Shown: piece after piece, positions 1 to 64,000 of the stretch
How the letters are laid out: every line of letters begins with the position of its first letter
Numbering within the stretch: position 1 is the first letter of the stretch
The notes under the pieces: model-generated
Seen by the model: the letters and a program-made list of their open reading frames with translations, nothing else
The model's database searches: none
Told to the model about the DNA's origin: nothing
NCBI RefSeq assembly: GCF_964204645.1
Contig: NC_134036.1
Coordinates: forward strand, 434,001-498,000
Direction: 5' to 3'
From: Tubulanus polymorphus
Taxonomy: Eukaryota > Animalia > Nemertea
DNA: 64,000 nucleotides
Position numbers and translations under genes: made by a program

Positions 1-354
1 AGCTTATAGAGCACTGAGACTGGAGACTGTCGACACCATTTCTAGAACTGCATGAAGGAACTTGAGTCGACTCAATATCAACTCTGGCCAGTCAGCTTTT
101 CATCTTTTGATCTTAAAATAGGGATTGACCCTGTGATTTATTTGATTGGTAAATTTCGTTTGATTTTTTGATTTGGTGTCCCTTACAAACCCACCACACC
201 TGCCGGGAAAGAAACAGGGGGTTTGATTTTGAAATCGGAAATCGAAGTACAAATATAGTTGTGTGATCGGCGGTCGAGTTCACAGAATTTTTTGTTTAAA
301 TCGAAGTACATAATTTGAAATTTTCGGTTCCGGTTCATTCTAACAATCTTAGCC

Positions 355-1324
355 ACTGGACATAGGGCACAAGCCAACTCAATTAGTTTGTCTCAGTGAC
401 TGGACACAAGGCACAAGCCAGCTCAATTAGTTAGTCTCAGTGGCTGGACACAAGGCACAAGCCAGCTCAATTAGTTTGTCTCAGTGACTGGACACAGGAC
501 ACAAGCCAGCTCAATTAGTTTGTCTCAGTGACTGGACACAAGGCACAAGCCAGCTCAATTAGTTAGTCTCAGTGGCTGGACACAAGGCACAAGCCAGCTC
601 AATTAGTTTGTCTCAGTGACTGGACACAGGACACAAGCCAGCTCAATTAGTTTGTCTCAGTGACTGGAGACAGGGGCACAAGCCACCTCAATGAGTTTGT
701 CTCAGTGACTGGGCACAGGGCACAAGCCACATCAATTAGTTTGTCTCAGTGGCTGGACACAGGTCACAAGCCACCTCAATTAGTTTGTCTCAGTCACTGG
801 ACACAGGGGACAAGCTAGCTCAATTAGTTTGTCTCAGTGGCTGGACACAGGGCACAAGCCAGCTCAATTAGTTTGTCTCAGTGGCTGGACACAAGGCACA
901 AGCCACTTCAATGAGTTTGTCTCAGTGACTGGAGACAGGGGCACAAGCCTCCTCAATTATTTTGTCTCAGTGACTGGACACAGGGCACAAGCCACTTCAA
1001 TTAGTTTGTCTCAGTGACTGGACACAGGTCACAAGCCACCTCAATTAGTTTGTCTCAGTGACTGGACACAGGGGCACAAGCCACCTCAATTACTTTGTCT
1101 CAGTGACTGGGCACAGGGCACAAGCCACCTCAATTAGTTTGTCTCAGTGACTGGACATAAGGCACAAGCCACCTCAATGAGTTTGTCTCAGTGACTGGGC
1201 ACAGGGCACAAGCCACATCAATTAGTTTGTCTCAGTGGCTGGACACAGGTCACAAGCCACCTCAATTAGTTTGTCTCAGTGACTGGGCACAGGGCACAAG
1301 CCAGCTCAATTAGTTTGTCTCAGT
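355..1324. repeat. 41-bp minisatellite array (~23-24 copies), intronic in the KRAB-domain gene
   Basis: Unit ctcaattagtttgtctcagtgactggacacagggcacaagccag/c repeated head to tail; the same family recurs at 47717-48740. Confidence 0.97.
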
Positions 1325-1475
1325 AATCATGGGTTGAGCTTCACTGAAATAAGAACATTAGTCAGAACGACACAAGGACTATAGAGCCTGATGGATGCTT
1401 CAAGAACTGTGTGAACTGCACATCCCCTGCTATAGTGATAAAACATTGATGAGGAATTGTTTGCATTGTCGTTAC

Positions 1476-2120
1476 CTAAACATTTCAGCATTTCATAATT
1501 CCGACGAACGTTTCCCAAATGAAGTCTTTCGTACGCGCCGATTTTCTTCCATTCGGTTTCCGTGAAAAATTCCTCGATCGTCAAATTTTCCACTTCCTCT
1601 AACTTTGCTTTATCGACCCCTGGGAAACCGTCAATCGTCTCTCCCGAACCACTACCGGCGCTACTGATATCGGCGCGCTAAAAAATAATGAGAAAATATA
1701 CTTGTAAAGGGAGAAAAAGATTTACTTCTCACAAACACCAATGTTCCCAGGGTTGCACATATCCTTATGCAAATGTTATTGTTTTATCCAACTGCCTTTC
1801 TTGGGTTTCTTGCCTCGGCCCCCCCAGGGGTTGTTTTGCTCATTTTTTTGGGATGCAATTCTACTCGTTTCTATCATCTATTTTCAGGTTTTTCAATGTT
1901 TACTTTTCTAAGTACACAACGTACATTAATTTGGAAATATCGAGCAGTTCCAAAACGCTCAGAATCCATGAGAAAAGAGACCAATTTTTCTTGAAAACTT
2001 TTTGAGAAGGATCGACTTTTTTACTCCGTTTTTGACCCAATTAATCACAATAAATCACTCTTAATAACAATGAATATGAAACCTGAAACTAAAAATCAAT
2101 CTTACTTCCTCTGTAGACAT
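1476..2120 (-). CDS. 5' end of an ancestral-KRAB-domain gene (PRDM7/PRDM9-like); continues past the left window edge
   Basis: Exon 2106-2120 (AAAATG, MSTEE, then GTAAG) splices to exon 1476-1677 (TTTTTTAG...G|GTAAC), giving MSTEERADISSAGSGSGETIDGFPGVDKAKLEEVENLTIEEFFTETEWKKIGAYERLHLGNVRRNYEMLKCLG. IEEFFTETEWKKIGAYERLHLGNVRRNYEMLKCLG aligns without gaps to the recalled PRDM9 KRAB [35 protein letters not shown] (14/35 identical). No SET or zinc-finger exon lies in the window, so orthology is unproven. Confidence 0.8.
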
Positions 2121-3860
2121 TTTAATCAGACGATTACAAACGATTTCAATTTCAATTCGAGCGTCTGCCAGCGGTTACGCACTCCACAGTAAAGTGTACT
2201 ACTGCGCACGCGCGATGTGTACTATCACCACCACGAATAAACCTATCCTCGCCTGCCGCGGTCTGTGTTACTCGTTGATAGGTTTGCTCCGCACTCCGGG
2301 CTCAGTTTCGACCGGATCAACCTCTCATTTCATAAATCTTCGAACCTAGGCCGATATTCGGGTAGTTTAGAGGATGGCGTCGATGAATTGAAGGTCCAAA
2401 GCAACACCGTGATCCAGTGATTCGTGATCCATTGAAAATTCGGTTGTACCATCGATTGTGCCAGCAGAATAATCAGCCTGTTGGTTGAGGCTGCCGATTT
2501 ACCAGGTTGATGATGATAAAGAGTTCTCGTGCTATCCTTATATCGACTGCGTCGGCTTTCTTTCCGGCTCGCGTAACGGGCATCTTGGTTTCTTGCAAAA
2601 ATTCGGTTCAGATGATTAGATTGAAAATGTTTGCCATATCAAAACAGACATGATTTGAAAAGCAGTGATTGCACTCAAACAATGAGTTTTTCAACACCTC
2701 TACAGCCTCATGTGGATTCAGGCTGCGATTTTGTGCCCGTCACAAGCGTATGGGGCTCTCACCGGTTTGAAATGTTTGATACGACATTTTAAAAACCATG
2801 TCTGCAAATAGCGTTGGGTTTGAAACTATTATGGAATTTCAACTCGCCCTCTAAAGACTGCAGATATCGTGTGCATTTTTTCTAATGAAATATTGAATAG
2901 ACAATAACTATACCGTTTATTTAAAATTCACATTAATTTATTTAACAAATATATCGATTATACATTGAAACGAGATGATAGAATTTAAAGACAGGATAAA
3001 AATGATTGACTCAATAATTTGCGGCATTTTGCTGGAACATAACTTTCCATTCAGAAGTAGGTCCCCAATGAGATATGATTTGATTTTTGCCAATTTAAAC
3101 ATTTACATTTATTAGATTAATCGTCGATTAAATATAGACATATATCGATTACAGTATACGAGAGCGGGGAATATTAATATTTTGAACACAAAATCGACCA
3201 CATTTAGTTGAAAAAACAGTATCGTGTAAAAATATACATTAACAATTAATTTTGACCATTTACACTTTACACAACAATTAACAACATTACGCACAATGTG
3301 TTCACGATCACGTGGGGGAATATTCAAGGTCAGGTACCCGTTAGGTTTAACCGTCGCCATCTTTATTTTCATTTTTTCATCACATTGAAAGTATACATGT
3401 TTACATATACGGATAAATCGTAATCACAATTATAATTAAGATGTAATAATTATATATTTACATAAATCATGTACACATTTTGTTTTTACACAGTTTGTGT
3501 TTTTTCAGTTGAAAATGGCAGTAAAAATAACGATTTATGATAAAATTTAACCAAACATTAAATAATTGTATGCGTTTTGCGTTGCGCAAGCCTAATTTAA
3601 AAAAAAAAAGAATGCCTTGTCCTTAAGGGACCCGCACTGTTTGTTTCATTGTTAAAATTTCTACCCAGTTTTTAGGGTTCAATAAAATGTAAAAATATAA
3701 AACGGGAGATTGTGTGCGTTACTGTGACAACCCGTTACTATGACAACCCATCCCTGAATGTGATAAGACCTGCGCATGTGTGGAGAGGTCTGATGATATG
3801 TTGCCACTGTGAGAAATGGCTGCTTTGTCGCACATATAGGTGTCGCTGTCAGATCTTGTA

Positions 3861-3878
3861 GGCCACTAGATGGCGCTG
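3861..3878 (+). promoter_or_regulatory. CTCF-type binding motif
   Basis: GGCCACTAGATGGCGCTG matches the CTCF core CCASYAGRKGGCRS; it lies 10 nt past the aminopeptidase stop codon. Confidence 0.55.
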
Positions 3879-3887
3879 CTTGTTCAT

Positions 3888-6800
3888 TCATCGTTTATTG
3901 TTTAACTGTAGCCAATCGGAAATAGTTTTGAAGTTATTTTCCATCCATTTAACATTCGATGCCATCAAGGCCAAGGCATTGTTCGCTTCATTGCGGGCTT
4001 TGCCGTCTGGCGGTTGTTTTCGGAATAATTCTTCGACCTGAAATAAAGAATTTATTTCATTGAAAAATTCTAACCTGACTAACGGTTGCTGCTCATCAAA
4101 AGTATACATGAAACACCAATGTAACATTTCTATGTCGATGTATCCAATTTCTGGGTTCAGTTTTTCCAATTGGCTCCACGATGTACTAACCTGATTTTGT
4201 TCATATTTGGTGTTTAATTTTGAGGTACCGTGAGTAACCACGCTCCGCAACACAAAATTATCATTGCGGAATCTACAATTAAAATCATAATCAACAACTT
4301 GAATGAAATAGTAATCTTTTCAAATCTTCGCTCCGAAGATGCTTTGTATTCTTGGAGTGAATTCCAATTGATTCTTTTGATACCTTTCATTTAACTGTTT
4401 CCATTTCGTCAACATAAACATGTAAGCAACATTCTGCCCTAGGGGTGTTGATGACAGGTAACCAAACACCACTCTGATATCCTGTTGTCTTATCTTCTTA
4501 TTATCAAAACACCAATTCGCGTATCTAGACAAATTATCAAAGTTATGACGAATACAAATTTGACAAAATAATGGAATATTTTTGAAGATGCCTTTTACAG
4601 TCCTTGTTCCAAACGAATAGCTGGACTATAGATCTACATCAAGCTTACCTCCACAGTAACCACGGTTCTCTGGTATGCGCCAAAGCCATCATCATCGTTT
4701 CTCTTTCGGACGCTACGTTCGTCGATTGAGACTTATTCCATAGAAAATCCCATTCGTCTGAACTGCCCTGGCTGATACCGGTAGCGTATACTGTCAAAGC
4801 ATAGTCGGGTTCGACTCTGAAATTAAAATCCGACATAAATATCTCAACGACCAGAAGAACATGTTCATCATAGAAATCTGAAATCTGTTCGAAAGGAGCT
4901 ACTTACGGTTTCCCATTTTCCATCCAATCTTTGAAGGCTTTTTGTGCATATTGTACCGCCTCAGGTACTCCCAGACGGCAAGCAGAATCCAATAGAGTTA
5001 TCTTCAAATTTCTACACGAAATTAAAAAAATACTTCGATATAAGTTTCATTAGTCATCACAATGATTTATGAATAAACCTCGCAGAACATAAGAACATGT
5101 TTATGTTACCTTTCAGGGAGGTTCCCCTTAGGACGTCCGGTTCCAACACCCAACCTTCGGAACTGCGGAGCTACCAACCTTCTCATGAATTTCTGAAAAA
5201 AAACATTCATTTATTCATTACTAACAAAACCTCAATCTGAATTATTATTCAAGCATCTATCACCACGGTTCCCTGTACCTTAAATTCGCCATAGATTTCA
5301 CTGCGACAAACCATTCCTTCTATAAACGCTATCGAATTTATAAACGTCTTCCACGGGACGAAATCTTCCTCTTTGTCCAAATATGACGATATGTTCAACG
5401 CGATCTTATAGTCCAATTTACCAGCCCTGGAAAACAATGGTGAAAATAGGCATAGCCGTTTCTGACATTCGGCCCGCAGTTGCTGAAGTTGGTTAAAGAT
5501 AACCAGTGGATGAATACCATAGTAACAATGAACTTTTGATTGTCACTATATCAATTATCCACTGGTTAACTCTAACCAACTTTCCAGCAACTGCAGCCTC
5601 AGCTGGTTTAGAATTGAAGAGTATAATTTTACCTAGCCAGATTGAAGGCATCATTGATGAGACCTGCTCGATTTGCAGATGCAATCACCTAATATGAAAT
5701 ATAGATATTCATTACTTAGCGGATATAAAATGAAACATGTATGTCAGCAGTTTTTAACGCTGAAATTCATACCGTTCTATCACGTTGTAGCTGCTCAATA
5801 AGTTTCTGCCATAGTCCGACATCGTAATTCACTCGGTAGAATCCATTATGATCCCAGTTTCCTACTATCCACGCATTATCAGGCACATAGATTTCACCTA
5901 CAGAAACAAGATACCAGTTCAAGTTTGAATCCAACTCATACGCCAGTCTGGGGCTGCAGTCGCTCAAAGGTTGGTTAAAGATAACCCGTGTATATAGTAA
6001 CTATGAGCTTTTAACTGCCACTATGTCAACCTATCCACTGGTTATACTATGACCAACTTTTCACCAACTGCTGCAGCCTCTGTTGTGTAAAGCTCAGATG
6101 TGTCTTAGGTCAAACCTGAGGTCAAACGTAACCAATGTGTCCTCGGCGTTAGATTGTCTTGTGTTATATATTGAAAAGGAATGAACCATTTGTACCTATG
6201 TAAAAATAATCAATGCATGACTGACAACAACTTTTGGAAAAAGGAAACTATCAGTTGGTTTTATTTGATTGTCTACCAGTCGTTTTGCTTACCCATATGG
6301 ACTGTCAGTTGGATTATAAACCTGGTCAGGGTTCAATAAGAACCTCTCTTGTTCTAGTAGTATTCTGTCATTACCGAGACGTTTAATGGTAATAACCGGG
6401 AATCCCATCTGTCGCGTCCATGTGTCCATGATTTCACCAATATCATATTCCAGATTGGAAACCTATGTAAACAAAGTTGGAAGTGAATGTGACAAACAGG
6501 AAAGATTTTGTCGTCGTTAGTTTAATTAAGAATGTCTCATAAAACGTTGCCTTATTATTTACCTCTTCAAATGCGTGCCAAAGATCTATCATTTCAGCAT
6601 TACGATACATGTATCTATTTACATATTTCTGAAGGCCTCTTTTGAAGTTTTCCCAGCCGAGGAAGCCCCTCAGCATCCTCAAAGTTGCCAGACCCTATAT
6701 CGTTCAAGTATGTAACGGGAGATGTTATGTCTATACTAAAAATTGATAGGTTTATCAAAAAAGTGTTATTGATAGTGGTCACCTTATCGTAGGAGATAGA

Positions 6801-9800
6801 ATCGAAAAACTGCACAATATCATCGGGGTCCTCGATAGGGGCAGAGACCGGATGTGACGTAATCAGCGAGTCTTTCGTCATCACAGCGAATACACTGTCA
6901 ATCAACTGCAGATCGTGCTACAGAAACCAATAGAAACCGTAACAATGATCTTCTTAATGCATGGCATTAGACAAAAGCGGAACATGGATCATTGTCTTAC
7001 CACTTTCCATGACGGGTAGATATAGTCCATAGCGAAATACATTAGTGTACTGGCGAAACCTTCGTTTAACCAAAGGTCCTCCCACCATTTCATCGTAACC
7101 ATGTTCCCGAACCACTATATGAGAAACCAAAATATTGCTGTTTGTTCATTTTTATCTTTTTGTTTCAATTCATAATCAACTTGATTATCTTCCGTTTGTC
7201 TTAAACGTACTTACAGTATGCGCCACCTCGTGGGCAACTACTAAAGTGACGAAGTATTTATTCGACAATGCGGATCGTTCTGGGTCGAATAACAGGGCGG
7301 TCTGGCGGTAGATTATCAAACCCCAATTCTCCATCGCTCCAGCCGCGAAATCCGGAGAGGCGACCTGATCTAACATATAATGCAATCGATAGAACTAATA
7401 ATATATAACAATACTCGTCACGTTTACGACTGTCTGATTGGATATCGTCTAATGATTCAACCTCTCACCTGATTTAGGAACAGTGTCGTTCAATTGGAAA
7501 TAATCCGTAAAAAATTCGTAGCACTTTCTCGAAACGTTCAGAGCGTATCCAGTTTGATTGTAGGCTTCCGGTTGGGCCCAAATACGTATCTGCGAATAAC
7601 GAGACACTATTTTTAAGACCTTCTCTTGAATTCAAGTGCCTAGACCATCGTGTATCAGGTTTCTAACATTACAATGCCTGGGGAACCCCTACAAACTGCT
7701 GTTCTTCTGGCCAGGGACTCGGGGTGTGGCTACTATGAGCTGGTTCAACTATTTTTTTGTTTTTACGGTGGTGACCTTTTCAAACTCATGCATGGTTTGC
7801 CTGGGATACGTAATTTCCTGCTCATGTAACTTACTTTTGGTCCGATTCCACCGGAACCTTCGCGGAAAGTAAAATCCGAAATGACAAATGCAAGTAGATA
7901 TGAAGACATCCTGGGAGTATCGGCAAAATCCGCTTTTATCCAACCATCAGGGAGAGTTGTGTTTCTAATCGAAGGCATATTGGATAATGCCGTGTAACCT
8001 ATCATAGAAAAACAGCATAATCATCAATAATATCATTAGAATAATCATCAGCAGATTTTAGTGTGACTGTGTTAGAGTTTTGTTAGCTAACCCGGTTGGT
8101 GAATCAGTGATATTCCATAAATAGCTTTCATAGCCGGTTCATCGAAACATGGGAATACGCTACGAGCGTCGATGGCCTGCAACTGCGACGCGAGAAGGTA
8201 CCTGAAAAAAATCAGTTGAAAACTAAATTCCAGAATGAGCATTTGTACGGATTATGTGGTCTTTCATTGCTCTCTTGAGTCGTCATGAAAAATTTGTTCA
8301 TGTTGTGTGCTCATTGCTTTTCCGATGTGACAGTCGAATTAGTCTTTCTCGGAAGATCACCACTCCCCTCATTGGCCGAGAAGCCATCACGTCCAGGGTT
8401 GTCTCATCATACAGTCGGTTGTCTGCGTATACGCGCAGTGACAATTAGTCAAATTAATTCTGGTATCATTGTCAGGATTGTGTTGTCCTGAATCAAGGTA
8501 AACGTAACTTTTGTAAAAGGCAGTTTGTCATTCAGAGAGGCAGACAAGGACAGAGAGAAAGGCGGTCCTTGGTGATACGTGAATGTTCGATTTACCAAAC
8601 ACTTGAAACGACTTGTGATAAATAATGATTGATAAAGTAGAAATAGTAAAAGACAAATATCTTTTTGGACAGAGCGGGAGTGGTGCACTGTTGAAAATTT
8701 TGTTTGCTGTTTTGGACAAGAACCCAAGTGACTGCACAATATCCCCGTTCGCCAGTTCGCGCAAATGACTTGAAGACAGTATGAGAAGAGTCTCTGAGAG
8801 AGGCAGTAATTGAGTTTTGTCAATTTGCCGTTTATCAAGGTAATTTGCTGTGTAGAACAGCTCGCTTGTTTCCAGGCGCTGAAGTGCTGCTAATGAGTTT
8901 CGTTGACAACATCTCCCGGCGCCAACAATCGTGAAGGCTTTAGTTTGAAATTCGAACGTAACGACAAAACCAAGTATGCCGCGCACTACCTTATCGAAAC
9001 ATTTAGGGACTGCAATTTTTATTTGCACAAGAAAGTGTCCTACAAATTGAATAATTAATGAAATGATTTGGTTACTTTAGTTGAGAGTATTTACATAAAC
9101 TAGTGACTGTATGGGTTTGAATATAGATTTAATAGGCCTACCTGAAACTTCCATTTACTGGGAACCCGGGCTCTCTCTAAACTCATTAGTGGAAGCCCTT
9201 CAAGTGGTGGTTTAAGAGTATGATGCAAATATTTCATATTCAAATCACTCTCGGCGCATCGAGGCCAAAACATTTTGCTTCCAAAATTAATGATATAAGC
9301 TTACAGATTGAATGAATACTTATGCATTCCAAAAATCTTCAGTTTGAAGATGAACAACATACACAACATTCTTGGCAGGTCCCACTAAAGTGTCGCTTGA
9401 ATTGCTCTATCAAATATTGTTATATCTGTTGCAGTATTCGATGTTTGTCCTGAAAAGTTTAATGACAAATATCTCACACTTTCGTTTCTGTGTCATTTGC
9501 TTGTATTCGATCATAAGTACTGTTACATGCACGGTGTAGTGTGTCGGCAATGTGACAGTTTGACGGAGCACTACCTTTACTCCCACCTTCAAAGCATTTC
9601 AACTCAAATGGCATGATTTTTTTTTCAAAGTGACTTAGCTTCCGTTGTATCTTGGAGTACACCATTTGTTAATGCCGATGCGATCTGTTTTTCTGTGCAT
9701 GGACCCATCATGTTGCAAAAGAGGTAGGCCCAAAGGCACCTCATTTGCAACATGACCACAACAATCCTGGACAACAACTGAATATCCGATATCATTTCAG

Positions 9801-12356
9801 TTCTGTTGTAATTAGAAGGATTTGCAACGTTCAAGCTAAATCACACAATATATTGCCGAAATTCCTTGAATATGAACATTGTTGCCATGTCTGTCTAAAC
9901 ACTACCCTGATTTTGTTGTTTTGGCCCCAAAAGAAAAATATAAACTCCATTTCGTAGGCATGGTTACAATGTTCAAATTCAAGAAATTAAAATGGATCCT
10001 TTCCTAGTCTCTGATTCTACTTAATTGAAGGAGACTCTTTGTAAATCCTTCTAAGTGCAGAACTGGTATAATATTCAGCTATTTTCCGCGATTTTTGGCA
10101 TTCTGTTAAGAACTAAAATGAAACCCAAAAAGTAAGCAAAATAGAATAAAACAAGTCTCGTCCATTTGTAAGGGGCTATAGCTTCAACCGAATGAACTCT
10201 AAGACTCCGTTTCAACGTGGTTTGATTTTGCTACCTTTTCGCTGATAGCGTACTGAGCAATACAGACATTTCCCATACTTCAACCACGCGTAACCCGATA
10301 CTCAGAATAATAGCGTCAAGTGATGCGAGTTACACATCCGGCGTTGACTGAAGTGCCACGGTGATGATTCACAACTACCTCAATATTCTCTACTCATTCC
10401 CCGAGTTTGGCAGAAACTGGGGCGAATGGAACTTGTTCCGCTTGATGAGCACGTAATACAAAACAATATCGACATTGACGAGGATGGGATATAGAATTAA
10501 CAAAGTTAATGTTTTGCCCAGCGAAGAGAACGTGAACTGGCCCCTGGGATGCGAGTGCTCGTAACGGTTGGTTCCGGTAGCGCGCGTAGTGTAATTGAAT
10601 AAACTCTCCGTAGATTCTGCGCACGGGGTAATGATACATTTGTGATAGGCGGTCGACTTTCTATTGATCTTTAAATTACATTTCAAAATTCAAACATATC
10701 AATAACATCCCAGAATTATTAGGTTATCTCTGATCAATGGAAACCGTATCCCTGTATCTGGTATCAGCATTCTAACATAGAGGATCACCTGTACACTGTT
10801 GAATCTGTGGAATTCTGCCCCGAAGATTCTTTGGACAAGTTATGGCTGTGGATCATTGACTTAGGAGAGGTTTTCCCATGTACTGTCTTATATTGTCCAT
10901 CATTGACATTATCTCTTATTTCTTTACTTTCACTTCGTTTTGAAGCGTCCTTCCCAAAAGACAGTGGCAGTGACTTATCTGCCGGTCGTCCAAATACCAG
11001 TTCACAATAAAGGGCAGGACGCATGCATATAATGACACTTATGACATTGTTTCGCGGCTGTTGTCGGCATATTGAACCAGTTTTATATAATGTCTTTATT
11101 GAAAATTGAAAGGTCGTTAATCAAGAATAGATATTGATTGTGTAATTCAACCAATAGCGCTTCTAGAAAAGAAATTCTGATACTCTTCCAACGAAAAGGC
11201 ATCCTTCATGGTAAACTCAGAAAATTCTGGCTAGTACAATGGTACTTGAGGTACTTAGGTACTTAGGTACTTAGGTACAGGTCCGTAGCAGGCCATCTTT
11301 TATTTTAAGGTACCCACGCAAATGTTAGGTTCTGGGAATACTCGTACAGAATGCAAACAGAAGCAATTTCCAAATTTTCTAGAAACATTTGAGGTGAAAA
11401 TTTTGCTTCTTTTTCCTACAATTTTGCCTCAAATCAACTAAGTTTGGAAGCAAATTCTGAACGAAAAACAAACGAAAAAGTTTTACCAATTCTAGTGAAT
11501 CTTCTGAAATCGATGCACAAATTTTCCTAAGACTGGCATAAGAGGAGGAGGTGGCGGTTGGCTTCGTTCTAACCCAACCGAATCCCCCTTACTACGGGCA
11601 ACAATTCCGTCCACAGCGACTTGGACTCACTACACCTTACCTTTTCTGTCCAGTTTTTGTCCGATATGAACTCCTGTAGATCCCCTTTAGATCATCGGTC
11701 ACATTACCGGTAAAGTCGTTCAAAACAATTTCATATTGTTTTCCCTTTTCTAACGCGTCGCGCATACGTATCACGTAGAACTGACGCAGTTTCACCTCGA
11801 GTTGTTCAACGATCGGTAACTGGCGACTGTACCCGACACCGAGGGACTTCACGAACACGCGCGCTGGGTCTATCTTTAATTTCGTCACGTGTACTATAAC
11901 ATATTCCGTATCGGACATACATTCAACCCGTATTGCGACCTTTCCACGAAATTTAAAAGTCGTCAAATCCACTCGTAATTCGATTCTATAGTGGGACGGT
12001 ATGATATTGCCAGGTAAACGAATATTAGCCCAGGGTAGGCTGGGATCTATGGTCGGCTTGACCGGCGCGTATATCGTGATTCTATTTGCCGCGGCCGAAT
12101 CGTCTTTCGTTCCTGAAGGCGGACAGTTATTACGCCCGCCTAGAATACCACCTAATATAATTACAATAAGCACTAAAACGCATATTGTCAATGCAGTGAG
12201 TATAGTTTTCGTACGGGAGAAGTAACAGTAACCGGCGTGTCGCGGGTATCGCGACGTGTTATTATTTCCTATTATTCTCACGTCCCCGTCGATGGATTTG
12301 TGATCGGCGTTGATCGGACATTTCTCGGCCATATTAGAATCGCCCATCTTTTCCAT
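3888..12356 (-). CDS. Membrane-anchored M1 family zinc aminopeptidase (aminopeptidase N-like), 19 coding exons, 984 aa
   Basis: Exons (all GT-AG, phases consistent, total 2955 nt): 11641-12356, 8092-8201, 7835-7998, 7469-7589, 7215-7369, 7001-7114, 6783-6917, 6563-6694, 6293-6462, 6116-6195, 5773-5897, 5633-5688, 5279-5426, 5110-5192, 4907-5011, 4649-4816, 4384-4524, 4191-4272, 3888-4037. Motifs: N-terminal TM anchor ([23 protein letters not shown]), [36 protein letters not shown]-x18-E (WLNEGFA), [23 protein letters not shown]. An acceptor at ~12385 implies an upstream 5'UTR exon. Confidence 0.96.
5471..5598. mobile_element. Palindromic MITE, intronic copy 1
   Basis: Inverted arms gcagttgctg...ttggttaaagataaccagtggat / atccactggttaactctaaccaac...cagcaactgc; sister copy at 5951-6078. 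Confidence 0.75.
5951..6078. mobile_element. Palindromic MITE, intronic copy 2
   Basis: Same family as 5471-5598 (ggctgcag...ggttggttaaagataacc...atccactggtta...ctgcagcc). Confidence 0.72.
8250..11030 (-). pseudogene. Possible decayed nested gene of unknown family in aminopeptidase intron 1
   Basis: Several protein-like minus-strand frames (8528-9028, 9474-9665, 10390-10686, 10785-11024) broken by stops and frameshifts; exon-like ends TACAG|GTGAT (~10788) and TTTCAG|GTAGG (~9141), and an acceptor TTTGTAG (~9040). No family recognised. Confidence 0.3.
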
Positions 12357-13803
12357 CGGAAATCTGCAGTTGTTTTCTTCGGTCCTGAAAAAAGTGAAGG
12401 CACGAAATTAAAGGGTCGAATAAGAAATTGTCGTTTTGTATGGATGGTTAAGACACGCGTTGCGTTGCTGCATGCAATCGGTGTCGGTTTATTGTCGACA
12501 ATCATTAGTTTGATCCTTCGCATCCTGTTTTGGACGAAATAGTCCGTGAAATGGATCACGCTCATCCTTCTGATGTTAGATCGTATCGTCGCCATTGTGT
12601 GTGAAAGGTCAAAAAATAAAGACGCATTAACACGCAAAAAAAGAACATCTGCCAATTGACGAATCAGCTTTGCTTTTAGAGACGTAACGTAATCAATACA
12701 AAGAGAAAAGACAACTGTAAAAAAACAAGCGAATGAAACGTTTGCGATTGATTTGTTTTTCTCATGCCGTTTGATTTCACTAGATATGAAGGAGAGCTTG
12801 CTGCTGCTGCTGCTGCTGCTGCTCTTATAGAAAGCTTGTTCACATAGTTTCATTAGCGATAGATATAACATGATCGTCTGGTTATTAATCAGCCATAAAA
12901 AGAAAAACATTATGAAATGCGTGTAATGTTGACTTTGTATCACGGGTTGTTTTGTAACTGCTGCAGTGTTTATGTTGCCTTCTGTCGCGTTCTCTTCTAG
13001 AATATGATGCACTAAAACCCTTTAGGGTACGATAAAGTGTGAGGCCACCCCATCACAATTCAATTGTGTCTTAGATGAATTCAATTTGAACCGAAATTCA
13101 GCCAGATTATGTGATAACAGCGTATGCTGCGGCAGAAACTACTTTCTTGGCCAGTGCTTTCTATAGCATATAAAATATACTCGATTTATTTTTAGTGTCC
13201 ACGCGGACTGTTGACAAAACGTCTCCACTACATCCAGTAATTATAGTTCTTATCCAGTCAGTCTTTTATACAATGTATCAATTAGAATGTCATAATGATA
13301 ATATCTTTATGAAAGTCTATGTCATTATTTTCAACTCTCTGATCATAATTAAGTGGAAATCACAAAAACAGATTATTAAAACTCGATACATCACAACTTT
13401 TTATTAGACTATAATTCGCTACAGCTGAACAACTGCCCGGGACAAAATAAGCTTCAAGGAAAAAAGAACTCGAACATTTTTACGGTATCAAGGATAATTC
13501 AGACCTCAGAATTGGACCCTGGTTTCCACGAGCCACGTAACTGACTTCACAACTTTGCATATTTCTACCAGCAGCGAAAAAGTCAGATGCTCATTGGAGC
13601 GTTAAAATGAAGCCACTTGTCTCGATGCAAATACCAACTGCCGACCGACGGCGTGATCGTTATTTGAAGATTGTTGAAAGAACAAAACGCTCATTAGGGA
13701 AAACATTAGAATAAAACAAACCGCGTGGATTGTCGACAGAGCACAAATTACCATATATAAACAGCAATGATATGCGCTGTATTATATTACAGAGACTATT
13801 AGA

Positions 13804-13804
<1 letters not shown>

Positions 13805-13883
<79 letters not shown>
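13805..13883. repeat. (TA)n microsatellite
   Basis: About 39 uninterrupted TA units. Confidence 0.98.
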
Positions 13884-13886
<3 letters not shown>

Positions 13887-15150
13887 AGTAGCTGATAAAT
13901 ATGAAGAGTTTGTAAACTAAAATTCATATTTAGAAACTGTATATTATCGCTGCTTGATTTGTATTTGTTCGCCTGTGTCGAATTGAAAAATGACATAAAA
14001 TATATACATATATATATATATATATATATGTTATATATTCGGCGGATGAAGCTCGCTGCACACTATAAGGGCTCTTCATCACATATGTAGCCTTTTAAAC
14101 TGCACATGTGAGTTTTCAGAGTGAAAATGTTGGCTTCGCTTTACTGCAAATTAACATCTATATATTTCATATATAGAACTATCAATTGTCAATTGAGTTT
14201 GCATTATACTCTGCGATGGGTCTCGCAGTGGGTCTCGCAGTGGGTCTCGCTGGGTCTCGCGGTGTGTGTATGTTTTATGCCATAAAACTATAGACTTTCT
14301 TATATCACCCGTTCATTGTGTTCAGTTTATACGTATATTTTATACAATTTTGATATATTTTCATTCTTTTTTTATACAGAAAAGTTTGTGACATATTAGA
14401 GTTGATGAACATTTAAGATTCTCTAACACCTGATGACAAAAACATGTTAAGACGATACAATAGCTATGGCTGTTGAAATTCTTTAAATATCTTTAATTAT
14501 ATATATTTCTGAATTCTATAGCGAATGAAGATAACTCACCTCATTTCAGTAATAATAGTTATCCGTTAAAAGGCGCAGAGTCTGAGCTGCATTTACTGAT
14601 TTACCTAGAGACGTCGATAGACTTGTGACAGGCACGAGAGTAACTGTGTGACGATTACCGTCCCTAGAGACATACAGCCTGTGACGCTAGCTCAACTCGC
14701 GTGCGCGCTGCGTCGACGAGCTATATCACAGACATTTACAAAATTTTACAATTAGCAAATTTTATTGCGATCTAAGATTTGCTTATCGGATACAATAAAA
14801 TCTCTCCAGCTCTCCAAAGCGATACAAATTAACTTTTTTTCGGAATATTCTGAATAATCCTTTGTTTTAGTGCTCATCGTAAACGTGTGACCATTAGGAA
14901 TATTTGTTGATAAGTAACTGTTAAATATTGAGTGTATATGACCGTGTAAACATCATAAAGAGATAACCATATTATAATAAACTCATATAGATCATAAATA
15001 AATATATCTATCAATATATATATCATCGTATGCGTCGATTAATCACGGAACCCAATTGTCAGAGTATGAACCAATCATGAAGCTTTTAATTTTTCAATAA
15101 ACGTCTTCACATAACTGTGTGAATCTGGGCCTAATTCACGGATAAAGCTG

Positions 15151-15350
15151 AGGACCCGGTTCCACGTGAGTTAACTCTGAACTCGGGACCCGGTTCCACG
15201 TGAGTTAACTCTGAACTCGGAATCCAGTTCCACAGTTGTGAATATAGAGTTAACTCTGAACTCGGGACCCGGTTCCGGAGTTAACTCTGAGTTAAAATCA
15301 ATTCATTTTCAACGAGATAGATCATTACTGAGAACCGTGGATCAGGATTC
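15151..15350. mobile_element. GGACCCAGTTCCAC-family MITE with a tandemly repeated left end
   Basis: 34-bp ggacccggttccacgtgagttaactctgaactcg repeated, followed by the family core (gagttaa...cattttcaa...gaaccgtgga); relatives at 24261, 29814, 34013 and 34126. Confidence 0.75.
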
Positions 15351-15663
15351 TGAGTATTCCTTCGCTTGTGTTGGGTTTGTTTGGTTAACAGCCCCAGCCC
15401 TCAGAGAGATCTATACTTCACTACTTCAGCTGGTAATCATCAGTCTCTAGACCGTACACTATATGCACTACCGACTGCGTCCACGTGGACATCTCCTTAA
15501 CTGATTAAATCATGGAGTCTCCATGATTTAATCGGCGACCGATAAAACGTGAGGATAATTCGTGATTAAGTGAGATAAGTGTTTATCGGTAAATTAATCA
15601 GGAGTCACGTGGGTTTTATAGCTACAAAAGCATGCATTTGAAATTCCCAAACGCTCTGGTCAT

Positions 15664-15860
15664 CAAGATTTCTTGGGCGGACAGGTTGCCGCTAAGCGGC
15701 GGACACCAGTCTATGCCTAAATCCAATGAGATGCGTAGCTAGACTGGTCGCCTGTCTTATTCTGCGCCACCTGCATTCGCAGTCAGAATAGCTGAAGGTA
15801 GAGACCGGCAACCAGTCTAGGTGGCCGTTTAGCGACAACCTGTCCGACCAAGAAATCTTG
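15664..15860. repeat. Foldback element with 37-bp terminal inverted repeats and nested internal stems
   Basis: caagatttcttgggcggacaggttgccgctaagcggc pairs with gccgtttagcgacaacctgtccgaccaagaaatcttg (3 differences); inner ctagactggtcgcctgtct / agaccggcaaccagtctag. Confidence 0.8.
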
Positions 15861-18800
15861 GGCAATGTTATAGAAGGGTTTGTGTTTGCGCGGGCTTCGG
15901 CGGGAGGCAATCAAACCCAGGCAAGCGAGGTTGAAATATAGTCATCTTCAGGAATACTGAAGGAAACTTTTAAGTTTCTTTTTTGTGCGGAGCTTTTATT
16001 ATTGTTACAACACATCCGCGTTGAAAGCATTTTACCCGATGATGCGGGATGGATGTTTATTTATGTCTATTAGATAAAACCTGGAATTAAAAGAATGATC
16101 TAGCTTATCAAGCGTTTAGGCTTAATGATCCACGCCTGGCACACGAAACATCAATATCTTCTTGATTTCTGTATGAATATCGTTCATGGATTTTACGGAT
16201 TTATTCGAAGTGAACGATGTTGATGTAATTATGAGATGATTGCTGATCGAATCGCCTCAAACGCTTGCACCTGATCACCCTATATTGATATCAGCAGATG
16301 TATCTCATCACTATAGACACATTTAAAACATTATCTATTCTATTCCAGTGTTCTTTAACTCATCAATGTCTATCTATAGAAATATCTGACTGACTTATAT
16401 ATGTTCAATCGATTCGGTTCCACATTTAGATCTATTTCCCCACAGATAGACAAAACCGTTTTAACGAAATGAAACAAATTTATGAATAAAAATTTAAAAA
16501 CTTTCTTAAATTTGGGAATGCTACTTTATACCGGCTTCATATGAACCATCAAGGAATTAAATTCCATTACAAAATTGGTATTCATCGTCGTGTTTATCTA
16601 GGCTACGAGCATTCATCGAGATGAGTCTAGGCTACAATTGGTTTCACGAAGCGCTCTCTATTCAGAGAAGCTACACGCTTGTCTCTGTGTTTGCCTTCAT
16701 CCTCGCCACGTTTTGTCCTGTTTTATAGATTTGTTGTCAGAGAATGCGCGCGCGCCTCGTGTTTATAAATCTAATGACTCGCTAATTGGTCTCTCGTTAT
16801 TGCGTTGGGTAAGGGCTCATAATTAGCACGGCTACGTCGTGGAAATATTTGTACCCTATACAAATCGCTAAGACAATCTAATCTGCGATGATAAGTTGTC
16901 TCCGGGCTCTCTCTCATTGTGTCCTGGCATAGCAGACATTTTCCTTTCCTCCTCTGAAAATTATTCGAACTTACAATCTTCTTTTTCCTATAACCTTACC
17001 GACCGTATGTACGGTTTTGACCCCACGAATGACAAGGAGCTAGATGAGAATGCAAACAAAATATGATTCATATATAAAGAACCGGGTATATGTTATTATG
17101 ATATCTAACTGTCATTGGCAGTTTGTTTCTTGACAAGGTCGTTGGTTTTTGTCTGTTGTGGATTAAAGAAACGGAGATTATTGAGTTCGAGCATATTTGA
17201 GATGAAAGATGAAATGACTGCTGAGCTAAAGGAGTTGGAAGGAAGGAAGCTAGACTTAAAGATTACCCTCAGACTCTTACACGACATATTGACTAGATGG
17301 CCTCGCACATGTATCGAGTTACCATTTAACAAGCCTTAATGAAAGAATTTATTGATTAATGATTGTCATTCAACGGGACTCTTATCGTCTATGTCGACGT
17401 GTACACATTGAAACACACTGACGAAACTCGACACAAATTGGACCTTTTTCATCGTCACTAGTGAGACGGCCTACTACAGCGAGAAATAGAGATCGTATTA
17501 TTGAAAAAAAAAACTCTTGCAAAGCATTCGAAAAGAATCTGAAGAAGTCGCAGCCTGTATTGTCAATAACATCGTTTTTGTCTTCAATCAAATAGAGAAT
17601 AGAGTTCTAGCTAGAATTAATTAAAACCGATTTTAAAAATACCGTGTATCATTTTCAGTGGTGAATCAGCAATCAGAAATTAATTAAACCTCGATGAAAC
17701 GATGATTTCCGAGAAAATGAGTAAATGTAATATCCGTATATTATCACGTACACCATGTGTCCCAGTAACCTACCGCGCACAAAAAAATAATCGTACAAAA
17801 ACCAGCGACATATATTCCATTGAAGCGAGTGCGTCTTGATCTTTGCCACTAACATCAAAATAATTATGGATTACCCTAATTAATGATGTGATTAGAGTTA
17901 ATAGGAGTGCCGGGGGTGCGAGTTTGTTGGCAGTATCTAATTGCGTTTGCGCAGTAAAGTATTAAAAACTGTATAAATCTTTGCCCATCTTTTTAGCTTA
18001 GTTTCAGTTTAGTTTAGTTTATTTACTCCACAAGTTATGATAACATTGCACAGAGCACAAAAAATAATGCATAAATTACAGCATATTACAAAAATATAAT
18101 GATAGTATTAATTGTAATTGTATTGATAATAATAACAATTATGATAATGATAAGAATAATAATAATGATAATGATTATAATGAAATTATAATCACTTAGT
18201 TCCATAACCAATCCAACAACTTAAGACCAGTCTTTAGACTTTTGGACTGTCTACAAACTGCACCCGGTTTTATAAGCTGGGGTTTATAAAATATGGACCC
18301 CAACAGAGCTTGATTCTTGAACTAATTGACACGATTTTGCAGCGGGTTTCCATTCAAAGTTGTGACGTATGGTATTTCACATAATTTACTATAATTCGTG
18401 CTAATTATTGGTAATTAATCATCTTAATTAATGTCTCGATGAAGTGGTGATTTTTAATTAGTCGTTTTCCGATCAAATATGATCTTTGCACATGTCGCCT
18501 ACTGAACGACTTTCCTCAACATCAAAACTGTTTTAGGTTAACTGATTTTATATATATAAGAAATCACAAGATTTTGACTTTGCGTTTCACCAGGTAATTG
18601 TGTAGTTCATCAGCCACTGCGAGACAGTAGACTTCGCTCAAGTCGAATGTTTTGGGACCGTATTGTGTCCGACTTGATGAGTGATATCTGAGTCGGATAT
18701 GTGATTTCACAATATCTAAAACAAAACATCCAAGTTGATCGGATCCTGTTTCATGGATTAGAGTAAGGTATCCACTTATTGTGACCATACGGGACTTATC

Positions 18801-20329
18801 TAACTATAGTTATTTGGTGTCAATTTGTAACCAACCAATATGAACTGTATCATTATCAGAAAATAGAAATACACTTCACTTACCCCGGGTAGTGGCGCGC
18901 TGATCCTAAACGCCGCGTTCCTTTTAAAGCTGCATTCATCAAACATCAAACTAAAACCTGTCGCTTTGGCGGCGGCAGTCTCCTCTTCACTTAATACGCG
19001 TCAAACTGCTCGTAAAAAACACAGACTGCAAATGCCAGTTTTACGTTACAAGTGTGCCACACATCTTTTGAATTCTTTTCCTTCTCTGACAGGAGTTTTA
19101 CTTTTAACACCGAATCGAGTGAAGTCTATTCGAGTAGGTAGACAGTTCTCTGGCTGATGATGCTTAAGTCGAATTGCTAATGAGCTTGATGTCCTAATTA
19201 ACCTTTGCTGCGATTTGGATTAATTTCGCGGCCTGTATTTGACATTGTGTTAAGCAGCTTAAATATTCGCGATCAATATTTACGGGAAATCGTCAGTTCA
19301 TATTGAATTCTGGCATATAAGAATTCTGTCTGAATTGGAAGAATGATTTTTGATGTGTTGTCGACGAATGAAACTCCTTTTTATGGTAATGCGATGTACA
19401 AATCAAACTGGAAAGCTTCTCCCAAAATGACGTTCGCGAATATTTTGTTATTTGTGAGTCCTCGTGGATGCCACATGGATTCTCCCTCTCTCCCTCCCTC
19501 TCTCTCTCTCCGTTTATCTCTACTCAAACAGTTGCTTGCGTTTAATCCGTTTTTGTTGTTTCTTTTAGCTGTATTGGAGTGTAATCCTCACGAGGCGATG
19601 GCGCAGTCTAATTCCACCAACAGTCTTCGTAAGCACGGTATCTCTCTGATTCAATTCAATCATACAATAACTCCCTATGATTTATATATTACTCTCAAAA
19701 CGAGGTGTTTATACGTTTTAATTTTGTTTTTTAAGAACACAATACGCATTTGAAAATGAATTAAGATTCGTTGCTGACACGTCTTGTATGTCTTTAATAC
19801 AGCTGGAACTCACCCATGGGAGAGACCAATTTCAAATTTTTGAATTTGTGAACATATATTTGTTTTTTGAAATTCTCAACCGTCCTCGCTCAACAACCCT
19901 CTCCCCCACCAGTTTTTGACAATTGGACACAGCTTTATCTTGGCAATGAAAAATATACAGCAGTCACATTTCTGTTTGTTTTTTATACGTTACTGGAGGT
20001 AATGCACGTATTTTGATAGTCGAAATACGATATATTTGTCCATGTCCATATGATATGTTTACAGCCTTGACTTCCTTCAAGGTGGGATAAAACATATCAC
20101 ATATCAACGTATATAATGTTGTTCTTGTATATATTATGATGAATTTCTTGCATTGACAAAATCAGGATCGGAGATATAAAATCAAAATTATCATACGATA
20201 TTATGCAAAATATTATCAAAAACCGCCATATCAGTATTAGTTTTTACTCCAATCATTTTGTCATTATACGATGAGTTATATGTAAAACCTTGATCCAATA
20301 TAAACATAATATTTAAGTTGCAAAATGAA

Positions 20330-20970
20330 GTGACTCGTCGCGAACGCCAGTCGCCACTATTCGGTAGGCTGATACCGTAGCGGTCGGGTTTAATTAGACT
20401 CTGACCGGAAGTGTCGGACCGGATATGAACGGTTGGTGTCCCCGGTATATCGTAAGCCCTGTGATATAAATACTAAATAGACGAGTGATCGCGCCGTGAT
20501 TTAATCAAAAATTAATTGTAAAACCACTTAATCGGAACGTTTGGGGCCATGAGTTGTCGTTATTGAGATTACGGTCGTGGCTTGAAATGGTGAAAAACAC
20601 AAGCGCGACTGAATCGAGGGCCTCGTGGATTGATGAGGTATTCGCTTCTTACCCCTAGAGCTGAGAAAGGAATGAGTTTGTTCTTCGCAGCTTTCGATGC
20701 CGGCGCAATCCTATCGGATCGGGTTCTAACTACAGTGAACCGCGCCGATTCCGAGTCAAACCGATCGGTGCTGCCACCTCTAATAGATTCACAAAATAGA
20801 ATCAAGCCAGCCGATGCTGCCCTCTCGTGGAGAAATCAACCTCTGGTAACCTGCATTGAGTCTATATTCAAATCAATGGCGGCCGCTTCAATGTAATATT
20901 GAGAAGAATATATTGAAAACTATCCTGATTTGAAGTCTTTACAAGCGGCAGATGATGATTATTTTAAGGT
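20330..20970. promoter_or_regulatory. CpG-rich candidate bidirectional promoter region between the aminopeptidase and CEP152 genes
   Basis: ETS motif ACCGGAAGTG (~20404), YY1-type CAATGGCGGCC (~20874), a plus-strand donor AAG|GTAGAT (~20968) and a minus-strand donor GGG|GTAAGA (~20652). Confidence 0.45.
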
Positions 20971-22097
20971 AGATATATTTTTCAAGTTACCCACGTTTTC
21001 AGAACGAATTTAACTGTGAATATCGATGAGTTAAAACCCTAGAAATAACGATTTAAAAATAGACTAAAAAAATACCACCACCGACCGGCGACAAGGTCGG
21101 TCGTAACCAGGTAATCAAACGGATTAAATTCTTGCATTCTGGCAGGATTATATGGGGTTGACATGTCCCCTGAAATATCCGTGGAAGCTACAGATAGAAT
21201 GATTCAGTCACAGTGAAACTCTCTCTGGTTGTTAGTTCTTGGAAGTGTGGAAGTAGTTAGGGACAGGGTTTTTCATCCAGCAATGAGACGAGTCATGACT
21301 CAAAGCGGGGAGGACTTCTGCTCTGCACCTGTTGCCATATTTCTTCTTTCTTATCAAATTGCGGTGGGTTGTAGGCCTACAGAGCAACCAATTTAAATAT
21401 TTGATAAAAATGTGCTAAAAGATCTCAAGACATCAAAAGGATCTAGTCTGTATGAATGAATTGAATAGGCCTTTTCCCAGGCTGTATTAGATTTCTAGCC
21501 CCGCCCTGGCGCTTACCACCTCCACCACGCTTTATCATTAGACTTAGTATAGAATCATTAGTAATCCACACAAACTAATCAGTTGTTTTCAACCAATGCT
21601 CCATCTATTGGTATCTATTTGATAACATCTTAAATGATGGTTGCATCTACCAGTTAGAAATGTAGAATTCGTGTAATTCATTTGTGCTTCTATTTATATG
21701 ATATATTACTATGATTACTGTAATTAGACGGGTAAATTACTGTCTGATTCACCTGATTAACCCTGTCCCAACAAGGAACTGTTCTAGCTGGTGTTAAAAG
21801 GTTCTTTGTTTTTATAGTGAGACAAACAGACTTGGATTGCAGGCGTTATATAATACACCTGAATATAGATTATAATTGAAGCAATTGTGATGATCAAAGA
21901 ACGTTCACACCAAACTGTTTAACTATTTCAAGATCCATCAGTTCTATGTTTTTTACACCTTTCTGGTTGATTGGAAGTTTTTACGTTAAACTTAAGACGC
22001 AATATTTCCGTGCCCAGGTCACTTGTAGTCGTGCTATTAGACTATGCAGGTTCAGTGCAGGTTTGTGTTTGAATTTTCATACAAAAATTTGGCTTAC

Positions 22098-22275
22098 GGC
22101 AAAAAATGATACCTTGTTTCTCCTCATATCTGTTGAGCTTAAGGTTGACCAGTCCAGCTGACTGCCCTGTTAAATACTTTGAACAGATCCAGCAGTTACA
22201 GAAAAAAACTGATTTTTTTTGCAGTTTACAAAAGTGACCCGGCCAAGTAAGAGAAACAAGGTATAATTTTTTGCC
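22098..22275. mobile_element. MITE with GGC(T)AAA...ATACCTTGTTTCTC terminal inverted repeats
   Basis: ggcaaaaaatgataccttgtttctc ... gagaaacaaggtataattttttgcc; sister copy at 40226-40445. Confidence 0.78.
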
Positions 22276-22629
22276 TTAACTTTTTAGGTTTTATTCACCG
22301 ATTATTTATCGAATTTCTATTTGCAGAAATTGAGATCGAATCAATTTAATTAGGGTCCAATAAATTCAGACACTCGGGTGTGTGTTAAACCTCGTGCTTC
22401 AAATGACATTTCAAACAGTTTAAGATAAATACGTTCTATAGTGAATTAATGTGGCAATTTTAGTAAATCTAATTAAGCACGTGGTTAGCTCGTTAGTCGT
22501 TAATGGTTAGGTCGTTAGCTAGCATTGGTTTATTGCGCAAATTTGATTTAAACGTGACTTTATCATAAAATAGATTTCACCGAAACAATTATATTTATAT
22601 TTATTTCAATCATTGAGTTATTTACGGTT

Positions 22630-22885
22630 TTAGATAAGTCACGCCCCCTGACGTGACTTACCTGTCAATCATTGTCTAATATGGTTTTTTATTGGTCGAT
22701 ATTTTGCAGGACTTGTTCGTTTCGTAATCAATAGATAAATATATACATGTTTTTACCGAAGGCGCCACAAATTTAGCATTCGTAGAAAATAACTCAGATA
22801 ATCTCTCAAACGGATCTATCTATAAAAGAATATATTTCATTATGAATCGCGAGAAAGGATTGAGATTATTTTATGATGGTAAGTG
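22630..22885 (+). promoter_or_regulatory. Candidate promoter and noncoding first exon upstream of CEP152
   Basis: Clustered CACGCCCCC, TGACGT, CTGTCAATCA and ATTGG motifs, followed by a strong donor ATG|GTAAGT at ~22879. Confidence 0.4.
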
Positions 22886-24260
22886 CAGCTTAAGGCAGGG
22901 GAGTGTCGTAAGTACCTTATTGAAATCAAGAGCGAGAGATTGATATAAAAGCACTTTATTTTCATCATTTTGATGATGGAAATTTTTACAGCTAATTTTT
23001 TCCTGTGATAAAAACTCATTTTGCCTTCAACGCAAACTTAACATTAACATTCATGTTTAGAATAATAGGATAAAAATCCACTATGCACAGATTTTAATGT
23101 TTTTAATCCAAGATGATGATCTCTAGTGACAGTTTGAAAATGTGTCATTTTAGTTTTTTGATTAGATAAATTTTTTATTTTAGAAATGTTCAAATCTGTG
23201 TAATGGGTTTTTGTCTTAATTAATAATTTGCATATATATGATTTATTAACTAGACCTAGGCTATATGAAAACTTTTATGATAATGTTTATTTTATGTACT
23301 TTTAAACGATCCAGTTGAAAGTCAATATTTGTGTCTAATACTTGAACTTATTGAAGTGTTTTGTGCAAACAGAGAATTTTGTTTATAAAGTTACTGACAA
23401 AAACATATGATTAATGTAATATATAGTGACAGTTGGACCGCGACTGACATAACTCTTCAGTCTCGTATATATTCAACCATGATAATCTATCCGACTGTTA
23501 ATCCGGGAGTTAATCCGACAGTTAATCCGGTTAATCCCCGCCCTTCGTTATTATGATGCCTAATGAAAAACCATTAAGTCAATTTTGTCGTGTAAATATT
23601 TGATTTAAAAAAAAAAAGAAAAATTTTTTTTCAAGGCAAATATTCTTTAAAAAAGGCTTAAGATAGGCATGTCTTAAAATCATAACTTATTTTAGTCAGC
23701 ATAAAAGCATTCCTCGGTTATATAACTTTGTGCTGAACAAAATTTCCATTTCATCGAGACAAAATTAGACTATTTCCATGGATGCTTCTATTAGACGCGA
23801 TATCTAGGAGTTGGAGAGGGGTTCATTAGTGGAGTAAATGTCAATATTAGGAGACTACTGACCCACTATTAGATCAACCATCTCCATCTCATATTTCCTG
23901 CTATAACAATAGATGCTGGATTAGACTTTGTTTAATTCGTCAATATTTGTTTTGTTGACGGGCTGTGAATTCAAATCTCTCAGACATTAACGGTTTTTAC
24001 TATTACAAATTACCAACCCCCCTCCGGGACAGAAAGACATATCTATGAAATATGAGAAAGTCTTTACCGACGAACTATGAAGGTTATATAAAAGTTTAGA
24101 TTCAATTGCGATAAAACAGAAAATTTTGCGCAATCACACGTCTATATGGAAACCAATATCAGCAGAAAAGTTCAAATTATTCTCAAGAAAAAATTAATAA
24201 AATTCCTATTCTTATAATAAGAAATTCTTTAACGTCAAATTCATTTCAATATTTAGTCAC

Positions 24261-24374
24261 CTAGGTCCAGTTCCTCAGTTCTGAGTTAAGATTTGACCCT
24301 GGGTTAAAACATTGAAAATGAACTAACTTTAACTCAGAGTTAACTCTAACTCACAACTGTGGAACTGGATCCAG
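24261..24374. mobile_element. Palindromic MITE (GGTCCAGTTCC family)
   Basis: Ends ctaggtccagttcctcagtt / aactgtggaactggatccag. Confidence 0.8.
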
Positions 24375-27300
24375 GTGTTTGGCAAATTTCTTGATGATTG
24401 TGTGCGTGGTTTTTTTTTGATAAAGAAGTATCCGAATTTACGAAGATTTTGGCGGCAAAAATCTTTGATTTTGATTTAACAAATATGTCGTATTAATAAA
24501 GCCATTTAGTCGTTCGGGGTCAAATTTCGCTCCTATTTAAATGCCGGGTTTGGTTAATGAAACAAAATCCTTTCTTCTCTGGATCACTTCTCTGGAGCCC
24601 CGGAGAAGAGGCGGTCTATAGGATGAATTATTGTGGGTCTGACAGTAATTTCTAAAGCCGACCTTTTTCTATTGGAGTTGGAATTCGTTGACAATGAACC
24701 TCTGAGGTGATGCAGAGGGATGAATGTCAATGCATTGTTTGTAAATTCTCAAAGTTGTAGAAGGCTTTTGACTGTATTAGTGTTTATGGATGTTCCACGG
24801 GAAGAACTATGTTCTAGCAGTTGGCTATAGGGAGTTTAATACTCAATGTGGATAGTGGATAGTGGATTATAGCTACAGATTTTTGGAAGGATTATATCTG
24901 ATCTTATGATGGTAAATCATGCTTTGCCGAGTTCAATTTTATCAAATGCATTTATAGGATAGACAGTAGTTAGCATGTTTGTAGTATAGGATGCTTTGAA
25001 ACTTGATTAATCCATGTTTGAAGTAAACTAGTGTTCTGAGGCGCCGGTTGATAAGAAGATATCTCATAGAGTTCATATTAAATGGTATAGATATATAGAT
25101 ATTTATTATGATATTCATAATGATATTGATATTTTACTAATTGAAAAGTGAGATTATCTCTCATTTAAGATAAACGACACCTTGGTTAGTATAAACTGTA
25201 GTATCTTAGTTTCCAATAACAATTCACACTTCTAATTAAAATCTGTTTAATCCAAGTTACTCTATTCACTAAACAATGTGAAGGTATTTTTGATAGTAGC
25301 TCCACACTGATGTTCAGGTCAAGGTGATGACTATAGAAGTGATGACCTAGTTTCAGATCTCAGCTATAAAATGCCTCCCGGTTTTTTTCTTTGTGAATAG
25401 GTCTATTCTATTCCCATTCACGTTAAAAAGCCAATGATCTCAAATATTTATATGAAGCCTCCAGTCATCTCCACAATTCGACGATTGTTTATTTTTTTGC
25501 TCAGTCATGAAGCGTCATCTATCTATTGTTCGCGGGTGGCAGTTACGAGGATGAGTTAATATATGGCCATTAAAGCCAATAATGATTAACACAGGTTTTT
25601 TTTATGGCCCCGCATGAGGAACAGGTGAAACCCTACCAGGCAACTGCACCGGGATTTTTTTTTAAATTCCTTTTACTCAATCTTCATATGATTAAGATCT
25701 TCTAAACGTTCATATGTTTCTAGTTGAAATCTAGCAATACGCTTTCATCACTTGATATCTAAGAATCTGTGACAGATGGTTTTTGGGTTCTTTGTTAATG
25801 CGAAGGATTTTTAGATTTCCTACTAAATTTCTCTTTTCTTAGTTTTCTAATACAATAACGTTGTTCTATTTAATGTATTAAACAAACCAGAAATAATTCA
25901 TTATCACAGCTATCAATTTATACAGTTATTGAATGTTCAGCCACCTGTAGCCTCTTCAACTATTGTCACCCTGAACCCCCCTCAGTGAGAGGGTTCTTTA
26001 TGTCTGTTACATAATTATAGATAAGAGAAATTGACAGTCTCCGGTATAATCTGCTGTCTGACCACCATTGCTTGTTTCTGACCAAATGTTCTCGAAAACT
26101 CTGATTCAAAATTCACCCCCATTTTAGGAAAAAACTGCAGTGGAGCCTTCAGGCAATGAAGCAATATTTCACTGAGATACGTTTATATTCAATGTAAGTA
26201 AATTAGGCTAAGAACAGAAAATGGTAATGTTGATTTACTGACCCAATGTGGGCAATATTTAAAAGATACTAACAGGTTTTCTTGCATAGAATAAAACTCC
26301 TCTTTCCAATCTCCAACCGTCGCTAAAAGATTTTTGTAAAAAGTTAGTTGGTAAATGTTTAAGCCTATATTCAATGGCTGTTGATGATATTCAGTAAAAT
26401 CTTGTGATGTCTTTGAATTTCTGTTGCTTGTTTGAGAATCATATTGTTGATAAAGTGAGACCTTGTGCGCAAACAACGTAATTAATCCATCACAAAGGAA
26501 TGGTATAATGGTTGTAAACAGTACACGGTAATTAACATCAATTATATATCTGTACATTATCATTAGAATGGTAATTACTATTAATTAATATCAGTTAATT
26601 ATTGAGATGAAGAGTGAGTACACATCCTTAGAATAGATATGTGATCAGGAATCAGTATATAATGTTTAAACAGATCAGACATCTCACACAGTCACATGTC
26701 AAGTGCGTCCTGATATATAAACCATCAGTTCTGACATATTCATTGACAGTTTGATCTGACAGACATCGTCAGGCAGTTTTACAGATTCATATTTATTATC
26801 TATTTCACCGTGTGCTCTGCGTGGATATATATATATATTCAAATATTTAAAGGTAAGAATTTCTCTGTTTGAAAATGCGGTAAATCTTTCACCGGTGACA
26901 AGTTAATCCTCAGATATTGTTGCGTGAGGTGCTAATTTGTGGCTTGTCTCGTCGTAGGAATTTAGGGAATTTTCACCTCGAGACGCGTGATCGCGTATGT
27001 TATGAGAATCACACGAGAAATTTCGGTTAGAAAACACGTTATTTAAAAGTCGTTTATACCGACTCCGCGAAACTTAGGGGGGTGTATTGTCTGGAAGGAA
27101 AGTCAATACGCTGCGTTAGACTCAGGGCTGTGAACTTTATAAATGTTTTCCCAGAATTTCCATGTTTTGTATAAAACTCAAAACCACTCGTTAAGATTCA
27201 TTCATTACTGTATTGTCTATAGCGATTAGGGTTCAATACGCCCCCTACAGGCTGTTTACTAAACCATATCTAATGCGTCGGTACCCCCCCCCCCCCCCCC

Positions 27301-28202
27301 GCTGTTTGACTATATGACCAGTACTTTCGCTCACACATGCGACAGACCTTCCGACAGTAAGGTAACGTTTCTTGATTGTCTGATGAATTCGATTCTAAGT
27401 CAACAGTAGCTTTCTTCTTTTATACTCTAATTCTAACTTTACAAATCTGAAATCGTATGTGGGTCTGATTATTTTAACTAGAATGTTTGAACCTATAGGA
27501 TTAACACAAGGAGTATGGTACCTGTACGCTATTTAGTACTATTAAGCACTATTGAGTTTAAGGTTAACAGTTATTATTCTCGATCTTTTCTCTCGTCGAT
27601 TGTATAGATTTCATCCGTCTATTGTTGCTCCGTTTCTATAGAGATTACAATAAAGTGGTAGTAAATCTTCAGCAGCGGGACCCAGCGTCTTAGAACGGGG
27701 TGTAATAAAATATGAACATTCTCCCGTACAGGTTTCGATGATAGCCGGTGCATTTAAAAGGTTCTCAGTCTCGGGTCATTGTAAGATTGAACAATTAGAA
27801 TTAAATTGTAAAAGAGTTTTAAATTTTGAACCATGGTGTGTGTGATGAAGGTTGTATAACATATACAACACCATATGATGGAATGAATTGTAATGTTTGT
27901 CTGAGAATAAGAACTACTGAATGCGAACTCTTTGTCAATATTATGAATGCGATAAGCACATTGATAAGTCTGGATGTTGACAATGCGTATTGATAAGTGA
28001 TGAATATATATGCGAGATGTTATTTGGTAGTCTTATCACTTGAAGCCACTCATGTCAAGGTTGTCTATACCGGTAATACTAAGCTGCTTATAGACCGAGT
28101 AATATTCAGTGAAATCTTTCTGTTTTATTCCTATTTTAATGCTTGTTGTTTCTAATGGTTGTTTCTCTTGTTTCGTGTTTTTGCCTCTAGGTGTGAGCTG
28201 AA

Positions 28203-31200
28203 ATGCCAGTATTAAAAATGGACCCAGGAACGAGTATAAACTTTGACGGTCAGGCGATTCAGGAGCAGGACGAGGAGGACCTCCGTCGCGAGGAACAGGA
28301 ACAACAAAATGAGGTAACTGTCACCAGGGGGCGCTAGGCATACAGCTGCTAGGTTTTATAGGGTTTATGGTCATCAGGGGCCTCTATGTTTGGTGCGAAT
28401 AATTGTCACCAGGGGGCACTAGCCGAGTAGAAGTAACACTTTATAAACTGATTTCTGTTTTTGTTTCTAGTTGAAGCAATTGTTGGCGAACGCGTTCGAT
28501 GATTTAATAGATGATGATGATGATGACGACGATGATGATACAACATCTGTATCGTCACGGGAACTATCTCGTAACTCCTCCTACAGCGCTGTCAATCAAT
28601 CTCAGTAAGTTTCTAATCGACGTCATGATTTGTCATGAATTTAACAAGAATATATTCAATAATTGTTTGTTTTTGTTTATGCAGGTTTGATGATCACATG
28701 ACTCAATCTCAGAACTCTCAATCTCGATCTCCCCAACATCAGCAGCAACAGCAGCAGCAGCATCTGTCACCGCATTCTCATAACTATCCTAACAATGATC
28801 ACCCTGACGACCAGCAACAATGGAATCAACACGCCGCGTATACATCGCCGTACGGTCAACACGGAGAATATAACTACCAGATTCCACCACCAGAGGGAGC
28901 TTATCATTACCAGACTCATAACGGTTCTCCACACGGCCACATGGGGTCGCCACATGACCAACATTATTACAACCACCCGCAATACAACAATCCTCATTAC
29001 GGGGGTTATTACGCCAATGGTTACCACGGAGATGCGGGACAATACATGGACGATTATCAACATTTTCACCAGTATTCCGACCAACATCCGGATTACGCTA
29101 ATTCTCAGGATTATCCTCATCCGACAGTTGCTAATCCTCAGGATTATCATAATCCGCATCTATCTCCGGGTCAACAAAACGGATTATCGCCGCATTACGA
29201 TCGCTCGCCGCAGTTGTCACCTCGTCTCGCAGGGAATTCTCAGCAGATGTCGCCAACGTCGGTGAATAACGGACTCGACGGGTATAAAGTACGTTATAAG
29301 AAGGTCGTCGCGACGGAACAATCGTCCAATCAGAATACAGATTCAGAGTCACATGATCACGGTAATCGCTCTGAACCGGAAAATAAACAATTTCACGAAC
29401 AGAGTAAGTTGAAAACTTTTGAGAAATGAATCCCAAATTCAAGGGTTGCAGTTAATGAAAAGATATTGATGAATGTTGTTTTAATTTCAGCCGGTTCGCC
29501 AGATTCACGGCAACACGCGCAATTACAGATATTATATCGAGCTCGCGGACGTCAAATAGAAGAATTAACGCAAGAGATGAACGCGTTGAAGGAGGAAAGC
29601 GCTCGGGAACATCGGTTACTGAAACACAAACTCGCGCTCGCCGAGGGAGATAAAGAAGGTCTTACGTCCAGTCTGGAACAGGTTCAGAAAGTCATCTTAC
29701 AAACGCAGGAGGAAAGTTCGCACCTGAGAACTTCGCTGCAATCGTTGAACAATGAAATTGTGTCGCTTACGAAGGATAAAGAAGAGGTTTGTTTAACTCA
29801 AACAATCAAACAACTAGGACCCAGTTCCACAGTTCCAACAACTCTGAGTTAAAGTTCGTTCATTTTCAATGAGTTAACTCAGAGTCAAATCTTAACTCGG
29901 AACTGTGGAACTGGACCCTAGAAGTTTGAAAAACTGTGGTTGGAAATTAATATCCTGCTTTATTAAATGCATATGTTCACTTTTAAAAATGCCCTGATCT
30001 GAACAAGACCTGATATGGCTGCTTTGCAGCTATATTTATTAACATAAATGCTTTTCTCTGATTGTCGATGATGCAGAAGTTGCATAAACCTGATGTAGCT
30101 GCTTTGCTGCTATATTTATTATCATAAATGTTTTCACTGTAGTTGATGCAGAAGTTGCATAAACCTGATATGGCTGCTTTGCTGCTATATTTATTATCAT
30201 AAATGTTTTTCACTGTAGTTGATGCAGAAGTTGCATAAACCTGATATCGCTGCTTTGCTGCTATATTTATTATCGTAAATGTTTTTCTGTGTAGTTGATG
30301 CAGAAGTTGCAGACGGCTGAAACTACGATCGAATCGTTGAATAAACAATTACTGAGCGTCGGCACGAGCGACACGTTGTCGCGAACGAGATCTCAACACA
30401 ATACGATGTTAGCCACGCTGCAACAGAAATACGAAAAAGAACTTTATCACATGAAAGAGAAATTTGACGACGCGAACAAATCAGTCGAAGAAAAGGTTTG
30501 TTTTTCGAAAACCGACGACGAGTTTATTATCTATTCTATAGAAACCTCATCTTAATCTTTGTCTTATTTTCTGAAACGTAGAGAGAAGAAATTAAGAGTC
30601 TTCGTCAACAATTGGAAACGGTGATTAAATCGTCAGAGGGCGCTAGCGTCGAGCGGGCGGAAACGATGAACCGATTGACGAAGAGTCTCGAGGAAAGTCA
30701 AATGAAATGTCAACGACTGCTGGAAGCCGGTAAGTTTTTAAAGAAATAACTTAATGAAAATTTAGTGTAGCCAGTGAACTAATTTGCTGTGAATTATTTT
30801 CTGTATTTTAGGGGCGTGTGACGAACAGAATCAACTGCGGTTACAAATACAACAATTAAAAGCGTCTAAAGTTTTAACCGATGATCTCTGCGAGGATCTG
30901 CAATCGGAACTCACCGGTTTAAAAGAGCAGTTGAACATGTACGAATCGGCTTCCAGTTACCTCGGCAACACGTTCAACAATCCGTCGTCGTGCCAACCGT
31001 GCGGAGACGATTCGTTCATCGCGTTGAATATCAAAGGTACGAATAACAACAACGATAGCGCCACCTATAATCAAAACGCGTTGACGTCGATCGGACTGAA
31101 ATCTGAATTAGAACAATGTTTACGAAACTACAAGAATAAACAGGATCATGTGACGCGCGTGCAGACGGAGCTGAGATCGGTTAAACAGGAACTAGTCGAA

Positions 31201-34200
31201 ACCAGGAAGAAAATCACCGCCTCCGAGACCCTTATCGACGAATTCAAGGTATTGTTACAGTTACTATAGTAACCAGATTGACAATATCTCATCGAACGAA
31301 TTTATCATTTCTCATCGTTTTATTTTATTTTTAGTCTCAAATGAAAGCGTTACAAACTAAACTGACAACGTATGAATCGGGTAGTAACGCCCCCACGCAG
31401 CGAGAACTCGAACTACAACGAGATCTTGACGAGGTTATCGCAGAACGAGAGAAAGTGGAATCGGAGCTAGCTGACGTGCAGCGCCGCCTGGAGGAAGTAG
31501 CGAGCAACGAAGAGAAATTGAACGATATCAACGCGGAACTGGCGACGCAACTTTCACAAGTTTTCAAAGATTTTGATGTCAACAAACAACAAGAGGTTGA
31601 AAGGTAAGAAAAAAGGCTGATTTATGTTAAACTCAATGAAGTTTTGGCAGTAAATTGAAAGTTTTCGGATAATGTTTTGGTTGGTGTTTTTTAGTTATCA
31701 GAGAGTGATTCAGCAACATTACGAAGATGCTCGCGATCGCCTCCAGGAGGAGCTGATGACGAACTTTCAAAACGAGCGTGTTAAACTCATTCAGACGTTT
31801 GAAGGTCAACTTGAGGAAACAAAGTACGTTAACCTTAAGAATTCTTCGAGTATCATCATGAACTTTGAATCAGAAAAATTAGGGAAAACTTTGGCAATTA
31901 GACAAATTTTTATAAAAAATTTAGAAAACTTAGGGAGTTGGGACATGGAATTGACCGTGTGGTTCTTAATGATTGTGCAATTCATGAAAAATGAATTAAT
32001 TATTACATTTTAAACCCATGAAATTCACCATCACTTGCTGCAGATTTATTAGGGGAATTTTCCATGAACTCAGGGAATTTGTAAATGGGGGTAAAGTGTA
32101 TCAGTGTCGGGGTTTTCTCATGTTAATTCATTTTTATTTGTAGAAGAGAATTAGATATGAGAGTAAAAGAGTTGTGCGAAGTGAAAGAGATGTACATGTG
32201 CGTTTGTAAGGAGAAAGACGAAACTGAGGAAAGAGTTAAAACAGAATGTGAGGAAAACTACGAAAAACAACTGAAAGAGGTTCGTAAAAAATTCCGAGAA
32301 AATCCTCGCGTTTCGATTTTTAATTCACTAGAATCGTTTAAAAATAACGGTCGCGTTTGTTACAGATGAAAAATAAACTGCGTTCCGAACACGACGCGAA
32401 CGTCGATAATCTACGCAAATCGTTGGAAGAGAGCCAACAGGTTGCCATGGTTTCGCTGAAATCTCGCTGGCAGAAAGAGCAAGCGGAAGATACCAAGCGT
32501 AAAGTCGAGGCCGAGGTAGGGATTTGGAAATTTGAATATTTTGATTTGACTTCGAAAGCGATTGAGTAATAGTCGATTGGATTTAATACCGATGTATTCA
32601 TCTACCTAAAGGTGGCGTTGGCGAAGTCGTCTTGGTTCGACGAACACAAAGAAGACAAACAGAAAGCAGTTGAATCAGCGATGAAGAAAAAAGACAACGA
32701 ATGGCAGCTTCGAATGAGGACGGAATTCGAAGATAAACTTGATTCTCGTTTAGCAGAAGGTAACAAATTACACATTCAAACATTGACCTGAATGTAGTAA
32801 ATGATTAGATTTATAATTATGATAATAATATTGATAATTATGATAATAATTTGATTAATTTGTGAAGTGCCCCCTTGAGGTATAACCATGCTTGATAAAC
32901 TTGCCCGCCTGTTGTGTTCTCTAATGAAATGTGTATATTCTAAATTTGTTCCGTAGAAAAAGAACGATGGCTGACCGAGCAGCAGACGACTATCGAAGAG
33001 ACGGTTAAACGACAGACGGACGCCGAACGTGCGAAACTGGAGAAACGCTACGAAACGAACGTCGCCAATCTCGAGAAAGAATTCAAACAGAAAACGAACT
33101 CGACCGTCGAACAAGCCGTTCAAAAAGCGAAATCCGATTGGTTGAAATCTCGCGAAGAACAAAACAAAGCGTTCGAGGAACAGCGCGTGAGAACGAAGAA
33201 AGACGTCGAACTTGCCGTCGCCGAGGCCAAACAACAATGGCAGGTAACTAAGCAACAAGAGATCGATAATGCGGTGAAAGAAGCCAAGCGAACGGAAGGT
33301 GAGGATTTACGGAAGAAATACGAACAGAAGATAAATTCGTTGAACGAAGAGATTAGTAATTTAACGAAAACGAAACACGGTTTGGAACACGAGCTGAACG
33401 TTGCTAAACTGGCGTGGGGCGACGAGAAACGTACGCTCGTTACTTTAAAATCGATAGAATTATCCGCGCTGAAAGAGAGCAAGGAACGTCTCGAGAACGA
33501 CGTCGAATCGTTGACCGCTCAGTTGCGCGCGGAAAAAGAAAAAATGGCCGAATTGGCGCAACGTTTCGAACAGGAGAAATCGCTGGCGAATTTCGAAAAG
33601 GAAAACGCGGAGGTTTGCGGTCAGAAAGAGGTGGCGCTGCGTGCGCGTAGCGAACAAACGATTCGTCAGTTACAGACGGAACTTCACTCGATGCAGACGA
33701 AGATCTGCGAAGCGCAGACGGACGTCGAATCGGCGCGGGAACACGTTAAAATGGTCGACGACGAAAAGCGTAAAGTCGTCGCCGAGATCGAGATATTGAA
33801 ACAAGAACGACACGAGATGAACGCGAAGGTCGACGAAGAGAGGCAGAGGTTCAACAACGAGATTGAGAAACTGAGTCTCGAGCGCGATCGGCTGAAATCA
33901 GCGGCAGATGCGGCTACGAAAGGAAGCAAAGATCTCGAAGCGGAGAAAGAGAAATTAGAAACAGAAGTGAATAGAATTAATGAGAAATGGTTGAAAAAGG
34001 TAAATAAATACATTCCTCAGTTGTGAGCTAGAGTTTACTCAGAGTCAAACTCACAGCTAGAGAACTGGGTCCAGTTAGTCAAACTGTAAAACTAGCTATG
34101 AAAACTGTTCTATTTCAAATGTAATGGTTCCTCAGTTAGGAGTTAAAGTTTACTCAGAGTCAAACTCACAACTAGAGAACTGGGTCCAGTAAAACTAGCT

Positions 34201-37200
34201 ATTAAAACTTTTTTTTCAAATTTATTTATTTTCCTGTTGTTTTTCCGATTCAGTTTGAAGAGGTCACCAAAGAGAAGGACGTCGAGAAGAAGCGCGTGAT
34301 TGACGCTACTGTCGATGACCACCAGAGGGTGCTGAAACACCTGGTCGACGAACACAACGAAGCGTTGAAATCTGCGCGCGAGCAATATCAGAAAGAGAGA
34401 GTAAGTGAATCTCTTGAGTAGAAAATATTTCACAAAGTTCTTGCGATACTGGTATTTTATCAGAGTGGCACCCGCTGACCTGAAAAACTCAGGGAATCAG
34501 AAAAATCTAGAAATAATCAGTGAATTTTATTAATTTTACCAAAATCCTGGAAAACTCGTGGAATTCTGATAACGCCATTGACAATCGATATAAAATAAAT
34601 GAATGGTAGGATTTGAAACTTAGAAATTTCTCAGAATCACTAGAATTTTGTGTATTTACATCGAATACTCGCGGAATTGGTAAATGGGTGGAAAGTGGCG
34701 CCACCTTGTTTGTTGAGCAGGGTTTTATAGAATGATGATAATTATATCGGGGATATTTTTAAAATATTGGTTTTACAGGTAAAACTCATCGAACAGCACG
34801 AAGCTGAAATAACGCGAATGAGATCTGACAGTAACGCCCTCATGGAGAGTTTCATTAACAACAAGAACGAACGAATTCTACTGCGTAACCTCGAGGAACA
34901 GTACAACAATGTAAGCAGTTTGTATTTGAAAAATTGAAATTCTGATCAAAGGTTTTGTTCGTGTTATTTAGAGTTTGATCTGAACGCAAAAAGGTTTATT
35001 TTATCAATTGATTTTCATATTGAATTGATAACCTTTCGCTTTTTAATTAAATTCAATGTTGATAACGTTAAACCTTTTTCAGATTTTCAACTTATTTGTT
35101 TAGATATAATATTTTCACGATTAATACGAGGTATTTAATTTCGATTTTGTCCTACGTATTGCAGGAACGAGAGGAATCGATGAAACAATGGGAGGAAAAA
35201 CTGGAACACGAGAAAGAGAAATACGAATATCAGAAACAACAGATACAGAAATCATACGAACAACGAATACAGGACATCATACAGGATCGTGAGAACGTGA
35301 AGGACGCCCTCGCTGAGGCGAAACATGAGGTATGAAATATCAGATATATCAATATCATACTCTCGGAGATATCTGAGATTTCAATATCGATGCTTATTTC
35401 AACGTTTTTAACTTTTTTCAGATCGGTAAATTCAACGATTGGAAACGCGAAAAAGAAGAATTAGAACGAGAACTAGCTAATCGCGATCAGCTGCTTGGCA
35501 ACGCGGATCGCCACCTGGAGGCTGAAGTCGATAAACTACGACGCGATCTCGAACAGAAACACGAGGAACGCTTGAAAACTAAGATCGAATCCGTCTGCGC
35601 GAAATACGAGAAAGAATACGAACGTCGTATGAATATCATCAACAATGATCGCCGTCAACGGCAACAACAATTACAAAAAGCGGAACGCGATTTACGCGAA
35701 TTCGAAGAGAAACACGACGTGTCGGTGAAGATGTACGAGGAACAGGTGAAGGTCGCGCGGAGCGAGGGAGCCGCCCGCGTCGAACAGGTTAAACTACATT
35801 TAGAAACGGAGTATAACGATATGATCGAAAGTTGCGAAAGCGAAAAGAACGATTTCGAGAATAAGTTGAAATTGTGTCAGGATCAGTTGTGTCGTCTGAG
35901 CGCCGAACGAGATCATCTAGTATCGGAACATCAGACGTGCGGAGATCAGCTGAATGAATTAATGCAACAACTATCACAATCTGAGGTAAGAGTAACAACA
36001 GCTATAAGCTGGCAGCTTCAAGCTGTACAGAATGGTAGTAGCTGACAGTTTGGGGATACATCCATAGCCATTTACCTCGAAAACTCAAAATCAGGGAATT
36101 TGACAAATTTTACCTGTCAAAACCTGGAAATCTCTGGGAATTCAGATATTGCTATTGACCGTGTGTTTCTAATCTTTATCATTCCTTGATTCAATGAAAT
36201 GTCATGGAAAAATCAGGGAAAACTTTGTAAATGGACGGAAATTGGCCACCTTGATAGCTAACAAGTTAGGGTGGTAGCTAACAAGCTAAACTGGAGGGTT
36301 GTAGTTATTCAGGAGGGTTAGTTAGCTGCTAAGCTGGTAGCTTTATTTTCAGTAAAATAACCAGAGTTTCTGTTTGATGGTGATTTTTTTAGGAGCGAAT
36401 GATGAATTTGAAACAATCACATGACGTCGACGCGGAGGCGATGAAACGTAAAATGGCGGAGATTCGCGAGAAACACGCGGTCGCGATCGAGGCGATGAGG
36501 GAACAACACGAGACCGAACTCAAACGAGCGAGCCCTGTACCAGCAGCAGCGTCGTCACAGCAACACACCGATGACGACGAGCACGTGGAGAAATGTTTCG
36601 GCGAAGAACTGAAACAGAAATATTTGGCGACGGTTGCAAATATCAGAGGTTCGTTTCATTTAAACTTTATTACAATTTAGTTTATACTCTCCGGGCTGAT
36701 TTCAGGGAATTTGAATGTTTGGTGTCTTGTTGTTCTTGCTGGTGACGAGTGACACAAGGAACCTCTTAATAAGAAACAGCCCTCACTGAGGATAGCTTGA
36801 AATTTAATCGGGGAGTTTGAATTGTTTGGTGTCTTGTTGTTCTTGCTGGTGACGAGTGACACAAGGAACCTCTTAATAAGAAACAGCCCTCACTGAGGAT
36901 AGCTTGAAATTTAATCGGGGAGTTTGAATTGTTTGTGTCTTGTTGTTCTTGCTGGTGATGAGTGACACAAGGAACCTCTTGATAAGAAGCAGCCCTCACT
37001 GAGGATATCTTATAATTTAATCAGAGAATTTTTGGTGTCTTGTTCTTGCTGGTGATGAATGATAATAAACAGCCCTCACTAAGAGGATATCTCGACCCTG
37101 TTACTGGTTACCGTCGTTAGAGAGTTAAATGTTGTTTTCTATTGTTGCAGCTGAAGTTGTGTCTCACGTCGCGTCGACCAATCGTAAATGTAGTCAAATA

Positions 37201-37795
37201 ATCCGCGAGAATCTAGAAAACGAGCGTCACTCGGCAACACGGGACGTTAAACAATCGTTTATTAGAATCTACACCGATATATTAAACGAGTTATGCACCG
37301 ACAGGTAGGTTTTATCATAACCGCCGTTTTGGAATTCAAATTCAAAAATAACTGCCAACATTGTTTAATCGAATTGTTCGATTGTTTTCAGATCGACACG
37401 CGAGAAATATCTGGTCGCCATGGAGAAAGCGATCGAATTAGAACTCGTTAAAACTAATCCGTCTCGGAGTTCGACTCCGGATCCTTCTAATCCGGTTACC
37501 CCGAAGACTCCGGCCGCGTTTAAAATGTCGACTATCGTCGTCGATAGCGTTGCTATGAAACCTGCGAGCTGCTCGGTCGCCTTACCCGACGCGACAGAAA
37601 ATTCAGCGAAGAAAATGATTAAGAATTTGAACCGGCCTTCGTCGCCGTCTGCTGGTAATACGAACTGTCCGCCATCTGCCGGGAATTCATCGTTCGGAGA
37701 AGAGTTAACTCAGTATCCGCTGCCTCCTCATTCCGATAAACCGACCAAACAGAGCGGTCAGTATCCGGTGAGGAACTTCTCACCGACCAAGAAAA

Positions 37796-37844
<49 letters not shown>

Positions 37845-38538
37845 TCCGTCATCGGCTCCACAGTTAAAATTCATCGAACTGCCGATCAGTCCTGATCAGA
37901 GTCAGGTGGATTTCAGCCACGAGTTATCATCGACCGCTGGTCGTCCGTCGAGCGACGCGAGTTTTTCGGGAATTTCCGACATAATCTCGGCTCATATCGC
38001 GGTCGACACGACGACGGCATTCCCGACCGTCGGGGAATCCCCCGTTCCGCAACAACGAATACAGAATCGTTCATTACCGACGGCGACGACCGCGATTCAT
38101 CGAACGCCGTCGTGCGCTAGTTACCCGAATACTCCCCAGGTGGCGTCGGCGCCATCTACGACGTATAAATACACGTCGTTACGTAATAATTCTAATCGCT
38201 ATGGTAACGAATCTAAAACCGCTTCCAGTACGCCGAACAGTTCGCGTTACGATAATTCAAATATTTCCTACATGTTCGAAAACGGATTGAGTCGGATTTA
38301 CAGCGGCATCGGCGGAAATGAGGCCGGACTGGCAAGACTGCCGGCTCAACCTCGTCCGTATAACCCTCCTCCGCAGAGACTCAGTTCACTCGAGAACGAC
38401 TCGACCGAGAACTGGCTTCCACCGGCGCGTAAATCAACGTCGTCGAAAAAACACGCGAAATCCAACGATTCGAACAAACGACAAAACGGAGCGAAAATTA
38501 TTCGAAATAACGGCGACTCGGGAACCAATCGGTCGTGA
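28203..38538 (+). CDS. CEP152: Centrosomal protein CEP152 / Asterless orthologue, 20 coding exons, 2161 aa
   Basis: Exons (GT-AG, phases consistent, total 6486 nt): 28203-28313, 28471-28604, 28685-29403, 29491-29786, 30295-30495, 30582-30729, 30812-31248, 31335-31603, 31695-31823, 32144-32279, 32366-32515, 32612-32759, 32957-33999, 34254-34400, 34779-34910, 35165-35329, 35422-35985, 36393-36648, 37151-37304, 37392-38538. The acidic N-terminus SINFDGQAIQEQDEEDLRREEQEQQNELKQLLANAFDDLIDDD resembles the PLK4-binding N-terminus of CEP152. QLQILYRARGRQIEEL, MNRLTKSLEESQMKCQRLL and ELKQKYLATVANIRAEVVSHV match recalled CEP152 blocks; extensive coiled coil. Confidence 0.92.
28321..28421 (+). promoter_or_regulatory. 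Pair of CTCF-type motifs in CEP152 coding intron 1
   Basis: TCACCAGGGGGCGCTA (28321-28336) and TCACCAGGGGGCACTA (28406-28421), same orientation. Confidence 0.55.
29814..29921. mobile_element. Palindromic MITE (same family as 24261, inverted)
   Basis: ctaggacccagttccacagttcc ... ggaactgtggaactggaccctag. Confidence 0.8.
30008..30311 (+). repeat. ~76-bp tandem repeat (4 units) that includes the CEP152 exon-5 splice acceptor
   Basis: Unit acctgatatggctgctttgctgctatatttattatcataaatgttttcactgtag|ttgatgcagaagttgcataa; the last unit runs into the true exon at 30295. Confidence 0.92.
34013..34187. mobile_element. Two short copies of the GGTCCAGTTCC MITE family
   Basis: ttcctcagtt...gtttactcagagtcaaactcaca..tagagaactgggtcc at 34013-34072 and 34126-34187. 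Confidence 0.7.
34461..34708. mobile_element. Non-autonomous DNA element with CAGAGTGGC / GCCACCTTG ends (hAT-like)
   Basis: Short TIRs and internal aaaactcagggaa motifs; related fragments at ~31870-32090 and ~36075-36252. Confidence 0.55.
36718..37090. repeat. ~107-bp tandem repeat (~3.5 copies), CEP152 intron
   Basis: Unit ggtgtcttgttgttcttgctggtgacgagtgacacaaggaacctcttaataagaaacagccctcactgaggatagcttgaaatttaatcggggagtttgaattgttt. Confidence 0.92.
37798..37842 (+). repeat. Pure (CAG)15 polyglutamine tract in the last CEP152 exon
   Basis: 15 uninterrupted in-frame CAG codons. Confidence 0.97.
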
Positions 38539-40225
38539 CCGTAGCGACCAAACAGTCCTCTTTATTATATTGTGTTCTTTCGACCAAGTTTGCATTTTCT
38601 AAAGAGTTTAAACGAACAGAATCTCAAATTGTAAATAATATTATTACAATAATGATAATGATAATTATTGAAATAGTTAAATATTTATTTATTATTGATG
38701 ATTTATTTAAAACTCTTGATTTGTATATATCGAAAATTATAAAATATTATAGTAAAATGTAAATAGGTAATAAAGAATATAGTGTTTAAAACTCAAGGTT
38801 AAATTTAATTAACGATGTTTTTAAAAATGTTCCGTTTGAAATTCTTCAAAAATGTTGTATATGTTTTTTCTAGTTTAAATACTGCGGTGTTTGTGAGGAT
38901 CATAGTTTGGGGTGTTCAGGACTTACAAGGGGGTAGTTTAAGGACTCTAGACTTTAGGACTCGCAAGGAACTTATCTCAAAGCTATCTCAATTATTTGCA
39001 AAGGGATTAATTTCCTTCCCATATTGAAGATTTCGGAGGAATCTTTCCTACACCCTGCGCTCTACGCTTAAGTGTGTTAATCTTTCCCCCTCAGACCTTG
39101 GCATCAGGAGAGGATACATGTACTGCTGTTGTATTGGCACACAGCGCCACCTATTACCTGCTCCTTGCATTAAAGTTGTTTCGATTTTTCGTTAAGTGTG
39201 GGATTGTGGAATGTTGATTAAATGTGAATATTACAAGTGATTCTTTGGAATCTATTGCACTTTCTGGGCGTATGACCCATCCTCTTAGTCTGAGCGGAGG
39301 GACCCTCGTGGATAGCCCGTGCTCCCTGTGGACGGCCCATGTCCCGGAGAGTGCAATATTTTGGTGAAATTTTTGTGAAAAGAATTTAAACTTCGATTGT
39401 TCTGCAGGTTGTCAAGTTTCGTGCCCCTCTACTACTAGAGGGGACAAAATTCAAACTAATTTTTGTGAAATAGAAATTATTTGCATATCTATCGAAGTAT
39501 TTAGATTAGTTAGATATTAGCATATGATAATTAGTAGTAATTAATTGATAAAAATGAGAATCTCCAATCAGTGAATGTATGCGATGATTGACTGTAGAGT
39601 TTCGGTAAGGAGAGGTCTCTGGGGACGTGCGTTTTTCATATAATTGTATCCATATATTAAAAAATGGCACCTTCAAGCGCAACACAGTGGACTCAGTTCC
39701 TGGTCTATCCCTTATTGGGGTCCAAAATGTTGGAGAAATACAATTCAGACTGATAATCCAGATGACATAAGGGGTGGTCAACCGTAAGGAACTGAATTTG
39801 AAAACAGCTGTGATGTGATATGGATGTATTTTATTGTGCAGGGCTTATTTAGAAATTCAACGCATCTGGAATGCTTAAAATGTTAATAAGGCTTTTAGTG
39901 ATTGAAATTCTTGTGCGTCACGTGTAAATTTGTACAAAAAAAACATCATCTGTAAATAAATGAAAATAAAATATTTGAATCTATCATTTAATCATTGAGG
40001 GTTGTTGCATTTTTGCTGTCTTTCATTGGAATCATGATCAGTCGAGAATTCGGTGGTAAAAGAGAAAAGATACAGGAATTGATTTATTCAAAACAGAATT
40101 GGATCTTTTTATCGCATGTTTCATTGAATGGAACAGGACGTTATCCATAACGTCCTAACTCCGTTAATACTTGCAGCTAATGTAAGGGAATATTTCGTGA
40201 TAATTCTACAAAATAAACAGATGAA

Positions 40226-40445
40226 GGCTAAACAAAAATGATACCTTGTTTCTCCGCAGCGGCCGGGTCATTTTTGTGAAATATGATAAAATTTATAAAC
40301 AGTTCATTTCTATAGCGGCCGGGTCTGTTATGGTTAAATTGATCACGATTTAAAAAAAAGTAATGTATAGGGTAGATAGGCGGCCGGCCGGGTCAACATT
40401 TAAGCTCAGCAGAGCGGAGAAACAAGGTATCAATTTTTTTTAGCC
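40226..40445. mobile_element. MITE, sister of 22098-22275
   Basis: ggctaaacaaaaatgataccttgtttctccgc ... gcggagaaacaaggtatcaattttttttagcc. Confidence 0.82.
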
Positions 40446-41535
40446 TAACGTATTCGACACTACGACATCTAGAAGGGCTGGTATAATAGTACGGGACTTA
40501 GTTTGTGCATGACTTACGACAAGCGTGAATAGACTCAATTCAACTGTGGCGTTTAGTGAATTCCCTGAGATAAATGCCCTGCACCCACGATCATTCGACT
40601 ATGACCATGTGAAATCTGAACGCAAATCACGGCGTCAATGCATTACGACATACCAGGGTACGGCTTCTGAATGAAACATGTGATTCCATATACCTTCGAC
40701 AGCCAAATCACCAATAATTTACCACCTAATTTGCCAATCAACCTCCTTACTTTTTTCATACTTTTCCCATTAAATGGGAGAAAGCAAAGCAAATACCGGC
40801 ACGGTACCGTAATATTTAACTAGCCCTGACAGATAACCTCTAATTCTTTCTAACATTATTTGATTGTTTATTTCTTTAGATTGTTTCGCTGCTATCTTTC
40901 AGTGGTCCAACGAGTTGTTGTTTGTGAAATCTAAAATTTAAAAAATAATTTGTATTTCGAATTTTTAAACTACACTTAACTTTGACGTGTAGAAAGTTAT
41001 TTAAAAAAAAATAGAACAATATATCTTTACTGTTCGGATCATTATCATTTAATTAAACTGATCTCGTTCTACCGCTGAAAATGGATCCAATATGGTTTAT
41101 GTCTTAGGGAACCGGTACCACAAGACACAAACGACCTAAACTAAGCAAGATAAATAAACGGTAGGCCTTATGTACAAATACGGGTAAGTATATTAATCGA
41201 TTAGTTTATGTATTCGCCACAGTATTTGGGGGCAGCACTAGACGATTGAGATTTTACTGAGCTGTGGCATGCGAGCAGGAATTCATCCCGCGATCCTTTT
41301 ATCTAACCCTCACAAATAGATATTAATCAATTACCCTGGGTCTTCGTCTTATTTGGTGACCCTCGAATTTGAAATAAAAAATACAACATCGATGAAAACG
41401 GGTTTTCAAGTGACGTGGACTAAAAATAAATTCTATTCAATAAAATATATACATTTGGGTTTGCATTTGATCGTAGACACCGGGCAGAATTTCTCCACAA
41501 TCGTTCAATCGAGTACTAGTCTTTGACACGATCAG

Positions 41536-41877
41536 ATGGCGTTTTCTCGAGCTCTTCAGCTTTTGCTGTGTTTCCTAGCGATCCTGGCGGTTTTATGGCG
41601 CGGTTTATTTCGGAGTGTTGTGGCGCCGGTGAATGGAGTTGTGTGTGCGGTGTGCGCAAGCGGAGTGGATGGAGTTGTGTGCCCGGTGTGTGGAAGTGGA
41701 GTGAATGGAGTGTATATGTGTCGTATGAATGTGGTATTTTTTATATCTTATTTTTTTCTTTATTTTTCATTATTTTTATTTTTAATTTTTTTTTTCATTT
41801 CATTCGTCCCTCACCCCCACCCCCACCCTCTCAATCTCAAGGTTTCAACTGGCAGCGGTGGAGTCGGAGTTCTCTAA
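41536..41877 (+). CDS. Putative 77-aa micropeptide with a hydrophobic N-terminus and two CxxC repeats (exons 41536-41733 and 41842-41877)
   Basis: MAFSRALQLLLCFLAILAVLWRGLFRSVVAP-VNGVVCAVCASG-VDGVVCPVCGSG-VNGVYMCRMNV|VSTGSGGVGVL*. A 108-nt GT..AG candidate intron is almost all pyrimidine. Between the two 36-nt repeats, 3 of 6 differences are synonymous and both Cys are kept. Confidence 0.45.
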   Translation: MAFSRALQLLLCFLAILAVLWRGLFRSVVAPVNGVVCAVCASGVDGVVCPVCGSGVNGVYMCRMNVVFFISYFFLYFSLFLFLIFFFISFVPHPHPHPLNLKVSTGSGGVGVL

Positions 41878-42457
41878 TGTGGCCTTGTCCGAGCTAGTGG
41901 CGGAGTGTTGATGACGCGGATATTACTACGGGGTACCTGCGATCAGAATAAGATGGAGGCGATAGCAATCTTCGACTGTGGGGGCTGTTGGATCTTTAGG
42001 TCCCCAGTCTGGTCCATTCTAGTCTGAATCTGCTGGTTCATTGCCTAAGGCTACCCATTGGCATCTTGCCGATTGGGCTCCCCGTTCACCCAGTTTTTCT
42101 CTGTCATCTGGGTGTCGGTTGTCTTATGTGGTGTGCTCAATTCTCAATTGGGTCCCCAGTTTGGTCCATTCTAGTCTGAATCGGCTGGTTTCTTCGCCTG
42201 AGGCTACCCATTGGCATCTTGCCACTTGGGTTCCCCGTTCACCCAGTTTTTCTCTCTCATCTGGGTGCCGGTTGTCTTTTGGTGTTGATGCTTCAAGATC
42301 GGATAACCCCCAAAGCCGAAGATGTTTGTCGCTTCCCATCTTACTCTGATTGCGGGTCCTCCGTAGTAACACCCGTGTCGTCAGCACCCCGCCGCTAGCT
42401 GGGTCGAGGCCATGTTAGAGAACTCTGACTCTGCCGCTGCTAGTTGGAACCCTGAGA
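41835..42457 (+). ncRNA. Long hairpin RNA candidate (162/163-nt arms, ~300-nt loop)
   Basis: Arms 41835-41996 and 42295-42457 are ~79% identical as an inverted repeat. Of 35 differences, 20 form G.U pairs in the plus transcript, 7 are A.C, 7 are transversion mismatches and 1 is a bulge (~91% paired). Confidence 0.6.
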
Positions 42458-44827
42458 ACTAAGACTTTGCTGTTATCAGCCAGAAGTTCTGTGCTGACTT
42501 CTTTCTCTTTCTCATGCTATATCAAATATGATGTATGCCGTATAAATATGTATTACCAACGTCTATATGGTTGTACTTCAAATTCCGTGAATTGCCGTGA
42601 AACTCTGGAATTAAATTTTTCATCCAAGGTTCTTTCCTCTTCCATCAAAATCTTTCCCAGTTTTTCTTGTCGCAGCAGATGATAAACGTCTATAATGTAT
42701 TCGTAAACTCTGTAATCTCGAACATCTTTTATGTACTTCAAATACATCGTATACTCTGTATCTTCGATTTCTAATTCCCCTTATCCTGGCCTTTCATCTT
42801 TTCCGTCATGTCATCATCTCGTTAATTAATGATTATGTACCATTTAATTTCAGCTTAATTTTATTTAGCCCACTTGGGGCAATAGTGGTAAATCAAGGGT
42901 TAATTTTTACTAATTCCAAAATACAGGGGTTTGATTCTCATAAAAAAGCCTGTTGGTGTTAATTTCTTACTAGCTCTAAGGCAAAAAACTCTCTCATTCC
43001 GTTCTCAAAAAACCTGGCTTATCGTGTGGGGAAGAAGTACATGGTTTGGCTGTATATGTACCTAACCCAGACACGAACGGAGCTGGCATAAATTTGTGGC
43101 ACAATAATAGTTAATACTACTAATGATAGGGATGGTTATGAGATAAAGCTTTCTCAAACCGCAGTGGTCAGGCTCTGTCTGACAAACATCTGGACTTAAT
43201 ATATAATATGCTCTCTTCCCTTTGTCATTTCACAAGCCAGAAGTCAAACTCTGACGGTGAGAAGTCTGGTGATGGCATCATCCAGAATCCGAATCTGGGA
43301 CTGAGTCCGATGGCACCCTTGGACGTTCCAACAACTTCCGAAGACTGTCTGGAAGACACGAAAATTTGGATCAGCTACAACTCATAAACTAAGTAAGATG
43401 AATGGATCCGCTATGGTAAGTTATAATATAAACCGATGCTTCTTTTTAGGTCTGATCACCAAGCGGCAGCAAGTGAAGCGTGACCCAACCAAGTCACGAC
43501 TCTTGTAGTCCGGTGGTCAATCCCATGAAACTACCCTCATCCAGCCCCGCTCCGAGTCCACAGAAAAGTTTTGCGTGGTAATGACCCACACCAAACACAA
43601 GAGTTTCAAAGCTAACATCATCCCAGCTCAAACCCTAGGATCTTCCCCCTTACCAATTCTCCTCTCCTCCCTCCTAATACCAGTAATCTTAATCATGTTA
43701 CTTCCGTCGTCTCTTACTCTTATTCCAGGTCTATCAACACTTCTGATATTCGGCCATCCACATCATTCAATTGAATACCACGTGCGAACACCAGCGATTA
43801 ACCAGACAGCTCAACGCACTCACTCCAGATCAACCATGTTCAACCAATACCACAGATCAGCAACCACTCCCAGTAAGTATAAGTAAGAACTAAGGGTCCA
43901 TTATCTATTGGTAAGTTAACTGACGCTTCAATTTCTAGATCTGATCATCAACAAGTTAAGCTGGCAACAAATGAAGTTTGGTTCGACTCGCTAATGGCTT
44001 TTGGAGCTTGGTCGTGAAAATACGATCATCTGGTCACGCACATATGAGGTTACCACCATCACTGCCTCTAAGCGTCAGGCATCATCGTTGCTGCTCAACT
44101 ACTTGGAGCCACCCTCCCTGTGCCCCTCTCCTCCCTTTAATACCGGTTTATCATCTTCTTCATGATACTGTGTCTAATTCTTCTTATTACAGGTTTACAC
44201 GGAGAAATCCATTAATCCAATGCCGAGGTACAACGAGACGCTACACGCAAAGATGTCACATGCGTCTGAGAGAATCTGACCAACAAACAATCAACAGATT
44301 CAACAGGTTATTTAATCTATTTTGAACTTTTATGGGATTAAAGGCTTTGTCCTAGTTTTCAATTTTGAAGGAGATTTTAAAAGGGAAATGAATACGAAAA
44401 TTCTGTACCTTTCGATCAATTCTCAGTTTTCTGAATTTCTGAAATTCCTGAATTTGGAAGGGGAAATATTCCAATTTCATTGTGTATTTTGAAGTGAGAG
44501 CCTTATTCTGATAAGACATCCTAACTGAGGTCTTATTCCTCTAGCTAATAGCTAACCTCTCCTTCAAACTATTACTACTACAGACTACCGGTCTAATTTG
44601 GCACGGTCTAAAAGAGCGAACCAGGTCCTTTCCAAATTTTGGACTGGTCTAAATCTATGTGTGTGGATAGAAACTGGTACCAGGTCCGGTCTAAATTGTG
44701 ATTCTGAATCTGCTTTAAGTAATGATGTCTTTTTTTACTAGTTTCAGCTATACTTCATCGAGGAGACAGTAGCGATTTATAAGCCAACCATGAATTACTT
44801 CAAGGGATGGATTTCTACATGGATTCA

Positions 44828-44950
44828 GGAGACAATAGTGGATTCTATAAACAATGATTCAGGAGCGGCAGAGACAATAGTGGATTCTATAAACAATGAT
44901 TCAGGAGCGGCAGAGACAATAGTGGATTCTATAAACACTGATTCAGGAGC
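44828..44950. repeat. 42-bp tandem repeat (3 copies)
   Basis: gagacaatagtggattctataaacaatgattcaggagcggca repeated. Confidence 0.9.
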
Positions 44951-45134
44951 TGCGGTAACTTTATAGCGCTATTTTCTAAAGGGGCCCCAATTTTTTTTTT
45001 CAAATATAACTCAATGCGTGTATAATCAAATGAATTTTTGATATAATGTTTAGAAATTAAATTAATAATGTATTTAGTAAGTGAGTCTAATAATTCATTC
45101 ATTCTTAGATCAATCTCCTCCAAGTATGCCAACA

Positions 45135-45545
45135 CGAGATCTTTTCTGTTGTTATTTTAAAGCATTCTATCAACTCGGTTAACAATAAACAAAACAAACA
45201 AATAACCATAAACCAAAACTGAATTAAACACACTCAAAAAATAACCGATACGATAGAATGCTTTAAAGAACTGATGAAAGATCAAGCGTCCATTGGAATT
45301 ACCCGCCCGCCTATAAAATTTCTATGAATAGTGTTGAGGAGGATCCGTCTGAACCTGACGGTTTGTAACCTTCTCCAAGCAGCCAACAATTTGAGATCTT
45401 TTCTGTTGTTATTTTGAAGCAGTCTATATCAGCTCAGTTAGCTATAAACAAAACAAACAAATAACCATAAACCTAAACTAAATCAAACACACTTAAACGC
45501 TAACTGATAGGATAGAATGCTTTGAATAACTGATGAAAGATCAAG
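45135..45545. repeat. Duplicated ~150-bp palindromic MITE-like unit
   Basis: gatcttttctgttgttattttaaagcattctatc ... gatagaatgctttaaagaactgatgaaagatc at ~45135-45285 and ~45393-45545. Confidence 0.8.
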
Positions 45546-45700
45546 CTTTCTTTGAAATAGTGCCCACCCATTCACTTACTGTAAGTGAATAATATCGTTT
45601 TATGAATGAAAAAGACTTAAGACTTACTAAGGGACCATTCATTAAGGTTGAACATTTTTTTAAGGTTCTAATTAAATGAACGGTCTCCTACTATGTGACT

Positions 45701-45830
45701 GACACCTTGACGCGGTGTAGTAGCTTGTGTGCCTCCGTGACCCTGAGAGCTATGCTGGTGGGGGGTATAATATCTCCCAGCAGGTTCAACCATGCCAGAC
45801 AGGTCTAGGGGTAGAGGCCAGACGAAGATC
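45701..45830 (+). mobile_element. Isolated conserved 5' structured region of an RTE-clade non-LTR retrotransposon (or RTE-derived SINE)
   Basis: ccttgacgcggtg..gcttgtgtgcctccgtgaccctgagagctatgctgg...caggttcaaccatgccagacaggtctaggggtagaggccagacgaaga follows the motif order recalled for Bov-B and Expander/Rex3 5' ends (CCTTGTCGTGG..GCTTG..GAGCTATG..CCATG..ACAGGTC..CCAGAC). Confidence 0.65.
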
Positions 45831-47109
45831 AGTCGTTTTTGAATATCTTTTGAGTGTTTATGCAGAAACTTGCTATTTGGCACTGCCATAGTTAGAATGT
45901 TTGTTAAGTAAGTTATGTTGTAAACTACCCATCTTAAGCTACAGCTGGTGATGGCCATTTAGGTTTAATTGTTGTCTGAGAATAAAAAAGCATTCGTGTT
46001 CAATATGCATGTTAATCTTTAATTTTTTTAGTTAAGTTTCATATCAATAATTTCAATGGTGCTTTTCAATGGTTCCTTGAAATACAAAGTACAGCATCAA
46101 TGTACAAAGGGTCAGTTTCTTGATAACTGAGGATATACGCGAATGAGTTACAGTGTATCCTCGAGCTCATGATGTCATTTTATAAACAAATAATGTACAT
46201 TAAAGTATTAGATATGATAGAATGCTTGATACTTCATGAGATACACGTATAACCCAGAGTTGCCTGATGAACTGTTTGTCATCAAGCGAAGTTCACTTAA
46301 ATCTTAGATTTTTATAGCGCAATTTTCCGGCGTTTTATGGATCTAAGACTCGGCATTTGTAGCTGCAGTAAAAATGTTCTTGTTTGGATTTCCAGTTTTA
46401 CCGGGCCATATTTTGAATAAGTGTAAATAATCTTTATAACTGTATAAGGCTTAATCAAGAAGACAAATAAAGAATGTTTTGTTTCGTTGTTTGTTTTTTC
46501 TGAAATCTCTAATGATAAGTTATCAGTTGGTTCATAATACTGAAATAGGACAGTGTTTGAATTGTCCAAAGCAGATTTGAAGCTAGGGCGGGGCCACTAA
46601 ACTTAAGACAAATCAAAGAACTTTGATCTATTTTATGAGTTCAACTGTTAAACTGGTGTCAAAAACACATTGTCTTTATTCATCATTCAATTTGATGACT
46701 GGATCCCCATATATATCCCAGGAGAAATGCTCCATATAATAAGATCACTAGCCTACCCTACTTGTAATGGATGATAGACCCTGTACTGTGTCTAACCTGG
46801 ACACAAGGACTGCTGATCATGTTCTTTAGACCCCGCATTATTTCATATGTAGGCCTACTAAATGTTTTTTGTTTTGATGGTTCCATACTAGTTGGATACA
46901 TACAATTCTAATACGTTATTTTTCATGTGACCTGATGAACACACAATCGCCTGTGGCTGTGGTGGTCAGTCACTGAACACTATTTGATTGTGAGTCTTGC
47001 AAGAAAATAAACGTTACTTCTACGTTCTAAGTAAATAATTGTGGATATTCCTTTTTGAATAATGTTGAACAAAGAATCATTAAAGAAATAAAGTATTTGA
47101 ATTTGTTCC

Positions 47110-47347
47110 CGCATCACGCACGTGGTTATGTTATTATTTACGTATGACGTCATCGGTAAACTCGTCTTGGAACTAATGACGACCCTCGAAGTTGTGACGT
47201 CACTAAACAATAACATAAGCACGTGGCCCCGCCTCGCCGCGGGTGTAGTTCGCACTAATATGGATAGATGGCGACTCCATCGATTTCCGCCATATTGGCT
47301 CGTTGAAAGGGTGTGCCAGAAGGAATACTGGTCTAATTAAGGTAGGT
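47110..47347 (+). promoter_or_regulatory. Probable talin promoter and noncoding first exon
   Basis: Two full CRE sites TGACGTCA (47145, 47195), two E-boxes CACGTG (47119, 47220), a GC box (~47227), YY1-type AGATGGCG (47266) and a donor AAG|GTAGGT at 47342. The first talin coding exon has an acceptor 25 nt before its ATG. Confidence 0.7.
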
Positions 47348-47716
47348 TTAAAACCGTTTTACGATTCGTAACGAAGCGAAATTAATACAAAATCGTATAA
47401 ATGATAGATTAACGCGTTTATGAATGTAATTGGTTCGACGATAGACCGAATATTAGCCGAGTTAGATCACTTGAAAAGTCAGGGTCCCGAACCAGGAAGT
47501 AAAAATAGTTGAAAGTAGCGATGCTGCTACTGGGATGAAGATGATGCGCCTGTCGGATCCCGTAGTGTAGTAGATGCAGCTTGTAGAGCCTCTCAGTAAT
47601 ATCGCTGTTGCGTGATCTTGTAAAATATGTGTCCTGTAATGGCTGTCATGTTAGGAAAGGTCTTGTTGGTGGTGCTCTCGAGTCTGAGCTCTCCCAAGTG
47701 ACTGACTGGACCAGCT

Positions 47717-48740
47717 GACAAGCCAGCTCAATTAGTTTGTCTCAGTGACTGGACACAGGGCACAAGCCAGCTCAATTAGTTTGTCTCAGTGGCTGGGCAC
47801 AGGGCACAAGCCACCTCAATTAGTTTGTCTCAGTGGCTGGGCACAGGGCACAAGCCAGCTCAATTAGTTTGTCTCAGTGACTGGGCACAGGGCACAAGCC
47901 AGCTCAATTAGTTTGTCTCAGTGACTGGGCACAGGGCACAAGCCAGCTCAATTAGTTTGTCTCAGTGGCTGGGCACAGGGCACAAGCCACCTCAATTAGT
48001 TTGTCTCAGTGGCTGGGCACTGGGCGCAAGCCACCTCAATCAATTTGTCTCAGTGGCTAGGCACAGGGCACAAGCCACAAGCCACCTCAATTAGTTTGTC
48101 TCAGTGACTGGACACAGGGCACAAGCCAGCTCAATTAGTTTGTCTCATTGACTGGGCACAGGGCACAAGCCAGCTCAATTTGTTTGTCTCATTGACTGGA
48201 CACAGGGCACAAGCCAGCTCAATTAGTTTGTCTCAGTGACTGGACACAGGGCACAAGCCACCTCAATTAGTTTGTCTCAGTGACTGGAGACAGGGGCACA
48301 AGCCAGCTCAATTAGTTTGTCTCATTGACTGGACACAGGGCACAAGCCAGCTCAATTAGTTTGTCTCAGTGGCTGGGCACAGGGCACAAGCCACCTCAAT
48401 TAGTTTGTCTCAGTGGCTGGGCACTGGGCGCAAGCCACCTCAATCAATTTGTCTCAGTGGCTAGGCACAGGGCACAAGCCACAAGCCACCTCAATTAGTT
48501 TGTCTCAGTGACTGGACACAGGGCACAAGCCACCTCAATTATTTTGCCTCAGTGACTGGACGCAGGGCACAAGCCAGCTCAATTAGTTTGTCTCATTGAC
48601 TGGGCACAGGGCACAAGCCACCTCAATTAGTTTGTCTCAGTGACTGGGCACAGGACACAAGCCACCTCAATCAGTTTGTCTCAGTTACTGGACACAGGGC
48701 ACAATCCAGCTAAATTAGGTTGTCTCAGTGGCTCGACACA
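47717..48740. repeat. 41-bp minisatellite array (~25 copies), same family as 355-1324
   Basis: Same unit and orientation; an internal higher-order duplication repeats a variant block at ~48016 and ~48421. Confidence 0.97.
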
Positions 48741-51370
48741 GAGTACACCAGTTAGTTAATGGCTGATAAGTTCATCACAGTGACTGGATTTAGCTGAAGT
48801 TTCTAAATTAATTAAATCATTTTTAATAGTTCCCCCTTTTCTATGATGCTAGAGTTAATGGCAGGCTGAGTCAGACTCTCTCAGTCAGACTCAGTAGTGT
48901 TGCACACAGCAGCATCATTAGAGAAGGAATCTGTACACATCCGGTGTATGTGTGTGATGGATCAGAACTATACCCGGTACTATTCCTGCGGGTTTATAAA
49001 CATTTATCTTCACTAAATATAGACCTTTAACCCGATAAACAGTAGCTGCAACCACTGAACTGTTAAATCTGTACCCTCTGACACAGATTGTCCTTTATCC
49101 TGGACTTGTGGGCTAGTCTAGGTCTGAGTCATCAGATTTCATATTTATGTTACTAGATTGAATGATTTTTTATTTGAATGTCTAACATGTGTATAACGAC
49201 TCATCGAGCTCAGGGTAGCCTAGGCTTATATGAGAGAGTATTGTATTTTCCTCAAGTGAATGTTAATTATCGCTTGCCAGTTATTTAATTATTAATACCC
49301 TTAGTCGTAACATATGGTCTTATTACACACTATATTGATGTCCCCTCCCCCTCTATATACACTGAGCTATTTACCTCAAATCTCTGATTAGATTTCTATT
49401 TCATTAACTAAAACATCAATGGGCAACCTCATCAAATTCTAGCCCTGTCTTTCGTTACATAGCTTATCCCTATATTTGTTCAAAGCAATGGTCGGACAGC
49501 TTGGGATTATCCAGTGAACTTGTCAGCTCATAGGCTACTAACATTACTTGGGGCTGTATTTGTATTTTATGATCTGGGGTAGAGTTCGTTGTAAGTTAAT
49601 TTCTGTCATGATTAATCGGGGAATCAACTTTCCGGCGATCAGCCCGAGAGGTCAGCGGCATCTCAATCCGTATATCAGATATCGGATATATCAGGGATTC
49701 TTCTCAATGATTCATAATTCCCAGATCCGTCCAGATTCACACAGTCTCGTATAGGTCTGTTCACCAGATTCCGACCCCATCTGTTCATGGTTGGATAGTA
49801 GAATGTTTAATGTATCCCCTATTTGAACCTTGCACATCATCATAAAATAAACAGTTTAAAATAGATCTGTATTTAATCGCATTCACAAATATACAATTAA
49901 ATTTCAATTTCATTATGTAATGAATGAATGAGTCGTTCATCCATCTGTTAAAACTCTCTGAAATGAGTCAATACTCTTCATTGTGGCTTCAATGTAGTCG
50001 ATTTCGGATTTGTTTAAGTAAGGCCTATTCTTTCTATTCTTTCAATAATTTGCAGTGATGAGGTAAAACTATGCAATGAGTCGCAAATGAAGAGTTGAAT
50101 ATAAGTCCTTCAGTCATGAAGTCGAAAATTAAATTCATTTATAAAAATCTTAATTTTCTTCATTTTCATCCTCAATAACCATTATTGAGGAGCGATAACG
50201 AAGCTCTATTCAAATAATTCGTTAGGCCTAATCGTTTGCTTTTCCTGTCGTCCCAAAATTCATAGTCAACATATGTTATTCAGGCCAAATGAAATGAAAT
50301 TCCAAGACATGAATTCAGATATCAGGAATTAATTTGAAATTTCTCAAAAACAAATTCATAAATAAACTCAGCCAGTTTCATGAATAAAACAGTGATTTTG
50401 AGAATTTCAGTGTTCATTATTAAACGATAGGATTGTATTATTCAGGGAGGCTGGGTTTATTCAGGGAGGCTGGGGTTTATGGACGTCCCCGGGAGGCTGC
50501 AGTATATATGGCTCACAGGGACTGTGCATGCGTGCGATATGTGTATATATTCTATTCCTCAGTGCCGGAAATTAAATTAAATCAATTATAAATCGAGTTT
50601 CTATAAGCTCTGTCAATGATGTCCGTATGTGGGTTTATGGTGAATTGAAACTATTGTAATTAGTCACTCATGATTCCTCATCATTAATAATTAACTCTCT
50701 ACGCTCTGATCAAACTGGAAACTGTTGCTATGTTTGTTGCGTCATTGTTTTTCGGTAGTGAATAAAATTCTTGATATTTCCGTCAAAATCTGTATAGAAT
50801 TTTAACTTTGCCCCAGAGACTGAGTCTGAATTTGGTTTCGTCGAACCCCGGGTAGAATTTGCTGGCCCGCTGCATTCATCGTGGCAGTTGAAGTAGCAAG
50901 GTTTTCAATCTCCCAAAACAATACAGAAGCTTAGCTTAATTTTGGTGCTATCTTCTATTTCTGGTACGGGCAGCAGATATTTTATCGGGCGGGGGGCTAA
51001 AAGTAATTTTCGTATGTAAAAATGATAGGGGTGGCTGCCCTTCTAAAACCTGTTGTGGAGAAGGATAAGAACCAGTCTACTGAACTTAGAATATTTACCG
51101 AGTAATACATAGTGTGTGAGTGTATGTGTATGCTGTTGTATAGGGTTGAATGTTTTTAACAAGTTGTGGATTTGTTGCTCGCTCAAGTTTTCTGCGCTTT
51201 TTTTTCCTGAAGTCAGCGGATAATTCTAAAAATAACCTCGACACAAGCTGAGATTTTACCTTCAACTTCTCTCTCATTCTTTACCTCTAAAAGTATTTAT
51301 TTACTTTCTGTTGTAAATAATAGCACATTAGAAACCTGTTGAAACTGGAATCTATTCTGTGAGAACCAAA

Positions 51371-51758
51371 TACAGCGAAACCTCGTTACAACGAACTTCA
51401 GGAGACCAGAAAATCTGTTTGTTATAACCGATAGTTCTATATACAGCGGAACCTCGATACAACGAACTTCAGGAGACCAGAAAATCTGTTCATTATAACC
51501 GATAGTTCTATATACAGCGAAACCTCGTTACAACAAACTTCAGGAGACCAGAAAATCTGTTCGTTATAACCGATAGTTCTATATACAACGGAACCTCGAT
51601 ACAACAAACTTCAGGACACCTGGAAATCGGTTCGTTATAACTGGTAGTTCATTATATCCAATATGGAAATCATTTGAATTTTCCTATTCCATTAAAATCT
51701 AGGCTTGTAATAACTGATAAATTATTTTATCCCAGTTAGTTTTTACAAGGTTCCAGTA
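51371..51758. mobile_element. Tc1/mariner(pogo)-type MITE with its left end tandemly amplified (71-bp unit x4)
   Basis: Units start TACAGCGAAACCTCGTTACAACGAA at 51371, 51442, 51513 and 51584; degenerate right end ...acaaggttccagta at ~51758. Confidence 0.75.
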
Positions 51759-54700
51759 TTTTAAAAGATTGACCCAGTATCAGAAGGTTTGACCCTGGTG
51801 TACCAAGACCCTGTGCTCTATTCTATGCAGGCGTAACTAATTTTGACTATAAAATGGAAAGCAGTTTTGGTCGTAATATTTGGAACAGTTTGACTTTAAT
51901 CTGTTTAACCTATAACTCTATCGTCGTGTGTGACACGGGACCTGATTTTTAAACGGGTTATCGCATAAATCTTGCCTTTAATCAGTTATTTTTAACTGGA
52001 TCGACCTTGAGGGGAGCTGAGCAGCACTTAAACTTTACTTTAATACTAATCTAATGTACTAGACGTGGTAGCAAGAGGAGTTTACATATACACGGGGTAA
52101 GAAGGGGTAAGAGGGGGTAAGGATAAGAGTTGATGTTCATTAAAGTTGTTAGAAACATCTGGAGTTGAAGAAAAAATATCTCCGAAGCGCGATCGAAGTT
52201 TAATCAAATCAAAGTCTATGTTAATCAGTGATAGAATCTGAGTGAGGAGGTGTATTTATAAACCTGGGTGTGAAGATAGTTGAGGGGTCTGTGTTTAAGG
52301 GTTTCAGTGTAAGGAGTAGTTGAAGGTATTGGGGTCTGGTCTGTTCTCAAGGCTTTCGACGTTAGGAATATATTGGTGAGGTTTAGAAACATTTAGCTGA
52401 GCTTGAACACTTCACTTCGTCGCTGTTCCTTGACCTCAACTTTCACTGGTGCACTGAGCCCTGGATATAAGCCATGTGACCTGTTTTGAGACGGTGTCAT
52501 CAGAACTTGATGTCTCTTTCAATATGCATAGGTTTCCTATATGAAGTACGTGTTCTCAACTCTTCTCCAATCTTCCAAATTCCTCTTCATAATTTCTCAT
52601 CATCTCCAGCCTCTTCCACTGATGCTGCTGAAACTGTCTTCATGGTTCAATCAGAAATTATTGCATTTCCTAAAATCCTTCGTTCTCACTTGCAATAACT
52701 TCAGGGCAGGAGAATACACAGTACCAGATAAACTCCGCTCAAGTCGGATCATTTTGATGGGATAAAATTTGTCCCGTCTTGAGAGCGTATAATATCTGAA
52801 TTGGTAATTGCCGCTGATGAGTAGAGAACAGCTCTGATCTCACTGGGTGTAGAAACATTGTAGATAAGCAATACTGTTTATCACATCTTCACAAAATACT
52901 TATCATCGTTGCTACTGATATCCTAAACAAACACCGAATTCCTTCCGGATTACGCACCTACTACGCTGCCACCTGGTGATAAAACATCGAACCCTACATC
53001 AGACGAGAGATAGATAGCGCTACTAAAAGGATTATTCGCTATGACGATATAATCCGTATTATCTGCGGGTAACTAATCCTGCGTATGTTTATAATGCAGT
53101 TTAAGTGTTTTATATCTAATCAGTGTTTGTCTATTGTAGCTGATTATTCATCGTCGATGGATATGAATTTATCCCTCGAGACTTAGCTCGAATCACGAGC
53201 ACTTCAATGTCGCCAGTCGCAATGAAAAATATACGAATCCTCCAGGGGCTGGGGCTGGTATATCTACATCGCGTGGCCCTGGTGTACAGCATTGTATATA
53301 GAGCATAGAGTGTGCCCTGCATCGGTTAGGATATATACAACTCATTATGAATTATTTAAAAGATATTTAAACAGTTTTTAACAGACTTTTTACGTCAGAT
53401 TAAAACAGTTTAGACTAGACTTCTTTATATAAACTTTCAGCATGTTAGGAGGAGGGGGCAGACGCCTTGTGATTGTTTTGATACATGCGCCTAAATATTC
53501 TCAAAACCAGTTGAGCTGTTTTGAGGAAGAGTAATATCTGGGTTAGGACTTAAACTGCTGCTAACATTTAGTCAAATTGAGCATGAGTTCGAGAGAATGG
53601 TTGGCAATATCTATTGCGAAATATTGCTCTTATGAAAGGGAAATTTTAGTGATTTACGCTGGGTTTTTGCCGGGTATTTCGATACAGTATATATATATAT
53701 AATATCTGTGTTTCATGATTGAATGAATTGTCGATGAATTGAGGAAGTATTTTTTTTCGCTTTTATTCTCATTCAGAAACGACAGATCGATATTTCATGA
53801 CTTTCTCTTTGTGCGCGCGAAATAATAAATAACTATCCTTATATAATATGTAATATAGTATTGAACGGTGAATAGAATTTATACAATTCTCCACTTCCCG
53901 ATTCCAGTCTATACGTCATAGCAAATAATTCAGACAGACAAATCTTCCGTCATAGGTTTTACTTAATGTTGATATTGAACGGAATTTCTTACAATAGAAT
54001 TTCTTCCAGTATAGAAAAAATGGGCAAAAAAAAGATTTAAATTCCCGGTTCCTATTTCAAGATACGTAAATTCCATAGATTCGTAGTTGGTTGAGGACTT
54101 ACACTTATTAAATTGAATTGCGAATACAAAATTTGGACTCAAAAATAATAGAGATGATTTCAATAATGTGTGAGGATATATCGGGTGATGATATTCACTG
54201 TAGTTCTGAACGATCTTTGACGATGAAAATCCGTTAAAGAGAAGAGAACTTTATCAAATGCGCAGAAATCAACGGTATATTTATTATCTTTAATATTCCT
54301 ATAATGACGATGACCTGATTTGTGAGGATTATGAATTTACGCGAAATGGGGGCAATTATGTGAAATTACAGCCTGCCTGCCTCGCGGTCGGTCGGTCGGT
54401 CGGCAGCTCAAGGTTTGACAACTATAGCTATGTTTCTGTTGGTTTCAGTAATTTGTCAAGTAAATACTCGTATGTAATCATCCTGCACGTGGCTAATGAT
54501 CGTCGCTATTTTATACTGTGTTACTTCAACCTGGGAAAATATATTCAGTTATTACCATGTATTTAATGATATCCATATTTCTGTGCACTTATCGCGTTTC
54601 TGTCCCGGGTTCAAATCGCTGACCTTCATATTTCAAACTTCTTCATCGGATTTTGTTAGATTCGCAAAACATTTTATAAAATCATTATGAACATATCCAA

Positions 54701-54820
54701 CCCCCCCTGAGAATCATAACAATCAGTAACCATGGAGATAACTTGTTTTAAGGGTTAAGATTTTAAATAAAATGATTATTTATTGTTAATTTCAGGTGAG
54801 ATCGACGACGGCCTGTAACT

Positions 54821-63910
<9,090 letters not shown>

Positions 63911-64000
63911 GTAAGAGATGTATCAATTTGAGATATCAATTTGAGATATCAATTTGAGTTATCAATGATTTGAGATATCAATGATTCATGTAATTGATGA

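Follow-up and report, generated by a model that had tools for sequence, protein, structure and literature searches.

The window, i.e. the whole stretch of 64,000 nucleotides of Tubulanus polymorphus DNA that was analysed, carries in close succession a short hydrophobic ORF, a long hairpin, an ORF on the opposite strand and a duplicated module, and the question raised by this locus is whether these four parts form a new gene cassette or belong to something that occurs elsewhere in the genome. A sequence-only reading had offered two interpretations, namely a self-regulating selfish or defence cassette, or a remnant, itself non-autonomous, of some unknown mobile or viral element. According to our analysis, ~40147-45576 is an old copy, 5'-truncated and internally deleted, of a non-coding interspersed repeat unit of ~12.7 kb. 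The reading that the region is what remains of one copy of a dispersed, non-coding repeat, and that its hairpin is a trait of the family and not a device specific to this locus, is given a probability of about 0.75.

Genome matches of window segments revealed that repeat DNA spans ~40147-43338 and then continues in patches as far as 45576 (Table 1). Colinearity with full units is preserved in the window copy, yet about half of the unit is missing from it. Directly after the segment 40474-40748, ~715 bp are deleted in comparison to full copies, and neither the canonical 5'-terminus motif nor the 3'-terminus motif of the unit has a match in the window. Within the core lie the hairpin and the T-rich stretch as well as the ATG ORF with its minisatellite and the region where the antisense ORF is located, and the last segment (45098-45576) occurs twice, as a 259-bp local duplication. 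When 13 copies, the one in the window included, were compared over their full length, the window copy was the most diverged of all, and its distance to the family consensus was ~2x that of the other copies, amounting to 8.2% in the flanks and to 4.7% in the hairpin. The MITE at 40224-40448, for which 40 scored places out of the candidates showed 97-99% identity, is a later insertion that disrupts the old repeat copy. A search of 41810-45600 against Rfam at E ≤ 1 gave no match, and nothing indicates a host function at the window locus. Four sequencing runs contain the stretch, with shares of 0.53-0.11, which fits low-coverage DNA.

Table 1. Positions of repeat segments, hairpin parts, ORFs and other features in the window.
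Feature	Position	Strand	Remarks
First recognisable repeat piece, ~unit position 840-926	40147..40229	+	76-82% identity to copies c4bp and c11p
Young 225-bp MITE with ~33-bp terminal inverted repeats	40224..40448		2425 candidate places
Repeat-family segment, ~unit position 794-1038	40474..40748	+	
Core of repeat copy	40802..43338	+	colinear with unit position 1753-4288
ATG ORF, 113 aa, hydrophobic, CxxC-containing	41536..41877	+	
T-rich stretch	41746..41802	+	within the putative intron of the sequence-only reading
Hairpin 5' arm	41829..42001	+	RNA fold and inverted-repeat search
Hairpin loop, 153-bp x1.9 tandem repeat	41999..42285	+	
Hairpin 3' arm	42290..42464	+	RNA fold and inverted-repeat search
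Antisense ORF, 64 aa ('convergent orphan ORF')	42553..42747	-	no Pfam match
1.1 kb specific to this locus, within the unit's variable region	43339..44443	+	
Repeat-family segment, ~unit position 4613-4754	44444..44572	+	
42-bp x2.9 minisatellite	44829..44954	+	matches the 41/42-bp array of the unit, ~position 8845-8950
Repeat-family segment, ~unit position 10543-10728	45098..45576	+	last clear homology to the unit

Copies, ends and content of the repeat family

The genome search for paralogous cassettes and shared boundaries was productive on both counts. At least 20 other copies, located on 11 further chromosome-scale contigs (C1-C11), show the same succession of ATG ORF, T-rich stretch, hairpin and a further ~900 bp. 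Full-length matches to the hairpin, at least 20 in number and 86-94% identical, were obtained on C1-C11, and the part upstream of the hairpin was present at the same loci. More diverged hairpin copies lie at C9:11358630, C2:26928295, C9:13253029 and C1:8694664. Instead of occurring as independent, unrelated repeats, the first three of the four parts recur together as one repeat.

The unit has a length of 12-13 kb, roughly 12.7 kb, with the hairpin module situated ~2.7 kb from the 5' end. Sharp ends were found on both sides: the 5' terminus, TATGGAAGCC..., is identical in 6 copies bearing 5 different flanks, and a common 3' end is located 20-45 nt past an AATAAA, in the hairpin-bearing subfamily as well as in the wider family. 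The ~20-22 hairpin-bearing units form one subfamily within a larger family, for which several hundred candidate places exist. For the 3' end of the unit, for its middle and for an 80-bp 5' piece, at least 256-277 candidate places were counted, and the hairpin together with the 5' part was encountered at ~22-30 places, far below the counts for 3' end and middle. 5'-truncated variants start at various points, examples being c6ap and c9m (from unit position 173) as well as the window copy. Several loci are made up of head-to-tail pairs with a conserved spacer of ~270 bp, in which the second unit begins at position 173, and local tandem pairs are found on C3, C5 and C8.

The unit is rich in minisatellites and tandem modules and shows no protein-coding capacity. 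Inside 12 units, no ORF of more than 140 aa was found, and in tblastx comparisons all frames scored alike, no coding frame being singled out. Similarly, one full unit had no match in Rfam at the gathering score, nor in a tRNA scan. At none of the three 3' ends read was there a poly(A) or simple-repeat tail, and in the one copy with both ends available the search for a target-site duplication gave an ambiguous 4-7-bp match. A pattern search for two predicted junctions, in which an exact match was required, found none at the expected places. The literature on nemertean genomes and repeats yielded nothing useful.

Several classes of elements were rejected on the basis of the unit ends. In the case of LTR retrotransposons and TIR DNA transposons, terminal direct or inverted repeats were lacking in 3 copies, the 3'-terminal 330 bp matching nothing close to the 5' end in either orientation, and in the case of Helitrons, the unit termini were TATGGAAG... 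and ...TAAAC or ...GTTTAG in place of the 5'-TC and 3'-CTRR that, along with a sub-terminal hairpin, mark such elements. The earlier statement that no transposase, RT, TIR or LTR is evident is in agreement with our ORF, Pfam and end-to-end searches. Also, with at least 20 dispersed colinear copies, sharp common ends and no coding capacity, the proposal that the locus is the non-autonomous remainder of an unknown mobile element is supported.

The long hairpin

The long RNA hairpin noticed previously is real, yet it came with the repeat family and was not built at the window locus. An inverted-repeat finder delimited the arms as 41835-41956 and 42336-42457, and in the fold of the window + strand 154 positions are paired, made up of 132 Watson-Crick and 22 G:U pairs. 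The minimum free energy of the + strand amounts to -362.6 kcal/mol (z = -18.8), which is better by 58 kcal/mol than the -304.2 kcal/mol determined for the - strand, and RNAalifold recovered the same stem independently.

As DNA, the hairpin arms are only ~80% identical. On the + strand of the family consensus the stem consists of 132 Watson-Crick pairs, 20 G:U pairs and no A:C (two-sided binomial p about 2e-6 for G:U versus A:C) and, therefore, the RNA form of the hairpin had been shaped in the ancestor of the family. When copies were considered one by one, 17-26 G:U were counted versus 0-7 A:C on this strand, and the AATAAA near the 3' end of the unit is located on the same strand (+) as the G:U-rich reading of the stem. 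The mismatch pattern shows apparent selection on the RNA duplex while the arms diverged freely as DNA. ADAR-type editing as a source of the G:U bias found no support among the post-dispersal changes, in which A>G (9) was not above T>C (7), and 21 C>T together with 22 G>A changes made up most of the total. The hairpin as a stand-alone MITE was discarded since the genome contains no copy of the 640-bp fold-back that lacks family flanks.

An alternative that we judge unlikely is that the units constitute a host multi-copy family of genes for long non-coding hairpin RNAs (endo-siRNA precursors), spread by duplication and each equipped with a promoter and a poly(A) signal of its own; the window copy would then be a family member in decay or one that has diverged. 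The layout is indeed gene-like, with a defined start, a terminal AATAAA and a + strand stem of ~150 bp in which G:U is the only deviation, and the local tandem pairs also speak for such a family. In addition, hairpin plus loop are best conserved, showing 95-98% pairwise identity, with the loop (97-98%) as the best-conserved part of the family. However, identical ends, unrelated flanks and a distribution over many chromosomes are better explained by transposition than by segmental duplication, and divergence in the hairpin is not consistently lower than in the flanks. When the arms were compared to the genome, all matches were copies of their own family and, thus, there is no separate gene that could be their target. 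Also, post-dispersal breaks of the stem are about as frequent as changes that preserve pairing: 30 changes from Watson-Crick to G:U were counted versus 17 from Watson-Crick to A:C (p about 0.08), besides 23 breaks by transversion and no more than 2 compensatory pairs.

ORFs and duplicated modules

The overlap of CAGATGGCG (41533-41541) with an ATG at 41536 was confirmed, and the ORF that had been described as a hydrophobic CxxC micropeptide is present. However, it appears to have no coding signature. It contains a 36-bp GT-rich minisatellite (41629-41711), and the number of 21/36-bp units differs between copies. The possibility that a family of small cysteine-rich peptides, secreted or membrane-located, has this ORF as its first exon, with the hairpin acting as an intronic or 3' regulatory element, seems very unlikely to us. 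Its N-terminus is hydrophobic and signal-like, the ATG is conserved in 13/13 copies, and in 10/13 copies the 21- and 36-bp units vary in frame, the frame being kept through ...CRMNV. In contrast, the frame is lost in the other 3/13, the reading frame of the C-terminal part changes from copy to copy, and DNA conservation just upstream of the ATG equals that within the ORF region. Furthermore, a second frame is likewise open over the GT-rich stretch, and the openness of these frames is due to the A-poor composition. When six ORFs of the region were compared to Pfam, only sub-threshold matches were obtained, for example RING-like ones to the CxxC pairs, and for the first 70 aa of the ATG ORF a word-index search, which covers proteins of 38-122 aa only, found no relative in this size range in a collection of 5.8 billion clusters.

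The 64-aa ORF on the - strand, previously called a convergent orphan ORF, exists and does not overlap with the ATG ORF, but frameshifts and stops break it in 12/12 other copies; it is a chance ORF, limited to the window copy. Similarly, the duplicated module withstood scrutiny as a duplication but not as a part of a recurring cassette. Of the locus-specific 1.1 kb, just the first ~190 bp are common to 2 other copies, and within this region two diverged tandem modules of ~490 bp (43385-43874 and 43875-44335) share 71% identity (z = 10.7 versus shuffles). This module duplication is real and old, but unique to the window locus. The best-kept islands of the modules resemble splice sites. GT-rich composition, chance and local duplication have, we infer, given rise to the ATG ORF, the antisense ORF and the modules as side products.

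The cassette as first proposed, a type I toxin-antitoxin-like arrangement in which a hairpin RNA would hold a toxic, hydrophobic micropeptide in check in the company of a convergent ORF and spliced modules, can practically be dismissed, for the only point in its favour is the co-occurrence of a hydrophobic ORF with a structured RNA, whereas two of its four parts are already contradicted (the convergent ORF is not conserved and the modules are confined to the window copy), neither a coding signature nor an antisense partner is apparent, a separate hairpin target is lacking, and the entire arrangement is repeat DNA in the most decayed of 13 copies.

Proposed origin and comparison with known systems

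Returning to the relic copy of a dispersed repeat, we propose that the unit belongs, or once belonged, to the non-autonomous mobile elements and would be copied via a Pol II-type transcript of the + strand, with the enzymes for copying supplied by another element. The hairpin may serve as a cis-acting structure of the unit RNA in stability, recognition or processing, and it would be selected in master copies while inserted copies decay close to neutrally. For the unit, a retro-type route is given somewhat less than even odds, the remainder going to an unknown or a DNA-level route. The absence of a tail and of a confirmed target-site duplication counts against this proposal. No autonomous partner of the unit is apparent, and among non-autonomous retroposons a length of 12.7 kb would be exceptional. 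Head-to-tail pairs with a spacer could alternatively be due to a rolling-circle, a circular-intermediate or a DNA-level duplication route, and the abundance gradient along the unit could reflect module exchange between subfamilies as an alternative to 5' truncation.

A more far-reaching proposal, which we regard as speculative and rather improbable, is that the ~12.7-kb unit and its several-hundred-member family represent an undescribed type of non-coding mobile element, whose transcript carries a selected, G:U-buffered hairpin of ~150 bp and of which the window copy is a relic. In such an element the hairpin might be a cis signal for a foreign enzyme, or the element might be a mobile hairpin-RNA gene feeding RNAi, and head-to-tail pairing via the conserved spacer might be part of its propagation.

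The window locus is to be viewed as repeat debris and not as a new gene cassette, and the same reading is advised for like patterns elsewhere in this genome. What remains of interest is the family itself, a large, unclassified, non-coding and mobile-looking unit. Given RNA data, it would offer a clean test between hairpins that transposable elements use for their own copying and mobile hairpin-RNA genes.

When compared to known systems, the window copy resembles type I toxin-antitoxin loci in having a small hydrophobic ORF beside a structured RNA. However, those systems are bacterial and rely on base pairing between the toxin mRNA and an antisense RNA, whereas the window copy, which apparently has neither an antisense partner nor a coding signature, stands in the context of an animal repeat. 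With Penelope-like elements the unit shares 5' truncation and head-to-tail partial tandems, but it has no RT or GIY-YIG ORF, and the full unit that was searched contains no hammerhead ribozyme and no Rfam match of any kind. Foldback elements and MITEs may also have inverted repeats of more than 100 bp around tandem sub-repeats, as the unit does; in contrast to them, the inverted repeat of the unit is internal, well inside the 5' end, and is flanked on both sides by kilobases of homology in every copy. Animal hpRNA/endo-siRNA genes have been described in Drosophila. The unit is similar to them in its long inverted repeat, the arms of which pair almost perfectly as RNA on one strand only, most mismatches being G:U, but differs in that its hairpin is found in ~20 dispersed copies of a mobile-looking repeat and that no homology to a distinct target gene was found. 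Composite retrotransposons of the SVA/LINE-dependent type have a length of 1-3 kb instead of 12.7 kb, and the unit differs from them by its long internal hairpin, by the lack of a poly(A) or microsatellite tail and of a confirmed target-site duplication, and by the lack of a recognisable SINE or LINE piece or partner. Like them, the unit is non-coding and modular with tandem repeats in variable number, it is gene-like with an AATAAA near a fixed 3' end, and it occurs in 5'-truncated copies, 3' parts being far commoner than 5' parts.

A relic of a dispersed repeat and its hairpin

The window holds a relic of a discrete non-coding unit which has common ends, is dispersed and locally paired, and bears a hairpin selected at the RNA level. 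When the + strand RNA was folded, 154 positions were paired, 41829-42001 with 42290-42464 (132 Watson-Crick and 22 G:U pairs), with a minimum free energy of -362.6 kcal/mol as compared to -216 kcal/mol for shuffled sequences (z = -18.8), and the fold of the - strand was weaker (only -304.2 kcal/mol). Therefore, the long, wobble-rich hairpin that had been proposed in the sequence-only reading is real, strand-specific and far beyond chance.

A search of the 268-Mb assembly with the 651 bases around the hairpin revealed at least 20 full-length matches of 86-94% identity on the other chromosome-scale contigs C1-C11, and the 1.4 kb upstream of the hairpin region were also present at those loci. When mapped against 12 of the matching places, taken as 20-kb stretches (41746-41802 being masked in the later BLAST queries), the window was homologous at 40147-40229, 40474-40748, 40802-43338, 44444-44572, 44846-44953 and 45098-45576, and the order of these segments was constant among the loci compared. 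This constancy indicates that an ATG-initiated ORF, a T-rich stretch, the hairpin and the region of an antisense ORF belong to a single block of one repeat. These parts of the proposed cassette do recur together, but its duplicated module does not, as 43339-44443 is nearly unique to the window locus and falls where copies vary most in length. The duplication itself (43385-44335; 71% identity, z = 10.7) is genuine and specific to this locus. The best-preserved islands in it look like splice sites, both donors and acceptors; that the modules are spliced, as had been suggested, would be a guess.

Features of the window and, by contig, of the repeat unit elsewhere
Feature	Position	Strand	Remark
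Short dispersed repeat	105-350		76-80% identical to sites in or near several 20-kb repeat loci, both orientations
MITE, 225 bp	40224-40448		~33-bp terminal inverted repeats
ATG ORF, hydrophobic, CxxC pairs	41536-41877	+	spans minisatellite
GT-rich minisatellite inside ATG ORF	41629-41711		36-bp x2.3
Inverted repeat arms	41835-41956 and 42336-42457
Tandem repeat forming the inverted-repeat loop	41999-42285		153-bp x1.9
Antisense ORF	42553-42747	-	64 aa
259-bp local duplication of family segment	45136-45284 and 45393-45543		26-bp inverted repeat in each copy (45156-45181 / 45242-45267)
Long GA/CT-rich simple repeat	55576-56163		open on both strands, giving artefactual ORFs (174-195 aa)
63-bp-unit tandem array	62285-63548		open in one frame (21-aa repeat, SGVYCTIQLRYRSQVKRSDL...); either coding repeat or minisatellite
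Head-to-tail unit pairs	C8:13411377-13439401, C5:22718283-22732072, C3:7295801-7318400, also C10:12455673, C4:5019953, C11:9229021
Satellite-like arrays of unit middle pieces (~200 bp, ~140 bp)	C8:12884889-12890812, C10:12047214-12047896		long tandem amplification

The start motif CAGATGGCG overlaps the ATG at 41536 as described, and both the hydrophobic ORF that had been read as a micropeptide and the T- and C-rich stretch after it (the pyrimidine-rich part of a claimed intron) were found. All 13 copies compared keep the ATG, and 10 of them keep the frame to ...CRMNV despite a varying number of 21- and 36-bp units, with a frame shift in the other three. A second frame is open across the same A-poor stretch, DNA conservation just upstream of the ATG equals that of the ORF, and downstream of the T-rich stretch the reading frame differs among copies. 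Pfam searches gave only sub-threshold matches, and a word-index search covering proteins of 38-122 aa found no relative. We take the ATG ORF as a by-product of composition and consider its translation into something functional very improbable. The convergent ORF exists in the window, but in each of the other 12 copies frameshifts and stops interrupt it; the stretch downstream of this ORF lacks long ORFs, as had been stated.

Selection and decay of the stem

RNAalifold recovered the same stem from the 13 copies without reference to the window fold (consensus energy -345 kcal/mol), and the consensus stem contains 132 Watson-Crick pairs, 20 G:U, no A:C and 2 other mismatches. Without selection, transitions at paired sites yield G:U or A:C equally often. 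The probability of 20 versus 0 is about 2e-6. Hence, prior to the separation of the copies, either selection acted on the + strand RNA duplex or a strongly one-sided process produced it. After separation, Watson-Crick pairs turned into G:U 30 times and into A:C 17 times, transversions broke pairs 23 times, and G:U returned to Watson-Crick 11 times; only 2 pairs changed on both sides. The G:U bias is weak (p about 0.08) and copies mostly decay. The window copy, scored against the consensus structure, is similar to its relatives (124 Watson-Crick, 20 G:U, 3 A:C and 2 other among 149 pairs). Hairpin divergence is below flank divergence in some copies, not in all. Among the substitutions that arose after dispersal, A>G (9) is not overrepresented relative to T>C (7), so that a recent ADAR-like footprint is absent.

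The full unit and the state of the window copy

Both unit ends are visible in copy c1bp (retrieved stretches L017, 6093, to L031, about 8826), and from one to the other the unit measures about 12.7 kb. Six copies, with five different flanks between them, share the same 5' end (TATGGAAGCC...). The hairpin-bearing units end sharply 20-45 nt past an AATAAA; the 3' end of the wider family is also sharp, some 17 nt earlier. Candidate genome places number 256-277 for each of three pieces (the 3'-terminal 320 bp, 3 kb from the middle and 80 bp near the 5' end), as compared to about 22-30 for the hairpin plus flanks; hairpin-bearing units are therefore a subfamily within a larger family. None of 12 units contains an ORF over 140 aa, tblastx between diverged units scored alike in all six frames, and searches of the repeat sequence matched no Rfam family or tRNA. 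Neither TIR nor LTR was found in the unit, in line with the sequence-only reading, and a poly(A) tail was absent at all three 3' ends read. Tandem arrays with periods of 36, 153, 70, 282 and 41/42 bp occur in the unit, and other family members have 140- and 200-bp arrays.

Later starts are seen in copy c6ap, in the window copy and in copy c9m, which begins at unit position 173. At no fewer than five loci a conserved spacer of ~270 bp separates one unit from the next, which begins at position 173; the spacer also sits before c9m and after c1bp. Copies c11m and c4ap, on different chromosomes, have a common flank beyond the 5' end (97% over >500 bp), either by segmental duplication or because both lie inside one other repeat.

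Neither unit terminus was found in the window copy; about 715 bp are missing downstream of 40748, as is most of the unit's stretch from position 4750 to 10540. The window copy differs from the consensus by 8.2% in flanking sequence and by 4.7% within the hairpin, about twice the distance of the other twelve copies; these counts leave out 41746-41802, which were present in the underlying MAFFT alignment, used also for both ORF comparisons. Among the copies compared, the window copy is the most damaged and the oldest. Inside it lies a MITE with 2425 candidate genome places; the 97-99% identity of the 40 scored marks it as a very young and probably active DNA-transposon derivative.

Spread of the unit and comparison with known elements

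We propose that the unit would be a non-autonomous element, spread via a + strand transcript copied by the enzymes of another element, a tentative reading to which we assign a probability of about 0.4. The AATAAA-defined end, the 5' truncations and the greater abundance of 3' than of 5' parts speak for this retro route; also, the AATAAA is on the strand of the hairpin's G:U bias, consistent with a + strand transcript. Counted against it are the unit's unusual length together with the lack of a tail, of a confirmed target-site duplication and of a partner element; tandem pairs linked by the spacer might point to some other route. The hairpin would most likely act in cis on the element's own RNA; the main alternative is a source of small RNAs. 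The family is unclassified. Where defining features of LTR, TIR, Helitron, Penelope-like and Foldback/MITE elements and of poly(A)-type retroposons were tested, the unit fails them. In behaviour, its closest analogue is found among composite non-autonomous retroposons such as SVA, and in hairpin anatomy the unit is like animal hpRNA genes.

What the first reader, a model, noticed from the sequence alone, without database searches (positions are those of the whole stretch)
41835..42457. Long inverted repeat with the G.U bias of a selected hairpin RNA
Seen (hand alignment): of 27 transition differences between the arms, 20 give G.U pairs and 7 give A.C on the plus strand. Neutral decay of DNA TIRs predicts 1:1 (binomial two-sided p about 0.02). 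The arms are only ~79% identical yet ~91% paired, with a single 1-nt bulge. Six of the seven A.C mismatches have the A on the 5' arm, a preferred ADAR context. Established: this pattern marks hpRNA/endo-siRNA precursors and edited dsRNA. No target of the arms was seen in this window.
Basis: partly seen in the sequence, partly recalled or inferred. Interest (0 to 1): 0.8.

Follow-up and report, generated by a model that had tools for sequence, protein, structure and literature searches.

The report
Wobble-biased hairpin inside a multicopy repeat
The long inverted repeat and its one-strand G.U bias are real, but it is a fixed internal part of about 22 copies of a large, mostly non-coding repeat of a ribbon worm; the folding seems to have been selected only in the copies that spread, and no RNA product could be shown.

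Summary
Arms 41835-41996 and 42295-42457 give 162 pairs: 128 Watson-Crick, 20 G.U, 7 A.C, 7 transversions and one bulge.

It is not a single-copy gene, and the arms are not the terminal repeats of a small transposon. The fold-back sits at the same place in about 22 copies (86-94% identical) of a 2.5-kb core. That core lies in an at least 11-kb, mostly non-coding unit found on all 12 large contigs.

The arm differences are inherited, and the family consensus already has 16 G.U against 4 A.C. Variants shared between copies keep the bias (25 WC/G.U against 7 WC/A.C). A separately diverged copy shows 7 against 0. Copy-private changes do not show it (22 against 23). Sequence outside the arms has no plus-strand mutation bias.

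My reading is that the plus-strand single-stranded fold, probably RNA, was selected in the source copies, while dispersed copies now decay. It runs in the same direction as a conserved small ORF just upstream.

No target outside the family was found, and the ADAR context is poor.

This scan has already noted similar G.U-biased fold-backs in other repeat families of this genome (s1-492787, s1-516393).

The parts
41835..41996 (+). 5' arm of the fold-back (162 nt)
   Evidence: present in about 21 other places of the genome at 86-92% identity
41997..42294 (+). Loop: two tandem ~152-nt units (41996-42147 and 42148-42294), each with local hairpins. This is the best conserved part of the whole unit (96-98% pairwise identity).
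42295..42457 (+). 3' arm of the fold-back (163 nt; 42337 is the single bulged base)
40801..43338 (+). 2.5-kb conserved core of the repeat unit that carries the fold-back. The right end of the shared sequence is sharp at 43338 in most copies (two copies run on to 43531).
41536..41877 (+). Small ORF (113 aa here) with a signal-peptide-like N-terminus and an in-frame 21-nt repeat. It ends inside the 5' arm. The start codon and N-terminus are kept in 17 of 17 aligned copies. Whether it is coding is only suggested.
   Evidence: no Pfam family above cut-off; no homologue found
40234..40748 (+). Upstream islands (40234-40404, 40461-40748) colinear with the other copies at 74-84% identity. They are full of stop codons.
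44444..45576 (+). Downstream colinear islands (44444-44573, 44829-44954, 45098-45284, 45383-45576). They are not coding. The last two are copies of a ~190-bp module that is itself high-copy in the genome.

Best explanation
The inverted repeat is the stem of a ~623-nt fold-back. This fold-back is a fixed internal module of a dispersed repeat family of ~22 copies. Each unit is at least 11 kb and almost wholly non-coding, and is made of a left flank, a 2.5-kb core, a right block, a satellite and a 4.6-kb segment.

The two arms had already diverged in the family's ancestor. While the unit was spreading, changes that kept plus-strand pairing (WC to G.U and back) were passed on. Changes that broke it (WC to A.C) were not. 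After a copy lands, it decays without that filter.

Shown: the bias, that it is inherited, that it is absent among private changes, and that there is no strand-biased mutation outside the arms.

Inferred: the selected single strand is an RNA read from the plus strand, co-linear with the conserved small ORF that starts 300 nt upstream. The long imperfect dsRNA stem then acts in cis on that transcript. It could be a Dicer substrate whose small RNAs match only the family itself, or a stability, processing or propagation element. Which of these holds is not shown.
For: The fold-back lies at the same position in 20 full copies and several partial ones on contigs C1-C12. Homology continues on both sides.

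In every copy the arms are only 75-81% alike, so their divergence predates the spread.

The consensus has 134 WC, 16 G.U, 4 A.C and 8 transversions (p=0.012).

Shared derived states: WC>GU 19, WC>AC 7, GU>WC 6, AC>WC 0. Singletons: WC>GU 17, WC>AC 22. Counted without direction, this is 25:7 against 22:23, Fisher p=0.017.

The diverged partial copy L046 has 77 pairs: 60 WC, 9 G.U and 0 A.C. Against the consensus it shows 7 WC>GU and 0 WC>AC.

Outside the arms the plus-strand spectrum is symmetric: shared 60 against 71, singleton 132 against 115.

The plus-strand stem folds 10-43 kcal/mol better than the minus strand in all 20 copies.

A plus-strand ORF start is kept in 17/17 copies. In codons 1-30, shared changes are 6 synonymous to 1 non-synonymous, against 4:10 for singletons (p=0.024).

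Neighbouring genes differ between loci (GPCR, galactosyltransferase, sulfotransferase), so the copies are dispersed insertions.
Against: There is no RNA evidence at all. No listed run is on record as RNA. A possible 2015 RNA run of the same species label holds next to none of the words.

Compensatory double changes are not above control: 5 cells against 3.1 expected, p=0.2.

The arms are less conserved than the loop and change faster by transitions than the rest of the core. They are CpG-rich.

No conserved poly(A) signal follows the hairpin on the plus strand. There is no Rfam match.

All counts are small. The split into shared and private variants can be blurred by recurrent CpG mutation or gene conversion, and the distribution of variants among copies is incongruent.

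A G.T bias would arise equally from a strand-specific single-stranded DNA intermediate.
Confidence: 0.6

Rival explanations
1. A true hpRNA / endo-siRNA gene. The plus-strand hairpin would be diced into 21-23-nt siRNAs that silence a target gene in trans.
For: It has a long, mostly paired stem with runs of up to 47 consecutive pairs on the plus strand. The wobble bias is strand-specific. Multicopy hpRNA clusters and hpRNAs built from repeat sequence are known in Drosophila (PMC10317233).
Against: The arm and loop match only the ~22 family places in the 268-Mb genome, so no target gene was seen. No block of the arms is specially conserved as a mature small RNA would be. Private changes in the copies are unbiased, so most copies are not under this constraint. 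No small-RNA data were available.
Confidence: 0.15
2. A neutral inverted duplication carried along by a mobile repeat. The G.U excess would be chance, or a by-product of mutation.
For: The family is multicopy. The arms are not better conserved than their surroundings. Copy-private changes are unbiased. Covariation is not significant.
Against: Three partly independent samples point the same way: consensus 16:4, shared variants 25:7, L046 branch 7:0. The same substitution types are symmetric outside the arms. CpG decay is symmetric by construction.
Confidence: 0.15
3. A strand-specific single-stranded DNA hairpin used when the unit is copied or moved, for example in a rolling-circle type element. 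G.T is the least harmful mismatch in DNA too.
For: The copies are dispersed and also occur as tandem units of 13.66 kb with internal satellite arrays and mosaic flanks. No enzyme gene lies in the unit. A bias on one strand only requires a single-stranded form.
Against: The termini and target-site features of the unit could not be defined. The hairpin is internal and far from any end. A co-oriented ORF with synonymous-type shared changes suggests a transcript.
Confidence: 0.07
4. A footprint of RNA editing. A-to-I editing of the dsRNA would be fixed in new copies of an RNA-propagated element, or the A.C mismatches would be kept as editing sites.
For: Four A.C mismatches with A on the 5' arm are kept in 19-20 of 20 copies. 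Some WC/G.U polymorphisms are A/G opposite U.
Against: Among G.U-forming changes C>T dominates. In shared variants it is 14 C>T to 5 A>G, and on the L046 branch 5 to 2. Three of the four ancestral A.C sites have a 5' G (sequence; the neighbour preference is established knowledge of ADARs). The invariance of 8 sites is not beyond expectation.
Confidence: 0.03

Closest known systems
Drosophila hairpin-RNA (hpRNA) loci, including multicopy clusters such as hp-tHMG and repeat-derived hp-ODox2 (PMC10317233)
   Same: It is a long inverted repeat within a longer, largely non-coding transcription-unit-like sequence. It is multicopy and contains repeat material. The arms are imperfect but mostly paired.
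   Different: No transcript or Dicer-dependent small RNAs are shown here. The arms match no gene outside their own family. The copies are dispersed over all chromosomes inside an at least 11-kb unit, not in a local cluster. The loop is long (298 nt), is a duplicated structured unit, and is better conserved than the stem.
MITEs and foldback transposons (hairpin-forming terminal inverted repeats)
   Same: It is multicopy and has an inverted repeat of >100 bp that could fold back.
   Different: The repeat is internal and homology between copies continues for kilobases on both sides. No flanking target duplication was seen and no stand-alone copies exist. The mismatches are strand-biased rather than symmetric.
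Other G.U-biased fold-backs noted by this scan in the same genome (s1-492787: ~800-nt fold-back in a ~300-copy 10-kb gene-like repeat; s1-516393: ~100-150-copy module)
   Same: Same genome. Each is a one-strand wobble bias in a fold-back that is an internal module of a ~10-kb non-coding repeat, with the stem kept as structure and the centre as sequence.
   Different: This family is smaller (~22 copies) and its fold-back is 623 nt. Its arms and loop find no other family by BLAST.
Inverted-repeat dsRNA in 3' UTRs (e.g. inverted Alu pairs) that are bound or edited by dsRNA-binding proteins
   Same: It is a long imperfect intramolecular duplex placed just downstream of an ORF on the same strand.
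   Different: Here the two arms are one dedicated, co-inherited module rather than two independent transposon insertions. Editing was not tested, and the context of the A.C sites is poor for ADAR.

Membership tests
hpRNA / endo-siRNA locus | Long inverted repeat able to form an extended intramolecular duplex | tested here: met
   162 pairs, 91% paired on the plus strand, stem about -257 kcal/mol
hpRNA / endo-siRNA locus | Primary transcript of the hairpin strand | not testable with these tools
hpRNA / endo-siRNA locus | Dicer-dependent 21-23-nt small RNAs from both arms | not testable with these tools
   No small-RNA data could be reached
hpRNA / endo-siRNA locus | [quoted passage not shown] | tested here: not met
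   The arm and loop searches of the whole genome return only the ~22 family places. Very short matches could be missed by the tool's first look.
MITE / foldback DNA transposon | The inverted repeats are the termini of the mobile unit | tested here: not met
   Copies stay homologous from about 40801 to 43338 and in colinear blocks beyond. The repeat lies 1 kb inside.
MITE / foldback DNA transposon | Target-site duplication flanking the repeat | tested here: not met
   No direct repeat borders 41835 / 42457 in the sequence
MITE / foldback DNA transposon | Stand-alone copies of the inverted-repeat unit | tested here: not met
   All arm hits lie inside copies of the larger unit
ADAR-edited dsRNA | A-to-G differences between RNA and DNA in the duplex | not testable with these tools
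   No reads could be laid
ADAR-edited dsRNA | Edited or mismatched A in a favoured neighbour context (5' U or A, not G) | tested here: not met
   The ancestral A.C sites 41904, 41920 and 41975 follow a G. Only 41948 follows an A.
Structured RNA under selection (generic) | Compensatory (two-sided) changes above control | tested here: inconclusive
   5 cells against 3.1 expected, p=0.2. The fraction paired is 0.9002 against 0.8986, p=0.04. The family is too young for this test.
Structured RNA under selection (generic) | Strand-specific excess of pair-preserving over pair-breaking transitions, absent in unpaired flanks | tested here: met
   16:4, 25:7 and 7:0 against 22:23 among private changes. 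The flanks are symmetric.
Known RNA families (Rfam 15), tRNA-derived elements | Match to a curated covariance model / tRNA-like fold | tested here: not met
   No Rfam match at gathering score or at E<=1. No tRNA found.

The most novel reading that the evidence does not exclude
This ribbon-worm genome may carry a lineage-specific class of mobile, gene-like, almost non-coding transcription units. Each family would be built around its own long RNA hairpin, kept by selection on one strand. This 22-copy family would be one of at least three such families, and here the hairpin is coupled to a small ORF with a signal-peptide-like start. The hairpin would be either the element's own means of spreading or a self-directed small-RNA generator (a 'mobile hpRNA gene').
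Probability: 0.2. Interest if true: 0.75.

Novelty: new variant of a known kind. Interest (0 to 1): 0.45.

Why it matters
If the plus-strand fold is a selected RNA, this is a repeat family whose spread or control depends on a long dsRNA structure. The animal phylum concerned has no described endogenous RNAi loci. Together with the two other families noted by this scan, it would point to a recurrent design rather than a one-off.

The practical lesson for the scan is that a G.U bias measured on a single copy of a repeat is an inherited family property. The informative test compares shared with private variants, and adds a diverged copy.

Tried and rejected
1. LTR reading. Pairs of cores 11-20 kb apart in the same orientation (C8, C5, C3) suggested LTRs. 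The sequence between and beyond them is repeated too, with a period of 13.66 kb, so these are tandem units and not LTR pairs.

2. Protein-coding exons. The colinear islands outside the core are full of stops in all six frames. There are no long ORFs in most loci. Nearby long ORFs are unrelated host genes, or have no Pfam match.

3. Unit termini and target duplications. The left border is a mosaic of different upstream segments in different loci. No clean end was found.

4. RNA evidence. The look-up of sequencing runs listed no RNA holder.

5. An exact-product look-up of a loop ORF found nothing.

6. miRNA-like conserved block in the arms: none.

7. Conserved poly(A) signal after the hairpin: none.

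8. Rfam and tRNA scans: nothing.

9. Look-up of earlier findings by sequence: blank.

10. Homologue search with the ORF's first 70 residues: nothing.

Full report
OBSERVATION

The window holds an inverted repeat with arms 41835-41956 and 42336-42457. A local alignment extends it to 41835-41996 and 42295-42457, with one unpaired base at 42337.

Over 162 pairs I count 128 Watson-Crick, 20 G.U, 7 A.C and 7 transversion mismatches on the plus strand. The G.U pairs split 10 G-on-5' and 10 U-on-5'. Six of the 7 A.C have the A on the 5' arm. The binomial test of 20 against 7 gives p=0.019.

The 298-nt loop is a tandem duplication of a ~152-nt unit.

WHAT IT BELONGS TO

The genome is 268 Mb in 77 contigs, and the window is C12:434001-498000. 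Earlier notes of this scan call it a ribbon worm, Tubulanus polymorphus. I did not check the species name.

A search of the whole genome with 41800-42500 found 20 further full-length places at 86-94% identity on contigs C1-C12, plus a few partial ones. Searches with the loop alone and with one arm alone found the same ~22 places and nothing else.

Homology between copies does not stop at the arms. It runs from about 40801/40816 to a sharp shared point at 43338, which I call the 2.5-kb core. It continues in colinear islands at 40234-40404, 40461-40748, 44444-44573, 44829-44954 and 45098-45576.

In better-preserved loci the unit is at least 11 kb. It comprises a left flank, the core, a right block, a satellite array and a 4.6-kb segment. 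On C8 two units lie in tandem with a 13.66-kb period.

Most loci have no ORF of 170 aa or more. The islands are full of stops. The neighbouring genes differ from locus to locus.

So the inverted repeat is neither a single-copy gene nor the termini of a small transposon. It is an internal module of a dispersed, mostly non-coding repeat. I saw no target-site duplication around it and no stand-alone copies.

THE BIAS IS INHERITED

In every copy the two arms are only 75-81% alike. Copies are 86-94% like the window's copy, so the arm divergence predates the spread.

In a 20-copy alignment the consensus has 134 WC, 16 G.U, 4 A.C and 8 transversions. Each copy has 15-24 G.U against 4-12 A.C.

Of the window's 7 A.C, four (41904, 41920, 41948, 41975) are ancestral and nearly invariant. 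The others are private.

IS THE BIAS SELECTION?

I classed every state that departs from the consensus by its effect on the pair, and by whether one copy or several carry it.

| Class of change | WC>GU | WC>AC | GU>WC | AC>WC |
|---|---|---|---|---|
| Singletons (mostly changes after insertion) | 17 | 22 | 5 | 1 |
| Shared (arose in lineages that went on to give several copies) | 19 | 7 | 6 | 0 |

Counted without direction, shared variants are 25 WC/G.U against 7 WC/A.C (p=0.007 against a neutral expectation of 0.54). Singletons are 22 against 23. The two classes differ (Fisher p=0.017).

An independent sample comes from a diverged, partly deleted copy (L046, C9:11357600-11360400). On the 77 pairs it retains, it has 60 WC, 9 G.U, 0 A.C and 8 transversions. 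Against the family consensus it shows 7 WC>GU and no WC>AC.

The control for a mutational cause is the rest of the core. There, plus-strand C>T plus A>G against G>A plus T>C is 60:71 for shared changes and 132:115 for singletons. CpG decay is symmetric in a palindrome by construction.

The plus-strand stem folds 10-43 kcal/mol better than the minus strand in all 20 copies. These 20 values are not independent.

WEAKNESSES

- Two-sided compensatory changes are not above a re-pairing control: 5 cells against 3.1, p=0.2. The family is young.
- The arms are less conserved (92-94% pairwise) than the loop (96-98%). They take more transitions per site than the rest of the core (0.24 against 0.14), which fits their higher CpG content.
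- The distribution of shared variants among copies is incongruent, so recurrent mutation or gene conversion blurs the split into shared and private.
- All counts are small.

WHICH STRAND, AND IS IT RNA?

A one-strand bias needs a single-stranded form of that strand, either RNA or a strand-specific DNA intermediate.

In favour of RNA, an ORF on the same strand starts at 41536, 300 nt upstream of the stem. Its start codon and a signal-peptide-like N-terminus are kept in 17 of 17 aligned copies. In codons 1-30, shared changes are 6 synonymous to 1 non-synonymous, while singletons are 4 to 10 (p=0.024). That is the same pattern as in the stem.

This is only suggestive. The stretch is poor in A, so frames stay open by composition. 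Three copies are frameshifted and still open. The product has no Pfam family above cut-off and no homologue. No conserved poly(A) signal follows the hairpin.

The loop folds into local hairpins on both strands, with z -4.9 on the plus strand and -3.6 on the minus.

DIRECT RNA EVIDENCE COULD NOT BE OBTAINED

No listed run is on record as RNA. One possible RNA run of 2015 holds next to none of the sampled words.

After that I sent no DNA of those places to any search tool. Searches started at 41803 or later, or ended at 41745.

There was one slip. The Pfam scan took the ORF by reference 41536-41877, whose translation spans those places. Local scripts on the closed machine aligned the whole core, including them.

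ADAR

But three of the four ancestral A.C sites follow a G, the least favoured neighbour (sequence; the preference is established knowledge). G.U-forming changes are mostly C>T: 14 of 19 among shared variants and 5 of 7 on the L046 branch. Editing does not explain the pattern.

COMPARISON WITH WHAT IS KNOWN

Drosophila hpRNA loci are defined by Dicer-2-dependent small RNAs from an inverted repeat, and by a primary transcript that rises in dcr-2 mutants. Their arms usually derive from and match target genes. Multicopy clusters and repeat-derived arms also occur (PMC10317233).

Here only the duplex criterion is met. The target criterion is not met at BLAST sensitivity, and the rest is untestable.

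The terminal-repeat and target-duplication criteria of MITEs and foldback elements are not met.

The closest parallels are two findings of this same scan in this same genome: G.U-biased fold-backs inside other ~10-kb gene-like repeats (s1-492787, s1-516393). My family shares no detectable sequence with anything outside its ~22 places in arms or loop, so it looks like a separate, smaller family of the same design. That link rests on their summaries only.

VERDICT

The best reading, at confidence about 0.6, is that a plus-strand single-stranded fold, probably RNA, was selected in the source copies of a multicopy, mostly non-coding unit. The window's copy is one of its dispersed descendants. A specific hpRNA/endo-siRNA role is possible but unsupported (about 0.15).

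Noticed in passing
window 41536-41745 (and on to 41877): A plus-strand small ORF with a signal-peptide-like start is kept in 17/17 copies. Shared changes in codons 1-30 are nearly all synonymous (6:1), while private ones are not (4:10). No Pfam family and no homologue were found.
   Followed up: partly
window 41629-41700: A G+T-rich minisatellite (36-nt pair here; a 21-nt unit in the family) varies in copy number between copies, always inside the small ORF. It reads as a 7-residue repeat.
   Followed up: partly
window 45098-45284 and 45383-45576: A ~190-bp module, present twice here, has at least 158 candidate places in the genome, most of them far from this family. Among them are three hits 3-4 kb apart on C4 (about 24.57-24.58 Mb). 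It is a separate high-copy repeat, or a module shared with larger families.
   Followed up: partly
window 41997-42294: The loop of the fold-back (two ~152-nt units with four local hairpins each) is the best conserved stretch of the whole unit (96-98%). It is low in CpG (o/e 0.36, against 0.9-1.0 in the arms).
   Followed up: partly
L031+L032+L041 (C8:13415000-13444999): Two complete units lie in tandem with a 13.66-kb period. Each has an internal satellite array of several kb. Similar arrays occur in the C5, C6, C9 and C11 loci.
   Followed up: partly
L036:4552-6360 (+) and L036:6774-8570 (-): Two convergent ~600-aa ORFs without any Pfam match sit in a ~4-kb insertion inside one copy of the unit on C3. 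This may be an unknown mobile element.
   Followed up: no
L046 (C9:11357600-11360400): An older relative of the fold-back has lost the inner half of its 3' arm and most of the loop, but keeps 77 pairs with 9 G.U and no A.C.
   Followed up: yes
window 44829-44954: Three tandem copies of a 42-nt unit lie in one of the colinear islands. The matching place in other units lies next to their satellite arrays.
   Followed up: no
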